This document shows, in pieces, positions 1-64,000 of a stretch of 64,000 nucleotides of DNA. Source of the stretch: Thermodesulfobacteriota bacterium. GTDB lineage: Bacteria > Desulfobacterota > Desulfobacteria > Desulfobacterales > SURF-7. Below the pieces are notes generated by a model. The model was not told the origin of the DNA. It worked only from the letters and a program-made list of their open reading frames with translations, and did not search any database. The translations under genes and the position numbers were made by a program. Location: NCBI GenBank assembly GCA_049320885.1, contig JBMORA010000035.1:39054-103053 (forward strand), read 5' to 3'. Position 1 is the first letter of the stretch. The number at the start of each line of letters is the position of its first letter.

Positions 1-798
1 GGGCGCGCCGTTCTGAAGGGAGCCTCCCTGAAGGGCGCCGGCCTTTCGGGGGCGAAACTTTCGGGGGCGTGCCTGCAGCAAGCCGATCTGGAGGGCGCCA
101 GGCTGGATTACTGCGATTTGTCCCGCGCCGATCTGCGCGACGCCATGTTGGAAGGCGCTGGATTCAAGCGTGCCAGCCTGCGGAAAGCCGATTTGTCCAA
201 AGCCCGCATGGATCACAGCGATCTGGTGGGCGCGGATCTGGAGGGAGCGAAAATCGACGGCGAGACCGTCGACCCCCGGAACTGGCGGCGTCTGCTCCTG
301 CCTCCCACCTATCGGACCATGGATTTCCGGCCCGCCGAGTCCAAGGACGAGCTTCCGGTCGACCCGGGCGTGCGCTTCTGCCTGACCAACGAGGAAACCC
401 TCACTCCCCATGACCTTTCCACCCGGATCGGACCTTATCTGGAAGCCCTTGCCGCGATTCAGGAAGTCATCGCCGTTCTGTCGGGCCTTCCGGCCGGACA
501 GGTCAAGGTTGCCTCCATTACCTGCCGGTCCTCCATTTGCATCGAGGTCCAGGGGATCGGCGAGGCGTTTCAGTATCTCAACGATCATATTGTTCCCTGG
601 CGGGAAAACCAGGAGGATTCCCGAAAAGAGCCGCGACAAACCGATCGGCGGATTCAGGAGGAATTGATCGCCGGCCTGCTGGACCGCACGGCGCCGCATT
701 TGACGGCCGAGGAACAGGCCGCGTACCTGGAAAGGCTGCTGCCCGCCCATCGGCTGCTGATCCACAGCCGGCTCGATGACGGCCTGATGCCGCTGTAG
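1..798 (+). CDS. Pentapeptide-repeat protein, 5' end outside the window
   Basis: Frame 1 is open from nt 1 (GRAVLKGASLKGAGLSGAKLSGACLQQADLEGARLDYCDLSRADLRDAMLEGAGFKRASLRKADLSKARMDHSDLVGADLEGAKI), with tandem A(D/N)LxG-type pentapeptides. The listed ORF 118..798 starts only at an internal TTG. The C-terminal ~160 aa are non-repetitive. Confidence 0.8.
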   Translation, partial: GRAVLKGASLKGAGLSGAKLSGACLQQADLEGARLDYCDLSRADLRDAMLEGAGFKRASLRKADLSKARMDHSDLVGADLEGAKIDGETVDPRNWRRLLLPPTYRTMDFRPAESKDELPVDPGVRFCLTNEETLTPHDLSTRIGPYLEALAAIQEVIAVLSGLPAGQVKVASITCRSSICIEVQGIGEAFQYLNDHIVPWRENQEDSRKEPRQTDRRIQEELIAGLLDRTAPHLTAEEQAAYLERLLPAHRLLIHSRLDDGLMPL

Positions 799-831
799 GC
801 GCTCTGTGGCCGCGACCGCAGGTCGAAGGCG

Positions 832-1614
832 CTATTTCCGCGGCCGGCCGTTGAGTTTCCCGTAGAGGGCTTCGAATTCCAGGGTCAGTTTGTGTTTCGG
901 CGCCAGGTGGATCATGGGCAGCGATTTCTCGTGGGATTCGCGGATTTTAACCGATGAGGACAGATAGGCCTCGATCACCGGAAGGCCTTCGTCGATCAGC
1001 TCCGTGACGATTTTTTGGGGCAGGTTGGCCCGGGGTTGGAACTGATTGACGATGATGCCTTCGATCACCAGGTCCGGGTTGTGGTCTTCCCGGATTTCGT
1101 CGACATTTTCCATCAGAGCGTACAAGGCGCGGCGGGAGAAATCGTCGCAGTCAAAGGGGATCAGGCAACGGTCTGCGGCGATCAGGGCTGAACGGGTATA
1201 GAAATTATAGGCCGGCGGCGTATCGATGAAAATGGAGTGATACTCATCCAGTTTTTTAAGGGAATCCCTAAGTTTATACATCTTGTAGCGGGATTCCAGC
1301 TTGGCCGTCAGGTCTTCCAGGGAGGGATGGGCCGGCAGGATGTCCAGGTTTGTAAAGGCGGTTTCGCGGATGCATTCCCGGGGATTTTTGGGACGGAAGG
1401 TGAAATACAGCAGATCGTTGAAAAAATCCGTGGCGGTGACCGTCAACTCCTCGGTTGCTTCTCCGAGCAGGTACTGGGAGGAGTTGCATTGGGGATCAAG
1501 ATCAATGAGCAGCGTCCGTTTGCCGTGCATGGCGCTGATGGCGGCCAGATTGCAGGCAATGGTGGACTTGCCGACACCGCCTTTCTGGTTGAAGATCACG
1601 CGACAGGTTTGCAT
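832..1614 (-). CDS. ParA/MinD-family P-loop ATPase (no ParB seen nearby)
   Basis: 260 aa. Deviant Walker A NQKGGVGKST, then LLIDLDPQCNSS, which is typical of ParA/Soj-like ATPases. Confidence 0.9.
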   Translation of the reverse strand: MQTCRVIFNQKGGVGKSTIACNLAAISAMHGKRTLLIDLDPQCNSSQYLLGEATEELTVTATDFFNDLLYFTFRPKNPRECIRETAFTNLDILPAHPSLEDLTAKLESRYKMYKLRDSLKKLDEYHSIFIDTPPAYNFYTRSALIAADRCLIPFDCDDFSRRALYALMENVDEIREDHNPDLVIEGIIVNQFQPRANLPQKIVTELIDEGLPVIEAYLSSSVKIRESHEKSLPMIHLAPKHKLTLEFEALYGKLNGRPRK

Positions 1615-1737
1615 GGAACCCCCCTTTGAAACAGTATCTTTTCGGCTGTGTACCGTGTTTTTCCTGGGACCTGGTATGGCTGGGATGATACGATTGTCCG
1701 GACTATGTCCGAAAACCCGACCGGTGTCAAGAGTCGT

Positions 1738-3780
1738 TCATTTTTTATCCAGGGGCCAGTAGTGCCCGATTCCTTCCATATGGAGGGGGGAATCGCCGTT
1801 TTCCAGGCGATCCAGATGAAATACCGCCGGTCCGAATTCCGGTTTCTCCTTCAGCAGTCTCCGGCACCTTTCTCCGGCGGTTTTTACATCCAGGCGATCC
1901 AAAAGATCCAGTATCCGGGCCAATTCCCCGTAGGCTTCCTCCTCGTCCGGGCCGGCGGGAGTAAAAAACGAAACGGGGATTTTCTTGCCCTTCACGCTGA
2001 CCCGTCCCACCAGGCATAGCTCCGATTCCCGGTTTTGCCGGGTTTTTTTCAGGCAGGCGTCGGAGACCAGCAGGCGGGTGCCGAAAAACTTGTTGATGCC
2101 CTCGGTCCGGGAAGCCGTGTTGACCGTGTCGCCGATGGCAGTGTAATCGATGTACAGGTCCGAGCCGATGTTGCCCACCACGGCCTCGCCGCTGTGCAGA
2201 CCGATGCGCATGGTCAGGGACGGGAGGCCGGTTTGACAACGCTCCCGGTTCGCCTCTTCCACGCGCGTGAGCATCGCCAGGGCCGCCCGGATCGCCATGT
2301 CCGCCTGGTTCTCCTGGGGCTCCGGCGCGCCCCAGAACGCCATGACGCCGTCGCCGAGGAACTTGTCCAGGGTGCCCTCGTGGGCGAAAATGACTTCGGT
2401 CATGTCCTTCAGATGACGCTGGAGCAGGGTGATGACCGTATCCGTGGGCAGTTCCTCGGACAGGGTCGTGAAGCCGGCCAGATCAGCGAAGAGGACCGTG
2501 ATTTCGGAACGATCGCCGGCCATGGCCATGCGGAACGGTTCCGCGAGCATATGGCGGGCCACCCGCTCCGGCAGATACCGGAACAACTGGGTGCGGATGA
2601 GCAGCCGACCGTCGCGTTCCCGGATATAGGCGGTGACCGTGGCGTACAGGAAATGGAGGACGGCGAAAAACAGGAAAGGACCGAGGAGCAGCACGATGTC
2701 GTTGCGAAACAGCAGAAAGGCGGCGCCTTCGAGGGCCGAAAGGAGGACGGTCATGGAGGCCAGGGCTCCCGCGGGATGGGTGAACCGTCCGGAAACCACC
2801 AGGCAGGTGAGAATCCAGATGAGAAACAGGGGCGGGACGGCCGCGGCCGGTAGCAGGCGGATGACCCGGTTCCGGGACAGGGAGGCGAATACGTTGGCGT
2901 GGATTTCCACGCCGGCGGTGAAGCCGGGGCGGTAGGGGGTCAGGAACAGGTCGCTCTGCTGGCCGGGGGTCAGGGGCGCATAGAGGGCCCGGCCGATGAA
3001 GACCGTTTTGCCGCGCAGGTCTTCCCGGTAGCCTTCGGCCAGGTTGTCGTCGCAGAGTTCAAAAAAGGAAAGGGTGCGGAAACACCCCGGTCCGCCGAAA
3101 TACCGGATCATCCCCGGCGGCGGAGCGATGGCGCCGGGGCTTGTCAGGTTCAGCAGCCTTTCCGGCGCCGCCGGCAGACGTTTTGGAACCTCGCCGGCCG
3201 GTGGTCGCCTGATCCGCCAGCCGCCGCAGAAATAATCCAGGCTTTGACAAAAGCCCTTGGGGATGCCGGCGCCCCCGAACATATCCCGGACCACTCCATC
3301 CATGTCCACCGGCACAATGGCGTTGCCGGGTATGGCGCCCTGCCGGACGAACCGTTCCAGGGGCGGACTGGATACGCCCCTGTCCAACTCCGCCGCCAGG
3401 ACCGTGGGGACGAGATTCAAGGCCTGTTCGAAGCGCCGGTCGTCGGCCTCGCCGAAGCCCGAGGGCAGATCGAAGAGGATATCGAAAAAAACGGCCGTGG
3501 CGCCGAATTCCGCCAGTTTTTCCAGGACCGTCGCGTGGAGGGACCGGGGATAGGGATACTTGAGGCCGCCCTGAAGATCAGCCAGGACATCCAGGGTGGC
3601 GTCGTCGATGGCCACGATCACGATGTCCCGGGGCTCTTCGGGACCGGCATCGAGTCTGGCGTGCAGGTCGTAAATATAGCGTTCGGTGACGCCCCAGAAG
3701 TCCGTGGCCGCCAGCAGCAAAGCCAGCAGGGCGATGACCGGAACCGCGGCCCGGCTCCTCAGCGTCGCCAAGAGGTTCAT
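1738..3780 (-). CDS. CHASE2-domain class III adenylate/guanylate cyclase
   Basis: Cyclase core ITVLFADLAGFTTLSE...FLGDGVMAFWGAP...RIGLHSGEAVVGNIGS...YTAIGDTVNTASRTEG. The N-terminal half is periplasmic/CHASE2-like, followed by TM helices. Start moved to the internal ATG (MNLLATLRS, nt 3780) so it no longer overlaps the upstream gene, which ends at 3795. Confidence 0.9.
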   Translation of the reverse strand: MNLLATLRSRAAVPVIALLALLLAATDFWGVTERYIYDLHARLDAGPEEPRDIVIVAIDDATLDVLADLQGGLKYPYPRSLHATVLEKLAEFGATAVFFDILFDLPSGFGEADDRRFEQALNLVPTVLAAELDRGVSSPPLERFVRQGAIPGNAIVPVDMDGVVRDMFGGAGIPKGFCQSLDYFCGGWRIRRPPAGEVPKRLPAAPERLLNLTSPGAIAPPPGMIRYFGGPGCFRTLSFFELCDDNLAEGYREDLRGKTVFIGRALYAPLTPGQQSDLFLTPYRPGFTAGVEIHANVFASLSRNRVIRLLPAAAVPPLFLIWILTCLVVSGRFTHPAGALASMTVLLSALEGAAFLLFRNDIVLLLGPFLFFAVLHFLYATVTAYIRERDGRLLIRTQLFRYLPERVARHMLAEPFRMAMAGDRSEITVLFADLAGFTTLSEELPTDTVITLLQRHLKDMTEVIFAHEGTLDKFLGDGVMAFWGAPEPQENQADMAIRAALAMLTRVEEANRERCQTGLPSLTMRIGLHSGEAVVGNIGSDLYIDYTAIGDTVNTASRTEGINKFFGTRLLVSDACLKKTRQNRESELCLVGRVSVKGKKIPVSFFTPAGPDEEEAYGELARILDLLDRLDVKTAGERCRRLLKEKPEFGPAVFHLDRLENGDSPLHMEGIGHYWPLDKK

Positions 3781-3794
3781 TTTTCGGTCTGGAT

Positions 3795-6700
3795 TCAAAA
3801 AAAACATATGGCCATGATCCGGGTCGACCAGACGGTGTCGTGGCTGCATTCCGGCGGGCCGGTGAGGTCCTCCATGGTCCGGTCCTCGCAGCGGGTTTTC
3901 AGTTCCAGCTCCAGGTCGTTGTCCAGCAGGGACCAGCCGATGAGGGGCTCCACAAACCAGATCCGTTGTTTTTCCATGGCGGCTGGTTCCGCATCGGGGC
4001 GGCGCAGCAGATGGCCCGCAACCAGCTTGAGGGTTGCGCCGTTTCCAAAAAAATAGGCCAGCCCGGCATCAACAGCCTGTTCGTCGTATTCGTACGGCAT
4101 TTCGTGGCGGGCGTGGCGCCATCCCAGGTGCCCGGCCAGGCGTTCGGTGATCAAGGCCTCCAGGTAGGCGTGGAGCCGCTCGGTGGTGGCCAGCCGGTTA
4201 TCCCGGGCTTCCGTTCCGGCTGGGTCGAACCGGGAGGTTTCCGCGCGATCCACCCCGGCTTCGAGGCCGCAGAACAGCGGCAAGGCCGGCAGGGTGTAAT
4301 CCATTGCTACGGCAGCGGTTTTTTGGGTCAGGGAGAGCATTTCCTCGGGAGTATACGCATCGGAGATGTCGGTGGAAATCAGCGGGAAAGCCGCCAGCAT
4401 GACCGGTTGCAGGCGGGCGCCCCGGTCTCCTGCAAGGTCTTCGATGTAGGCGGCCCGCAGACGCCAGTTCTCCGCGAAATCCCAGCCGGCGCCGATGACG
4501 GGATTCACCTGGGCGGTGGAATACCTCCGGCCGTCTTCCAGGGAATACTGAAGCGCGTGGGTGAACAGTCCCCAGCCGGCGAAGAGGTCTTCCGCCACGG
4601 CGAGCTGATGGAAAAAATGGCCGGACAGCAGGCTGTTTTTAATCCCGGTGGTGGAAAAAGAGTCGGTGTCCGCGGGAACATAGGTGGTGGTGCTGCCGGT
4701 ATTCTCCCGGCCGTCCGCATACCGGCAGCCGGCCTGGAAATGATTCCGGCCGGCGGATTTCCAGAGGGCGGCCTGGAGGATGCGGCGGAGGGTCTTCTGA
4801 TCGCCGTCCATGCGGGTGGAGGCAAGGCTCTGGATGGTGGTGTCGGCTCCGAACCGGGAGTCGGCGCCTTCCTGGGAATAATTCACCAGAAACTGGGTCT
4901 CCTCACCCAGTTTCAGGCGGCTGCCGAATCCGGCGGCGCCCATGTCGCTTTCGGAACGTGAGGCGGTGACGCTTTGGGTGGACATGGGCGGCAGGTCGGG
5001 GAAGGCGGGAAAATAGAGGCTGGAAAAGGTGTCCGTGTCGCTGTCCGTATCCGCGCGGGTCAGGCGGAGTTCCGAATACAAATCCAGGTTCCAGGAGGGC
5101 CGCCATTTCAGGAAGGCCGAGGTGTAATCGGTGTCCAGGTCCTGATCCATGTGCATGTCCGTTCGGGTTTCATAGCCGGGGGCCGGCTGGATGCTTTGGG
5201 TCGAGAGCCGGGTTTCACCGGAATTTTTTGAAAAGACGGCGGCAACAGCCAGGGGCAGGGAGGGTTTGGCGGCCACGGAGCCGGTATAGGTCTGCTGGGT
5301 ATTGACCGTTATGTCGTCCCGCTGGGAGAAAAACTGTCCGGCCAGATGGATATCCGCGCCGGCGCGGTCGAACATCTCCTGGTAAGCGGACAGGCTGGAT
5401 TCGTCGAAAACGACCCCCGCCCGGGTGGGAGCGGTGAACAGTTTGGCGAGGGTCAGCTCGGATTCCGCCGCCGGATAATACAGGCGCGGATCATTCAGCA
5501 GGGCGAAATACAACCTTCGATGGGCGCCTTCGTCCATGGGGTTGGTTTCCAGGGCCCGGGCCGCCGTCAGGGTGGACGCGTGGGTCAGGCCCAGTTCGTG
5601 GTATATCCCGGCGGCGTTGCTCATCAGCACGGCATTGTCTTGGTCCAGGAGAAAGCGGGAGCGCAGGACCGCCCGGTTGTGGTTCAGGGCCTTGGCTTTT
5701 TCCAGATCCCGGAGGGCCTCGCCGGGCCGGTGCCGGGCATATTTCAGCATGGCGCCGTACAGATAGGGGGTCGGATCCCGGGGATCCAGGCGCTTGGCCC
5801 GATCCAAGCCCGATTCCGCCTGATCCCATTGCTTCAGTTCGTAAAAGGCCTTGGCCAGGTAGGACTGGCTGATGGAGGAGCGGGGGGCGAGGAGGGCGGC
5901 CTCGGCCATGGCCCGGGTGCCTTCTTCCGGCCGGTTGAGGTTGAACAGGGCGATGCCGGCGCCCAGGGCCGCGTCGGCTTCTTCCGGTTCCCGGGCCCGG
6001 GCGCGGCGGAAATGTTCGAGGGCTTCTTGCGGAAACCCTTCCCGCAGGGCGGTGAATCCCAGCAGGGTTTCTTTTTCCGCCTCATGGGGGCCGCCGGGAG
6101 GAATGCTTTCCAGCAGGTGGTGGCAGGCCGGGATATCATCGGTTTCCAGGGCGATGGTCGCAGCGGTGAGCCGGGCCGGAACAAAACCGGGAGCGGCGGC
6201 CACGGCTTTGCGGCTGAAGGCGCCGGCTCCGTCCATATCGAGTTCCGCCTTTTTGACCAGCGCCATGGTCATCAGCGCCAGGGCGGAATCCGGCTGGAGG
6301 GCGAGGGCCTTTTCCGCCAGGTTCCGGGCCTGGTCCATCCGGTTCTGGACGATGGCCGCCATCGCCGGCATGGCCAGGGGCAGGGCCCAATCCGGGGCCA
6401 GTCGGGCGGCGGCGGCGAAGAAACTTTCCGCTTCCCGGTCTTTTCCGGCCACCAGATGCAGGAATCCCGCGAGTGCATTCCAGGAGGCGGTCCGGCCGGA
6501 CTCCGGCCGGGAAGCCGCAAGGATATCAAAGGCGGATTTCAGATCCATCCCATGGCAGGCGGAAAGCGCCTGCTCCATGACCAGGGCAAAGGCCTCGCCG
6601 TCCCGGAATTTGTCCGCTTCGTCCCAGGGCGGACGGTAGCGCAGGGTCCAGTTGACGGCGTTCTCCGGCATGACCAGGGCGGTTTTGATCGGTGCCGTCC

Positions 6701-7244
6701 CCGGCCGGATCAGGGCGGCCTCTCCGGCTCCCAGAATCAGGCTGCCGTGATCGTTGTTCACGCGGACCCGGCCGTCCAGGATGCCGATGACGGTCCGGCC
6801 TTCCGGGTCCACTTCCATGAACCATTCCGTTCCCCGGATGGTAGCCGTGGCCGACGGGGAGGCGATCCCGAAGCGTCCGTCCCGGCTGCGGCCCCGCAGC
6901 CAGACCTTGCCTTTTTTCAACAACCCGTTCCGGCCGCCGGCGGACGGACCCTGGTAGATGAAATCCGTGTTTTCGTCGATTTTCAGGAGCATGTAATCGG
7001 GCAGCAGCAGGGATATGGCGCCGAAGGGGCCGGTGACGAGACTTGTACCCGGCGCGATGTTCCCGCCGATGACCGCATCGCTGCGCTGTTCTTGAAGGAA
7101 GCAGCCGGCCTCGGGCCGGAAGGCGACGATTTTGGCAGTGCCGGCGGCAAAAGCAAGGGAGTGTTGCACCAGGCAAAGAGTGAACAGGATCGTCCGGACC
7201 GTTCGGTCCGGAAAAAACTGGCGGAAGGCAGCAGGATTCAGCAT
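3795..7244 (-). CDS. Secreted FecR-domain / TPR-repeat protein with a ~500-aa C-terminal beta-barrel-like region
   Basis: 1149 aa. Signal-like N-terminus (TILFTLCLVQHSLAFAAG). FecR-like segment (GTSLVTGPFGAISLLLPDYMLLKIDENTDF...VWLRGRS...IRGTEWFMEV). Multiple TPR-like helices at ~250-560. The C-terminal part is rich in alternating D/T/S/Y strands and ends in ...AICFF (terminal Phe, as in outer-membrane barrels). Confidence 0.7.
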   Translation of the reverse strand: MLNPAAFRQFFPDRTVRTILFTLCLVQHSLAFAAGTAKIVAFRPEAGCFLQEQRSDAVIGGNIAPGTSLVTGPFGAISLLLPDYMLLKIDENTDFIYQGPSAGGRNGLLKKGKVWLRGRSRDGRFGIASPSATATIRGTEWFMEVDPEGRTVIGILDGRVRVNNDHGSLILGAGEAALIRPGTAPIKTALVMPENAVNWTLRYRPPWDEADKFRDGEAFALVMEQALSACHGMDLKSAFDILAASRPESGRTASWNALAGFLHLVAGKDREAESFFAAAARLAPDWALPLAMPAMAAIVQNRMDQARNLAEKALALQPDSALALMTMALVKKAELDMDGAGAFSRKAVAAAPGFVPARLTAATIALETDDIPACHHLLESIPPGGPHEAEKETLLGFTALREGFPQEALEHFRRARAREPEEADAALGAGIALFNLNRPEEGTRAMAEAALLAPRSSISQSYLAKAFYELKQWDQAESGLDRAKRLDPRDPTPYLYGAMLKYARHRPGEALRDLEKAKALNHNRAVLRSRFLLDQDNAVLMSNAAGIYHELGLTHASTLTAARALETNPMDEGAHRRLYFALLNDPRLYYPAAESELTLAKLFTAPTRAGVVFDESSLSAYQEMFDRAGADIHLAGQFFSQRDDITVNTQQTYTGSVAAKPSLPLAVAAVFSKNSGETRLSTQSIQPAPGYETRTDMHMDQDLDTDYTSAFLKWRPSWNLDLYSELRLTRADTDSDTDTFSSLYFPAFPDLPPMSTQSVTASRSESDMGAAGFGSRLKLGEETQFLVNYSQEGADSRFGADTTIQSLASTRMDGDQKTLRRILQAALWKSAGRNHFQAGCRYADGRENTGSTTTYVPADTDSFSTTGIKNSLLSGHFFHQLAVAEDLFAGWGLFTHALQYSLEDGRRYSTAQVNPVIGAGWDFAENWRLRAAYIEDLAGDRGARLQPVMLAAFPLISTDISDAYTPEEMLSLTQKTAAVAMDYTLPALPLFCGLEAGVDRAETSRFDPAGTEARDNRLATTERLHAYLEALITERLAGHLGWRHARHEMPYEYDEQAVDAGLAYFFGNGATLKLVAGHLLRRPDAEPAAMEKQRIWFVEPLIGWSLLDNDLELELKTRCEDRTMEDLTGPPECSHDTVWSTRIMAICFF

Positions 7245-7464
7245 GGCATTACCATAAAGAAGACGGCCGGCGATGGTAGTGGTTGAACGGGATCCGGCCG
7301 GGCAGGGGCCGGAAACGCTGGGCGATGTCCTCTTATTTACAATACAACCGCTTGGGACACAAGCGTGATTTTTGCCTGGCGGCGGGCCGGAGGCAGAACT
7401 GCTTCCGGGAAGATTTCGTGCCCTGCAGCGGAGCGGGTGGCTGAAAAATCAGGCGGCCGCTCTT

Positions 7465-8646
7465 TCAATCCTTGCTTGCTCCCTGTGCATACCGCCCGTA
7501 ACCTTCCTTTTCCAGATCCGCCTCCGGGATGAAGCGCAGGGCCGCCGAATTGATGCAGTAACGCAGACCCGTGGGTTCGGGGCCGTCGTCAAAGACATGG
7601 CCCAGATGGGAGTCCCCGTACCGGCTGCGCACCTCGGTGCGGGTCATGAAGAGGCTCCGGTCGGTCTTTTCGATGATATAGTGCGCATCCAGCGGCCGGA
7701 TGAAACTCGGCCAGCCGGTGCCGGAATCGAATTTGTCGGCGGAATGGAACAGGGGTTCGCCGCTGACGATATCCACATAGATGCCGGGAGCGTGGTTTTC
7801 CCAATATTCGTTCTGGAAGGGCGGCTCGGTGCCGTTTTTTCGGACCACCTGGTATTGCAGGGGCGTCAGGCGTCGGCGCAGGGTTTCGTCGTCCGGACGC
7901 TCATACGGCTTTTTTTCGGCAGCGCGGATGTCCCTGTTTTCCCCTTCCTTCAAGGGGGCGGCGGCATCCGGGGCGGCGGTTTCCGGTCGCGGCCCGGGTT
8001 TCGCTTCATCCTTTTCCTGCCAGACAGTTTCCAGAAACCGGTCGCGGCCGGAGTTGTAACGGTAAAAGCGGTAGCGGATGGGATTTTTCTTGTAGTAATC
8101 CTGGTGGTAGTCCTCGGCCGGATAAAACCGCCCCAGGGGCAGGATTTCCGTTGCGATGGGCCGGTCGAAACGTCCGGAGGCGGCCAGTTTCCGTTTGGAT
8201 TCCTCCGCCAGAAGGCGTTCCTTGTCATCGGCGTAAAAAATCACGCTGCGATACTGGGCCCCCCGGTCCACGAACTGCCCGCCGGCGTCGGTGGGATCCA
8301 CATGTTTCCAAAAAACATCGAGCAGGCCGGCATAGTCGATTTTTGCCGGATCGTAGATCACCTGGATGGCTTCCACATGGCCGGTTACTCCCGAGGATAC
8401 TTGTTCGTAAGTCGGATCCGCGACCTGTCCGCCGGTGTAACCGGAAATGACCGCCGTCACTCCCGGCGCTTTTTCAAAATCCGATTCCGTGCACCAGAAA
8501 CACCCGCCGGCGAAAACGGCGGTCCGGGTTTCCGTGGCGCCGAATGCCGGTGCATCCGAATCGGCGAAAAGACCGAACCGGAAACGGTAGCCCGCGAGGA
8601 GACCCGCGGCCATCAGAATACTCAGGATGAGGGTTGTGTTTTTCAT
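7465..8646 (-). CDS. msrAB: Fused peptide-methionine sulfoxide reductase MsrA-MsrB, exported
   Basis: MsrA motif [12 protein letters not shown]. MsrB motifs [28 protein letters not shown] and [35 protein letters not shown]. Start set at [17 protein letters not shown] (ATG at 8646, preceded by AAAGGGGGAAACC); the longer listed ORF to 8916 lacks support. Confidence 0.9.
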
Positions 8647-8804
8647 GGTTTCCCCCTTTCGGATGGATTCGGGCCGGCGGTCATTCCGTCGGCATGAATC
8701 CGGTCGGGGCATTTTCCCCGGATGGTCGTCCCTGCTTACCGGATTATCATAAGCATCGAAACGGCCTTTGGGAAGATCCGGGGACTCGGCCTCGTTCCGC
8801 CATG

Positions 8805-8860
8805 GAATCCGTGGATAATAAAATGAACCACGGATGTAATCAGATGGACACGGATGGATG
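8805..8860. repeat. Degenerate CACGGAT-type repeat with an 8-bp hairpin
   Basis: ATCCGTGG (8807-8814) pairs with CCACGGAT (8828-8835). It is followed by GTAATCAGATGGACACGGATGG, which resembles the TCCACAGAT-TACACAGAT-GGACACAGAT arms found in the island. Confidence 0.4.
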
Positions 8861-9011
8861 ACACCATGATTACGGAGACCAATGCGGGGAAACGATTGAA
8901 GGTCGAACGGGGGCAAGGCCCTGTCTGGACTCCCATCCGGAAGTCAAGAAAAGCGTGAACCGTTACGCTCCAGTTTTTCACCTTTTCCCAGGGCTGATCC
9001 CGGCAACTGGT

Positions 9012-11408
9012 TCATGCCGGGTCCTCCGGGGCGGCGTTCCGGATTTCCCGGGCTTTTAAACGGCCCTGGATGTATTTTCCCAGGACCCAGACGGCCTGAT
9101 CCGCGGAGCGGAAGACGGGCAGGCCGCCGGACTGGAAGGCCTCGGCCAGGGGGTCGTACAGGGGGCCGCTGTCCACCACGATAATCAGGGGTTTGTCGGA
9201 TCGTGCGGCCAGATGGATGATGTTGCGGGCCGGATTGCCGCCGTCCATCCCGGACGCCGCGGGCCGGAGAGTGTGCAGAAGGGGGGTCAGTGGCACCAGG
9301 GCCGCGATGACGGCGTCCACCGTCGGATCCTGGAGCAGGATTTCGATGACCGCTTCGTAAACCGTTTCGTCGGCCATGGGGGTGAGATCCAGGGGATTGT
9401 TCAGGTCCACCAGGGTGTCGAGATGGGCGTCCCGCAGGGTTTGCAGGAGTCGCTGCCGGGTGTCCGGGGTGAGCCCGGCCATTTCCAGGCGATAATCCTC
9501 GCCCAGAATGTTGTCGGCAATGCCCACGGATTCGTATCCCGCATTGCTCACCGCCGCCAGCCGGTTGCCGGATATGGTTTTACCGCCCAGGGCGGAGGAA
9601 AGCCGGAAAAGTCCCTCGAAGCCGGTGAAGGTGGTGGCCACCATGGCGCCGGCCTGGCGGACGCAGGCTTCGCAGACCATGTAATCGCTGGCCAGGGACG
9701 CGGTGTGGCTTGACATGGCGGTTTTGCCTTCGGGCGTCCTGCCGGCCTTGTAGAAGATGACATCCTTGCCTTTCCGGACAGCCTCCCGGATGGCCCGCGC
9801 GAAATTCAGGCCGTCCAGATCCCGGAACCCTTCCATGTAAGAGGCCACGGTTTTAATGGAGTCGATGCGGTTGATGAACCGCAGCATGTCGCCGGCGGTC
9901 ATGTCGATCTGATTGCCGATGGAAACGGCGTAGGCCGGGTCCAGAAAATTCAGCTTGCTCATGCGGGTGATCATGTAGGCGCCGCTTTGACTGATAAAGG
10001 CGCTGGTGCGCGGATGGTCGCCGCGGTGCTTGGGCAGCTTGTCGTCGGGAATGAAAAACGTGTCGAATTTTCCTGGCTGGGAGAGAATGCCGAGGCTGTT
10101 GCCCCCCACAAAAAGGGGGCCGCCGCCGGGCTTGTTGCGGGCGGCGCGGATGTCCGTCTCGATTTCCAGGCTGCGTCCCGCGCTGCCTTTTTTTTCGCCC
10201 AGTCCACCGGGAATCAGCAAAACGGTTTCGGCCGCGTCCGTGTCGATGATGCGGCGTACCAGGTCCGGCACAGTATCGGCTTCCACCGCCAGAATCAGCA
10301 GGTCCGCCTTGGGGGCCAATTCCACAAGGGATGGAACCGTGGCAATGCCCTCAATCGGTTCGGCGGAGGGGTGGATGATCCGGAGGCCGGCCGGATCAAA
10401 GCCGTTTGCCAGAATATTCCGGAGGATGATGCGTCCCACATTCATGGATTTGCGGGAAACGCCGATCAGGGCGATCCGTTCGGGGTGCAGCAGGTTATGG
10501 ATTTTGACAATCGGCCTTTCAACCGGCAACGGCTGGGGCTTGGAAAAGCGGCAACGGCCGTCCAGGGGCAGCATCAGGTAATCGGCGAAGGCGAAGGGGT
10601 TGATTTCCAGATCCTCGATGACGAATCCGGCCGCGGGATTCAGGGGTGAAAAATGATTTCCCAGGGCGATGAAGGCGGAAAAACATTCTTGCAACTGTTC
10701 GTCGGTCACCAGCCGGCGGTGTCCGCGGGTCAGCCCGGCCAGTTTCTTGTAGGAAATGGTGCGCTTGAAAAGGGGAAAAAACGCCTCGCCGCCAGTCATG
10801 ACCGTGGAGGCCGTCGCGGCGGCCTGCCCTTTTTTCAGGCTTTCGGCGTAGAGCTCCGTGTCGGTGCCGCCCAGGCCGGCGGTGATGGTCATGCCGAATT
10901 CCCGGGTTCTTCTGAGGCTGACGATCAACTCGTTGCCGAATTCGTGGGAGACATCCGGAATATACTGGCAGATGAGCACGCCCTGGATATCCCGGGCGAT
11001 GGCCGCGATCAAGTCTTCGCCCCGCAGATCCCGATAGATTTCCGGCGTTAGGGCGGGGTTGGTTTCCAGCATCCGGGCGAAGGCGGCCGGAACCTCATAT
11101 AGCATGGCCCGGGTGGCCGAGAGGATTTTTTCCGGATCCTTCCGGGTGATGCGCACGCCGCCCACATCGCTTTTATGAGTGATGAACGGCGATACGATCT
11201 TGACGACGATATCCCCGCCCGGCAGGGAGTTCAGAATGTCCGGATTCAGACGCGCATCCCTGGCCAACAGCGAAAAACGGGGCAGGGTTTCGGCGCCGGA
11301 CAGACGGATCAGTTCATAGACTTCATGCTCATACAGAAAACTGCGGTTTTCCGTTTGCGCTTGGGAGAACAACCCGGCGATGGATTTCAAGTCGACATGG
11401 ATGTCCAC
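9012..11408 (-). CDS. ADP-forming acetyl/acyl-CoA synthetase family protein (ATP-grasp, CoA-binding and ligase domains fused)
   Basis: ATP-grasp-like N-terminus (VVKIVSPFITHKSDVGGVRI). CoA-binding segment (PERIALIGVSRKSMNVGRIILRNILANGFD). Succinyl-CoA-ligase-like C-terminal half. Start proposed at GTG 11408 behind AGGAG; the listed ATG at 11516 has no SD. Confidence 0.8.
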   Translation of the reverse strand: MDIHVDLKSIAGLFSQAQTENRSFLYEHEVYELIRLSGAETLPRFSLLARDARLNPDILNSLPGGDIVVKIVSPFITHKSDVGGVRITRKDPEKILSATRAMLYEVPAAFARMLETNPALTPEIYRDLRGEDLIAAIARDIQGVLICQYIPDVSHEFGNELIVSLRRTREFGMTITAGLGGTDTELYAESLKKGQAAATASTVMTGGEAFFPLFKRTISYKKLAGLTRGHRRLVTDEQLQECFSAFIALGNHFSPLNPAAGFVIEDLEINPFAFADYLMLPLDGRCRFSKPQPLPVERPIVKIHNLLHPERIALIGVSRKSMNVGRIILRNILANGFDPAGLRIIHPSAEPIEGIATVPSLVELAPKADLLILAVEADTVPDLVRRIIDTDAAETVLLIPGGLGEKKGSAGRSLEIETDIRAARNKPGGGPLFVGGNSLGILSQPGKFDTFFIPDDKLPKHRGDHPRTSAFISQSGAYMITRMSKLNFLDPAYAVSIGNQIDMTAGDMLRFINRIDSIKTVASYMEGFRDLDGLNFARAIREAVRKGKDVIFYKAGRTPEGKTAMSSHTASLASDYMVCEACVRQAGAMVATTFTGFEGLFRLSSALGGKTISGNRLAAVSNAGYESVGIADNILGEDYRLEMAGLTPDTRQRLLQTLRDAHLDTLVDLNNPLDLTPMADETVYEAVIEILLQDPTVDAVIAALVPLTPLLHTLRPAASGMDGGNPARNIIHLAARSDKPLIIVVDSGPLYDPLAEAFQSGGLPVFRSADQAVWVLGKYIQGRLKAREIRNAAPEDPA

Positions 11409-11557
11409 ATGTAACTCCTGAATGAGGGGTTGTGGATGAATAGCCGTTTCAGTGTAGCAGGAGCGGTCTGGAATTTCAACGAAACATCGCAGCCAGTTGA
11501 CTAAACAGACTCGCATGTCGTACCATCGATTCTTTCAGAAAAGAAGAGGATCAACAG

Positions 11558-13015
11558 ATGCCCAAAGTCTTTTTGCATATTTTTGACACGATCCTCGGTT
11601 CCGTCCGTGAACCGTTGGTGGTGCTTGATTCGGATTTGAAAGTTGTCAGAGCCAACGATGCTTTTTATCAGACCTTCCACGTGAAACCTGAAAAGACGGA
11701 GGGGAAGATCATATACGATCTCGGCAACCGACAATGGGACATACCCAAACTCAGGGAACTGCTCGAGAATATCCTGCCTCAGAATACGAAATTCAATGAT
11801 TTTGAAGTGGAACATACCTTTGAAACCATCGGCCGAAAGATAATGCATCTGAATGCCAGACGGATTTACGGAAAGCTGAAGAAACCGCAGATGATCCTCC
11901 TGGCCATCGAGGATGTAACCGAACGCGAATATTATAAAAGGCATCTTGAGGAATTGGTTGAAGAACGAACGACTGAACTCAGGAGGTCAAGAGAAGCGGC
12001 GGAAACGGCGCTTGCAGAAATAAAGGATTTGAAAGAAAAGCTTGAAGCCGAAAGAACATATCTTCAGGAAGAAATCAAGCTGGAATACAACCATGAAAAC
12101 ATTATCGGTCAAAGCAACGAAATCAATTATGTGTTTTATAAGGTAGAGCAAATTGCGCGTACGGATACGAACGTGTTGGTTCTGGGCGAAACCGGAACCG
12201 GCAAAGAGCTGGTCGCACGGGCAATTCATGGCTTGAGCTCACGAAAAAATCGCGCTTTGGTCAAGATGAATTGCGCCACACTCCCATCAAATCTGATTGA
12301 AAGTGAGCTGTTTGGGCACGAGAAAGGCGCGTTCACCGGCGCCCAGGCAAGGCGGTTGGGGCGATTTGAGATTGCCCACGGTGCCACCTTGTTTCTCGAT
12401 GAAATCGGCGAACTGCCGTTGGAATTGCAACCGAAGTTGCTCCAGGTAATTCAATGCGGTGAGTTCGAACGGTTGGGAAGCTCGGAAACGATCAAGGTAG
12501 ATGTGCGAATCATCGCAGCCACAAATCGCCATCTGGAGGAAGAAGTCTGCATGGGGCGATTCCGGGAGGATCTCTGGTACCGGCTGAATGTGTTTCCAAT
12601 TACGATGCCACCGCTCCGAAATCGGGTGGACGACATCCCCCTTCTGGTGAGGTTTTATGTTGATAAGATTTCAAAACGACTCGGCAAATCCATCCAGTTG
12701 ATTCCAGCGGGCGTGATGGGGGCGTTGCAGAATTATCATTGGCCCGGCAACGTTCGCGAACTGGAAAATGTTCTGGAGCGGGCGGTGATCAGTTCCTCGG
12801 GGACCAAACTGCGGCTGGTGGATGATCTTGAATTGCCCAACAGGAAATCGGCGTTGGCAGAACGGACCCTGCGGGAGGTCGAACGGGAATATATTATCCG
12901 TGTACTTGACCAGACCCAATGGAAAATAAGCGGGAAAAAAAGCGCCGCCGAGATCCTCGGTCTTGACCGCAGCACCCTGCGCGCCCGGATGCGCAAGCTC
13001 GGTATTCAAAAATGA
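11558..13015 (+). CDS. Sigma54-dependent transcriptional activator (PAS, AAA+, Fis-type HTH)
   Basis: PAS-like N-terminus. Walker [16 protein letters not shown]. Sigma54-contact loop [16 protein letters not shown]-terminal [25 protein letters not shown]. Confidence 0.9.
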
Positions 13016-13133
13016 AACCCGGCCGGAAAGCGCATTGCCCGCTCGTAAACCAGCAATGATATCCCGGCCCGGTTCGATGGTTCTTTTCACCGTAAACCGA
13101 ATCTGACCCACCGAAACCCAATCTCCGAAACAA

Positions 13134-13164
13134 GGTCATATATGACCATTGGTTACATATGACC
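13134..13164. promoter_or_regulatory. Tandem 14-bp palindromes, candidate activator-binding site (UAS) copy 1
   Basis: GGTCATATATGACC (13134-13147, perfect palindrome), ATT, GGTTACATATGACC (13151-13164). Nearly identical to 17074-17104. Lies ~100 bp upstream of a -24/-12-like motif. Confidence 0.55.
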
Positions 13165-13265
13165 CGGTCGATCAAGTTGTTTCTACCGGCCCCGCTGAAA
13201 ACGAGAAAATGAATTGTTTATAGATATCAAAACGATGTTTTATCAAAACGATTATATTTAACATT

Positions 13266-13280
13266 CGGCATGAAGTTTGA
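13266..13280 (+). promoter_or_regulatory. Sigma54-like promoter with a non-canonical -12 element, upstream of the KH gene
   Basis: CGGCATGAAGTTTGA has the spacing of TGGCAC-N5-TTGC but carries TTGA in place of TTGC. The same variant occurs at 16963-16977 on the other strand. It lies 100 nt before the ATG at 13380. Confidence 0.4.
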
Positions 13281-13379
13281 TTACCTAAATGAATGACTGC
13301 ATGCTGGTTATTGCAGGACTCGTTTTGTCGGCTCCACATGACTTATACTTTCGATCCGTGGGAGAAAAAGAGGTGCGCC

Positions 13380-13610
13380 ATGAAACAACTGATAGAAATC
13401 ATTGCCCGAGAGCTGGTTGATGAACCGAATGTCGTATCTATTACAGAAGTTGGGGGGATGTACACATCCATTCTAGAGCTGCGGGTCGCAAAATCGGATA
13501 TCGGCAAGATAATCGGCAAAAATGGTCGGACCGTCAGTGCGCTGCGGACCATCATCAGCGCTGTTTCTGCAAAAGGAAAAAAGCGCACGGTCCTTGAAAT
13601 CCTTGAATAG
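13380..13610 (+). CDS. KH-domain RNA-binding protein (YlqC/UPF0109-like)
   Basis: 76 aa, MKQLIEIIARELVDEPNVVSITEVGG...ILELRVAKSDIGKIIGKNGRTVSALRTIISAV, with the GxxG loop (GKNG). SD GAGAAAAAGAGG upstream. The longer listed ORF from 13293 is not needed. Confidence 0.8.
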   Translation: MKQLIEIIARELVDEPNVVSITEVGGMYTSILELRVAKSDIGKIIGKNGRTVSALRTIISAVSAKGKKRTVLEILE

Positions 13611-13644
13611 CGCAAACATCCTGAAATACCGGGAGGTGGGAGCA

Positions 13645-13980
13645 ATGATCATCGTCAGAATTACAATGAGCGTACTTTCGGAAAAACAGAAAGAGCTGGT
13701 GCAGACCCTGCTCTCCATGATGGCGCCGTTGAAAGAAGAAGCCGGATGCCGGAGCTACGCCCTCTTTTGTGACATCGAGGATAAAAATCTGTTGACGCTT
13801 CTCGAAGAGTGGCGAACAAGAAAAGAGCTGGATCATCACTTGCGATCTGAAATGTTCGGCGTTCTGCTGGGAACGAAGAGTCTTTTAAACGAACCGCATG
13901 GAATTCATATCTACACCATTCAACAATCCGAAGGGGCGGAGGCCGTCCTGGCCGCGAGGGGCAAAAATATCGCCCCGTGA
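13645..13980 (+). CDS. ABM (antibiotic-biosynthesis-monooxygenase)-like small protein
   Basis: 111 aa, MIIVRITMSV...KQKELVQTLLSMMAPLKEEAGCRSYALFCDIEDKNLLTLLEEWRTRKELDHHLRS, the ferredoxin-like ABM/Dabb pattern. SD GGGAGGTGGG upstream. Confidence 0.6.
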   Translation: MIIVRITMSVLSEKQKELVQTLLSMMAPLKEEAGCRSYALFCDIEDKNLLTLLEEWRTRKELDHHLRSEMFGVLLGTKSLLNEPHGIHIYTIQQSEGAEAVLAARGKNIAP

Positions 13981-14230
13981 TCCCATGGGCATTGAAAGGC
14001 AGGGGTCTGAATTCAATCTCCACAAAACAACGAACCGCTGCCGGTACATCAATGAATAACGAGCAGATGGAAGATAAACGCAAAACAAAAAGCAGGCTGA
14101 TCAGTGAGCGGAACCCTGCAATATGCGGCGTGCATTTGGATTTGGCCTTGGCGAGCCATCACGAACGGAATTTGTGCATTCATATTCATTCAGGAAGAAT
14201 TTTCGCTCTGCTCCATTTTCATTTTTCCTC

Positions 14231-14605
14231 TCATCCTTTAGAGTCCGAATACAGAAAACCGGCAGTCGCTTTTTCAAGAGTCTGAAAAGTTAATGGTTTC
14301 GACAATACCAGATCGACATTTTCGTGTTTTGTTTTTCGCGATTCAAGGTCTTCAATCACACTGCCGGTTATCATGATCACCGGCGTATCCGGAGACTTTT
14401 GCTTTATACGTTTGGCTAGGATATACCCGTCCATCACCGGCATATACAAGTCCGTGGTTACAAGGTCGAATGGTGTTTGAGCAAACAGCCGCAACGCTTC
14501 CGACCCATTGAAGGCCGTCCTCACTTCATGCCCCATGTTACGGAGCATTTCAGACAGGACATCGCGCGATATTTGTTGATCATCCGTGACTAAAATGGTT
14601 GCCAT
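14231..14605 (-). CDS. Single-domain response regulator (REC)
   Basis: MATILVTDDQQISRDVLSEMLRNMGHEVRTAFNGSEALRL...FDLVTTDLYMPVMDGYILAKRIK...PVIMITGS. Start set at the internal ATG 14605. Confidence 0.85.
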   Translation of the reverse strand: MATILVTDDQQISRDVLSEMLRNMGHEVRTAFNGSEALRLFAQTPFDLVTTDLYMPVMDGYILAKRIKQKSPDTPVIMITGSVIEDLESRKTKHENVDLVLSKPLTFQTLEKATAGFLYSDSKG

Positions 14606-14667
14606 TCGGGTCCCCTTTGTTTGTAACAGTAAGTAAACCGTGCGTCCGGCAGCGACATTCATTTGGC

Positions 14668-15027
14668 TCATCGGCACTCTAAAACCGGTAATTTTTCAAA
14701 CAGGTCGATGCCGTCAAAGAGCAGCTCAATCGAACCGTCGCCCTTGGAATCATATAAATCCATGACGGATTCGGCGATTCTGATTGCATGGGGCGCGATG
14801 GGAAACAAGTTGCGGGTCCGCAGGGTCGCGACCAATGTCGCCATCCCCTCCCGAATGGAAGACAAAATAGCCGAACCTTCATACGTTTCTTCGCAGAGAA
14901 AAGAAAACGTTTCTTTGCACGCCATCGAAGAGCCTGTTTTCCTCAGCGCCCGTTGGATGATTGCATATTCTTTGATATTGAGCTTATTATTTAAACTTTC
15001 CCGGGAGATAAGAAATTTTTGTCGCAT
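14668..15027 (-). CDS. Hypothetical protein, co-oriented with groEL and REC
   Basis: 119 aa from MRQKFLISRESLNNKLNIKEYAIIQRALRKTG... The start at 15027 has GGAG 8 nt upstream. I recognise no family. Confidence 0.45.
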   Translation of the reverse strand: MRQKFLISRESLNNKLNIKEYAIIQRALRKTGSSMACKETFSFLCEETYEGSAILSSIREGMATLVATLRTRNLFPIAPHAIRIAESVMDLYDSKGDGSIELLFDGIDLFEKLPVLECR

Positions 15028-15067
15028 GCATTTTCTCCGTTTCATCCGGTTTCAATTGCAAATACGC

Positions 15068-15220
15068 TCATGGATTTTCGCCATCATCATGAGAAGGATT
15101 TGGTTCATCTTCCGGTTTTATGGTTTTACTATCCCGCTTGTTTTGTCGCTTTTGTTCTTTTTTTTCTTTTCTGGCCAGTTCTTTCTGGCGTTTTTTAAAT
15201 TGAAAATTGGTTTTCGCCAA
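15068..15220 (-). CDS. Candidate small basic protein (50 aa, TTG start), absent from the ORF track
   Basis: Hand translation of the minus strand gives (M)AKTNFQFKKRQKELARKEKKEQKRQNKRDSKTIKPEDEPNPSHDDGENP*. It is preceded by GGAGGAGGGGCAGCA and fills the groEL-to-hypothetical gap exactly. Confidence 0.35.
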   Translation of the reverse strand: MAKTNFQFKKRQKELARKEKKEQKRQNKRDSKTIKPEDEPNPSHDDGENP

Positions 15221-15271
15221 TGCTGCCCCTCCTCCGTTGGTTTTGTTGCCTGTAAAAATGGGCTGAACATT

Positions 15272-16945
<1,674 letters not shown>

Positions 16946-16962
16946 TCAGGCATTCTTTATAG

Positions 16963-16977
16963 TCAAGGTTTATGCCA
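16963..16977 (-). promoter_or_regulatory. Sigma54-like promoter with a non-canonical -12 element, upstream of groEL
   Basis: The minus strand reads TGGCATAAACCTTGA. GG and the TTGA are at the canonical -24/-12 spacing. It lies ~108 nt before the groEL ATG (16855). Confidence 0.4.
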
Positions 16978-17073
16978 ATATGGGTACAACCGGCTTAATT
17001 AAAAAATTGTTATGATATCAATATGTTTATTATTTGAAAGACGGTTGCCGGGAGAAGACGGGACACAAAGCAA

Positions 17074-17104
17074 GGTCATATATGACCATTGGTCATATAT
17101 GACC
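17074..17104. promoter_or_regulatory. Tandem 14-bp palindromes, candidate activator-binding site (UAS) copy 2
   Basis: GGTCATATATGACC (17074-17087), ATT, GGTCATATATGACC (17091-17104). It lies ~97 bp upstream (minus-strand sense) of the promoter-like motif at 16963-16977. Confidence 0.55.
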
Positions 17105-17205
17105 TTGCATCGCCGACAATTCTGATATTGGCGGCACTCAGCTTGAAATGATCACGAAACTCCTGAAAATATGTTGGCTCGGTTTTCCCGCCTTCACTGA
17201 GCGGG

Positions 17206-17415
17206 GTGGAACTCCAGCCGGAAATCGAGCAGCGGTATTTGAACGAGATCAAACTGTCCACCTGTCCTCAAATCATGCCAATCCGGGACGGTTATACGGC
17301 GCTGATAAATAAGGGTATGATTGAGATGACCATTCCCGACAACCCGAGGAGCCGGTTGCAGAAATACCGGCTTACCGAAAAAGGCAAGGCGCTCCTATCC
17401 GTCAAGGGAAGGTGA
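17206..17415 (+). pseudogene. C-terminal remnant of a Schlafen/AlbA_2-type ATP-binding regulator
   Basis: ...ALINKGMIEMTIPDNPRSRLQKYRLTEKGKALL is the tail I associate with AlbA_2/HATPase_c_4 regulators. There is no upstream coding continuation (a stop lies just before it). Confidence 0.4.
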
Positions 17416-17432
17416 CGAGGCAAACGAAACCC

Positions 17433-17494
17433 GTTTTTTTATCTGTGTCCATCCGAGCAATCTGTGGATAAACCGCTTTTCCCGCCGGCGGCAG
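17433..17494 (-). repeat. CACAGAT-type arm, inverted orientation
   Basis: The reverse complement reads CTGCCGCCGGCGGGAAAAGCGGTTTATCCACAGATTGCTCGGATGGACACAGATAAAAAAAC. This matches the left arms at 37931, 40027 and 41168. Confidence 0.7.
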
Positions 17495-17948
17495 AGAGAT
17501 TGATCCAAAAGATTTTTTGAAGATGGTTTCCGTCCTGTGTCCGCAGCTGACACACCATTGTGATACAGATAAACACAATCGGATTTTTCAATCCCCGATG
17601 AAAAAAGTATAGCATAAACAAATCAATGTATTATGGCGCTTTTTCATGGAAAAGACAATACAATTGAAATGTTAGGGTGATTGGTTCGAAAATGATGAAT
17701 AAATAAATACTTATCGGTATTGACAAGCCGCTGGCTTTCAGGTTTAGATAAAAATCTTCTTAATATTGTTAAAGTCGGGCGTTCATTTCCATTGATTTTC
17801 AGAGGTTGGCCATCGGCGTGGCCTATCTGGTGAAGCTGGCCCTGGACGCTACGCCTCCGGATCAGATGACCCCCGAACTCCTGGACTTCAGCCACGGCAT
17901 CTCCCTCGAGTTCGACAAAGCGATCCACTTCGAGATGCTTGAAAAAGA

Positions 17949-17987
17949 CTATCCACAGATGATGCAGATTAACACAGATGAAAACCG
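17949..17987 (+). repeat. CACAGAT-type arm, forward orientation
   Basis: ACTATCCACAGATGATGCAGATTAACACAGATGAAAACCG, just upstream of the DUF1016 gene. Confidence 0.7.
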
Positions 17988-18050
17988 TAACAATAAGCTG
18001 CGCGAATCTTCGAAACCCGCAGATTCAAACCATTTTGTGGAGGTCAGTAA

Positions 18051-19085
18051 GTGAGCGGACTGAAAAAAAGCAATCCAGGCCCGGACTACACCCACCTCCT
18101 TGCAGAGGTGAAAGAGCGTGTTCGTTCGGCGCAATATGCCGCGTTGAAATCGGTCAATACCGAGTTGGTCGGGCTGTATTGGGACATCGGGCGGATGATC
18201 GTGGAACGCCAGACAGACGCCGAACATGGCACGGCCATAGCTGAACAGTTGGCCAAGGATCTGAGGACAGAATTTCCCGGAATCAGCGGTTTTTCCCGGC
18301 GCAATGTCTTTTATATGCGGGAATTTTACCTGCTTTACCGCGACGATAAGCGAGTGCAACCACTGGTTGCACAAATCGGATGGACTCATAACCTGATGAT
18401 TTTTCAGCGCTGTAAAGATCCTTTGGAGCGGGAATTTTATATCCGCATGACCCAAAAATTCGGCTGGTCCAAGAATGTTCTTATCCACCAGATCGACAAC
18501 CAGAGCTATGAAAAATCCCTGCTCGGCCAGACCAATTTCGATCAGGCGCTGACACCGGAACTGCGCGGTCAGGCCAAATTGGCGGTGAAGGATGAATATA
18601 CCTTTGATTTTTTAGAATTGGGCGAGGAGCACAGCGAACGGGAGTTGGAACGGGCGCTGCTCGCCCGGATCGAAGACTTCCTAAGGGCCATGGGTGGTAT
18701 GTTCGCCTTCATGGGCAGTCAATATCGGTTGGAGATCGATGGCGAGGAATTTTTTATCGATCTGCTGCTGTTTCACCGGCGGTTGCGCTGTCTGGTGGCC
18801 ATTGAGTTGAAAATAGGGAAGTTCAGGCCGGAGTTTGTCGGCAAGATGCAGTTTTATTTGACCGCACTTGACCGACAGGTGAGGCATGAAGACGAAAATC
18901 TTTCTATCGGAATCATTCTTTGCAAAGAAAAGAGCCGTACGATTGTCGAGTATGCCTTGCACGATGCACGCAAGCCCATTGGGGTGGCAACCTATAGAAT
19001 CACCAAGACCTTGCCAAAGGAATTGAGAGGACAGTTGCCACTGCCGGAAGAGATTGCAGCCCTGCTGGAAGGGATTGAAGAATGA
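18051..19085 (+). CDS. DUF1016 (YhcG-like) PD-(D/E)XK nuclease-family protein, copy 1
   Basis: 344 aa. SAQYAALKSVNTELVGLYWDIGRMIVERQ...GWSKNVLIHQIDNQSYE...YTFDFLELGEEHSERELERALL...FAFMGSQYRLEIDGEEFFIDLLLFHRRLRCLVAIELKIGKF. Confidence 0.9.
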   Translation: MSGLKKSNPGPDYTHLLAEVKERVRSAQYAALKSVNTELVGLYWDIGRMIVERQTDAEHGTAIAEQLAKDLRTEFPGISGFSRRNVFYMREFYLLYRDDKRVQPLVAQIGWTHNLMIFQRCKDPLEREFYIRMTQKFGWSKNVLIHQIDNQSYEKSLLGQTNFDQALTPELRGQAKLAVKDEYTFDFLELGEEHSERELERALLARIEDFLRAMGGMFAFMGSQYRLEIDGEEFFIDLLLFHRRLRCLVAIELKIGKFRPEFVGKMQFYLTALDRQVRHEDENLSIGIILCKEKSRTIVEYALHDARKPIGVATYRITKTLPKELRGQLPLPEEIAALLEGIEE

Positions 19086-19408
19086 GTGCATACCCCTCAT
19101 TTGATCCGGGCACAGTTGAGGCCATTGCCAAGATGATAGGCGAAGGCTGGATCGCCGAAGAAGCCGTGGCCCTGGCCCTCTACTGTTTTCTCAAACACCC
19201 CGACATCTACGCCGACACCGTCATCCGCGCTGCCAACACCAACACCAACGGCGACTCGGATTCCATTGCCTGCATCGCCGGGGGGATCAGTGGTGCGTAT
19301 CTGGGGGTTGCGGCGATTTCCGGTGAATGGGTCAGACGGGTTGAAAAGATGGAATACCTGGACACTTTGGCGATTCGACTGGTTGAAAAAAAAGAGTTCA
19401 AGGTTTGA
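19082..19408 (+). pseudogene. C-terminal fragment of an ADP-ribosylglycohydrolase-family protein
   Basis: 108 aa with ...EEAVALALYCFLKHPD...DTVIRAANTNTNGDSDSIACIAGGISGAYLG... This matches only the last third of ARH/DraG-like enzymes. Its ATG overlaps the DUF1016 stop (ATGA). Confidence 0.6.
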
Positions 19409-19435
19409 AAGTTCAAGGTTCAGGGTTGAAAAACA
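19396..19435 (+). repeat. GTTCAAGGTT-type tandem arm
   Basis: GTTCAAGGTT TGAAA GTTCAAGGTT CAGGGTT GAAAAAC. Confidence 0.7.
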
Positions 19436-19511
19436 ATCAGGTGGTTAAAAATCCGGTTTTATTTTGTAAAAATATATAGTATGGTATGTATAAATATATA
19501 ATAAATACCTT

Positions 19512-20966
19512 TTGAGGTCTTTTTTGAAGGATTTTTTGGATCGCAGCGAGATCATCAATGTACTCACCGGGTTCAATCCCTGGTGGAGTGAGCGTCGCCT
19601 GGCAGTGCCCCCGTTTCGGCGTCTGGCCTTTGACGCCTGCCGGCGCTATCTGGAGGATACCAGCTTGCGCCGGGCCGTGCTCCTGTCCGGGCCGCGGCGG
19701 GTGGGCAAAACCACCGTGCTTCAGCAGATGGCCCAGGCATTGGCCCAAAAAGGAGACACCCCCAGAAGCATCCTCTATCTGAGCCTGGATCATCCCCTGT
19801 TGAAATTGCTGTCCCTCCGGGAGATCCTGGCGCTCTTTCACGAGAGCACCCATCCCGACGGCCAGCCGGCCACCCTGTTGCTCGATGAAGTCCAGTACGC
19901 CCCGCAATGGGAAACCGAGATCAAGCTGCTCATCGATCACAAGCCCCAGTATCGCATCCTGGCTACCGGCTCCGCTTCGGTGGTCCACCAGGACCGCCTG
20001 GCGGAAAGCGGCGTGGGGCGCTGGATCACCGTTCCCATTCCCACCCTTTCCTTCTTTGAATTTGTCAGCATGCGCAACCAGCTGCCCGAGGGCCTTGCTC
20101 CGGATCTGCGGGTCAGCGCCATCTTCTCCTTTTCGTCCGGCGACCTGGCCGCCCTGGCAGCCCGAATGCGGCCCCTGCAGCCGCTTTTTCAACGCTATCT
20201 TCTGGTGGGAGGTTTCCCGGAAACCGCCAACCAGGAAAACATCGACCTGTGCCAGCGGCTGTTGCGGGAAGATGTGGTGGAACGGGTGCTGAAGCGGGAC
20301 ATGACGGCCCTCTTCGGGGTCCGAAATATCAACGATCTCGAAAAGCTCTTCATCTATCTGTGCCTGCATTCCGGCGGTATCCTGGCCCACCAGGCCTGCG
20401 CCCGGGATTTGGGCACCACCACCACCACGGTGGCCAACCACCTGACCCTGCTGGAACAGGCCAATCTCATCTATCGCCTGCCGCCTTCCGGGCTGAGTGG
20501 CAAACGCATGCTCAAGGCCCGCAACAAATACTATCTGGTGGATGCGGCCCTGCGCAATGCCGTGCTCCTCAAAGGGGAAGAGATCTTCACCAGCCCCGAG
20601 GAGATGGGTACCATCGTTGCGACCACCGTGCTGCGCCACCTGTTTGTCTACTATTACCGGGACACGCCGGAGATCGTCTACTGGCGGGATGCCATAACCC
20701 AGAAGGAGGTGGACATCATCGTGCGCAGCCCGGCATATGTGTTGCCGTTTGAAGTCAAATACAGCGCCAAACCGCAATTGGATGCAAAGAGCGGGCTGGG
20801 CATCTACTGCGCATCGGAAAACCCGAAGCAGGGGTATCTGGTGACCCAGCGGGATGCGGATTTTGCGGTTACCCGGTTGAAGGGTGTGGATACGACCTTT
20901 TTGAAGATTCCGGCGTATATTCTCTGTTATTTGTTGGGGCAGTCGGAGCGGTTGTTGTGGGGCTAA
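19512..20966 (+). CDS. AAA+ ATPase of the AAA_14/DUF4143 type
   Basis: 484 aa. Walker A LLSGPRRVGKTTVLQQM, Walker B-like TLLLDEVQY. The C-terminal part is typical of DUF4143 proteins (EVDIIV...PFEVKYS). The start codon is uncertain (TTG at 19512). Confidence 0.8.
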   Translation: MRSFLKDFLDRSEIINVLTGFNPWWSERRLAVPPFRRLAFDACRRYLEDTSLRRAVLLSGPRRVGKTTVLQQMAQALAQKGDTPRSILYLSLDHPLLKLLSLREILALFHESTHPDGQPATLLLDEVQYAPQWETEIKLLIDHKPQYRILATGSASVVHQDRLAESGVGRWITVPIPTLSFFEFVSMRNQLPEGLAPDLRVSAIFSFSSGDLAALAARMRPLQPLFQRYLLVGGFPETANQENIDLCQRLLREDVVERVLKRDMTALFGVRNINDLEKLFIYLCLHSGGILAHQACARDLGTTTTTVANHLTLLEQANLIYRLPPSGLSGKRMLKARNKYYLVDAALRNAVLLKGEEIFTSPEEMGTIVATTVLRHLFVYYYRDTPEIVYWRDAITQKEVDIIVRSPAYVLPFEVKYSAKPQLDAKSGLGIYCASENPKQGYLVTQRDADFAVTRLKGVDTTFLKIPAYILCYLLGQSERLLWG

Positions 20967-21017
20967 ATAGAATCAATCCAATCCCGCCCGAACCTGGCGG
21001 ATTCCATTGGCTGTATT

Positions 21018-21165
21018 GCTGGTTCAAGGTTGAAAAGTTCAAGGTTCAAGGTTGCCAGGTTCAATGTATAAGGTTGGTTGTTACGGGGCTTTCAAACTTT
21101 GAACCTTGAACATTTGAACTTTGAACAGTCTTTACCTTTGAACCAGTTAACTTTGAACTTACTAT
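21018..21165. repeat. ~150-nt imperfect hairpin built from GTTCAAGGTT / AACCTTGAAC units
   Basis: Left arm CTGGTTCAAGGTTGAAAAGTTCAAGGTTCAAGGTTGCCAGGTTCAA. Right arm TTCAAACTTTGAACCTTGAACATTTGAACTTTGAACAGTCTTTACCTTTGAACCAGTT. There is no ORF between the arms. It ends 17 nt before the HNH gene. Confidence 0.75.
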
Positions 21166-21181
21166 CGTTGCAGTTTAAAAC

Positions 21182-22135
21182 ATGATCGAAGCCTATATTG
21201 AAAAATTCAAAAAGCTGCGGACTGACAGGAATCGAAAAATCTGGACGGAGCGCACTTCTTACCGCGCGCCCCACAAACCTTTCCTGCTGCTCTCGATCAT
21301 GGATCTCATCAACCAGGGAGACATCACCGCCAATTTCATTGAACCGACCTTCGACCTGGTGGAGATGTTCAATACCTACTGGTCGGCCGTCATGCCGCCC
21401 GCAGCCTCCACCAGTATGGCCTATCCGTTTTATCATATGCGCAGCGAAGGCTTCTGGAAGCTCGTACCGGACATCGACACCCCGGTTTATTCCGTCAGTA
21501 AATTGCGTGAGCACTACCAGGGTGCCATCATCGACGAGACCCTGTTCCTACTCTTACAGCAGTCCGCCAGCCAGCACCAGCTGCGCACAGCCCTGATCAC
21601 CACCTATTTCGCCCCGGACCTGCAGCCATTAGTCTTCGAACAGGGCGTAGTAAGCTACCAGGCCCATGCCTATGGCCAGGAACTGCTGCGGATTGCCGAG
21701 TCGGCAGCCGGTTTTGAAAAGACTGTGCCGCCGGCCCTCCAGGAACCGAAAGTCCGCGACCAGGCCTTCCGCAAGGTGATCGTATCCCTGTACAACCACC
21801 GCTGTGCCCTCTGCGGCATCCGCATGCTCACCCCCGAAGGCCATACCGTGGTGGAAGCCGCCCACATCGTCCCTTGGCATAAAAGCCAGGATGATCGGCC
21901 CAGCAATGGGCTTTCTCTCTGCCGCCTCTGCCACTGGTCTTTTGACGAGGGCCTCATGAGCGTTGGTAAAGAGTACGAAGTCCTGGTTTCCAAACGCGTC
22001 ACTCTGGAAAACAATTTTCCAGGGCATATGTTGACTCTTTCGGACCGACGGATCTTCCGTCCCGATGATCAAAAATATTGGCCGGATCAGGAGAATTTAA
22101 ATTGGCATCGTCAGAAATTTTATGAAAGGTTGTAA
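21182..22135 (+). CDS. HNH endonuclease with a ~200-aa N-terminal domain of unknown function
   Basis: HNH core [53 protein letters not shown]. The N-terminus contains [20 protein letters not shown]. It sits directly upstream of hsdR. Confidence 0.8.
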
Positions 22136-22190
22136 AAATCCGGATCAGACGCTATCAATTCACGAGTGTCCAAGAGGGTTTGTGGCCCAT

Positions 22191-24575
22191 ATGGATAAAA
22201 AAAAGCTGAGTGAACGCGACATCTGCACCAAATTCATCACCCCGGCTCTGGAACGCGCGGGTTGGGATATCAGCACCCAGGTTCGGGAAGAATTTCCCCT
22301 TACCAACGGGCGTATCATCGTGCGTGGCAAGCTGTATACCCGCGCCAAGCACAAGCGCGCCGATTATGTCCTGTTTTACAAGCCGAATATTCCCATTGCC
22401 ATTATCGAAGCCAAGGACAACAACCACACGGTTGGCGATGGCATGCAACAGGCCCTGGGCTATGCTGACATGCTGCAAGTGCCGTTTGTATTCAGCTCCA
22501 ACGGCGATGGCTTTTTGTTTCACAACAGAATTGCCGCAGATGGCGTTATCGAGCGTGAGCTCTCACTTAACGAATTTCCCTCTGTGGAAACATTATGGCA
22601 ACTATGGGGGCAACATCGCGGGCTGAACGACCAGCAGAATGCGTTGGTCACGCAGGATTATTATAGCGACGTAAGCGGCAAGAACCCGCGCTATTACCAG
22701 TTATTGGCCATTAACAAAACCATTGAGGCAATCGCTCAGGGGAAAAATCGTATTCTTCTGGTGATGGCAACCGGCACCGGCAAAACCTTCACCGCCTTTC
22801 AAATCATCTGGCGTTTATGGAAGTCCAGGGCAAAAAAACGAATCCTGTTTCTTGCCGACCGCAACATTTTGATCGACCAGACCATGACCAATGATTTCAA
22901 ACCATTCGGTTCGGCCATGACCAAGATCCAGAAGCGGCAGACCAATAAGTCCTACGAGATTTACCTTTCCCTCTATCAGGCTGTTACCGGAAATGAGGAA
23001 GAGAAAAACATTTATAAGCAGTTCAGCCCCGATTTTTTCGATCTGATCATTATTGATGAATGCCATCGGGGCAGTGCGGCCGCCGATTCGGCCTGGCGTG
23101 AAATCCTCGAATATTTCACCTCCGCCACCCAGATCGGTCTTACCGCCACCCCCAAGGAGACCAAAGAAGTTTCCAATATCGATTACTTTGGCGACCCCAT
23201 CTATACTTACAGTCTTCGGCAGGGAATCGACGACGGTTTCCTTGCCCCTTATAAGGTCGTGCGCATCGATTTCGACCGGGATTTGACCGGCTGGCGACCC
23301 GACAAGGGCATGATCGACAAGTACGGCAACGAAATCGAGGACCGCATTTACAACCAAAAGGATTTCGACAAGACCCTGGTCCTTGAACAGCGCACCCAGT
23401 TGGTGGCCAAAAAGATCACCGAATTCCTCAGGCAGACCAACCGCTTCGACAAAGCCATCGTCTTTTGCGAAAACATCGACCATGCCGAGCGCATGCGCCA
23501 GGCCCTGGTCAATGAAAACGCCGACCTGGTGGCGCAAAACAGCAAATACGTCATGCGCATCACCGGCGACAACGAGGAAGGCAAAGCCGAGCTCGATAAC
23601 TTCATTTTTCCGGAGAGTAAATACCCGGTTATTGCCACCACTTCCAAGCTGATGACCACCGGCGTGGATGCTCAGACCTGCAAACTCATCGTGCTCGACC
23701 AGCGCATTCAGTCCATGACCGAATTCAAGCAGATCATCGGGCGCGGCACCCGCATCAATGAAGACTACGGCAAGTACTATTTCACCATCATTGACTTTAA
23801 AAAGGCCACCGAGTTGTTTGCCGACCCTGATTTCGACGGTGATCCGGTCCAGATCTACGAACCCAAGGGGGATGAATCACCGGTGCCGCCGGATATTCCC
23901 GGCGAGGCCGAAAGTGGCAGCGGCGTCACCTACCCGGAACCAGGAGGCGAGCAGGATTGGACCGGCGTCGCCGAACCCGGCCCAGAAGAGGAGGGCGACG
24001 GAACTCGCCGTTACGTCGTGGCCAATGTCGAGGTCAAGGTTGCCGCCGAGCGCGTCCAGTATTTCGACGCCAACGGTAAACTGATCACCGAATCCCTCAA
24101 GGACTACACCCGCAAGGCCCTGGCTAGGGAATACGCCTCCCTCGACGATTTCCTCCGCCGCTGGACCAGCACCGAAAAGAAGCAGGCCATCATCGACGAA
24201 CTCTCCGAACAGGGGGTGTTCTTCGATGCCCTTGCCGATGAGATCGGGCGGCAATCCGGCAAAGCATTCGATCCGTTCGATCTGGTCTGCCATGTCGCTT
24301 GGGATATGCCGCCTCTTACCCGCAAGGAACGGGCGGAACAGGTGAAGAAACGTAACTACTTCACCCAATACGGCGAGCAGGCCCGTCGCGTGCTGGAAGC
24401 GCTGCTCGACAAGTACGCCGATGAAGGCGTGGCCCCCATCGAAGAGACGCAGATTCTCACCATTGCCCCTTTTACCAAATTCGGCACCCCGCTGGAAATT
24501 ATCCGCGCCTTTGGGGGGCTGGATCAGTATCAGCAGGCTGTGCATGAGCTGGAGGATGCGCTTTATGCCGGATAA
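22191..24575 (+). CDS. hsdR: Type I restriction enzyme R subunit
   Basis: N-terminus [26 protein letters not shown]. Helicase motifs [14 protein letters not shown] and [11 protein letters not shown]. EcoEI-R-like C-terminal domain ([23 protein letters not shown]). Start moved to ATG 22191. Confidence 0.95.
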
Positions 24576-25029
24576 ACAAACCTCACACGAAGGCACGAAA
24601 ACACGAAGGGATAAAGAAGGGTTATCCAAGATCGTTGTGGATTGTGCATACCGGATGCATGTTGAGATCGGGCCGGGGTTGCTCGAGTCTGTTTATGAGG
24701 CGGTACTGGAGAAACTGCTATTGGAGAAAGGTCTCAGGGTAAATCGACAAAAGTCCATACCGATTGAGGTGATGGGTCTTTCCATCCATGAAGGATTCAG
24801 GGCTGATCTGATCGTGGAGGATCTTCTGCTGATTGAGCTTAAATCAGTAGAAAAACTCGCCCCGGTTCATTCCAAACAAGTCCTGACCTACCTTCGGCTT
24901 CTCAATCTGCCTCTCGGACTCCTCCTCAACTTCGGCGCAGCCACGTTCAAAGAAGGCTGCAAGCGCATCGTCAACGGCAAACAGGACTTCGTGTCTTCGT
25001 GCCTTCGTGTGAACCAAAAAGGATACTAA
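24565..25029 (+). CDS. GxxExxY-family (PD-(D/E)XK-like) small protein
   Basis: Core [52 protein letters not shown]...[21 protein letters not shown], with G-L-L-E-S-V-Y as the name motif. N-terminal HEGTKTRR and C-terminal FVSSCLRV are translations of the flanking inverted repeat, so the true start is uncertain. Confidence 0.75.
24582..25012. repeat. CACGAAG-type inverted repeat pair enclosing the GxxExxY gene
   Basis: Left arm 24582-24609 is CTCACACGAAGGCACGAAAACACGAAGG. Right arm 24987-25012 is CTTCGTGTCTTCGTGCCTTCGTGTGA. The reverse complement of the right arm matches the left arm at all but ~2 positions. Confidence 0.85.
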
Positions 25030-25031
25030 TC

Positions 25032-26498
25032 ATGTCACTGACCAACCTGATCAAAACCATTCAGGACATCATGCGCAAGGATGTCGGCGTCGATGGCGAC
25101 GCTCAGCGCATCAGCCAGATGGTCTGGCTGATTTTCCTGAAGATCTTCGACGACAAGGAGCAGGAGTGGCAGCTCACCGTGCCCGGCTACAAATCGCCGC
25201 TGCCCAGCCGTTTCCGCTGGTCCAGCTGGGCCAAGAACCCCGAGGGGATGACCGGCGAGGAATTGATCGACTTCGTCAACAATGACCTCTTCCCGGCGCT
25301 TAAAAAACTGGCCATCACAGCCGGCGTGTCGACCCATGGCAAGGTGGTCGGTTCGGTGTTCGAGGACGCCTACAACTATATGAAATCAGGTCATCTCCTG
25401 CGCCAGGTGATCAACACCATCGAAGCGGATGTGGACTTCAACAAATCCAGCGACCGGCACCTGTTCAACGACATCTACGAAAAGATTCTTTCTGACCTGC
25501 AATCGGCCGGTAACGCAGGTGAATACTACACCCCCCGCGCCGTCACCCGGTTCATGGTCGACATGCTCGATCCTCGACTCGGGCAAACCATTCTCGACCC
25601 GGCCTGCGGCACCGGCGGCTTTCTGACCTGCGCCATCGAGCACCTGAACAAGCAGGTCAAAACCGCCGAGGACCGCAAGCGCCTGCAGGGGTGTATCCAC
25701 GGCGTGGAGAAGAAACCCCTGCCGCACATGCTGGCCATGACCAACATGATGCTGCACGGCATCGATGTGCCCACCAACGTCCACCACGACAACACCCTGA
25801 GCCGACCGCTGAAGGATTACGGCCCCCGCGACCGGGTTGACCTGATCATCACCAACCCGCCCTTTGGCGGCATGGAAGAGGATGGAATCGAGAATAACTT
25901 CCCGCGCAAGTACCAGACCCGCGAGACCGCCGACCTCTTCATGGCGCTGATCATGCACCGCTTGAAGCACGATACCGGCAAGGCCGCCGTGGTTCTGCCC
26001 GACGGCTTTCTGTTCGGCGAGGGAACCAAAACCAATCTGAAGCGCGAATTGTTGGAGGAATTCAATCTGCACACCATCGTGCGCCTCCCCAAAGGCGTGT
26101 TCAGCCCCTATACCAGTATCGCCACCAACATCCTCTTTTTCGAAAAAGGCGATCCGACCAAGGAGGTCTGGTTCTTCGAGCACCCGTATCCTGAGGGCTA
26201 CAAATCCTACTCCCGCTCCAAGCCCCTGACCATCGCCGAGTTCGATCTCGAAAAAGCCTGGTGGGGCGGAGCCGGGCGCAAGGGCCGCAAGACCACCGAA
26301 CAGGCCTGGAAGGTTTCGGCCAAGGAACTGGCTGAACGCAACTACAACCTGGACTGCAAGAACCCGCACCAGGTGGAGGTCAACCACCGCGATCCGGAAG
26401 AGTTGATGGCCGAATACCGGCAGATCGTCCACCAGCTCGAAGCGGCGCAGGCAGCCTTGAAAGCCGAGTTGACGGCCTGCCTGGGGGGCAAGTCATGA
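25032..26498 (+). CDS. hsdM: Type I restriction-modification N6-adenine DNA methyltransferase subunit
   Basis: MSLTNLIKTIQDIMRKDVGVDGDAQRISQMVWLIFLKIFDD. SAM motif ILDPACGTGGFL. Catalytic motif LIITNPPFGG. Confidence 0.95.
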   Translation: MSLTNLIKTIQDIMRKDVGVDGDAQRISQMVWLIFLKIFDDKEQEWQLTVPGYKSPLPSRFRWSSWAKNPEGMTGEELIDFVNNDLFPALKKLAITAGVSTHGKVVGSVFEDAYNYMKSGHLLRQVINTIEADVDFNKSSDRHLFNDIYEKILSDLQSAGNAGEYYTPRAVTRFMVDMLDPRLGQTILDPACGTGGFLTCAIEHLNKQVKTAEDRKRLQGCIHGVEKKPLPHMLAMTNMMLHGIDVPTNVHHDNTLSRPLKDYGPRDRVDLIITNPPFGGMEEDGIENNFPRKYQTRETADLFMALIMHRLKHDTGKAAVVLPDGFLFGEGTKTNLKRELLEEFNLHTIVRLPKGVFSPYTSIATNILFFEKGDPTKEVWFFEHPYPEGYKSYSRSKPLTIAEFDLEKAWWGGAGRKGRKTTEQAWKVSAKELAERNYNLDCKNPHQVEVNHRDPEELMAEYRQIVHQLEAAQAALKAELTACLGGKS

Positions 26499-27655
26499 GC
26501 GACGTGCAGTTGACAACTCCGGAATACCGCGACTGGCTGAAGGAGATCAAGCAGCGATTGCGGCAGGCGCAGGTGAAGGCGGCGGTGCAGGTGAATACCG
26601 CCTTGCTGACCTTCTACTGGGAGCTGGGCGCGGACATTGTGGAGCGCCAGAAATCGGCTCTATGGGGCAGCGGATTTCTGAAACAGTTGAGCGCCGACCT
26701 GATGGCGGAGTTTCCGGACATGAAGGGGTTTTCGCGGCGGAACCTTGAACAGATTCGCCGCTGGTATCTGTTTTATGCCGAAGGGATTACAAATTGCGCA
26801 ACAAGCTGTGGCACAATTGGGCAGCAAGCTGTTGTCCAATTACCGGAAAAGAGGGGAGAATCAATTGCGAAGCAGCCTGCTGCGCAATTGGCCGACAGTT
26901 CAGTTCCGTCACACCTCGTGGCCAAATTGGTTCAGATTCCCTGGTGGCATAATGTGGTGATTATCTCCAAATGCAAGGATGTGACCGAAGCGATTTACTA
27001 TGTAAACAAGACCATCGATCATAACTGGAGCCGGAATGTCCTGACCCACCAGATTGAGAGCGGTTTGTATGTGCGCGAGGGAAAGGCGGTCACCAATTTT
27101 GCACAGACCTTACCGGCTCCACAGTCGGATTTGGCGCAACAGTTGATGAAAGATCCCTACAATTTTGATTTTTTAACGCTGACCAAAGACTACAACGAAC
27201 GGGAGCTTGAAAAGGCGCTGACTGACCATATCACCAAATTTCTTTTAGAGCTGGGTGCCGGTTTCGCCTATGTGGGACGCCAAAAAGAGTTGCAGGTGGG
27301 TGAGCGGGATTTCTTCCTCGATTTGCTATTTTACCACACCAAACTTCATTGCTATGTCGTCATTGAGCTCAAGACCGGCGAGTTTGAACCGGAGTATGCC
27401 GGTAAACTTAATTTTTATCTGAAGGCGGTGGATGAGCAGCTGCGCGGGGATCGGGATGAGCCGACCATTGGCATTCTGCTCTGCAAAACCCGAGATCGCG
27501 TCGTGGTGGAGTATGCGCTGAGTGACATTAGCAAACCCATGGGCGTTTCGGAATACCAGCTTACCCGCGCCCTGCCGGATAACCTGAAATCGAGCCTGCC
27601 CTCCATTGAGGAACTGGAAGCGGAGTTCGGCAACCCGGAGGGAGATGATGAATAA
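26495..27655 (+). CDS. DUF1016 (YhcG-like) PD-(D/E)XK nuclease-family protein, copy 2, between hsdM and hsdS
   Basis: 386 aa. QAQVKAAVQVNTALLTFYWELGADIVERQ...NWSRNVLTHQIESGLY...YNFDFLTLTKDYNERELEKAL...FAYVGRQKELQVGERDFFLDLLFYHTKLHCYVVIELKTGEF. Its start overlaps the hsdM stop (ATGA). Confidence 0.9.
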   Translation: MSDVQLTTPEYRDWLKEIKQRLRQAQVKAAVQVNTALLTFYWELGADIVERQKSALWGSGFLKQLSADLMAEFPDMKGFSRRNLEQIRRWYLFYAEGITNCATSCGTIGQQAVVQLPEKRGESIAKQPAAQLADSSVPSHLVAKLVQIPWWHNVVIISKCKDVTEAIYYVNKTIDHNWSRNVLTHQIESGLYVREGKAVTNFAQTLPAPQSDLAQQLMKDPYNFDFLTLTKDYNERELEKALTDHITKFLLELGAGFAYVGRQKELQVGERDFFLDLLFYHTKLHCYVVIELKTGEFEPEYAGKLNFYLKAVDEQLRGDRDEPTIGILLCKTRDRVVVEYALSDISKPMGVSEYQLTRALPDNLKSSLPSIEELEAEFGNPEGDDE

Positions 27656-27664
27656 CGGGATGGT

Positions 27665-27843
27665 CTCACACGAAGGCACGAAGACACGAAGTTTTGAAAA
27701 CAGTCGTTATACCCGCGAAGGCGGGTACCCAGATTCGTGGCAACGATTTATCCAACGGCTTGCTGCACTATTTCCAATTATTCAGACCGGGAGGGGGGTA
27801 TGACCAGTTCGTCCTCCTTCGTGCCTTCGTGTCTTCGTGTGAG
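27665..27843. repeat. CACGAAG-type inverted repeat pair without cargo
   Basis: Left arm 27665-27691 is CTCACACGAAGGCACGAAGACACGAAG. Right arm 27817-27843 is CTTCGTGCCTTCGTGTCTTCGTGTGAG. The 125-nt interior holds the hairpin ACCCGC-GAAG-GCGGGT (27711-27726) and GGGAGGGGGGTATG, which is the hsdS SD and start. Confidence 0.85.
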
Positions 27844-29842
27844 CGATCTGCTGGAACAGCATTTCGACACCGCCTTTGCCGCGCCTGCCGGTATCGCCAA
27901 ACTGCGCGAGTTGATCTTGACCCTCGCCATGCAGGGCAAGCTGGTGGAACAGGACCCGAACGACCCACCCGCCAGCGAGTTGCTGAAGGAGATCGAAGCC
28001 GAAAAACAGCAGCTTGTGAAAGCGGGCAAGATTAAAAAGCCCAAGCCGCTGCCGCCCATTAAGCCGGAGGAAGTGCCCTACGAACTGCCGGAGGGATGGG
28101 AGTGGGCGAGGCTCGGTGAAATAACTGAATACAACGGTCGAAAAAATATCTCGGGCGATGAGATAGCCCCCGATACATGGTTGCTTGATCTCGAAGACAT
28201 TGAAAAGGGAACTTCTCGTATTCTGTTCCGAGCAAAGTTTTCAGAGCGCCAATCAAAATCTACGAAATCAACCTTTCAGAAAGGTGATGTGCTTTATGGC
28301 AAACTTCGTCCCTATCTCGACAAGGTTGTGGTAGCAGATGCTGATGGAGTTTGCACGACTGAGATTGTGCCCATCGTTCCGTTTAACGGAATACATTCTG
28401 AATTTCTCAGGTGGTTACTAAAGCGCCCTGCATTTATAACCCATGTTAACTCTCTCATGTATGGCGTCAAAATGCCCAGGCTTGGCACAGATGATGCTTT
28501 AACGAGTATTCACCCGCTTCCCCCCCTCCCCGAACAACACCGCATCGTCGCCCGCATCAACCAGTTGATGACCCGTTGTGATGAGTTGGAAAAGCTGCAC
28601 AAACAGCGGGAGGAGAAGCGGCTGGCCGTCCACGCCGCCGCCATCAAGCAACTGCTCGACCCGCCGGACCTGTCTGCCGGCCAGGCAGGCGGCTCGGCCT
28701 GGGACTTTATCCAACAGCACTTCGACGACCTCTACACCGTCAAGGAAAACGTCGCCGAACTGCGCAAGGCCATCCTCCAACTCGCCGTAATGGGCCGCCT
28801 CGTTCCCCCTGCCTGCCGGCAGGCAGGCAAGACCCCAACGACCCTCCCACCACCAGAACCTGGATCATGGTGGGTGTACGTTATTGAGTGCGAAAATGGA
28901 TCATTCTATAAAGGTTTTACAGAAGATCTTCCGCGTCGCTGGCGGCAACATCTATCAGGTACTGCGAGCGAATGGACAAAAAAGCATCCACCCAAACAGG
29001 TTTACTACTGGGAAAAATGTTTTTCAAAAGAAGCAGCCATTAAGCGGGAAGACTATTTGAAATCAGGCTTTGGTCGAGAATGGTTCAAGCGCGAGGTGGT
29101 TGATAATCAAAAAGCATGGCAGACCGCCAGCGAACTGCTCAAAGAGATCGAAGCCGAAAAACAGCGACTGATGAAGGCAGGTAAAATCAAGAAGCCCAAG
29201 CCCGTACCGCCCATCAAGCCGGAGGAAGTGCCCTACCAACTGCCGCAGGGCTGGGAGTGGGTGCGATTTGGAAAAGTTGCGAGCAACCGACTAGGAAAAA
29301 TGCTCGATAAATCTAAGAATCGAGGTAACCCAAAACCATATTTGAGAAATACCAATGTTCAATGGCATCAGTTTGTTCTTGATGATGTCAAAGAGATGAA
29401 ATTCGAAGATGAAGAGCTTGATGAATTTCGTGTACTTCCCGGTGACCTTCTAATATGCGAAGGTGGTGAACCCGGTCGCTGTGCAATATGGCGCGATTCA
29501 GAGGTAGAAATCTATTTCCAGAAAGCCATACATAGAGCGAGGCCGTTTTCGTGCGTTACTTCTGAGTATCTGCAAGTTTGCCTTACAAACGATGGGGGTA
29601 ACGGTCAGTTGGAAAAGTATTTCACTGGGGCAACAATCAAGCATTTCCCTGGTGACAAGCTTAATGGGTATGTCATTCCTCTACCACCTCTTCCCGAACA
29701 ACACCGCATCGTCGCCCGCATCGATCAGTTGATGGCCCTGTGCGACACACTCGACCAGCAGATCGACGCTGCCACCGGCAAAAAGACCGAACTGCTGGAC
29801 GCCGTGATGGCCCGCCTGTCGGCAGACACGGCCCAGGTATAA
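27800..29842 (+). CDS. hsdS: Type I R-M specificity subunit with a GIY-YIG nuclease domain embedded in the central conserved region
   Basis: Two TRDs, each preceded by ASELLKEIEAEKQ.L.KAGKIKKPKP.PPIKPEEVPY.LP.GWEW and followed by LPPLPEQHRIVARI.QLM. Between them sits WWVYVIECENGSFYKGFTEDLPRRWRQHLSG...QVYYWEKCFSKEAAIKREDYLKSGFGREW (GIY-YIG/UPF0213-like). Start set at ATG 27800, behind GGGAGGGGGG. Confidence 0.85.
   Translation: MTSSSSFVPSCLRVSDLLEQHFDTAFAAPAGIAKLRELILTLAMQGKLVEQDPNDPPASELLKEIEAEKQQLVKAGKIKKPKPLPPIKPEEVPYELPEGWEWARLGEITEYNGRKNISGDEIAPDTWLLDLEDIEKGTSRILFRAKFSERQSKSTKSTFQKGDVLYGKLRPYLDKVVVADADGVCTTEIVPIVPFNGIHSEFLRWLLKRPAFITHVNSLMYGVKMPRLGTDDALTSIHPLPPLPEQHRIVARINQLMTRCDELEKLHKQREEKRLAVHAAAIKQLLDPPDLSAGQAGGSAWDFIQQHFDDLYTVKENVAELRKAILQLAVMGRLVPPACRQAGKTPTTLPPPEPGSWWVYVIECENGSFYKGFTEDLPRRWRQHLSGTASEWTKKHPPKQVYYWEKCFSKEAAIKREDYLKSGFGREWFKREVVDNQKAWQTASELLKEIEAEKQRLMKAGKIKKPKPVPPIKPEEVPYQLPQGWEWVRFGKVASNRLGKMLDKSKNRGNPKPYLRNTNVQWHQFVLDDVKEMKFEDEELDEFRVLPGDLLICEGGEPGRCAIWRDSEVEIYFQKAIHRARPFSCVTSEYLQVCLTNDGGNGQLEKYFTGATIKHFPGDKLNGYVIPLPPLPEQHRIVARIDQLMALCDTLDQQIDAATGKKTELLDAVMARLSADTAQV
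28808..28827. repeat. Perfect 20-nt palindrome CCTGCCTGCCGGCAGGCAGG inside hsdS
   Basis: Read directly from the sequence. It lies between CTCGTTCCC (LVP) and CAAGACCCCAACGACCCTCCC, which would encode QDPNDPP only in the +2 frame. Confidence 0.9.
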
Positions 29843-29851
29843 GGAGATGCC

Positions 29852-29981
29852 ATGCGCCTGACATCACTTTATATCGGCCAGTACAAGAACCTTCGGGATT
29901 TTTCTCTGAGGTTCGACCTGCCGGCCGGGCAGGCGGGCGGCAGCAACTTTATCGATGTCTTTGTCGGCAATACCGTCGGCC
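29852..29981 (+). pseudogene. 5' stub of an R-M-linked ATPase-like gene, joined to a NERD-gene fragment and cut by the IS
   Basis: Strong SD (AAGGAG) and MRLTSLYIGQYKNLRDFSLRFD...SNFIDVFVG resemble the N-terminus of AAA_15/21-type ATPases up to where Walker A should begin. From ~29965, TCGGCAATACCGTCGGCC matches the NERD copies (32596.., 38281..). Confidence 0.4.
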
Positions 29982-30212
29982 TGATGTGGTTTAATGAGAG
30001 CGGACACTGAGTCAAGCGTGGTTTTTTAATCGGCTTAGAAACATAGACAAAACAGAAGGTTTTTGTTATCTGGCACGGCAACTAGCCGGAAAGGTTATTT
30101 GCGAGAATGGGCTATAGGTGCTCGTCGGAGCAAATAAACTTTCCGGCGGGTCCCAGGATTCGGCTTGGATAGCGGATATGTTTCGGGAGCTATTACGCAG
30201 ACGAGGTGTTCA

Positions 30213-30515
30213 ATGGGTGAAAAGAAGCAGCGAAAAGATTACACGGATGAATTTAAACTGGATGCCGTCAAGCTAGTTATCGAACAAGGGTACTCCACCC
30301 CTGAGGTTGGCCGGCGGCTGGGGATCAATCATACCAACGTCTCAAGATGGGTTCGGGAATATCATGCAAAGATAGGTGTCCCTTCCAAAAGTTCAGGTGC
30401 TGTCCAGGAACTGGAGGAGGAGGTAAAACGCCTCAGAAAAGAAAACAAACGCCTTTTGATGGAGCGAGAAATCTTAAAAAAGGCGGCGGCCTTCTTTGCG
30501 AACGAATCGAACTGA
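30213..30515 (+). CDS. IS3 transposase OrfA (HTH)
   Basis: MGEKKQRKDYTDEFKLDAVKLVIEQGYSTPEVGRRLGINHTNVSRWVREY...LMEREILKKAAAFFA. The slippery heptamer AAAAAAG lies at 30476-30482. Confidence 0.85.
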   Translation: MGEKKQRKDYTDEFKLDAVKLVIEQGYSTPEVGRRLGINHTNVSRWVREYHAKIGVPSKSSGAVQELEEEVKRLRKENKRLLMEREILKKAAAFFANESN

Positions 30516-31383
30516 GGTTCGATTTTATCCGGCAGCAAATGAAGGCCTATCCCGTAACCGTCTTATGTTCGGTGATGCGGGTTAGCCGGGGTGGGTTCTA
30601 TGGCTATCTGAAACGATTCAATGCTGGGAAGAATCGTCCAGAAGAGACCGAATTGGGGAAGCGAATCAAAGAAATATTCAACGATCACAAAAACTGCTAC
30701 GGATCCCGACGGATCGCAAGGCAATTAAGGGATGAAGGCCAGCCGGTGGGCCGATATAAAGTGCGACGGATCATGCGCCAGTTGTGGGGCTGAAGGCAAA
30801 AACTCCCAAGCGGTTCAAGCTGACGACCGACAGCCGACATTCGTTCCCGGTGGCGCCCAATACCCTGAATCGGAAATTCACGGTTGATGCTCCGAACAAG
30901 GTCTGGACGGCGGATATCACCTATGTATGGACCTTTGAAGGTTGGTTATACCTGGCGGTTGTCATGGACCTGTATTCCCGCCGGATTGTCGGGTGGGCCA
31001 TGAGTGAAAGAATGCAGAAGCAGCTTGTGCTGGATGCCCTGGCCATGGCGTATTGGCAGCGGAAGCCCTCAAAGGGTCTTTTGCATCATTCGGATCGCGG
31101 AAGTCAGTATGCCTGCCATGAATACAGGAAGCGGCTTAAAGGCTATGGCATGGAGGCCAGCATGAGCAGAAAGGGAAACTGCTGGGATAATTCACCAATG
31201 GAACGCTTTTTCCGCTCCTTGAAATCAGAACGGTTGACCGCTTGCCGTTTTGTGTCACGGAATGAAGCAAAAATGGAAATACTGGACTATATTACATTCT
31301 ATAACAGCATTCGGCTTCATTCGACATTGGGGTACGTATCTCCGATGGCTTATGAGAAAAAACAGTACTTAAAGGTGGCTTGA
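30476..31383 (+). pseudogene. IS3 transposase OrfB (DDE), entered by -1 frameshift and then broken by an extra frameshift
   Basis: The -1 frame continues from the A6G site. DDE region WTADITYVWT...HSDRGSQYA...NSPMERFFRSLKSE. The frame breaks at ~30784 (CAGTTGTGGGGCTGA where CAGTTGGGGCTGAAG is expected), which looks like a 2-nt TG insertion. Confidence 0.75.
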
Positions 31384-31413
31384 TTTTGTGTCCGTTTTTC
31401 CTTGACCATTACA

Positions 31414-31594
31414 GCCTGGTTGTTTTTGGAGTGAAGGACTCGGGGCTTGAGCAGATCGTCGCGGCTGATCCGCATCAGTTCCGGCTCAATATGGGGGGCG
31501 TGACCGAGAACCGGAAAAATTCATACCAGCAGGCCCGGGAATATTTCTACCAGTTGATGAACCGCATCCACAATCACAAACCGAATCAGAGTCA
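31414..31594 (+). pseudogene. NERD-domain gene fragment (third copy), continuing from 29965-29981 across the IS
   Basis: LVVFGVKDSGLEQIVAADPHQFRLNMGGVTENRKNSYQQAREYFYQLMNRI aligns with residues ~57-107 of the NERD proteins at 32443 and 38124. Homology ends at ~31570. Confidence 0.7.
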
Positions 31595-32063
31595 GACTTA
31601 CCCGCAATGCTCGGGTCCGTGGAATTATGGAGGCCGTGACGAATGCATGATACGACCAAGCCATTGATGGTTAGCGAGGATAGTGTTTCATATGGGGGGG
31701 AAAAGCCATGATGACCCTTCGGCTTTTCTCCGGGAAATTTGAATCCGTGCCGGCCGCCACATCCTGGTACTTGGCAGACCTTGGCGAGGCGCGTGGCAAA
31801 CAGGAATTGTTTACCCGTCAATCGCCGCAGCGTCTCAAGGCTTTGCGGGAGCACGCCCTCATTGAAAGCGCCGTATCATCCAACCGGATCGAGGGCGTGG
31901 AGGTCGAGCAATCCCGAATCGCCACCATCGTCTTCGGCCAGCCGCTTCTGCGGGACCGTGATGAGGAGGAAGTCCGGGGATACCGGCAGGCCCTGACCTG
32001 GATTCATGAGCAAGGGGCGAAAATCCCGATATCGGAAGAGACCGTTTTACAGCTCCATCATAT
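31595..32063 (+). repeat. 469-bp direct repeat, copy 1 (fic upstream region and Fic N-terminal domain)
   Basis: Colinear with 34809-35277 at equal length. I count about five substitutions and no net indel. Confidence 0.85.
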
Positions 32064-32295
32064 GACACGCGGGGAAATCTGGGATGCCGGAAAATACAAA
32101 AATAAAGACGGCGACATTATCGAAAAGTTTCCGGATGGCAGGTCGCGGGTCCGCTTCAAAACCGTTCCGGCGAAAGACACGCCGAGTTTCATGAAGGATC
32201 TGGTCGAGTTGTACGACGATGCCATCGAGGATCGCAAAGTCCCGCCGCTTGTCCTTTTAGCCGCCCTCAACCTCGATTGGGGCGGCAAGTGTTGA
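31708..32295 (+). pseudogene. Fic-family protein truncated before the catalytic HPFxxGNGR motif
   Basis: Fic_N-like region with the inhibitory-helix motif SSNRIEG ((S/T)xxxE(G/N)). It ends ...LLAALNLDWGGKC*, where Fic proteins continue into the HPF motif. Confidence 0.7.
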
Positions 32296-32442
32296 AGATG
32301 CAATCCGAAAAAGGGAAGTCGTGATCCCTGTGGCGAAATAATGCATCAGAATGGATGGCAGACGGGCCGGGATAACAGGTCAACTTTATAGAAAATGGAA
32401 CTAAAACAGGGACTGATTTGTATGTGCTATTGAGGTGCGCGT

Positions 32443-32931
32443 ATGGCCCAAATGATTCCGCCTGATGTTGAGACCTTCACAACCGATGGCGAAAGGCAGT
32501 TCTACCGATTTTTGGAAGCGGTCGCCAAGCCGGATTCGAATTTTATCGCCTGGTATACGCCGAACATTGACGGGAAGGAGCCGGATTTCGTTCTTTTCGG
32601 CAATACTGTCGGCCTGGTTGTTTTTGAAGTGAAGGACTGGGGGCTTGAGCAGATCGTCGCGGCTGATAAGCATCAGTTCCGGCTCATTATGGGGGGCGTG
32701 ACCGAGAACCGAAAAAATCCTTACCGGCAGGCCCGGGAATATTTTTACCAGCTGATGAACCGCATCGAGCAGGACGGGCGGCTGGTATCGCAGGAGCCGG
32801 GACATCATGGCAAGCTCCGGATACCGATCACCTGCGGCGTCATCTTTCCCAACATCAATAAATACGAGTATTCCCAAAAAGGCTTGGACATAAAAATTGC
32901 CCATTATTCACTATTCGAATCAGGAGAATAG
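32443..32931 (+). pseudogene. NERD-domain gene truncated after ~150 codons (second copy)
   Basis: MAQMIPPDVETFTTDGERQFYRFLEAVAKPDSNFIAWYTPNIDGKEPDFVLFGNTVGLVVFEVKDWGLEQIV... is nearly identical to the first ~150 aa of 38124..39995. It diverges after YSQKGLD (~32893) and stops. Confidence 0.75.
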
Positions 32932-34419
32932 ATGATGGATCGCTTTGATCTTCTCAGTTTTGATGAAGGGAAAACCCTGGAATTCAAGCGGGACCTCTCG
33001 TCACCCAAAGCATTCTTGAAGACACTGGTGGCTTTTGCTAACACGGCGGGCGGTAAAATCATCATCGGCGTGGAGGACAAGACGCGCCGGCCTGTTGGTG
33101 TGCAGCATCCCCTGGATGAAGAGGAAAAATTGTGTAATCTGATCGCCGATTCCATTAGTCCACGCCTGGTGCCCAATGTGGAAATGGTAACGGTGGACAA
33201 CAAGACCCTCCTGATCGCCGAAGTCTTCTTAAGCAATTCACGGCCCCATTGGCTCAAAGCGGAAGGACCGGAAAACGGCGTCTATGTCCGACTCGGTTCC
33301 ACCAACCGCCAGGCGGACCGGGAACTCATCGCGGAGTTGCGTCGGTCGGTGGAAGGGGTTGCTTTTGATGAAATGCCGTTGCCGGAAATGTCCGTTGACG
33401 ATCTGGATTTGGCCGCCGCCCGGAAAGTATTCCAGGGGCGCCGCAAACTGGATAAGCAAGAATTGCTGACACTGAAATTGCTGCGTAAAGACCAGGGGAA
33501 ACTAGTCCCGACCAAGGGCGCTGTGCTTTTATTCGGAAAAGAGCGCGTTTTCCATTTCCCGGATTCCTGGGTGTAGTGCGGCCGCTTTATCGGCCGGGAC
33601 AAAACTGATATCTTCGATCATATTGATTTGGACGAGCCCTTGCCGCAACTGGTGGAGAGCATCCTGTTGTTTCTGAAAAAGCATGCCATGCGCGGTGCCG
33701 ATTTCTCCGAAATTCGGCGGAAGGATGTCTGGAGTATCCCCCTCGGGATTCTGCGGGAGGCGGTGATCAATGCCCTGGTGCATGCTGACTATTCCCAGCG
33801 CGGCGCTCCGATCCGCATCGCCTTTTACGATGACCGCATTGAAATCGAAAACCCGGGGATCCTGATGCCGGGCATGACCATCGAGGATATGAAGCAGGGG
33901 GTCTCCAAGATCCGCAATCCGGTGATCGCCAGGGTTTTCCGAGAACTGAAACTCATTGAACAATGGGGCAGCGGCGTGCGCAATATCCTCCGGGTCGCCC
34001 AGGAACAAAACCTGCCGGAGCCCATTTACGAAGAAATCGGCATGCGGCTTCGTTTGAGCGTGTTCCTTGCAGAACCGCAGGTTCTTTCCAAAATTCAGGC
34101 CGGGTCCAGGTCCATAACTGTCCAAAAGAGTCTTGAGGAAACCAAGGGGGGGGTGCCAAATCAAGAGCAGTGGGCTAAACGGTGGGGTGAAAAGTGGGGT
34201 AAAAAGTGGGGTGAAACCATGATGGCCAAGCGGCTTACGATTGCTCGCGCCATGCAGCGCAATCCGCGCATTTCAACCTCGGAGCTGGCCGCACACTTGG
34301 ATATGGGAACTACTGGTGTGGAGAAGCATTTAAAAATATTGCGTGAAAATGGATGTATCCGACGGATCGGTCCAGCCAAGGGCGGTCGCTGGGAAGTGTT
34401 GGAAGACGGGGATGAATAA
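32932..34419 (+). pseudogene. Schlafen/AlbA_2, HATPase_c_4 and wHTH regulator interrupted by one in-frame TAG
   Basis: ORFs 32932..33576 (LEFKRDLSSPKAFLKTLVAFANTAGGKIIIGV = AlbA_2) and 33628..34419 (LREAVINALVHADYSQRGAPIRIAFYDDRIEIENPG...IEQWGSGV; C-terminal wHTH) are in the same frame. The only stop between them is TAG at 33574-33576 (FPDSWV*CGRFIGRDK). Confidence 0.8.
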
Positions 34420-34539
34420 AGAGACTACCGAGCTAAAGCGGTTTATCCACAGATTACGCGATTTCTTGCGATTTCTTGTCGGACCAAGTAGAACCATTGA
34501 CTATCAATTGGTTAGGATAAAAATCAGACCATTTTGGGG

Positions 34540-34580
34540 TCTTAGAACGATGTTTTTGGGGTCGAAAAGGGCGGTTTAAG
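34540..34580 (+). repeat. CTTAGAAC...GTTTAAG hairpin motif, copy 1
   Basis: TCTTAGAACGATGTTTTTGGGGTCGAAAAGGGCGGTTTAAG. Confidence 0.6.
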
Positions 34581-34808
34581 GAACGCGAGGGCTGAAACTG
34601 TGTTTGGCGAAAATGTAACGATCAGCTAAAACGCCTGAAATAGGACGGGGATGCCTTGCTGTTCGACTTGAAATATAGCGTTGGACCGCTGAAAAATACG
34701 GAATCAGGTTCCATGGATTATCAGGCGCTCAAAAAACTGATACAGGAAGTCAAAACCGACCGGCTGGAAATTGCCAGTCCCGGCGGTCTTCGGTTCAGGT
34801 CTACCGAA

Positions 34809-35277
34809 GACTTACCCGCAATGCTCGGGTCCGTGGAATTATGGAGGCCGTGACGAATGCACGATACGAACAAGCCATTGATGGTTAGCGAGGATAGTGT
34901 TTCATATGGGGGGGGAAAGCCATGATGACCCTTCGGCTTTTCTCCGGGAAATTTGAATCCGTGCCGGCCGCCACATCCTGGTACTTGGCAGACCTTGGCG
35001 AGGCGCGTGGCAAACAGGAATTGTTTACCCGTCAATCGCCGAAGCGTCTCAAGGCTTTGCGGGAGCACGCCCTCATTGAAAGCGCCGTATCATCCAACCG
35101 GATCGAGGGCGTGGAGGTCGAGCAATCCCGAATCGCCACCATCGTCTTCGGCCAGCCGCTTCTGCGGGACCGTGATGAGGAGGAAGTCCGGGGATACCGG
35201 CAGGCCCTGACCTGGATTCATGAGCAAGGGGCGAAAATCCCGATATCGGAAGAGACCGTTTTACAGCTCCATCATAT
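34809..35277 (+). repeat. 469-bp direct repeat, copy 2
   Basis: See 31595-32063. Here the left neighbour is a fragment resembling an HATPase_c_4 region (DRLEIASPGGL) rather than the NERD fragment. Confidence 0.85.
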
Positions 35278-35562
35278 ATTCTTTCCATCATCAAGATGGC
35301 CTATCGGGAATTCGAGCAAGGCCTCGGCCAACTCCAGAGCCCCAAGGGTGAGAAAACGAGTCTCGTTCTTCATGCTATCGACAGTGCTCTCGGTTCTTTC
35401 AGCGTGACGGAAATTCAGAACAAGTGCCCGAACGTCAGCGTGGATATGGTCCGCCGGGTGCTGAAGAACCTGCGGGCAAAAAATCAGGTTGAGTGCCTTG
35501 GCCGCGGCCAGAATGCCCGTTGGCAAAAAGCCGCCAAGTGGCAATTGGGTAATGTCGATTGA
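34922..35562 (+). pseudogene. Fic-family gene with the catalytic core deleted (N-terminal domain joined out of frame to the C-terminal wHTH part)
   Basis: The N-terminal 118 aa are identical in register to 31708. After ...LQLHH (35277) the sequence jumps to the Fic C-terminal region, read in another frame as MAYREFEQGLGQLQSPKGEKTSLVLHAIDSALGSFSVTEIQNKCPNVSVDMVRRVLKNLRAKNQVECLGRGQNARWQK (35296..35562). Confidence 0.7.
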
Positions 35563-35664
35563 ATTGGGTAATGAACTGGGTAATGTGATTTCTTGTCTGA
35601 TTTCTTGTCGAGGCAACAGTAAGAATTTATAGGAAATGAATGATAAATCAGAGCCGTTTTTTAT

Positions 35665-35704
35665 GCTTAGAAACACCATTTTGGGGGTGAAAAGAGCTGT
35701 TTAA
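35665..35704 (+). repeat. CTTAGAAC...GTTTAAG hairpin motif, copy 2
   Basis: GCTTAGAAACACCATTTTGGGGGTGAAAAGAGCTGTTTAAG. Confidence 0.6.
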
Positions 35705-35737
35705 GGAGGGAAGGGGGGGGGCAAAGCGGAAAGATTG

Positions 35738-35884
35738 GTTCACGCGAAGACGCGAAGAGCGCGAAGGGAAAAGCGGTTTAACCACGGATTACACGGATTG
35801 CACGGATGAAAAACCAAAAGATGGTTTTTTGCCTCCGGCAGGAAAAAACTTGCTTCTCTTCGCGCTCATCGCGGCTTCGCGTGA
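35738..35884. repeat. Nested inverted-repeat element: CGCGAAG-type arms enclosing a CACGGAT-type left arm
   Basis: Outer arms are TTCACGCGAAGACGCGAAGAGCGCGAAGG and CTTCTCTTCGCGCTCATCGCGGCTTCGCGTGAG. The interior is GCGGTTTAACCACGGATTACACGGATTGCACGGATGAAAAACC...TTTTTGCCTCCGGCAGGAAAAAAC. Confidence 0.8.
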
Positions 35885-36067
35885 GATAGATCTATTTTTT
35901 CAGTGAAGCATTCACTGGATGCTCCTGTCGCCGGAATTGAAACACACAGTTTAAAAAGTGAGAAATTGCCGTTAAAATTTATGCAAAATCAAATAAAAAT
36001 AAACAAATGGTTTGCGAAAAGCGAAAAAAGCATATATAAATAATGCAAAAACATAATTGTATAAACC

Positions 36068-36850
36068 ATGCCATCCCGAACCGAAAAAAAACTGGAACAA
36101 AGCCTGCCCGAAGGGCAAGTGGTGAACCGCGCCTGGCTCAAGGCGCGTGGATTCAACCGGCCCAGGGTGGATTATGCCTTGCGGGCCGGCAAACTGGAAG
36201 CCATAGCCCACGGGGTATACCGAAGGCCAGGACCGCCACTCAAGTGGGAGCATGTGGTCTATTCGCTGAACGAGATGGGCTGCCCGGTGCATGTGGGTGG
36301 CCGCAGTGCTTTGGAATTGCAGGGGATGGCCCATTACCTGCCGCTGGGTGGCACGCAGCGCATCGACCTTTACGGCACCGCCAAGGTGCCCGGCTGGGCA
36401 TGCGATTTGTCGGCCCCGTACACATTCGTGGTCCATTCCCGGCGTTTTTTCAAGAAGCTCCCGGAGGCGGCGCTGTACAACCGGCCGTTCGGTTCCTGGG
36501 ACTGGCCCATTCCGTACAGCACTCCGGAGCTGGCCCTGCTGGAGCTTTTAGCCGGTGTCCGGGAGGCGACGGATTTTTCCATGGCCGATAAATTTTTTGA
36601 AAGTGCTGCCAATTTGCGGCCGGAATTGCTCGATGACTTGCTGGGTTCCTGCACCCAGGTGAAAGCCAAACGCCTTTTCCTGTGGTTCAGCGATCGTCAC
36701 GGCCATGCCTGGCGTCAACGGCTCGAAACCAGAGATATTGAACTGGGCCGGGGCAAGCGCATGCTGGTCAAGAGTGGGGCGTATGACGCAGTCTATCAGA
36801 TAACCGTTCCCAAGGACATGGCCGGTGGAAGTGAACAGTCCCTATATTGA
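36068..36850 (+). CDS. abiEi: Type IV toxin-antitoxin AbiEi-family antitoxin/transcriptional regulator
   Basis: 260 aa. N-terminal wHTH-like VVNRAWLKARGFNRPRVDYALRAGKLEAIAHGVYRR and C-terminal STPELALLELL pattern. It overlaps the AbiEii gene. Confidence 0.8.
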   Translation: MPSRTEKKLEQSLPEGQVVNRAWLKARGFNRPRVDYALRAGKLEAIAHGVYRRPGPPLKWEHVVYSLNEMGCPVHVGGRSALELQGMAHYLPLGGTQRIDLYGTAKVPGWACDLSAPYTFVVHSRRFFKKLPEAALYNRPFGSWDWPIPYSTPELALLELLAGVREATDFSMADKFFESAANLRPELLDDLLGSCTQVKAKRLFLWFSDRHGHAWRQRLETRDIELGRGKRMLVKSGAYDAVYQITVPKDMAGGSEQSLY

Positions 36851-37742
36851 ACAGGTCCGTCTGTTGATCAAGCTGATGCCCAGTGTGGCCAGGCAACCCT
36901 GTTTTGCCTTAAAAGGCGGGACGGCCATCAATCTGTTTCTGAGAGACACGCCACGGCTATCGGTGGATATCGACCTGGCTTATCTACCAATAGCGGATCG
37001 CGAGAGCAGCCTGGCGGGAATCGATGCGGCACTCGGAGCAATAGCGGAAGATATAGAAAGATATATACCGCGTACCCAGGTCAAGTCGTCTACCCTGAAA
37101 GGCACAGGCATGCGCTTCAAGCTATTGGTCATGCAAGCGGAAGCAAGTGTCAAGATAGAAGTGACGCCAGTGTTGCGGGGCACTGTCTATCCGGTTGAAA
37201 GCCGCCGGCTAGCGGAAAGAACGGAAAAGGCTTTTGGTTTTGCCGAAATGCAACTGCTCAGTTTTGAGGATATCTACGCCGGGAAAATCTGTGCGGCTCT
37301 GGACAGGCAACATCCGCGGGATCTGTATGATGTGCATTGGCTGTTGCAGAATGAGGGAATTGGTGAGCGATTGAAGAACGCCTTCCTGGTGTACTTGATG
37401 GGCCATAATCGGCCTATGGCAGAGCTGTTGGCGCCCCAGCCACAAGATATTACATCACTTTACCGGGCTGAATTTACGGGATTGGCTTACGAACCGCTGG
37501 AACTTGAAAGATTGCAGGAGACCCTGCCGAATTTGGTTGCCCTCCTTCATAGGGTTTTGAGCGATGATGACAAGCAGTTCCTGCTGGCGCTCAAACAGGG
37601 AACGCAGGATTGGCAAAAATTCCCATTGCCGGAAGTGGAACGGCTGCCGGCCATCCAATGGAAGATCCAGAATTTAGCGCGCATGAACCCCAGCAAACGT
37701 CGTCAGGCAATAACGAAGCTGGGAAATATCTTGTTCGGGTAG
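36825..37742 (+). CDS. abiEii: AbiEii/AbiGii-family nucleotidyltransferase toxin
   Basis: YIEQVRLLIKLMPSVARQPCFALKGGTAINLFLRDTPRLSVDIDLAYLP...QHPRDLYDV. The start is uncertain (GTG at 36825). Confidence 0.85.
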   Translation: MEVNSPYIEQVRLLIKLMPSVARQPCFALKGGTAINLFLRDTPRLSVDIDLAYLPIADRESSLAGIDAALGAIAEDIERYIPRTQVKSSTLKGTGMRFKLLVMQAEASVKIEVTPVLRGTVYPVESRRLAERTEKAFGFAEMQLLSFEDIYAGKICAALDRQHPRDLYDVHWLLQNEGIGERLKNAFLVYLMGHNRPMAELLAPQPQDITSLYRAEFTGLAYEPLELERLQETLPNLVALLHRVLSDDDKQFLLALKQGTQDWQKFPLPEVERLPAIQWKIQNLARMNPSKRRQAITKLGNILFG

Positions 37743-37848
37743 TATCATTGCGTCATTGTGTTCGGTTGGTCGGTTGTCGGTTGGGGACGGACGAATGTAA
37801 CACCATAACTTCATAGAAAATGAATGGGAAAATATATCCGTTTTCAGT

Positions 37849-37889
37849 GCTTAGAACCACCATTGCGGGGTTGAAAAGGGTGGTTTAAG
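37849..37889 (+). repeat. CTTAGAAC...GTTTAAG hairpin motif, copy 3
   Basis: In GCTTAGAACCACCATTGCGGGGTTGAAAAGGGTGGTTTAAG, the stem CTTA(G)AACCACC / GGTGGTTTAAG is perfect apart from one bulged G. Confidence 0.65.
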
Positions 37890-37930
37890 AAAGAGTGGAT
37901 CAATATAGTTTTGCCTCCGGCGGGAAAAGC

Positions 37931-38066
37931 GGGTTATCCACAGATGACACAGATTGACACAGATTAAAAACAAAAAAGAAGGGTTCTTTTGCCTCCGGCA
38001 GGGAAAAGGATATCATTTTTTTCAGTTATCTGTGTAAATCGGTGTAATCGGTGGATATAAAAAAAC
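37931..38066 (+). repeat. CACAGAT-type intergenic element, copy A (left arm, centre, right arm)
   Basis: Left arm GGGTTATCCACAGATGACACAGATTGACACAGATTAAAAAC. Centre with TTTTGCCTCCGGCAGGGAAAAG. Right arm TCAGTTATCTGTGTAAATCGGTGTAATCGGTGGATATAAAAAAAC. Confidence 0.85.
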
Positions 38067-38123
38067 ATGCCTCCTAAAATGTAAAGAAGCAAATGAAGGT
38101 ACTGCAACGAATAAGGCGCGCAT

Positions 38124-39995
38124 ATGGCACAAATGATCCCACCCGATGTTGAAACCTTCACGACCGAAGGCGAAAAGCAGTTCTACCGGTTCCTGGAAAA
38201 TGTCGGCAAGCCGGATTCGAATTTTATCGCCTGGTATACGCCGAACATCGATGGGAAGGAGCCGGATTTCGTGCTTTTCGGCAGTACCGTCGGCCTGCTT
38301 GTTTTTGAAGTGAAGGACTGGGGGCTTGAGCAGATCGTCGCGGCTGATAAGCATCAGTTCCGGCTCATTATGGGGGGCGTGACCGAGAACCGGAAAAATC
38401 CTTACCGGCAGGCCCGGGAATATTTCTACCAGCTGATGAACCGCATCGAGCAGGACGGGCGGCTTGTCTCGCAGGAGCCGGGACATCACGGCAAACCCCG
38501 CATACCGATCACCTGCGGCGTCATCTTTCCCAACATCAATAAATACGAGTATTCCCAAAAAGGCCTGGACAACATCATCGGCGCGACCAAGATCCTCTTC
38601 TGGGACGATCTGCACACCGCCTCGGATATTTGCACGGATCCGTCCGGCAAATGTTTCCAGGATGCCCTGGAAAACATGTTCGAGCATCGATTCCGTTTTT
38701 CCGTCACGGTCAAGGAACTGGATCACCTGAAACAGCTGATTTTTCCCCTGGTGAAAATCGAATTGCCGGAACGGAAGGGGCAGGACACGTTTCAGCACCA
38801 TCTGAACCGGCTCAAATCGATTGATCACCATCAAGAAGCCCTGGCCCGCAGGTTCGACGGCGGCCACCGGATCATCAGCGGACCTTCGGGCAGCGGGAAA
38901 ACCCTCATTCTGGTCCATAAGGCCGCGTTCCTGAAACAATACAATCCCGCGATACATCGCCTATTGTTCGTCTGCTACAACATCACGCTTGTGAATTATA
39001 TCCGGCGGCTGCTGGCGGCCAAGGGCGTGCCCCTGGGGAAAAACGGCGTTGATGTTTGTCACATCTTCGAGCTTTGTTCCCTAATCGTCGGTGAATCCGT
39101 TCCGTATGAAAACGAGGATGCCGATTATTACGATCTGGTTGTCCAGGAAGCGCTGGCCAGGGTGGCGACTTGCGGAATCCGCTATGACGCCATCCTGGTG
39201 GACGAAGGCCAGGACATGTCCGGCGATATGTACCGGGTCATTACGGCTCTTCTCAATCCGCAGACCAATCACCTGACCATCGTGCATGATGAAAACCAGA
39301 ACATCTATCGAAAAAGCCATACGTGGAAAGATGTCGGTGTCCATGCCCGCGGGCGTGTTCACCGGATTTCCTATATTTACCGGAACACCATGGAAATAAC
39401 GAATTTCGCCGCGCGGTTTTTGGACGCCTCGCCGGTGGACGGCCAGGGGGGCAACCGCGGGCAACTGGAATTGTTTCCGGATTTTTTTGATTTTCATGGA
39501 CCCGAGCCCGAGCTGATCCCATGCGGCGGGCTGGAACCGCTGCTGAATGTTATCGCCGGCAAGATCGACACATTGAGCCGTCACAACGGCCTGCCGTTCT
39601 CGGAGATCGCCGTGCTGTATTCCATGAAAACTCCCGGACGCCTCAATGGTGTCAACCTGCCCCTGGCGATCCGGGAACGCCTCGAAGGCGCCGGCATCTT
39701 GTGCACCTGGACGACCGAGAATTACCAGGCCAAACGATCCTATGATATCACGACCGACAGCGTCAGCATCAGCACCATTCACAGCGCCAAGGGATTGGAT
39801 TATGCCTGTGTCTTTCTTGTCGGGCTGGATTTTATCGAAACAGAGCGATGGTCCGAGGAGCAGATCCAAAAACTGACCTATGTGGGCATCACCCGGGCGC
39901 GCTACCAATTATTCATTCCCTTTATCGATGAATGCGAATTGATCCGGAACCTTTTGAAAGCGAAAAAAGATGGAGGTCAATCAAGATATTCTTAA
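38124..39995 (+). CDS. NERD-domain nuclease fused to a UvrD/SF1-like helicase
   Basis: 623 aa. NERD N-terminus (EPDFVLFGSTVGLLVFEVKDW). Walker A IISGPSGSGKTLILV. Walker B AILVDEGQDM. UvrD_C-like SISTIHSAKGLDYACVFLVG...YVGITRARYQLFIPF. Confidence 0.85.
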   Translation: MAQMIPPDVETFTTEGEKQFYRFLENVGKPDSNFIAWYTPNIDGKEPDFVLFGSTVGLLVFEVKDWGLEQIVAADKHQFRLIMGGVTENRKNPYRQAREYFYQLMNRIEQDGRLVSQEPGHHGKPRIPITCGVIFPNINKYEYSQKGLDNIIGATKILFWDDLHTASDICTDPSGKCFQDALENMFEHRFRFSVTVKELDHLKQLIFPLVKIELPERKGQDTFQHHLNRLKSIDHHQEALARRFDGGHRIISGPSGSGKTLILVHKAAFLKQYNPAIHRLLFVCYNITLVNYIRRLLAAKGVPLGKNGVDVCHIFELCSLIVGESVPYENEDADYYDLVVQEALARVATCGIRYDAILVDEGQDMSGDMYRVITALLNPQTNHLTIVHDENQNIYRKSHTWKDVGVHARGRVHRISYIYRNTMEITNFAARFLDASPVDGQGGNRGQLELFPDFFDFHGPEPELIPCGGLEPLLNVIAGKIDTLSRHNGLPFSEIAVLYSMKTPGRLNGVNLPLAIRERLEGAGILCTWTTENYQAKRSYDITTDSVSISTIHSAKGLDYACVFLVGLDFIETERWSEEQIQKLTYVGITRARYQLFIPFIDECELIRNLLKAKKDGGQSRYS

Positions 39996-40026
39996 GAAAC
40001 GGAGTGCGGTTACCGGTGGCCAGGAC

Positions 40027-40161
40027 GGTTTATCCACAGATTACACAGATGGACACAGATGAAAAACGAAAAAAGTTGCATTATTCTGCCTCCGGCAGGA
40101 AAAGAATATCATTTTTTTCAGTTATCTGTGTAAATCGGCGTAATCGGCGGATAGAAAAAAG
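40027..40161 (+). repeat. CACAGAT-type intergenic element, copy B
   Basis: Left arm GGTTTATCCACAGATTACACAGATGGACACAGATGAAAAAC. Centre ...TTCTGCCTCCGGCAGGAAAAG... Right arm TCAGTTATCTGTGTAAATCGGCGTAATCGGCGGATAGAAAAAAG. Confidence 0.85.
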
Positions 40162-40307
40162 TATGCCTTATAAAATTATCTGTGACCGTATCTGACACAC
40201 CAATCTGATATTGAATGACGGTATTCGGCATTGGGGCGGTACTGGGCTGAACCGAGATACCAGGCCGATTTTCCCACCCATGATGATCGAAACCGAAAGG
40301 GAGGTAA

Positions 40308-41246
40308 ATGTCAGATTATATTTTCAAGCATGTCACGGACAAAATCCTTGCGCAACTTGAAAAAGGGAACGTCGTTTGGAAAAAACCATGGACCAGCAAC
40401 GGGCTGCCGAGGAACCTCATTTCCAAACGCCCTTACAGCGGTATCAACTGGCTGCTGTTGGCAATGGCGGGGTTTGCATCACCTTTTTGGGCCACAAAAG
40501 AAGCGGTAGGTAAATTGGGAGGGAGGGTTCGTCCTGGTGAGTTGCCTGAGTTTGTCTTTTTCTGGAAGATTCAAAATTTGGAACGCCCCGAGGGGGAGGA
40601 AGGAGACCAGAGCCACCAGTCGCGTATTAGCATTTTTTACAAGGCTTACCAACTCTATAACGTGGAGCAGTGCGAAGGCATCGAGAAAAGGGTTCCCCCC
40701 TTTGTGCACCATGATTTCGACCCGATCGACAAATGCGAAAAGATTGTGAAAGATATGCCAGCCTGCCCGAAAATCTCCTATGGGGTTCCGGATCCTTACT
40801 ACACCTCATTGATGGACGAGGTGAAAATGCCCTCTCGGAAACTTTTCAGTGATACGGGGGAATTTTACTCGGCACTCTTTCACGAAATCGTGCACAGCAC
40901 CGGCCACGAGCGCCGCCTCGGCCGCCACGGGCGGATGCGCGAGAAGTTTGACAGCCATGAGCATAGGTACTCCCACGAGGAACTGGTGGCTGAGATCGGT
41001 TCCGGATTTTTGTGCGCCCATGCGGGAATCGAAAACCACGTGTTAGAGAATTCCGGCGCCTATATCCAACATTGGATAAAACGTTTTGAAAATAGGCAGC
41101 GGATGTTTTTTTTCGCTGCGGCGCAGGCGCAAAGTGCGGTGAATTACATTCTTGGTCTGGGGAAAACAGGTTATCCACAGATTACACAGATGGACACAGA
41201 TGAAAAACAAGAAGGCCAGCATATTTTGCCCCCGGCAGGGAAATAA
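40308..41246 (+). CDS. ardC: ArdC-like antirestriction protein (N-terminal ssDNA-binding DUF1738 domain plus zincin metalloprotease)
   Basis: ILAQLEKGNVVWKKPW...RPYSGINWLLL...FWATKEAVGKLGGRVRPGE...YKAYQLYNVEQCEG. Metalloprotease motif LFHEIVHSTGH. The last ~25 codons (GYPQITQMDTDEKQEGQHILPPAGK) translate the repeat element, so the native C-terminus has been replaced. Confidence 0.8.
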   Translation: MSDYIFKHVTDKILAQLEKGNVVWKKPWTSNGLPRNLISKRPYSGINWLLLAMAGFASPFWATKEAVGKLGGRVRPGELPEFVFFWKIQNLERPEGEEGDQSHQSRISIFYKAYQLYNVEQCEGIEKRVPPFVHHDFDPIDKCEKIVKDMPACPKISYGVPDPYYTSLMDEVKMPSRKLFSDTGEFYSALFHEIVHSTGHERRLGRHGRMREKFDSHEHRYSHEELVAEIGSGFLCAHAGIENHVLENSGAYIQHWIKRFENRQRMFFFAAAQAQSAVNYILGLGKTGYPQITQMDTDEKQEGQHILPPAGK

Positions 41247-41305
41247 TTGTTTTATTTTTTTAATTATCTGCGTGAATCGGCGTAATCGGCGGATAGAAAA
41301 AAAGC
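41168..41305 (+). repeat. CACAGAT-type intergenic element, copy C
   Basis: Left arm AGGTTATCCACAGATTACACAGATGGACACAGATGAAAAAC. Centre ...TTTTGCCCCCGGCAGGGAAAT... Right arm TTAATTATCTGCGTGAATCGGCGTAATCGGCGGATAGAAAAAAAGC. Confidence 0.85.
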
Positions 41306-42952
41306 ATGCGTCATAGAATCATCTGTGATCGTATCGGATCAACAACGGAAGGCGGACATGGCAGAGCTGAAAAAATGCATGGAACAGCAGCAAGAGGAAT
41401 CCTGCACCATCCAATGCGCCATCAATCTTTCCATGCTGTTCGATTCATCGGTGCAACGAAAACGCTTCAACCAGAAAAAGAACTATCCGAAGAACGACGG
41501 GCAGTGAAAGAATTCATCACCCGTGATCCCCTGTTGAGCCGCTTCGTGTCCAAGGTATTTCTCTTCGAAGATATTCCTGCCGCAGACCGCAAACCGGATG
41601 ATATCTATCTGCATGAGGTCGAGCAGTGCGATATTTACCTTGCGATCCTGGGCAAACAATACGGGTGGAAAGGCGTGGATGGTAAATCCCCGACGGAACT
41701 GGAATTTGAACAAGCCACCCGAACCCATCGGGAGCGCCTCGTCTTTGTGAAAGGAGACGATGACAAATCCCGCGAACCGGAAATGGCAAAACTGGTGAAC
41801 AAAGCGGGCCGACAGGTCACGCGGCGGCGTTTTTCCGATACACCCGGCCTGATCCGTGAGGTCTATGCCAGCTTGATAGAATGCCTGGAGGGCAGGGGGG
41901 ATTTCCGATCAACACCCTTTGACGACAGCGTTTGTGACGGGGCGACCCTCCAGGATATCGACACTGCGGAAGTCGACGCTTTTGTCGAAACCGCCGAAGC
42001 CGCCGGCCGGTTGAGCCTCAAAGGCGCGCGCACACCCAAAGCGGTCCTGCAGCATTTCAATCTCCTTCGGGACGGCCGGCCCACCAACGCCGCCATGCTG
42101 CTTTTCGGGAAGCGGCCAGAGGTGTTTTTCAACAACGCCCAAGTGCATTGTTTTCATTTCCTTGGAACGGAAAAACGCAAGCCCATTGCCTCCCAGCAGC
42201 CATATTCCGGCAGATTGCGGGAAGTCATCGACCAGGCCGTGGAGTTCGTTCTCGGCAAGATCGACCGCAGCGTGGGAACCCGCGCCATGGGAGTGCAAGC
42301 GCCGGTCAAGTTCGAGATTCCCCGCCCGGTCATCACCGAAGCCATTGTCAACGCAGTCGCCCATCGGAACTACCGTCATAATGGCTTCGTCCAGGTAATC
42401 GTGTTTGCCGACCGCATCGAGGTGTGGAACCCGGGAGAACTCCCGCCAGGATTGACCCCCGCGCTGTTGCGGGAGCCCCATGGCCCCATACCGCGCAACC
42501 CCTTGATCGCCGAGCCGTTGTTCCGGGTGAAATACGTAGAGAAAGCCGGCACCGGCACAACGGATATGATCGCCGATTGCCGGGAAGCGGGACTTCCGGA
42601 GCCGGACTTCGGACAGCGCGGCCCCCATTTTGTGGTTACCATCTGGCGGGACTGGCTGACGGAGGATGTCATTGGTTCATTAGGACTCAACGATCGCCAA
42701 CAAAGGGTTTTAATTCACCTCAAGGTCCGTGGACGGATCGGAAACACTGAATACCAGACATTGGTTGGTGTATCCAAACGTACGGCGCATCGAGACCTTA
42801 TTGAACTTGTGGAGAAGGGAATTGTAGAAAAGGTTGGTACTACAGGCAAGGGAACCGTATATATCTTGCGAAAAGGGGCCCAAAAGGGGCCAGAGGGGCC
42901 AACTGAATCCAAAGATGTCAAAGGGGCCACAAAGGGGTCAAAGGGGTCATAA
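41306..42952 (+). CDS. DUF4062 (TIR-like) fused to a Schlafen/AlbA_2, HATPase_c_4 and wHTH protein; the 5' end may be frameshifted
   Basis: DUF4062-like KELSEERRAVKEFI...VEQCDIYLAILGKQYGW...SPTELEFEQA...RLVFVK. AlbA_2-like middle part. HATPase_c_4-like ITEAIVNAVAHRNYRHNGFVQVIVFADRIEVWNPGELP...VEKAGTGT. C-terminal wHTH NTEYQTLVGVSKRTAHRDLIELVEKGIVEKVG. The listed ATG 41306 lies inside the repeat element. An SD-preceded ATG at 41358 is in the +1 frame. Confidence 0.75.
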   Translation: MRHRIICDRIGSTTEGGHGRAEKMHGTAARGILHHPMRHQSFHAVRFIGATKTLQPEKELSEERRAVKEFITRDPLLSRFVSKVFLFEDIPAADRKPDDIYLHEVEQCDIYLAILGKQYGWKGVDGKSPTELEFEQATRTHRERLVFVKGDDDKSREPEMAKLVNKAGRQVTRRRFSDTPGLIREVYASLIECLEGRGDFRSTPFDDSVCDGATLQDIDTAEVDAFVETAEAAGRLSLKGARTPKAVLQHFNLLRDGRPTNAAMLLFGKRPEVFFNNAQVHCFHFLGTEKRKPIASQQPYSGRLREVIDQAVEFVLGKIDRSVGTRAMGVQAPVKFEIPRPVITEAIVNAVAHRNYRHNGFVQVIVFADRIEVWNPGELPPGLTPALLREPHGPIPRNPLIAEPLFRVKYVEKAGTGTTDMIADCREAGLPEPDFGQRGPHFVVTIWRDWLTEDVIGSLGLNDRQQRVLIHLKVRGRIGNTEYQTLVGVSKRTAHRDLIELVEKGIVEKVGTTGKGTVYILRKGAQKGPEGPTESKDVKGATKGSKGS

Positions 42953-43508
42953 GTAGGGCAGACCATGGCTTTCATCTCTCATTGAGGCGATTATCGACCC
43001 CAGCTTCTCCGGCCGCCACGAGGATTAGATTCACGATTTTAGAAATAAATATGGACGTTGACAATCGATTCTTTTTTTGTGTCGTACCCAAAGGTGGAGT
43101 GAGACCAATGCTAGCAAGCGTCCTTGACCCATCCTTCGATCACTGGAAAGATATTTGACAACGATATAGAATTATTATAATTTGGTGCATACTATTTCGA
43201 TGCGCGTTTTGTTTTGGTTGGTGATCAAAGCGTTCTATTTCGTCTGTTTTTTATAATTCATCGGTGTTCCGAATAAAAATCAACGAATAGATCTGATTTC
43301 AGATTATTCCGTCCGCCTCTCTTTCTCCAGATACCTATTCGAATTAGAACGTTATGCCTGGAGCCGCTTGGGGGGGTGTTCATCGGATTGATGTCAAGTC
43401 TCTTGAGAGAGAAAAAATGATTCGTTCTGATTTGAAAGAATTTTGACACGAAACGAACTGGCCGCAACCATCCGGATTGTTCTCGACCGACAAGCGCGAG
43501 GTTAATTC

Positions 43509-44975
43509 ATGGCGAACGTACTGATCATCGATGACGACCCCACCATCCAGGCCCTCCTGAGCGCCCATGTGGAAGACAGCGAGAATACACCGTTTGTTGC
43601 AGGTTCCTTGCATGAGGCGCTGCGGATTGCCGCTGCCCATGAATTTGATCTCGTCTTTCTGGATGTGCGCCTTCCCGATGGGAATGGGCTGGAAGCATTG
43701 CCCCGGTTTCGTCAGCTTTCCGGGCAACCCGAAGTCATCATCATAACGGCTGTGGGCGACGCCGCGGGCGCGGAACTGGCCATCCGCTCCGGAGCCTGGA
43801 ATTACATTCAGAAGCCGGCGACGCGGCATGAGATCAGCCTGCAGATCACCCGCGCCCTGCAATATCGGGAAAAACATCCCAGAGAGCAGGCCGTCGCCTT
43901 GAAGCGGGAAAGCATCGTCGGCAGCAGTCCGCAGCTGACAGCGGCATTGGATCTTGTGGCCCAGTCGGCAAGAAGTGAAGCCAATGTCCTGATCACGGGA
44001 GAAACCGGCACGGGCAAGGAGCTTTTTGCCCAGACCATCCATCGCAACAGCTTGCGGGCAGACAAGCCTTTTGTCATCGTCGACTGCACGGCACTGCCCG
44101 AAACCTTGATTGAAAGCCTCCTGTTCGGCCATACCAAAGGCGCCTTTACCAATGCCGACCGGGACAAGTCCGGTTTGATCGAGCGCGCTGACAAGGGAAC
44201 ACTTTTTTTGGATGAGATCGGCGAATTGCCGTTGACGACCCAAAAGGCTTTCTTGCGGGTGTTGCAGGAGCGGACCTTCATGCCGGTGGGTGGCAGTCGG
44301 GAGATGAAAAGTGATTTTCGATTGATTGCGGCGACCAACCGGGATCTGTCCAACATGGTTACAGCGAACACGTTTCGAAAAGATCTGTTGTTTCGGATCA
44401 AAACATTTCACGTCGAATTGCCGCCGCTGCGGGAGCGGAGGAACGATATCAAGGAAATCGCGCAGCATTTCGTGACCGCCATTTGTGAACGCCATCGCTT
44501 ACAGGTGAAAGGATTTACATCCGATTTCATGGGCGTACTGGAGTCATACAATTGGCCTGGAAATGTGCGGGAACTGTATCATACCCTGGAAAAGGCCATC
44601 CTGACCGACCCGGGCAACCCGACGCTTTTCCCGGCCCACCTGCCCCAGGAAGTGCGGATTCACCATGCCCAAAAAGAGATGCAAATGAAGCGTGGTGACC
44701 TGCAGACCGGAGATCGGGCCGGGGAGCATGCGCCGTCCCCCGATTCGCGTTCAGGCGCGGTACCGGCCGAAAAAGAACCGCTGTTTGGCGAAGTGATACC
44801 GCCCTTGCGGGAATATCGGCAGGAGGTCATCCAGGATGCGGAACGGCGATATATGGCGCATCTTTTGCGAAGAGTCGGCCAGGATATTAAAACGGCCATC
44901 GAGGTCGCCGGTGTCGGCCAAGCCCGTTTTTACGCCCTGTTGAAAAAGTACCGCCTTTCCCGCAAAAACAACTGA
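43509..44975 (+). CDS. NtrC-family sigma54-dependent response regulator (REC, AAA+, HTH)
   Basis: MANVLIIDDDPTIQ...[45 protein letters not shown]-terminal HTH. The 371-aa minus-strand ORF 43380..44495 is its antisense shadow. Confidence 0.9.
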   Translation: MANVLIIDDDPTIQALLSAHVEDSENTPFVAGSLHEALRIAAAHEFDLVFLDVRLPDGNGLEALPRFRQLSGQPEVIIITAVGDAAGAELAIRSGAWNYIQKPATRHEISLQITRALQYREKHPREQAVALKRESIVGSSPQLTAALDLVAQSARSEANVLITGETGTGKELFAQTIHRNSLRADKPFVIVDCTALPETLIESLLFGHTKGAFTNADRDKSGLIERADKGTLFLDEIGELPLTTQKAFLRVLQERTFMPVGGSREMKSDFRLIAATNRDLSNMVTANTFRKDLLFRIKTFHVELPPLRERRNDIKEIAQHFVTAICERHRLQVKGFTSDFMGVLESYNWPGNVRELYHTLEKAILTDPGNPTLFPAHLPQEVRIHHAQKEMQMKRGDLQTGDRAGEHAPSPDSRSGAVPAEKEPLFGEVIPPLREYRQEVIQDAERRYMAHLLRRVGQDIKTAIEVAGVGQARFYALLKKYRLSRKNN

Positions 44976-45032
44976 ATCGACATTTCCATTGAATCGGTTC
45001 AATGGAAACATACGCGATAAAGGAATACAAGC

Positions 45033-48000
45033 ATGCGTAGATTTTTTCAGTTCGCCCTGCCGGCGCTCATGAGCGTTGTGTTGTTCGGTGCCACGGTATT
45101 CATTTTCATTCTGCCAAGAATGGAAGAGGCCATCATGGCCAAAAAGCGAGAAACCGTCCGGGAACTGGTCCGGACGGTGGTGGACCTTCTGAAAACCTAT
45201 CAGGCGAATGTGGAAAGCGGAGGTATTGACCTTGGCGAGGCCCAGCAACGAGCATTGGCCCGCATCCAGTGCCTCCGGTACGGACCGGAGATGAAAGATT
45301 ATTTTTGGATCAATGATTTGACCCCGCGGATGCTGGTGCATCCCTACCGGTCAGACCTGAACAGGCAGGATCTGCGGAATGTAACGGATCCAAATGGGAA
45401 AAAACTGTTTGTCGCAATGGTCCAACAAGCCACCGCGCAGGGCGGTGGGTTTGTCGAATACCTGTGGCAACACCATGACAACCCCAACAAAATCGTCCCC
45501 AAAGTTTCCTATGTGGCGTTATTCAAACCCTGGGGATGGATCATTGGCTCCGGACTCTATTATGACGATGTCCGTCAAGAAATCGCCAAAATTACAAGGA
45601 ATCTCGTCCTGGTAGGCATTGGCGTTCTGATGTTGGGCTCGCTTCTCAGTGCCTATCTTGCCTTCCGCGGCATGAGCGTCATGAAGGAGAATCAACGGAT
45701 GATGGCCTCGCTGCGTCACAGTGAGGCAAAATTCCGGGGCATCAGTTCCAGTGCCCACGATGGGATCATCATGATCGATTCCAACGGATTGGTGAATTTC
45801 TGGAATCCGGCGGCGGAAAAAATATTCGGTTATCGTGAAGACGAAATTATGGGGCGTGATTTGCATAAGCTGCTGGCGTCAGGGAACCAATACCAGAAAT
45901 ATGCCAGTGTGATCAAAAGGTTTCGCGCCGACGGAACCGGCGATGCCATCGGCAAAACCATCGAGCTGTTGGCCCTGCACAAAGAGGGTAAGGAAATCCC
46001 CATAGAACTGAGTGTGTCTGCGCTTTCTTTCGAGAATAAATGGCATGCGGTGGGGGTGGTCCGGGATATCTCCGAAAAGAAAAAAGCTGCGGCCAGTCTG
46101 CAGGAAAGTGAGACCAAATATCGTTCCCTTTTCGAGTCGACCCATGACATCATCTTTTTAATCAAAGGGGATCGGATCGTCGACTGCAATGCCCGGGCAA
46201 TGGAATTCTTCCAAATCGAAAAGGAAAAGATCCTCGGCAGGACACCGATGGAATTGTCGCCGCCGTATCAGGCAGATGGGGAGCTGACAGCTGCGGTGGG
46301 CCGGCGTTATTTCGACCTGGTAATGCAGGGAGAGCCCCAGCATTTCGAATGGACCCATCGGCGCAATGATGGGGAACTCGTTGACACGGACGTGGTATTG
46401 AAAAAAATTACCATGCTGGGTGAAGACTTGCTGTTAGGCGTCAGCCGGGATATTACGGATCGCAAAAAAATGGCGCTGGAGCGCGAAAGGACGGCATCCC
46501 TCTTGGTGGCGGCCATTGAACAGGCCCAGGCGGGCGTTATCATTGTCGACGCATCTGATGGCAGGTTGCTGCACGTAAACAAGGCGGCGCTGCAAATGCT
46601 GGGAGAGACACCAGAGCTGCTGAATCCGGATCGCAAGCGGCTGGCCCGTGCCTCCTGGCGGATCCTGGATACGAATGGTCATATGGTGGATATTGAAAAC
46701 CAGCCCCTGCGGCTGGCGTATTCCAAGGGCGTGGTGACCGCCAACCAGACCTATCTCATCGAGCGATCGGATAAAACGAGGATTTGGATCGAAGTCAACG
46801 CTTCGCCGGTACGCGACAAGAGCGGCCATATCATCTATGGTGTCGTTTTTTTCACCGACATCAGCGAGCGCATCCAGACGGAGGTGGCGCTTCGCCGTCT
46901 CAACCAATTTCAGGAAAGCATCATCGAGAACGCCAACGTCTGGATGACGGTGCATGACCCGGGCGGGAATGCCATCCTCTGGAACAAGGCTGCCGAAACG
47001 ATCAGCGGTTATGAGCGCACCAGTGTGATCGGCGGCAGTGACATCTGGACGCGGCTGTATCCCGCTGAAACGGAGCGAAACCGCGTACTGAAAATCATAA
47101 CGGAAGTCATTCGATCGGGGTGCGCCGTCAGCGGAGATGAAACCGACATCCGTTGTCATGATGGCAGAATAAAAACGATTTCATGGCATATCAGACGGTT
47201 GGGAGATGAAGGCAGCAGCCAGCCGGAAGCCTTGTGTCTGGGATATGATGTCACCGAAACCAAGCACCTTCAGAACCAGCTCGTCCAGACCCAGAAATTG
47301 GAGGCGGTGGGGACATTGGCAGCGGGCATTGCCCACGACTTTAACAATATCCTCTGGGGAATCCTCGGGTTCAGCGAATTGGCGTTGGGACAAATCAAGA
47401 CGAATCCGGAAAAAGCCCTCAACAGCGTCCGGCAGGTCCTTGAAGCCGGCAACCGCGCCAAATACATGGTGCAGCAGATCCTTCAGTTCAGCCGTCAGTC
47501 GGAAATCGCCATTGGGCCGCTTGACGTGACAAGTATCCTGAAAGAGGTTACCAAACTGTTGAAAGCCACGGTCCCGGCCAATTATGAAATCCGGTTGGCG
47601 TTGTCCAACAATGTGGGCTGGGTGCACGCGGATCCCACCCAGCTCCACCAGGTGATCATGAACCTTGCCACCAACGCCTATCATGCCATGCAGCCCTTTG
47701 ACAAAGGGGTGTTGTCTTTCTCGCTGGATATGCTGGAAACGGATTTCCCCATCAATTGTCAGGACCAGAACCTGCCGGCAGGGAAGTATGTTCGTCTTCA
47801 GATTGCAGACACCGGGACAGGCATCGACCCGGAAAACTTCGATAAAATATTCGACCCGTATTTCACGACGAAAAAACAAAGTGAAGGCACAGGTCTGGGG
47901 CTGGCCGTGTCCTATGGCATCATCAAAGCCCACCATGGCGGCATCCAGGTGGACAGCCGCAAAGGGGAAGGCACCTGCTTTTCGATTTACCTGCCCGCCC

Positions 48001-48428
48001 GGCGCGATGCGGCCGTGGAAGTCATTCTGCATAAAGAAGAAAGCAGGGGCGGTACCGAGCATATCTTATGTGTCGATGATGAAAAGCCGCTGACCAAGAT
48101 GACCGAAGACATGCTCAAGAGAATGGGATATACCGTAACCGCTTTTTGCAGCAGTCCGGAAGCCCTGGATTATTTCACAAGTCATGCCGAGGAGTTCGAC
48201 CTGGTGATCACCGACCAGGCCATGCCGAAAATGACCGGCCTGGCACTGGCGGCGAAAATCAAGGCCATCCATCCCCGGACCCCCATCATTCTGTGCACCG
48301 GTTTCAGTGAGCACATCACGGCGGAAAACCTGGAACGCAGCGGAATTTCCATGATTTTGAAAAAACCAGTAACCGGAAACGATCTGTCGTTGTCGATCCG
48401 CAAGATATTGGACGAAAACAAAATATAA
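45033..48428 (+). CDS. Hybrid sensor histidine kinase (Cache-like periplasmic domain, multiple PAS, HisKA, HATPase, REC)
   Basis: 1131 aa. Cache-like YFWINDLTPRMLVHPY...GGGFVEYLW...GWIIGSGLY. Several PAS segments. H-box AAGIAHDFNNIL. ATPase box DTGTGI...GTGLGLAV. C-terminal REC HILCVDDE...DLVITDQAMPKMTG. Confidence 0.9.
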   Translation: MRRFFQFALPALMSVVLFGATVFIFILPRMEEAIMAKKRETVRELVRTVVDLLKTYQANVESGGIDLGEAQQRALARIQCLRYGPEMKDYFWINDLTPRMLVHPYRSDLNRQDLRNVTDPNGKKLFVAMVQQATAQGGGFVEYLWQHHDNPNKIVPKVSYVALFKPWGWIIGSGLYYDDVRQEIAKITRNLVLVGIGVLMLGSLLSAYLAFRGMSVMKENQRMMASLRHSEAKFRGISSSAHDGIIMIDSNGLVNFWNPAAEKIFGYREDEIMGRDLHKLLASGNQYQKYASVIKRFRADGTGDAIGKTIELLALHKEGKEIPIELSVSALSFENKWHAVGVVRDISEKKKAAASLQESETKYRSLFESTHDIIFLIKGDRIVDCNARAMEFFQIEKEKILGRTPMELSPPYQADGELTAAVGRRYFDLVMQGEPQHFEWTHRRNDGELVDTDVVLKKITMLGEDLLLGVSRDITDRKKMALERERTASLLVAAIEQAQAGVIIVDASDGRLLHVNKAALQMLGETPELLNPDRKRLARASWRILDTNGHMVDIENQPLRLAYSKGVVTANQTYLIERSDKTRIWIEVNASPVRDKSGHIIYGVVFFTDISERIQTEVALRRLNQFQESIIENANVWMTVHDPGGNAILWNKAAETISGYERTSVIGGSDIWTRLYPAETERNRVLKIITEVIRSGCAVSGDETDIRCHDGRIKTISWHIRRLGDEGSSQPEALCLGYDVTETKHLQNQLVQTQKLEAVGTLAAGIAHDFNNILWGILGFSELALGQIKTNPEKALNSVRQVLEAGNRAKYMVQQILQFSRQSEIAIGPLDVTSILKEVTKLLKATVPANYEIRLALSNNVGWVHADPTQLHQVIMNLATNAYHAMQPFDKGVLSFSLDMLETDFPINCQDQNLPAGKYVRLQIADTGTGIDPENFDKIFDPYFTTKKQSEGTGLGLAVSYGIIKAHHGGIQVDSRKGEGTCFSIYLPARRDAAVEVILHKEESRGGTEHILCVDDEKPLTKMTEDMLKRMGYTVTAFCSSPEALDYFTSHAEEFDLVITDQAMPKMTGLALAAKIKAIHPRTPIILCTGFSEHITAENLERSGISMILKKPVTGNDLSLSIRKILDENKI

Positions 48429-48540
48429 TCAATAAATGGCCAATATCCCCGAAGCTGGTCATACGCCTCGCCAAGGGGTTGCTTGCCTGCCAGGATAACC
48501 GAACACGATCCGCTTTCGTTTGGGGCGGAGTCGCTGCGCC

Positions 48541-48565
48541 TTCCATTTTTCCACTCAAAATGGAA
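48541..48565. promoter_or_regulatory. 9-bp perfect inverted repeat, candidate enhancer site for the MCP promoter
   Basis: TTCCATTTT - TCCACTC - AAAATGGAA, ~120-140 bp upstream of the -24 element at 48683. An AT-rich stretch lies between them. Confidence 0.3.
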
Positions 48566-48682
48566 ATTCTATTTTTTGTGGGGAAATGCCAATGACGCTT
48601 CGTTGCACAGAACACCTCACGAAAATATCCATCCATTAAAAAATAAAAGTAAAATCAATATATTATAAAATTTTCCTCCTGT

Positions 48683-48697
48683 TGGCACTCCTCTTGC
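48683..48697 (+). promoter_or_regulatory. Canonical sigma54 (-24/-12) promoter for the MCP-cheW pair
   Basis: TGGCACTCCTCTTGC is an exact match to TGGCAC-N5-TTGC. It lies ~123 nt before the MCP ATG (48820, SD AAGGAG). Confidence 0.7.
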
Positions 48698-48819
48698 GAA
48701 GGCCTGATAGTGTCCGACAAACACCGGCGGTGAAAGCAGGTCAAGGCAGGAAAACAGAGCGTAACGGATTTAGATTAGAACAACAATAACGCAACCCCCA
48801 AATAAAGGAGTGCAGCAAC

Positions 48820-50964
48820 ATGAGAACATTTGGAATCGGTAAGAAAATGATGCTGGGCGGACTTTCCATTGTCATTATTCCGCTGGTTGTCGTGGGCTTC
48901 TATTCGATTTTAAAGGCTTCCAACGGATTACAGACGCTGGCGGAGGAACGGGCTGCCATGACCGCCGCAACCCTCGCCAAAATGACGGAACTGGCCTTGA
49001 ACGAGGAGACCAAGCTGATCAGGGAAATCGCTTTGGATTCTCATGTCGTGCAAGCGGCGGCATTCAAAGACAGCCAAGATGCCATAGCGGCTGCCAATGA
49101 ATTGCTTTCGAAGAAGCTGGCGGTATTGGGGGATACTTATGAAGAGATTTTTGCAATCGATGAAAAGGGCATCGTTTTCAGTGACAGCGCAGACGGGAAA
49201 ATGGCTGGCATGAGTCTGGGCGACCGGGCGTATTTCCAGACAGCTTTACAAGGAGCGGCGGTCGTCAGCGATGCCTTGAAATCCAAAGTGACGGGGGCGC
49301 CGATTGTGGTCGTCGCAGCCCCCATACTGGATCCAGCCGGAAAGATCTGCGGGGTTGCCGGAACTTCCCTCAAGATCGATTTTCTCATCGAAAAAATCGT
49401 TTCCACCAGGATCGGTGAAACCGGCTACCCCTTTATGGTGAATAAGGACGGACTCACCATCGCCCATCCCAAAAAAGAATATATCCTGGATTTGAATCTG
49501 CGGGATGACACCCAGAGCCAGATGGAAACCATCATGCGCCGGATGCTGCAGGGAGAAAAAGGCGTGGAGCATTATGTTTTCAACAATACTCCGAAAATCG
49601 CCGGTTTCGCCCCAGTGGCCATCACCAACTGGAGTCTTGCCGTGACCCAGGATGAAGCGGAATTCATGCAAGCGGTTCATACGATTCGAAACGGCATCCT
49701 CCTCGTGGGCTTCATCTCGTTGACTCTGGCGACTGTTCTGGTGCTCAGTTTTTCCCGGAGTATATCCCAACCCCTTGTCAAAGCGGCTTCCGTGGCCAAT
49801 GCCATTGCCGTGGGGGATTTGTCGAAACGCGTGAATTACACCTCGCGGGATGAGGTCGGTTCGTTGTCGCAATCACTGGACAAGATGGCGGTCAGTTTGG
49901 AGCAAAAGGCGAAATTGGCCCAGACAATTGCCGCCGGCGATTTGACTTCCGATGTACCCATCGCTTCGGAAACCGATATCCTCGGGAAAGCCCTCCAGAA
50001 AATGGTGCTGAACCTGAACGATGTGTTGGGGGATGTCAACAGTGCTTCCATGCAAGTTTCCGCAGGAACTAGTCAGGTATCGGAATCCAGTCAATCGCTT
50101 TCCCAGGGCGCCACCGAGCAGGCGTCCTCGCTGGAAGAAATCACCAGCTCGGTGACAGAACTGGCCAGCCAGACCAAATCCAATGCCGAGAACGCCTCAC
50201 AGGCCAACCAACTGGCAGTTACCGCCCGGAATACCGCGGATAAAGGCAATACCCACATGCAGGGCATGGTGGCAGCCATGACCGACATCGCCGGATCCAG
50301 CAAGGAAATCGCCAAAATCATCAAAGCGATCGATGACATTGCCTTTCAAACCAATCTGCTGGCGCTGAATGCGGCGGTTGAGGCAGCGCGGGCTGGAAAA
50401 CACGGCAAGGGATTTGCGGTGGTCGCCCAGGAAGTGCGCAATCTGGCCTGGCGAAGCGCCAAGGCCGCTCAGGAAACCACCGAGCTCATTGAGGGTGCCG
50501 TTAAAAAGGTCGAAAATGGAACAGAGATTGTCAATCAAACCGCAGCGGCCCTGAACGAAATCGTTTCGGGCGCCACAAAGGTCGCCGATCTGGTGGCCGA
50601 AATCGCCTCGGCCAGCAATGAGCAGGCCCAAGGCATCAGCCAGATCAATCAGGCCCTTTCGCAAGTCGACCAGGTAACCCAGTCGAACACGGCCAATGCG
50701 GAAGAAACCGCGGCAGCGGCCGAGGAACTGTCCGGTCAGGCTGTCCAGTTGCAACAGCTGGTGTCGCGATTCAAGCTGAACAGCGCAAAATCCTTGGCAT
50801 ATAGCGAACGGGCAGCCCTGCCGGAATCCAATCAGACCCAAACCCGCCGAAAAAAAACAGGTGCCATCGCTTGGGGGGAAAACAATGATATGGGCCGCAA
50901 CGACAAGGTGGTTGATCCGGCGATGGTCATTGCATTGGATGAAAGCGAATTCGGCCGGTATTAA
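48820..50964 (+). CDS. Methyl-accepting chemotaxis protein (double-Cache sensor, HAMP, MCP signalling domain)
   Basis: 714 aa. TM, then a Cache-like periplasmic domain (GYPFMVNKDGLTIAHP). HAMP segment. Signalling hairpin EIAKIIKAIDDIAFQTNLLALNAAVEAARAGKHGKGFAVVAQEVRNLA. Confidence 0.9.
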   Translation: MRTFGIGKKMMLGGLSIVIIPLVVVGFYSILKASNGLQTLAEERAAMTAATLAKMTELALNEETKLIREIALDSHVVQAAAFKDSQDAIAAANELLSKKLAVLGDTYEEIFAIDEKGIVFSDSADGKMAGMSLGDRAYFQTALQGAAVVSDALKSKVTGAPIVVVAAPILDPAGKICGVAGTSLKIDFLIEKIVSTRIGETGYPFMVNKDGLTIAHPKKEYILDLNLRDDTQSQMETIMRRMLQGEKGVEHYVFNNTPKIAGFAPVAITNWSLAVTQDEAEFMQAVHTIRNGILLVGFISLTLATVLVLSFSRSISQPLVKAASVANAIAVGDLSKRVNYTSRDEVGSLSQSLDKMAVSLEQKAKLAQTIAAGDLTSDVPIASETDILGKALQKMVLNLNDVLGDVNSASMQVSAGTSQVSESSQSLSQGATEQASSLEEITSSVTELASQTKSNAENASQANQLAVTARNTADKGNTHMQGMVAAMTDIAGSSKEIAKIIKAIDDIAFQTNLLALNAAVEAARAGKHGKGFAVVAQEVRNLAWRSAKAAQETTELIEGAVKKVENGTEIVNQTAAALNEIVSGATKVADLVAEIASASNEQAQGISQINQALSQVDQVTQSNTANAEETAAAAEELSGQAVQLQQLVSRFKLNSAKSLAYSERAALPESNQTQTRRKKTGAIAWGENNDMGRNDKVVDPAMVIALDESEFGRY

Positions 50965-50979
50965 TCGAGAAGGAGATCG

Positions 50980-51462
50980 ATGATGAAAAACGCACGACTT
51001 GATGCAATTGATATTGAAATCGACGAAGAAGCAGACGACACCAATGAGAACCGGTTTTTAACTTTCAGACTGGAAGATGAGGAATACGGCCTTGAGATCA
51101 ATTATGTAAAAGAAGTGGTGGGGCTTCAAAAAATCACCGCCATACCGGATGTACCAGAGTATATCAAAGGGGTCCTCAATCTCAGGGGCCAGGTAATTCC
51201 GATTATGGACGCCCGAGCCCGTTTCAACCTGAGCGAAAAGGCCTATAACGATAGAACCTGCGTCGTGGTGATCGATGTGGACATGACCCCCCTGGGCCTG
51301 ATCGTCGATGAAGTCAAAGATGTATTGGAAATACCCGCGGAAAAAATATCGGCGCCGCCGAGAATGCAGCAGACGGAAGCAAACCATTTTATCCGTGGCT
51401 TGGGCAGACACGATGATGCGGTAAAAATTCTTTTGGATGCGAGGACACTGTTTGACCTATGA
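50980..51462 (+). CDS. cheW: Chemotaxis coupling protein CheW
   Basis: FLTFRLEDEEYGLEINYVKEVVGLQKITAIPDVPEYIKGVLNLRGQVIPIMDARARF...LGLIVDEVKDVLEI. Confidence 0.9.
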   Translation: MMKNARLDAIDIEIDEEADDTNENRFLTFRLEDEEYGLEINYVKEVVGLQKITAIPDVPEYIKGVLNLRGQVIPIMDARARFNLSEKAYNDRTCVVVIDVDMTPLGLIVDEVKDVLEIPAEKISAPPRMQQTEANHFIRGLGRHDDAVKILLDARTLFDL

Positions 51463-51605
51463 CTTCACGAGGCTGCCAGCTGATGAACAAGTCATTGCAA
51501 TTGCCAGTCACTGATTTACCAATAGCTTGACGCGCAATTAAAAACCATTGATTTCATGAATGCGGAAACGTGATTGGGCATAGGTCATCGATAGGAAATT
51601 TGGCT

Positions 51606-52082
51606 ATGAAAATAATAGCTTTTAGTGAGACAGCCGACGCGCCTTTTTTCGGGATTTTAAAAACGTTTGAGCGTGCTGATAAATGCCAGGTGTTACGTTT
51701 TTGTACGGCAAAGGATTTTAAGGAGGCGGTTCGAACAAACATTGCTCCCAAACCAGTTATCCTTTTTTCGGCTGTAGAAAGGTCACAGTTTCGCCATCTT
51801 CAGGATATCAGAGATTATTTATTCGACTCCATCCTATTGCTGATCGTACCAAATGAAGAGCATTACCAAAGTTTTCAAAAAGAGAGTGCCATTTATCCAC
51901 GGTATGTATTTTACAAAGAAGATGAACAGCAACTGTTACCGTCGGTGCTGACCAAATTGGGAGAAAAGATAGCAATTTCACAGATAGAACAATCATCTTG
52001 CATACCTGAAAAAAAGAGGTGGTCATTTGACACCAAGAAAAATTCCGATGACTCAGAAATTATACGAGATACTCAAGCGTAG
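51606..52082 (+). CDS. Hypothetical protein, low-GC; its 3' part overlaps an integrase remnant in another frame
   Basis: MKIIAFSETADAPFFGILKTFERADKCQVLRFCTAKDFKEAV... No family recognised. SD AGGAAA upstream. Confidence 0.35.
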   Translation: MKIIAFSETADAPFFGILKTFERADKCQVLRFCTAKDFKEAVRTNIAPKPVILFSAVERSQFRHLQDIRDYLFDSILLLIVPNEEHYQSFQKESAIYPRYVFYKEDEQQLLPSVLTKLGEKIAISQIEQSSCIPEKKRWSFDTKKNSDDSEIIRDTQA

Positions 52083-52194
52083 GCAGGAAAACAGCGAAAG
52101 CGATAAGCCTTGGGTATTCTGGCATCGGTTCTACAGCCAGAAAAAAAGTCTCACACGGAGTCTCACACAGCAAAATAAAATAGAAAGGGGATAA
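52027..52194 (+). pseudogene. Short remnant of a tyrosine-recombinase (phage-integrase-like) gene next to the tRNA
   Basis: Hand translation gives LTPRKIPMTQKLYEILKRRQENSESDKPWVFWHRFYSQKK... This resembles the IPMT..L.E.L......WVF segment of integrases. It is followed by tandem GTCTCACAC units and lies 40 nt from the tRNA 3' end. Weak evidence. Confidence 0.3.
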
Positions 52195-52235
52195 CTTCCT
52201 GTATCAGTTATCCCCCACTATTCATTAAGTATTTT

Positions 52236-52311
52236 TGGTGGAGCTGAGGGGGATCGAACCCCTGGCCTCATGACTGCCAGTCATGCGCTCTCCCAGCTGA
52301 GCTACAGCCCC
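52236..52311 (-). tRNA. tRNA-Ala (anticodon GGC), CCA encoded
   Basis: The reverse complement GGGGCTGTAGCTCAGCTGGGAGAGCGCATGACTGGCAGTCATGAGGCCAGGGGTTCGATCCCCCTCAGCTCCACCA folds as a 76-nt cloverleaf. The anticodon loop is CT-GGC-AG. The G3:U70 alanine identity pair is present. T-loop GGTTCGATCC. Confidence 0.95.
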
Positions 52312-52398
52312 AGAAAACCCCAAAAAAAGACAAAAGACGATTAGCAGAAAACCGCGGCCAGTGTCAACAATAAATTTTATCTGTTTTCAGAGAAATGA

Positions 52399-52427
52399 TT
52401 GACAAAAGCCGGGAGAAAAAATAATAG
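52399..52427 (+). promoter_or_regulatory. Possible sigma70 promoter for ppiD
   Basis: TTGACA (52399-52404), a 17-nt spacer, then TAATAG (52422-52427). Confidence 0.3.
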
Positions 52428-52498
52428 ATTAATTCCTTTGAACCATCTGCATGCGCCAGTGGGTTTGACCAAATTTTCATAGCAAGGGAGTTGCATTT

Positions 52499-54397
52499 AT
52501 GATGCTCAGAAACATGCGGAAAAACGCCTCCTCATGGGTGATTAAAATTCTGTTAAGCCTTATCGTTCTCGCCTTTATATTCACGGGCGTGGGCACCTAT
52601 CAAGCGGAGAAAGCCAACCGGCTCGGTCTTGTCAACGGTGAGACGCTTCTGGTTTCCGAATACCGCGACACCTACCAGAATCTGATCGAACAGCTGCGCC
52701 AGCGCTATGGTAACAACCTGAACAGCGAGATGCTCGAAATGCTGCAGGTGAAGAAACAGGCGCTCGATAGGCTCATCGGACAAAAACTGATCCTGCAGGA
52801 AGCCCAAAAACGTGGTTTGATCGTCGGGGATGAAGAACTGGCCGAAACCATCCGCGGCATGGGTATTTTCAACGAAGCGGGGGAATTCAGCCAGAAACGC
52901 TACGACCGGATGTTGAGTCGGGTGCAAATGTCGCCGGAAATTTTCGAAACCAAGCAACGGGAGGCGATGCTCGCCGATAAACTGCAGACCCTGATCACCG
53001 ACAATGTCAAGGTAACGGAAAAGGAAGCCCATGAATGGTTCAACTGGTTGAATGCCGAGGTGAACCTCGATGTCGTGAGTTTCCAGCCGGATCAATACAA
53101 GGATATCGTCCCCGCCGAGGAAGAAATCAACAATTATTACAAAACCAACAAGGAGAAATATAAAACCGATTCCATGGTCAAGGCCGGGTATATCCGGTTC
53201 GCCGCCAAAGATTATCTGGATAAGGTTTCCGTTTCCGAGGCGGAACTGAAGGATTACTATACCGAAAACCGGAAACGGTACGAAACTCCCAAAACCGTCG
53301 AGGCCCGCCATATCCTGCTGCGGCTTGATGCCAACGCGCCCGCGGCCCTGGTGGAGGAAAAACGGGCCAAAGCCCAGGAAATCGCCAATCAGGCCCGACA
53401 GCCCGGCCAGGATTTCGCCAAGCTGGCCAGGGAATTCACCGAGGAGCCGAATAAGGAAAACGGCGGCTTCCTGAAGGCGTTCCGGCGCGAGGAGATGGTG
53501 GCGCCTTTTTCCGATAAGGCATTTTCCATGCAGGTAGACGAGATCAGTGACCCGGTGAGAACCCAGTTCGGGTGGCATGTCATCAAGGTGGAAAAAATCA
53601 ATGAGAAATCGGAAAAAACCTTCGAGGCGGTCCAGGAGGAGATCCGAAAAACCGTGACGGATGAAAAAGCCAAAGCCCTGGCCTATGAGGAGGCTGAAGC
53701 GGTTTTTGAGATATCCATTGAAGGGGATGATCTGGAGCAAAGCGCCAAGGAACGGAGCCTGGCGTTGTCCACCACGGACTATTTCACGGCGGCCGGTCCC
53801 AAGGAAGGGGTTCCCGACCGGTTGAAATTCGCCCGGGCGGCGTTCGATCTGCCGGAAAAGGGCATCAGCGATGTATTGGAGTTGCAGGACGGTTATTATA
53901 TTCTTCAGGTCCAGGAAAAGGTTCCCTCCAAGACAGCGGAATATGCTGATGTCAAGGAAACAGTGACGGCGGATTTAAAGAAGGAGTTGCAGGACGCCAA
54001 GGCTTCCGCTGAAGCGGATCAATTCTTCCAGGCCTTGACGGCTGAGCCGGGATCCTTTGCGGCCGAGAGCGGAAAACGGGGCCTGGAGGTGATCAGCACC
54101 GGCTTTTTCAAGCGTGAGGGAACGATCCCGCGCATCGGCATGGAGGAAAGCCTGGCGGAGGCCGCTTTCAACCTGTCCGCGGAGGAACCGCGACCGAAAC
54201 AGGTCATCCGTGGTCAGATGGGGTATTACATCATTCAGTTGAAGGAACGCAGAATATCCGATACCATGAAATTCGACGCGGAGAAAAAAAAGCTGATGGC
54301 GCAACTGACGGTGCAGAAAAAAAATCAGCGCTTCAGCAAATGGCTGGCGCAACTGCGCGAAAAAAGTGACATCACCATTCAGGAAGGCTTATTGTAA
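52499..54397 (+). CDS. ppiD: Periplasmic chaperone / peptidyl-prolyl isomerase PpiD-like (SurA-N and parvulin domains, N-terminal TM anchor)
   Basis: 632 aa. MMLRNMRKNASSWVIKILLSLIVLAFIFTG. Parvulin core EARHILLRLD...FGWHVIKVE. Confidence 0.85.
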   Translation: MMLRNMRKNASSWVIKILLSLIVLAFIFTGVGTYQAEKANRLGLVNGETLLVSEYRDTYQNLIEQLRQRYGNNLNSEMLEMLQVKKQALDRLIGQKLILQEAQKRGLIVGDEELAETIRGMGIFNEAGEFSQKRYDRMLSRVQMSPEIFETKQREAMLADKLQTLITDNVKVTEKEAHEWFNWLNAEVNLDVVSFQPDQYKDIVPAEEEINNYYKTNKEKYKTDSMVKAGYIRFAAKDYLDKVSVSEAELKDYYTENRKRYETPKTVEARHILLRLDANAPAALVEEKRAKAQEIANQARQPGQDFAKLAREFTEEPNKENGGFLKAFRREEMVAPFSDKAFSMQVDEISDPVRTQFGWHVIKVEKINEKSEKTFEAVQEEIRKTVTDEKAKALAYEEAEAVFEISIEGDDLEQSAKERSLALSTTDYFTAAGPKEGVPDRLKFARAAFDLPEKGISDVLELQDGYYILQVQEKVPSKTAEYADVKETVTADLKKELQDAKASAEADQFFQALTAEPGSFAAESGKRGLEVISTGFFKREGTIPRIGMEESLAEAAFNLSAEEPRPKQVIRGQMGYYIIQLKERRISDTMKFDAEKKKLMAQLTVQKKNQRFSKWLAQLREKSDITIQEGLL

Positions 54398-54445
54398 TTG
54401 AAAACCGGGCCGGCCCAGGACAAGTCGGCCGGCCATGGGGGAACG

Positions 54446-54682
54446 ATGGGCAAAGACGGGTTCCATACGGGCGACTTTTTGCAGTATAAAAAATGTCCGG
54501 AATGTTATACGAAATTGCCGATGAATGCCCAGAAATGCCACTCCTGCAATCAGAAGGTGGGGGAAATCGACAAGTTCGGATTTGCCAAGAAGCCGTTTAA
54601 CTGGGTTGGATACGGCTCTGCTCTGGTGCTGTGGATCGCATTCGGGTATTTTTTCTGGTGGGCTTTTTTAAAGGACCAATAA
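54446..54682 (+). CDS. Small zinc-ribbon membrane protein
   Basis: MGKDGFHTGDFLQYKKCPECYTKLPMNAQKCHSCNQKVGE..., then a TM helix (VGYGSALVLWIAFGYFFWWAFL). ATG 54446 behind GGGGGA. Confidence 0.6.
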   Translation: MGKDGFHTGDFLQYKKCPECYTKLPMNAQKCHSCNQKVGEIDKFGFAKKPFNWVGYGSALVLWIAFGYFFWWAFLKDQ

Positions 54683-54687
54683 GCCCG

Positions 54688-55356
54688 TCAGCCGGCGATC
54701 ATTGCCCGCATGATATCTCCCGCTTTTTCGGCGTGGTCGGCGACGGTGCCGACTATTTCGGCGAACCGGATCATGTAAAACAAATCCGTGGCTTCCAGAT
54801 TGAGGGTGAAGATTTTCTGTTTCAGGAGATTTTCGGCACGATCCGCCTCGTGTTCTTTCAGCCGGAGGTTACGGATCCGGTCGATGACGGTGCCGCGCTG
54901 TTTCGCCGTGGGTTTGCGGAAAAATCTCCGCGCTTCGTCCACCATTTCCACCAGTTCCTCGATGGGCTCGATGACGGCATCCACCAGCAGATTGGTTTCC
55001 TTGGTCAGAATCGCCGGGATGCCGGCCGTCGGGCGGTAGGAAAGCCAGGCCAGGGATTCTTCCACCGCGTTCAGGATATGGTCCTGCTCTCCCAGGTACA
55101 TGAAAATCTGAAATTTATCAAAGGGCATTAAAAACTGTCTGGACATGCGGGTGCGGACCCGTCGCTTGATGATGTCCGCTTCGTTCTCCAGATTGACAAC
55201 CTCCTTGCGATGCTCCTCGAAGGATTGACATTGCTGGTTCAGATGGCATTCGATGGCCTGCTGGAAGGCCCAGGTGCATTCTTTTACTTTTTCGGCATGC
55301 TCCTGGATGCCGTCCAAAGGGGATCGCATGAAAAGAGGTAAGAATGGTATCCGCAT
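54688..55356 (-). CDS. DUF47 / TIGR00153-family (PhoU-like) protein
   Basis: MRIPFLPLFMRSPLDGIQEHAEKVKECTWAFQQAIE...LENEADIIKRRVRTRM...FLMPFDKFQIFMYLGEQDHILNAVEE. Start set at ATG 55356. Confidence 0.75.
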   Translation of the reverse strand: MRIPFLPLFMRSPLDGIQEHAEKVKECTWAFQQAIECHLNQQCQSFEEHRKEVVNLENEADIIKRRVRTRMSRQFLMPFDKFQIFMYLGEQDHILNAVEESLAWLSYRPTAGIPAILTKETNLLVDAVIEPIEELVEMVDEARRFFRKPTAKQRGTVIDRIRNLRLKEHEADRAENLLKQKIFTLNLEATDLFYMIRFAEIVGTVADHAEKAGDIMRAMIAG

Positions 55357-55463
55357 TTCCGGCTCCTGTTTTACATGAATCAAATGAATCAATCGTCAAT
55401 GGCTGTCGGTCTTCCATGTGGCGAACAGTGAATACGAGTCAGGATGAAGAGGGGGAATTGCCG

Positions 55464-55871
55464 TCAGGAATCGTCTGTCTGCTGATTGCGTTTGTTCCAG
55501 CGCTCGATTTTGTCGAACCCGTCCAGGGCGGCCCGAAACAGGATTTTCAGATCCACCGGTTTGGTGAAATAATCGTCGAAACCAGCCGCCCGGCAATCGG
55601 AAAATTCGTAGCGCGAGGCGTATCCGGTAACGGCGTATATGATCGCCATGGGGTTTTGTTTGCGAATCCTGCGGCATAACTCCAGCCCGTCCATTTTGGG
55701 CAATTTCAGATCCAGGAACATGACCGGATATTTCTCCCGATCCAGAATCGCCAGCGCCTCTTCGGCGCTTTGGGCGCGACGCACCGTATAGCCAGCCCGA
55801 TTGAAACCATTTTTGAACAGATCGATGATCATGTCATCGTCATCGACGATCAATATGTTTCTGCTCACCAT
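55464..55871 (-). CDS. Single-domain response regulator (REC)
   Basis: NILIVDDDDMIIDLFKNGFNRAGYTVRRAQSAEEALAIL...VMFLDLKLPKMDGLELCRRIR...AVTGY...DYFTKP. Confidence 0.9.
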   Translation of the reverse strand: MVSRNILIVDDDDMIIDLFKNGFNRAGYTVRRAQSAEEALAILDREKYPVMFLDLKLPKMDGLELCRRIRKQNPMAIIYAVTGYASRYEFSDCRAAGFDDYFTKPVDLKILFRAALDGFDKIERWNKRNQQTDDS

Positions 55872-56132
55872 GGAGTATCCCCTGCTTCATTCCGAATGCT
55901 CAACGACCTCTCCCTGATAAGGCCAGGCTTCAGATCAGGCCGCAATACGAAAGAAAACGCTCTTCCACCGTCGCCGACGTTCCGGTCGCACACCAGCTCG
56001 GAAAGGGGCTGATGAATTTCAACCAGTTTCCATGGTCTCGTTATATAACCAATCATTTTGCGAATTTCAAATCAATTCCGCTAGGATTCATCCATCTTGC
56101 GGAAGAGTTCCGCTGCTTGTCGCATCGCGATC

Positions 56133-57650
56133 CTAGAGACGCCTGACCGGCCCCACGGCGGTAACATACAGTAACGCCGAATTCTGCCGTAAACCCAGCA
56201 GGGTGCGCGCCTCGCCGTCATAGAAGGCGCCGATTCCGCAGCATCCCAATCCGAGGGCCGTGGCGCTCAGGTGGATGATCTGTCCCAGCCGTCCCGCCGT
56301 CATCATGGCGTGCCGGTATCCCCTGGGGCCGCGGGAATGATGGAGGAAATCCAGATCAGCCATGAACAGAAACAAAAGCGCCGAATTGGACAACCATTCC
56401 TGATCCAGACAGACCGCGGCCATTTCCCGGATCCGTTGGCCTTCCCGGACCAGTCCGATTCTCCGCTGATCCGGGTCCAGCAAATACAGACCCGGGGGGA
56501 CATGTTCAACAGCGCCGGAAAAAAAACCGACCCGGATGGGGGGCTCGGGATTGTTATCCCCGATTTCCGACCGTCGCAATACATCCGCCGGCAGCTCCAA
56601 CAGGCTGTCAAAAGCGGTTTCCGGCAATTCCTGATTCACGAAATTTCGTCTGGAACGACGCGTAAATACGATTTCCGGATACGGTATTGCCGCGGTCCTC
56701 TCGCCATTCCGGGTGATTGCCCGATACCGGCGGGGTTCGATTCCGAGTTCATGCCGGGTTTCCGGTTTTCCCGCATCGGCCGGCACGGGCGGTATTCCGG
56801 CGCGGTGGAGCTGCTCGATTTCGGGATAATCGACCTCCCGCAGGCAAACCGGGGCTGCGGTCGGAATATCGTTTTCACCGTTCACCGGCGTCACAGGGGC
56901 GGCGGCGGGGGGCGACTTCCCGCCGTATACATGAAAACAGGCGAGACAAACCTCCCGGCGGCCGTCTATCCCCATGAATGACTCCAATTCCCGATCGTTG
57001 AAATCATAGCCGAAGGAGAAATCCAGGGCCAGGGACCTGGCGGCAAGGATCATATTTTCCAGCAGATGCCCGGCATCCAGCAGGACATAGCGATAGGCCC
57101 TGGAACGGTACTTCCAGGCGCTTCGATAGATGATCCCGGTGAGCAGAAAGGAGGCGGCGAGCCGTTCCGTGTCCCCGGGCGCTGCGGCGCGGTCCAGGAG
57201 GTTCGCGGGCCCTATTTGTCGCAATGGGATCAGGTTCCCGCCGGTGATATCATAATGGTAGAGACCCGATTCCAGGCCGGCTACCGACGAAGCGGCCAGA
57301 TAGATTTCCGCGGGATACAGGGCTCCGGCGGAAGGCACGCTCCGATAATAAAAATCCTGTCCGGGGCGGCCCACCCGGGCGGTGAGGCAGCAGGCCTGCC
57401 GAAGGAACGAACCCACAACGGCCAAGTTCACATTTTCCATGGAAGCCGCCATTGTCCGCCGGTTGGAAAGCGTCCAGAGATTTTGTTCCCCGGTGAGTTC
57501 CGCCGCGGGCAGCTTCAGCGGCCGGATACCGGGATAACGCTTGTACACGTCCGGTTGGTCGGACCAGTCCAGATAATGGCCCTGCATGGCGTTGCGATCG
57601 TATTCGGTGGACCGGTGATAGGTGGTCGCGGGTTGGATGCGGCTGGTCAT
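56133..57650 (-). CDS. SagB/ThcOx-type (double nitroreductase-fold) dehydrogenase
   Basis: TYHRSTEYDRNAMQGHYLDWSDQPDVYKRYPG...PSAGALYPAEIY...YRYVLLDAGHLLENM..., with a second nitroreductase-like half. Start set at MTSRIQP (ATG 57650). Confidence 0.75.
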   Translation of the reverse strand: MTSRIQPATTYHRSTEYDRNAMQGHYLDWSDQPDVYKRYPGIRPLKLPAAELTGEQNLWTLSNRRTMAASMENVNLAVVGSFLRQACCLTARVGRPGQDFYYRSVPSAGALYPAEIYLAASSVAGLESGLYHYDITGGNLIPLRQIGPANLLDRAAAPGDTERLAASFLLTGIIYRSAWKYRSRAYRYVLLDAGHLLENMILAARSLALDFSFGYDFNDRELESFMGIDGRREVCLACFHVYGGKSPPAAAPVTPVNGENDIPTAAPVCLREVDYPEIEQLHRAGIPPVPADAGKPETRHELGIEPRRYRAITRNGERTAAIPYPEIVFTRRSRRNFVNQELPETAFDSLLELPADVLRRSEIGDNNPEPPIRVGFFSGAVEHVPPGLYLLDPDQRRIGLVREGQRIREMAAVCLDQEWLSNSALLFLFMADLDFLHHSRGPRGYRHAMMTAGRLGQIIHLSATALGLGCCGIGAFYDGEARTLLGLRQNSALLYVTAVGPVRRL

Positions 57651-57839
57651 CGACGTCAACTCCCAAGGCGTGCAGGCGGATGCCCGATGATGAAAAAACT
57701 GGCTGAATTGTGAATAAGATAATGCTACAGAAGATAAGATGCAAGCCGAAGAAACCATCGGCTTCGGGACGGCCGGATCGCGCTGTTGAAAACCGGATGG
57801 TTTTTCCGGTAATCATGAAGGGATAAAAAAGAGGAGCGG

Positions 57840-58466
57840 ATGATGCACATGGGGATGATCGAGTTGCGGGTCGGGCTGCCGGAGTGGGTTGATGAATGGC
57901 TGAAAGGCGTCCCGAAGTCAGGCGGCGGTGTGGAAGACAACATGCGCCTGGTGGTGGAGCTGGCGCGGGAAAATGTCCGGCACGGGCTCGGCGGACCTTT
58001 CGCGGCGGCGGTTTTCGCCGAGGACGGACAACTCGTTTCCGTGGGGATCAACCGGGTGGTGGCTGAGCATTGTTCCATCCTGCACGCCGAGATCATTGCC
58101 CTGGCCCTGGCCCAGAAGCGTCTGGGACGCTACGACCTGAGCGATGGCGGTTTAAGGCGCTATGAGCTGTTTGCCTCCACGGAACCTTGCGCCATGTGCT
58201 TCGGGGCCGTTCCCTGGTCGGGGGTTTCTACGCTGGCATGCGGCGCCCGGGATGAGGATGCGCGCAGGATCGGGTTCGATGAGGGACCGAAGACGGAACA
58301 GTGGGCCGAGGCCCTCCGGCAACGCGGAATCAGGGTGATCCGGGATGTATTGCGGGATGAAGCCAGGCAGGTGCTGGAAGACTACCTCGCGGCGGGAGGG
58401 GTCGTTTATAATTCAGGACTGCCGACACTTCAGGAATCAGCAACCAGCAATCAGAATTCAGGATAA
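57840..58466 (+). CDS. CMP/dCMP-type zinc deaminase (guanine/nucleoside deaminase-like)
   Basis: GGPFAAAVF...HAEIIALALAQ...ELFASTEPCAMCFGAVPWSG (the H-A-E ... P-C-x-x-C zinc motif). Confidence 0.8.
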   Translation: MMHMGMIELRVGLPEWVDEWLKGVPKSGGGVEDNMRLVVELARENVRHGLGGPFAAAVFAEDGQLVSVGINRVVAEHCSILHAEIIALALAQKRLGRYDLSDGGLRRYELFASTEPCAMCFGAVPWSGVSTLACGARDEDARRIGFDEGPKTEQWAEALRQRGIRVIRDVLRDEARQVLEDYLAAGGVVYNSGLPTLQESATSNQNSG

Positions 58467-58472
58467 AAATTA

Positions 58473-59825
58473 TCAGGTTATTTCATTTTCCGGAAGCTGG
58501 TTTTCGATGCATTTCCGGATGGCGGCATATACATCCGGGTGGTTTGCCAGGTGGAAGTGATTCATCCCGCCGAAAACCATGTTCATGGCGAACGGGAACC
58601 GGCGGCCGACGAATGCTGTTCCGGCCGCGCTTTCCGGTCTCACCACCAGATCTCCCAGCAGCCGTCCCATGGGATGATCGGCGTCACGGGTGACCGTCGC
58701 GCCTAAAAAATAGTAAGCCACGCCGTCCACGAACGGGGCTTCGCAGCGCTGGTTTTCCAGCAACCGGTCCGGGTCCCTGTCCGCCCATTCCTCATCGATG
58801 GTATAGCCGAATCGCAAATCCTTGATTCCGGAACTTCGCGTATCCAGAAGCTCTCCGGGCACCTGGGTGCCAGCGGTATCGAATACCTGCAACAAATTAC
58901 TTACCACATTGGCCGCCTTTTCCAGCGGCGCTCCGAGATTGGGAGAGCCGAGAGAAAAAATACGGCTCAGCCGGCTCATCCAGGGTTCCTGCCCGGCGGC
59001 GCCATGGCAGGCCGCGCTGCGGGCCACAAGGCCGCCCATGCTGTGACCGATGAGAATGATTTCCGTAAGTTCCGCGGGATACGCTTCCAAAATCCGGGTC
59101 AGCAGCGATGAGAGCAGCCGGCCGTTTTCCGAAATGTGTCTTCCCGTGTTGTAGCGGACGTACAAAGGCGTTATGCCGAGATCGCGTTCCAGCAGGACGC
59201 CGAAATTGACGGCCGCGTCTCCGTAAAACCGCTGGGCCGACAGGCTCCAGGACCATTCGGTGCAGCCAAGCCCGTGAACAAACACACAGATTCTGGGGCC
59301 GGCTTCGGGAAGGGCTCGTCTCAGGGCTTTCGGTTCGACAGGCAGGATATTCCCCTGGTGCCGGAGCGTCATTCCCAGATCGAGGGCATTGTTCCGGTTG
59401 TGCAGGTAATCCCCATAAAAGGCGTTCAGGGCGCTTTCGCCATGGTCCGCCAGCCATGACCATGTGCCGGCCGCATCCGAGCGGACGGGCGTTCCCGGGT
59501 CAAGGGTCCGGCGCATTTGTCGGGCGACGGACTCGCTGGCCAATACCTGGAAAGCGGCGTTCAGCGCCTGCCGCACGCCGCGATTCACGGTCCGGATGGT
59601 GCCGTACACCCCTTCGGCGGTTTTGTCGTGGGCGGTCTGAAGGGCCGACCCCGGAGTGGATAAAGGCTCGACAGGGGCAAAGCGGCGCGTGGTCCTTTCA
59701 GAAACCGACAGGTGGGTGCGTTCGACCAGGTTCGTAACCTCCTCGACGACATCGAAGACCAGATCCTTCAATCCTTCCAGACGGGGCATGGCCTTTCCTG
59801 TTTCGCCTTTTCGATCCTGTTTCAT
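58473..59825 (-). CDS. Alpha/beta-hydrolase fold protein (lipase/esterase-like)
   Basis: ICVFVHGLGCTEWSW...IILIGHSMGGLVARSA (nucleophile elbow GHSMGG). Confidence 0.75.
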   Translation of the reverse strand: MKQDRKGETGKAMPRLEGLKDLVFDVVEEVTNLVERTHLSVSERTTRRFAPVEPLSTPGSALQTAHDKTAEGVYGTIRTVNRGVRQALNAAFQVLASESVARQMRRTLDPGTPVRSDAAGTWSWLADHGESALNAFYGDYLHNRNNALDLGMTLRHQGNILPVEPKALRRALPEAGPRICVFVHGLGCTEWSWSLSAQRFYGDAAVNFGVLLERDLGITPLYVRYNTGRHISENGRLLSSLLTRILEAYPAELTEIILIGHSMGGLVARSAACHGAAGQEPWMSRLSRIFSLGSPNLGAPLEKAANVVSNLLQVFDTAGTQVPGELLDTRSSGIKDLRFGYTIDEEWADRDPDRLLENQRCEAPFVDGVAYYFLGATVTRDADHPMGRLLGDLVVRPESAAGTAFVGRRFPFAMNMVFGGMNHFHLANHPDVYAAIRKCIENQLPENEIT

Positions 59826-60178
59826 TCGCTTTCCTCTCGCCGGATACCGGTCTGATCGAATGGAGTGCCTTGAAAACCATCATGCGCGCGGCCGCCAAAG
59901 GGGCCTTGCCTGAAAAACAATGGGAGTGTATGCCACGCCGTCCGGGATTGCAAGCACCATCTGTCGCGGCGAATGAAATCACGGCAAACCCGCCGGCCAG
60001 GGCCGGGCCGGGGACATGGGGGGTAGGGGCAATAACCGTGTTGACAGTCCGCAACCTTTGGATTATGCTCAATTTCCGGAGTCAGATGGGGCGTCGCGGC
60101 CGGCGGGGCGCCGCTCCTCCATCAATCGCGGATGATCGCAGGAAAATCACGCCTCTCGAATGGAAGGAAACAACTTTG

Positions 60179-60949
60179 ATGATATGGTTGCGAAAACTAG
60201 GGATCGTCGTTCTGTTGTTCGGGGTGCCGGCATTCTTCGCCTGCAGCAGTGATGACGCCGAAGTCACCGGTTGGACCACGGATCAACAGGGGGGGATCAC
60301 CGGGATCTGGGATTCGGAAGAGACCGTTTCCGGCAATTGCGCCGGAGAGCAATATCCATTCACAATTTATGATACCTATCAGGTGGAGCAGTCCGGAAGC
60401 AGTCTGACGGTGAGGATTCAATCCAAATCCGCCGAGGTTTCCGGCACCATCAATGGCAACTGGATCACCTGGAAAGGTTCCTTTCCCGCTGACGGGGGAA
60501 CCTTGTCGATTGATTTTTCCGGCACCCTGGTTTCCGAAAACCGGATTTCCGGAACAGCCACATGGGAATGGGCCGGAAACGGCACCAGCTGCAACGGGAC
60601 AACCCAGATCACGGCATCCCGGGAGGAACAGGCCGGCCAATGGGATGCGAGCGGCTGGTGGCAGGGCTCCTGGGCCAGCGGATTGTTCGGTATCAAGGGC
60701 GGTTTCACCGCGGCCATCACCCAGCAGGGGGCCACATTGACCGGAACCATCAACGTGCCCGATATCGGGATCGAAAATGAGCCCCTGAAAGGCACCGCCT
60801 CCGGGAGCAGCATCGTCTTCGGCGATGTCAACGACCGGATCATTTTCAGCGGCGAACTCAGCGGCACGACAACCGCCGCGGGGACGTACCGGTATCCCGG
60901 CATTCTGGACAGCGGCACCTGGAACGCCGTCCGGACCGGTTCCAACTGA
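60179..60949 (+). CDS. Lipoprotein of unknown function
   Basis: MIWLRKLGIVVLLFGVPAFFAC-SSDD (lipobox FFAC). SD GGAAGGAAA. Internal repeats of G/T/S-rich beta-like segments. The upstream 103 codons of the listed ORF lack support. Confidence 0.65.
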   Translation: MIWLRKLGIVVLLFGVPAFFACSSDDAEVTGWTTDQQGGITGIWDSEETVSGNCAGEQYPFTIYDTYQVEQSGSSLTVRIQSKSAEVSGTINGNWITWKGSFPADGGTLSIDFSGTLVSENRISGTATWEWAGNGTSCNGTTQITASREEQAGQWDASGWWQGSWASGLFGIKGGFTAAITQQGATLTGTINVPDIGIENEPLKGTASGSSIVFGDVNDRIIFSGELSGTTTAAGTYRYPGILDSGTWNAVRTGSN

Positions 60950-61010
60950 CAAGGGAACGTCATTCCTGGTTCGTAATGCCGGGTTCGTGATTGTTTTTTC
61001 TGAGGTGTGC

Positions 61011-61508
61011 GTGAGGGTTGGATGGAAACAGTTCCTGTTCCCGGAGGTCACAAAAGGCCTGGCCATACGCGCTTTTCTGACCGCCGCGCTGGCTTACCTC
61101 TTTTTCGCTTTTGTCTGCATCCCCATGCGGGTCAGCGGACGCAGCATGGAGCCGTTGTATCACGGCGGCCAGTTTCTCTTCTGCTGGGCACCGTCCTATT
61201 GGTTGTCGGAACCCCGGCGTTTTGACGTGGTTTTCGTGCAGATGACCGGCAGACAGGTGGTGCTTCTCAAACGCGTCGCCGCATTGGCCGGCGAAACCGT
61301 CGGTTTTCAAAACGGGGCGCTGATGGTGGATGGCCGGCGGGTGGAAGAAGCCCACGTGAAATTCAAGGGGAATTGGAATTTGCCCGGACGCAAGGTGAAA
61401 CCGGGCAATGTATATGTCATCGGGGACAACCGGGCCGTATCCATGGACGTGCATGTCTTCGGGCAGACCCCGACCAATCGAATTCTGGGAACACCATTGT
61501 CATGGTAA
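61011..61508 (+). CDS. lepB: Signal peptidase I
   Basis: IPMRVSGRSMEPLYHGG (catalytic S in SM), VLLKRVAALAGETV (catalytic K), VYVIGDNRAVSMDVHVFG. GTG start proposed at 61011; the exact start is uncertain. Confidence 0.8.
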   Translation: MRVGWKQFLFPEVTKGLAIRAFLTAALAYLFFAFVCIPMRVSGRSMEPLYHGGQFLFCWAPSYWLSEPRRFDVVFVQMTGRQVVLLKRVAALAGETVGFQNGALMVDGRRVEEAHVKFKGNWNLPGRKVKPGNVYVIGDNRAVSMDVHVFGQTPTNRILGTPLSW

Positions 61509-62002
61509 GCAAAAGAACCATTCGTTTTGTTTTGCTGCTCGCGGGCGTCGCCGCGGTGATCGTTTATCTGGTGGTCTTCAGCGCGGAGAATCAGGTGCGG
61601 CGCGTCATTACAAAAGCCTGCGGGCTGGTTGCAAGAAATGCCAATGACCAGCCCCTGGCCCTGGCGGCCAGAACCAACCAGCTCAAGGCGTATCTGGATG
61701 ATGAACTGCAAATCCATATTCCGTCCTATCGGTTCCAGGGCCTGTATGCCAGGCAGGATATCGCCGCCAGTCTGCTGGCCGCTTTTTCCCATGCCGAGGT
61801 GATTTCCGTAACGGTTTTCGATCTGACCGTGGAGGTGTTGCCGGATGGGGAGGCCACAGCCGGTTTCACCGCCGAGATTTCCCGAAAGCTCCGGGACCAG
61901 GTCATGGAGACGGACTACCTGCAGCTCTCCTGCCGATTGCGGAAGCCGTCGGATGACTGGGTGTTGTATCAGGTGGAGGTTGTCGAGGCGCTGGAGAAAT
62001 GA
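61502..62002 (+). CDS. Membrane-anchored hypothetical protein
   Basis: MVSKRTIRFVLLLAGVAAVIVYLVVF... Its ATG overlaps the lepB stop (ATGGTAA). Confidence 0.55.
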   Translation: MVSKRTIRFVLLLAGVAAVIVYLVVFSAENQVRRVITKACGLVARNANDQPLALAARTNQLKAYLDDELQIHIPSYRFQGLYARQDIAASLLAAFSHAEVISVTVFDLTVEVLPDGEATAGFTAEISRKLRDQVMETDYLQLSCRLRKPSDDWVLYQVEVVEALEK

Positions 62003-62023
62003 TCACCCGACAAGGAGGATGAC

Positions 62024-63406
62024 ATGGAAAAACAAGTAAATTCCGGAAGGCGCCGAATCCCCGGAAGAGGCATCGACCGGCGGGAATTCATCCGGCTTTC
62101 TTCCCTGGCGGCCATGGGCGCGGCGGCCATGCCCGGGATGTTCGGTTGCGCCGCCTATCAGCCGCCGCAGGATTGCCGGTCCCGGATCACCCGGACAGGC
62201 GCCGGCTTCCAGCGGAAACCGTTTGAACCGGCGGCCCTGGGTTCCGTGAAAGCCCGCAACCGGTTCATCCGCTCGGCCACAACCCTGGGCCTGGCCCTGC
62301 CGAACGGCCGGCCTTCTCCGGAACTGGCGGATGTCTATACGGAATTGTGTGAAGGCGGGGTCGGGGCCATTATCACGGACGCTGCCGCGATCCGGCAAAG
62401 CGGGAAACTGGGGACGCCGTATTGTCTGGTGTTCGAGGCGGATGACGCTGTCGCGGATTTCCGCATTCTCACCGAAAGGGCCCATGCCCACAATACCCCC
62501 ATCCTTCTGCAGATCGCCCACGGCGGACGCCAGACCCGGCGGGCGTACACAGGCACGGCGCCGGTGGCCCCCTCGCCCGTTGCGGACAGCTATTACAACG
62601 AAGAAACCCCCCGGGAACTCACCGACCTGGAGATCCGCCAGATCATCAGCGATTTTGTCGCCGCCATCGTCCGCGCCCGGAAGGCGGGTTTCGACGGCGT
62701 CCAGTTACATGGAGCCCACGGATACCTGCTGTCCGGATTCCTGTCCCCCGCCACCAATCGCCGCACGGATCAATGGGGTGGATCCACGGAAAACCGGTTT
62801 CGCATCGTCGCGGAAATTTTCCGCAGCGCCCGGAAGCAGGTCGGCGATTATCCCATCCTGATCAAGATGAACGCATATGATCATCAGGCCGACGGTCTGC
62901 GGGTGGAAGAGGCGGGCCGCATCGCGGTCCTGCTCCAGGAAGCGGGTTGCGACGCCGTCGAGGTGTCCTGCGGCATGGCGTGTGACGGCTTTTCCACCAT
63001 CCGCGTGGCGGAAATTCCCTCGGAAGCGGTGCTCGCCTTCAGCTTTCAATACAAGGACAAACCCTACCTGGTCAAGCAGCTCCTGCCCCTGGTCGCCCCC
63101 CTGATGGTCGACCGGCCGGAGCCGCTGCTCAATTACAATGTCTGTGCCACCGCCGATATCAAGCGGCAGGTCTCGATCCCGGTGATCACCGTGGGGGGGA
63201 TCCGGCAACTCCGCGACATCGAAGGAATCATCGGCGGGAATATGGCCGATTTTGTCGCCATGGGCCGTCCGTTCATCATCGAACCGGACATCGTCAACCG
63301 TTTCCGGGACGAGAGCGCGGCGGAATCTTCCTGCATCAACTGCGGGTATTGCCTCCTGGCCATCGAGCAGGGCGCCACCCGCTGTTTTCACGGCGAGATA
63401 TCCTGA
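62024..63406 (+). CDS. Old-Yellow-Enzyme / 2,4-dienoyl-CoA-reductase-like FMN oxidoreductase with a Tat signal and lipobox
   Basis: N-terminus RRRIPGRGIDRREFIRLSSLAAMGAAAMPGMFGCA. OYE core ...LLQIAHGGRQ...GFDGVQLHGAHGYLLSGFLSPATNRRTDQWGGS. C-terminal Cys cluster SCINCGYC...TRC. Confidence 0.8.
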   Translation: MEKQVNSGRRRIPGRGIDRREFIRLSSLAAMGAAAMPGMFGCAAYQPPQDCRSRITRTGAGFQRKPFEPAALGSVKARNRFIRSATTLGLALPNGRPSPELADVYTELCEGGVGAIITDAAAIRQSGKLGTPYCLVFEADDAVADFRILTERAHAHNTPILLQIAHGGRQTRRAYTGTAPVAPSPVADSYYNEETPRELTDLEIRQIISDFVAAIVRARKAGFDGVQLHGAHGYLLSGFLSPATNRRTDQWGGSTENRFRIVAEIFRSARKQVGDYPILIKMNAYDHQADGLRVEEAGRIAVLLQEAGCDAVEVSCGMACDGFSTIRVAEIPSEAVLAFSFQYKDKPYLVKQLLPLVAPLMVDRPEPLLNYNVCATADIKRQVSIPVITVGGIRQLRDIEGIIGGNMADFVAMGRPFIIEPDIVNRFRDESAAESSCINCGYCLLAIEQGATRCFHGEIS

Positions 63407-63415
63407 ACACCCGCC

Positions 63416-63913
63416 TCAGGCGGCGACGGCTTCGGCCTTGAGGATGACCACCGGTTCGAGGGGGACGTCATCGTGCATTCCGCGCCGCCCGGTGGCCACG
63501 GTTTTGATTTGATCCACCACTTCCCGGCCCTGGGTCACCTTGCCGAAGACCGCATAACCCCAGCCCTGGGGATTTTTGGCGCGGTGGTTGAGGAAATCGT
63601 TCCGGCTGACGTTGATGAAAAACTGGGCCGTGGCGCTGTGGGGATCCATGGTGCGCGCCATGGCGATGGTGTAAGCGTCGTTGGCCAGGCCGTTGTCCGC
63701 CTCGTTTTCCACCGGCTCCAGGGTCGATTTTTCCTTCATGGAAGCGGTCATGCCGCCGCCCTGGATCATGAATCCGTCGATGACCCGGTGAAAAATGGTG
63801 CCGTCGTAATGTCCGGAATTCACGTATTCCAGGAAATTGGCCACGGTTTTCGGCGCTTTGTCCGCATACAGTTCAATCCGGATTTCTCCCATGCTGGTTT
63901 CCAATTTTACCAC
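63416..63913 (-). CDS. ppiB: Cyclophilin-type peptidyl-prolyl cis-trans isomerase
   Basis: [54 protein letters not shown]...[19 protein letters not shown]...[10 protein letters not shown]. Confidence 0.9.
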
Positions 63914-64000
63914 GTTTTTTCTCCTCGATGCATTTTTGCTGTGAACCTGCCGGCTTCGGCGATCAGGCCCCGGCGTTGTGCAGGTTCATGTCGGTTTCCG

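Follow-up and report, generated by a model that had tools for sequence, protein, structure and literature searches.

Organisation of the locus

The window analysed here is a stretch of 64,000 nt from a Thermodesulfobacteriota contig, read on the forward strand. Positions 41306-42952 (+) hold a 548-aa open reading frame whose mechanical start is the ATG at 41306. Inspection of this ORF and its 5' flank, together with its homologues, identified the following features:

40308-41246: ArdC gene, upstream of the broken gene
41159-41345, no strand assigned: third copy of an intergenic repeat of ~180 nt, a long imperfect hairpin that contains ATG 41306
41347-41352 (+): Shine-Dalgarno-like GGAAGG, 5 nt upstream of ATG 41358 (direct reading)
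41358-41507 (+): frame-0 ORF, MAELKK...NDGQ*, 49 codons, stop TGA at 41505-41507
41436-41456 (+): LFDSSVQ, relic of the strand-A/SS motif (family [LIV]F[IVL]SSVQ), out of frame with the body
41457-41476 (+): 20 extra nt, CGAAAACGCTTCAACCAGAA
41472-41480 (+): CAG AAA AAG, the proposed slip site, in frame 0, with the A5 run at 41475-41479
41477-42952 (+): body of the gene
41477-41893 (+): remainder of the DUF4062/TIR-like NADase domain, helix A to helix E (Pfam PF13271)
41504-41506 (+): GTG start of the NCBI 482-aa 'ATP-binding protein', overlapping the frame-0 stop (GTGA)
42068-42655 (+): GHKL-type ATPase region, with the Pfam HATPase_c_4 core at 42386-42643
42662-42868 (+): C-terminal winged HTH (type A), a variable module with weak Pfam, NCBIfam and PADLOC HTH matches
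42869-42949 (+): Lys/Gly-rich low-complexity tail, KGAQKGPEGPTESKDVKGATKGSKGS in translation; many homologues have similar tails

ATG 41306 lies inside the repeat, as the first-pass annotation had stated: a repeat search recovered three copies in the window (at 37922, 40018 and 41159), and alignment of these copies showed that ATGCCT or ATGCGT is present in all three. The accompanying claim that this is the only ATG of its frame was wrong, as the frame also contains ATGs at 41375 and 41414. Folds of the repeat gave -45.7 and -47 kcal/mol (z -2.4 and -3.0), a comparison with Rfam returned no match, and the repeat-arm pattern was absent from the homologues' loci. An integron attC identity was rejected by inspection, the ends (GTTATCC...GGATAG) being a misfit to GTTRRRY/RYYYAAC.

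ATG 41358, which follows GGAAGG, does open a second frame that closes at 41507, as had been noted. NCBI annotates this frame-0 ORF as a separate hypothetical protein (exact match P0271, ACOZF0_15385); its first 25 residues have no relative, and its N-terminus is unshared among 5.8 billion proteins. Derivation of the leader (MAELKKCMEQ...) from the C-terminus of a type III-like Res protein (...AEFNKMIEQ...), which precedes several homologues, is unproven: the leader scored 0.3 bits against a Res C-terminus profile (E about 0.1, with three sequences as the search space), and the weak match falls partly inside the repeat. The larger NCBI product (P0001, beginning MKEFITRD) is 100% identical to the translation from GTG 41504 and, judging from the secondary structure of an AlphaFold2 (AF2) model, comes without strand A and without about half of helix A. 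The 49-aa hypothetical protein and the 482-aa 'ATP-binding protein' are pieces of one broken gene.

Pfam analysis of the 548-aa ORF placed DUF4062 (PF13271) at aa 58-137 (64.4 bits against a gathering cut-off of 24.7; profile positions 9-82 of 82) and HATPase_c_4 (PF13749) at aa 361-446 (75.7 bits against 26). Winged HTH matches at aa 461-512 were weak and under curated cut-offs (HTH_DeoR, 20.8 against 21), while an intact sister protein, P0273, passes with HTH_24 (24.6 against 21.9). The peptide strings quoted in the first-pass annotation are present in the ORF, and its proposed fusion of DUF4062 to a Schlafen-type ATPase regulator stands as regards DUF4062, HATPase_c_4 and the winged HTH. 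AlbA_2, also included in that proposal, is absent, with no Pfam match to PF04326 in 41306-42952 at E<=0.1. When the protein was compared by BLASTP with the window's own AlbA_2 gene product, only the part after AlbA_2 aligned (residues 130-214 of the latter; 2e-18 over the ATPase). DUF4062 occupies the place that AlbA_2 has in Schlafen-type proteins.

DUF4062 is a TIR-like NADase in phage defence; KpSwz requires E97, and the F11A and E87A mutants of Eva01 lose defence (10.64898/2026.05.01.722283; 10.64898/2026.06.25.731849). In the window copy, the putative catalytic Glu of S-P-T-E is encoded at 41696-41698 within an SPTELEF sequence that is kept, and a second invariant Glu at 41702-41704. By phmmer, the SPTE Glu aligns with chain Glu82 of KpSwz in PDB 10wc, which would be the native catalytic E97, assuming a 15-residue offset (a construct starting at residue 15/16). 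The Phe equivalent to Eva01 F11 lies in the detached frame. The AF2 model of an intact relative, P0005 (pLDDT 91), shows a TIR-like, flavodoxin-like fold with a five-stranded parallel sheet (strands 9-13, 41-45, 70-75, 103-109 and 133-136), and a Foldseek search with its N-domain recovered the TIR domains of SARM1, RPS4 and IL-18R-beta, along with an NDT, at target-normalised TM-scores of 0.5-0.59.

PF13749 is a GHKL ATPase in which ATP binding drives tetramerisation, and E314/N318 of RzAgo provide the reference for its E-x3-N motif (10.64898/2026.05.29.728809). The window ATPase has N-box Glu and Asn codons at 42338 and 42350 and G-box Gly codons at 42548 and 42554; the corresponding E305, N309, G375 and G377 are invariant in the family alignment and all present in this copy. 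A Foldseek search with the P0005 model matched DIP2311 (3LMM) at E 6e-16, as well as histidine kinases and PDK. The same model has a winged HTH at 413-481 (helices 423-463, hairpin 467-481) and low pLDDT at its end.

From Lys18 of the intact proteins to residue 475 of the 491-aa body, the window copy is colinear with intact homologues without a gap; the last 16 residues are unaligned in an ungapped global alignment to P0005. All family-invariant residues are kept, with no deviation at 183 near-invariant columns, and only 5 of the 299 columns with at least 90% conservation deviate (family mean 7.1). By this measure, the body is without decay.

The frame break and the intact sister

The previous proposal that the 5' end is split over two frames was borne out, as the N-terminal motif of the family was found in the frame of ATG 41358. 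KELSEERR begins at 41477 in a different frame from this motif, with the 20 extra nt intervening. The motif itself is degenerate: LFDSSVQ has Asp where all relatives have Ile, Val or Leu, and its first Ser codon is TCA, a position that is AGY in 52 of 52 relatives. F.SS[VI]Q occurs once in a six-frame translation of the whole window (frame 0, 41439-41456), compared with a chance expectation of about 2e-4 for the 180 upstream positions.

In the intact proteins, F[IVL]SS is separated from [DE][LF]xxER by exactly 3 residues in 119/119 close relatives and 85/85 distant relatives (204 in total), and all 52 homologous loci that were read as DNA are in frame. The window copy does not carry the strand-A motif and the 3-residue spacer in one frame. 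Codon-level comparison with four homologous loci (L001, L003, L006 and L007) located the 20 extra nt, which are found in no homologue; their placement is uncertain by 2 nt (41455-41474 to 41457-41476) because AA is present at both ends. This insertion is the actual source of the frame break. Alignment with homologues, which the first-pass annotation had suggested as a check on its repair by one extra A, therefore spoke against that repair, as it revealed 20 additional nt relative to every homologue plus the Asp substitution. Profile coverage followed the same pattern: compared with the PF13271 match of the unrepaired ORF (64.4 bits, profile 9-82), addition of one A gave 67.0 bits over the same 9-82, removal of the 20 nt gave 74.4 bits (5-82) and the intact sister P0273 scored 83.2 bits (1-82).

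The 20-mer has no second copy in the window, with up to 3 mismatches allowed, and is absent from 84 loci, so these provide no template or duplication source, and a metagenome scan for it was also negative. Exact and gapped DNA pattern scans of metagenome and genome collections with the lesion and its flanks gave no matches and no second copy of the junction. Judged against its homologues, the frame break is real, and its most plausible reading is a rearrangement junction instead of a slip of one base.

P0273 is intact (MSTRYKIFISSVQKELSEERR...), has a normal SSVQKEL, carries the same MAG name as the window and has a GenBank accession 1,085 away; on the basis of this shared name and accession proximity, the two genes presumably come from one genome. 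From the first codon past the break to the end of the ATPase, the window protein and P0273 are 98.7% identical (5 of 393 core residues differ), while the next-best homologue to this core is 89% identical. Their HTH tails are only 51% identical. Since the 98.7% identity begins exactly at the break and drops to 51% in the HTH, the break falls at a recombination boundary, with the limit of the tract placed at the protein level only. The coincidence of the break with the start of this shared tract points to recombination or gene conversion as the origin of the junction, and away from a slip in a homopolymer.

Competing accounts of the break

Our favoured interpretation, which we hold as probable though well short of certain, is that 41358-42952 is a 5'-rearranged copy of a single-gene defence candidate that has recently been inactivated, and that the lesion is a recombination or gene-conversion junction. 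The intact gene encodes, in order, an N-terminal DUF4062/TIR-like NADase, a GHKL ATPase (PF13749) and a winged HTH. Homology to the family body starts exactly at 41477 (Lys18 of the intact proteins), preceded, moving upstream, by a 20-nt filler, the out-of-frame degenerate LFDSSVQ relic and a unique leader fused to the repeat element. As strand A and the rest of the TIR-like fold are in no single frame, the full NADase domain cannot be made, and the copy was most likely disrupted recently and is probably dead. The body is as conserved as in intact relatives; therefore, either inactivation was very recent or the locus still yields something useful.

The first-pass annotation had instead proposed a 1-nt deletion in the A5 tract, so that the true gene would have A6 and encode ...LFDSSVQRKRFNQKKELSEERR..., making it a lineage-specific variant whose loop from strand A to helix A has gained 7 residues. 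We consider this very unlikely. Its proposed junction, CAGAAAAAGAAC, is present along with the A5 run, albeit at 41472-41483 instead of 41471-41482, and an extra A at 41475-41479 does join both frames; the good Shine-Dalgarno sequence at ATG 41358 and the fully conserved body are also as expected of an intact gene. However, the repaired peptide, SSVQRKRFNQKKELSEERR, which was described as a typical DUF4062 start, has 10 residues where 204/204 relatives have 3, and the resulting 7-residue insertion occurs in none of the 204 relatives, nor in KpSwz. With the repair, the Pfam match is no longer than before (67.0 bits, 9-82, against 74.4 bits on removal of the 20 nt) and the Asp stays in the core strand, and RKRFNQK in such a context is absent from a 5.8-billion-protein collection. 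It also needs two events, a 21-nt insertion followed by loss of 1 nt, where a single 20-nt event suffices, and P0273, 98.7% identical from the next codon, has a normal SSVQKEL. An unsystematic look at the other long genes of the window found them uninterrupted, so homopolymer errors seem not to be pervasive.

The annotation had also raised a slippage-dependent gene. Under programmed recoding, ribosomes starting at ATG 41358 would either shift by -1 on CAG_AAA_AAG (41472-41480) or take off at CAA 41454 and land at CAA 41468; translation would usually end after 49 codons, and the need for a rare slip would keep a suicidal NADase-ATPase-HTH effector in check. We regard this as highly improbable, both as a route of expression and in the role it assigns to the slip. 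A_AAG is a shift-prone tetranucleotide in bacteria, as at dnaX and IS3-type sites, ATG 41358 has a good Shine-Dalgarno sequence, and a -1 shift at the proposed site would lead into the body frame. The locus resembles dnaX/IS3-type -1 sites in having an A-rich run ending in AAG at a frame junction, from which a -1 shift enters the body frame. It differs in that the frame-0 heptamer, G_AAA_AAG (41474-41480), is not an X_XXY_YYZ sequence and offers only the A_AAG tetramer, so that the P-site tRNA cannot re-pair; no stimulatory structure was found in 41481-41560, where the fold (z +0.39) was no better than shuffles, and the site is unconserved, with a product unlike the family. The recoded products would keep spacers of 10 or 5 residues instead of the 3 of the family, with Pfam matches of 67.0 and 67.8 bits (9-82), the codon pair for a precise 20-nt bypass is absent, and the two-frame arrangement occurs in no relative. 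The CAA-to-CAA bypass specifically was rejected: in its product, SSVQPEKEL, the spacing is wrong, and the Pfam match is no better.

Two further accounts accept the break but interpret it differently. The sequence could be an assembly chimera in which, at the edge of a 1.2-kb core shared by two near-identical paralogues, the 5' flank of one locus was joined to the body of the other, in which case the real gene or genes may be intact. This is unlikely, even though P0273 has the same MAG name and a core that is 98.7% identical from exactly the break onwards, the source is a MAG, and many members of the family come from contigs of 2-3 kb, as is typical where assemblies break at repeats. The 20-nt filler and LFDSSVQ relic are beyond the invention of an assembler, so the junction must exist on some molecule of the sample, the 5' end stays out of frame whatever body follows, and the 5 residue differences between the window core and P0273 indicate that the two were resolved as distinct sequences. 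Alternatively, the locus could function as annotated, with the 482-aa protein made from GTG 41504, possibly by termination-reinitiation at GTGA, and fulfilling a GHKL-HTH role without NADase activity. This is quite unlikely in our estimation, as is the specific suggestion that such a protein would be a regulator, or a partner or decoy of the intact sister. The product is exactly the call of the NCBI pipeline, its GTG overlaps the frame-0 stop, and its GHKL and HTH parts are intact. The overlap is uninformative, however, since GTG and TGA are both forced by the A-V-K coding that is conserved in all homologues. What remains of DUF4062, with both invariant Glu, is conserved to the same degree as the ATPase, which is unexpected if selection acted on the C-terminal half only; recent gene conversion would account for this pattern as well. 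Structural modelling suggests that the domain is unlikely to fold without strand A.

The DUF4062-GHKL-HTH family and its relation to known systems

Clustered at 90% identity, the intact DUF4062-GHKL-HTH family comprises more than 3,700 protein clusters, and identity among members is 66-86% across Desulfobacterota, Verrucomicrobiota, Planctomycetota, Acidobacteriota and other phyla. The gene is common and horizontally mobile in bacteria, with a C-terminal HTH that is swapped between near-identical cores. A scan of viral contigs did not find close relatives.

In the window, the neighbours comprise type I restriction-modification (R-M), DUF1016, AbiEi/AbiEii, NERD-UvrD, ArdC and IS3 genes. Besides this IS3 element, the surrounding island carries a duplicated NERD fragment, an AlbA_2-GHKL Schlafen-type gene (32932-34419) that is broken by an in-frame TAG, and a short Fic-like_C/HTH remnant (17167-17412). 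Two other Schlafen-type genes had been reported for the window, of which only the one at 32932-34419 was found. The region surrounding the broken gene is best read as a defence island with other damaged genes. The neighbourhood analysis that the first-pass annotation had recommended showed that R-M/helicase operons recur around the fusion, an observation from a sample of about 10 loci that is not a statistical enrichment. Homologues sit between a ResIII nuclease and an N6_N4 methylase (L006 and L013) or between an SNF2 helicase and an MmeI-like methylase (L083), or adjoin a type I R-M system (L082) or AlbA_2 genes and a Mu-like transposase (L081). Defence genes are therefore recurrent neighbours in the window and about 10 sampled loci, and the intact DUF4062-GHKL-HTH protein is a plausible defence architecture. 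A description of this fusion was not found in the DUF4062 and Schlatpase preprint literature examined.

Swarozyc (KpSwz) and Evangelion (Eva01) share with this family an N-terminal DUF4062 in which strand A carries F-x-S-S and the catalytic Glu region S-x-T-E, an effector and an auxiliary region in one polypeptide, a location in defence islands and horizontal spread. Their auxiliary region is unrelated, in contrast to the GHKL ATPase and winged HTH found here: phmmer aligned only residues 7-108 to KpSwz (10wc), with a second stretch that was insignificant, and the texts of the Swarozyc/Evangelion preprints make no mention of HATPase, GHKL or Schlafen (10.64898/2026.05.01.722283; 10.64898/2026.06.25.731849). 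The window copy differs from both systems in its detached strand A. The remainder of the protein is comparable to Schlatpase-HTH proteins (SLFN AlbA_2 + PF13749 + HTH), examples of which are DIP2311 (PDB 3LMM) and the N-terminal supradomain of the Runella zeae SLFN-pAgo (10.64898/2026.05.29.728809). The two groups have a homologous linker, a GHKL ATPase with E-x3-N and G-box, and a C-terminal HTH, and both are often embedded in R-M loci, whereas here a TIR-like NADase takes the place of the AlbA_2/Schlafen nuclease, so that, by analogy, NAD+ depletion would replace tRNA cleavage. TEP1/NWD1-type proteins, which are eukaryotic and bacterial and have DUF4062 next to NACHT, likewise have DUF4062 immediately N-terminal to an oligomerising ATPase, which has been proposed to switch DUF4062 on. 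In the present family, however, this is a Bergerat-fold GHKL domain and not STAND/NACHT, WD40 and TROVE are absent, and the protein is about 490 aa.

By analogy with these systems, foreign DNA would most likely be sensed by the HTH or through a link between the protein and neighbouring R-M enzymes. ATP-driven oligomerisation of the GHKL domain would then bring the TIR-like domains together, leading to NAD+ hydrolysis and abortive infection. For the locus itself, the result is mostly corrective, in that the supposed A-tract frameshift is better described as a rearrangement scar in a probably dead copy. If the proposed mechanism is true, the family would join two discoveries of 2026, the DUF4062 NADases and the Schlatpase switch, and would offer a compact case, tractable by experiment, in which effectors are exchanged on a common sensor scaffold.

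The split 5′ end of the DUF4062-GHKL-HTH gene

The ORF at 41306-42952 reported by the first-pass annotation is present on the plus strand (548 aa), as is the second frame, which runs from ATG 41358 to TGA 41505-41507; five bases separate this ATG from an upstream GGAAGG (41347-41352). Pfam analysis of the ORF identified DUF4062 at residues 58-137 (64.4 bits, a match confined to positions 9-82 of the 82-position profile), HATPase_c_4 (PF13749) at residues 361-446 (75.7 bits) and weak winged-HTH matches at residues 461-512. ATG 41306 does lie inside a ~180-nt repeat, as had been noted, and all three copies carry an ATG at this position, but, contrary to the earlier claim that it stands alone, its frame has two more ATGs, at 41375 and 41414. 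The NCBI product (P0001, 482 aa) starts at GTG 41504.

Copies of the ~180-nt repeat
17950-17993, partial arm
37922-38085
40018-40200
41159-41345

This repeat lies in the gap immediately 5′ of each of three successive plus-strand genes (NERD-UvrD, ArdC and the target gene). It is a long imperfect hairpin (arm TTATCCACAGATTACACAGATGGACACAGATG versus CTGCGTGAATCGGCGTAATCGGCGGATAG) with regularly spaced mismatches, whose minus strand folds slightly better (-47 kcal/mol, z -3.0). A search against Rfam gave no match, and the repeat is absent from the loci of homologues.

All intact relatives share the N-terminus M-x(3-12)-[LIV]-F-[IVL]-S-S-V-Q-K-E-L-x-x-E-R-R-A-V-K. At the target locus this motif is divided: KELSEERRAVK, starting at 41477, is read in the body frame and LFDSSVQ (41436-41456) in the ATG-41358 frame, consistent with the earlier claim of a 5′ end divided over two frames. 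A six-frame translation of the 64 kb contains F.SS[VI]Q just once, while chance would give ~2e-4 occurrences over the 180 upstream positions, so this relic is genuine and the gene truly split. The two parts are separated by 20 nt, CGAAAACGCTTCAACCAGAA (41457-41476), found in no homologue; AA at its flanks makes exact placement ambiguous. Exactly three residues separate F[IVL]SS from [DE][LF]xxER in 119/119 close relatives, in 85/85 representatives at ≤50% identity and in KpSwz (Swarozyc, a single-gene DUF4062 anti-phage system). The proposed repair by one extra A in the A5 run (41475-41479) would instead yield ten residues, and would retain Asp where relatives show only Ile, Val or Leu. All 52 homologous loci read from DNA are in frame, and each uses AGY for the first Ser of the SS motif, where the window has TCA. 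Pfam scores, like the spacer data, argue against the one-A repair.

Pfam DUF4062 scores of the window ORF, hypothetical repairs and an intact sister
Window ORF: 64.4 bits, profile 9-82
One A added: 67.0 bits, profile 9-82
CAA-to-CAA hop: 67.8 bits, profile 9-82
20 nt removed: 74.4 bits, profile 5-82
Intact sister P0273: 83.2 bits, profile 1-82

Among 5.8 billion proteins, no other protein has either the MAELKK... leader or RKRFNQK, and the sole exact match to the ATG-41358 frame is NCBI's own 49-aa 'hypothetical protein'.

A sister copy and the origin of the lesion

The 90% cluster headed by P0001 has one other member, P0273 (MFZ5572869.1), from a 51.6-kb contig. From its identical organism name and an accession 1,085 away, we infer that both copies belong to one genome. 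P0273 is intact, beginning MSTRYKIFISSVQKELSEERR..., and over the 393 residues that run from Lys18 through the ATPase only five differences separate it from the window (98.7% identity at the protein level), compared with 89% identity for the next best homologue. Identity drops to 51% in the HTH tails, so the near-identical protein tract starts at the first codon past the lesion and stops at the ATPase/HTH boundary. The body deviates at none of 183 near-invariant columns and at five of 299 columns at least 90% conserved (mean of intact members, 7.1), indicating a sequence without decay.

Since this pristine body abuts a 5′ end with several lesions, the break fits a recombination or gene-conversion boundary. 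Neither gradual pseudogene decay nor a homopolymer error would produce such a junction, which also tells against the suggested 1-nt loss or sequencing error in the A5 tract. The two chief alternatives, a chimeric assembly at this locus and a functional truncated product, are both unlikely. Programmed recoding is very improbable: a -1 shift on CAG_AAA_AAG would lead into the body frame, but the heptamer G_AAA_AAG is not of the form X_XXY_YYZ, the 80 nt downstream are no better folded than shuffles (z +0.39), the shifted product would still have aberrant spacing, and no matched codon pair permits a precise 20-nt bypass. The slippage-dependent gene previously suggested thus finds little room. The locus is probably a 5′-rearranged, inactive copy of a DUF4062-GHKL-HTH gene, and this copy is probably non-functional; the first-pass observation is partly confirmed and its interpretation partly supported.

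The surrounding defence island

The target gene forms the end of a ~26-kb defence island flanked by GroEL (15272-16855, minus strand) and a sigma-54 response regulator (43509).

Genes and elements of the island
17167-17412, Fic-like_C remnant
DUF1016
AAA_14/DUF4143
HNH
Type I R-M system with a second DUF1016 and a GIY-YIG-HsdS gene
IS3
32443-32931, duplicated NERD fragment
32932-34419, AlbA_2-GHKL-HTH, in-frame TAG at 33574-33576
AbiEi/AbiEii
NERD-UvrD
ArdC

Damage in several of these genes is consistent with an island in decay. At the left edge, the 82-aa ORF adjoining the partial repeat arm matches only a Fic-like C-terminal part (Fic-like_C, 3.5e-10) and looks like another gene remnant. The canonical, Schlatpase-type AlbA_2-GHKL-HTH gene has a single in-frame TAG (SWV-stop-CGRFIG) followed by 280 more open codons, and is a probable nonsense pseudogene. 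Directly upstream of it, a shortened 162-aa ORF duplicates ~100 codons from the 5′ end of the NERD-UvrD helicase gene (32443-32931 versus 38124-38423, 92% nucleotide identity); this duplication and a separate 300-nt repeat (31594-31893 versus 34808-35107, 99% identity) are signs of recent rearrangement. The type I specificity gene (27737-29842) encodes a fusion of 701 aa in which a GIY-YIG nuclease domain lies internally; the gene also contains internal direct repeats (27969/29124 and 28514/29678) that are 84-85% identical.

Architecture, proposed function and spread of the family

The AlbA_2 domain previously assigned to the target is absent, with no Pfam match at E≤0.1. The window's AlbA_2 gene aligns with it only over the post-AlbA_2 linker and ATPase, its AlbA_2 domain having no counterpart there; DUF4062 therefore takes the place of AlbA_2 before the linker-GHKL ATPase-HTH module and is not an addition to AlbA_2. 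A confident AlphaFold2 model of the intact homologue P0005 (pLDDT 91.2, pTM 0.74) predicts a five-stranded alpha/beta N-domain (strand A, 9-13; helix A, 18-33), a central alpha/beta region and a C-terminal winged HTH. Foldseek matched the model to DIP2311 (3LMM), a Schlatpase-HTH protein, at E 6e-16, its ATPase region to histidine kinases and PDK, and its N-domain to the TIR folds of SARM1, RPS4, IL-18R-beta and TIR-STING and also to the nucleoside deoxyribosyltransferase fold.

DUF4062 is a TIR-like NADase of abortive-infection defence; KpSwz requires E97, and F11A or E87A abolishes defence by Eva01 (Evangelion) (10.64898/2026.05.01.722283; 10.64898/2026.06.25.731849). The matching Glu is retained in the target (41696-41698), and the Phe matching F11 belongs to the detached frame. 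In Schlafen-pAgo, the GHKL ATPase PF13749 binds ATP via E314/N318, which leads to tetramerisation and effector assembly; most carriers of the SLFN+GHKL unit, named 'Schlatpase' by the authors, are small proteins that have either no additional domain or a short C-terminal HTH (10.64898/2026.05.29.728809). As in Schlafen-pAgo, the E-x3-N motif and G-box are present in the DUF4062-GHKL-HTH family, where they are invariant. These data lead us to propose that the HTH, or the R-M neighbours, would sense the trigger, that sensing would drive ATP-dependent oligomerisation of the intact protein, and that this would switch on the TIR-like NADase. The texts of 10.64898/2026.05.01.722283 and 10.64898/2026.06.25.731849 do not mention this fusion.

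Homologues elsewhere keep company like that of the window's island. In L006 and L013, the homologue overlaps the end of a gene for a full 1,024-aa ResIII/RE_endonuc protein and precedes an N6_N4 methylase; remnants of the same Res gene flank it in L003 and L057. A small upstream ORF (L003:7784-8020, L005:145-381 and in L057) corresponds to only the C-terminal ~70 residues of that protein. As only such remnants precede the homologue in several loci, the gene seems to move together with a type III-like restriction enzyme and to persist beyond it. In L083 the homologue is flanked by an SNF2 helicase and an MmeI-like methylase, in L082 it neighbours a type I R-M system, and in L081 AlbA_2 genes and a Mu-like transposase surround it.

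The C-terminal winged HTH (window 42662-42868) is a swappable module with several discrete tail types across P0002-P0120 and P0273: cores 78-99% identical to the window's carry tails only 27-80% identical, resembling target-recognition-domain exchange in R-M specificity subunits.

More than 3,769 clusters (90% identity) match the target protein at E<1e-10, and the best 120 relatives (73-82% identical, 460-540 aa) all contain DUF4062 and HATPase_c_4. Clustering at 50% gives 13,767 matches with E≤1e-3; of these, 734 reach E≤1e-30, a set that includes AlbA_2-type relatives that match the C-terminal part only. The gene is widespread, and its 5′ frameshift at this locus is ordinary. Loci sharing 66-86% identity come from MAGs that are labelled Desulfobacterota, Verrucomicrobiota/Kiritimatiellota/Lentisphaerota, Planctomycetota, Acidobacteriota and Sumerlaeota, which points to wide horizontal spread of the DUF4062-GHKL-HTH family under strong constraint.
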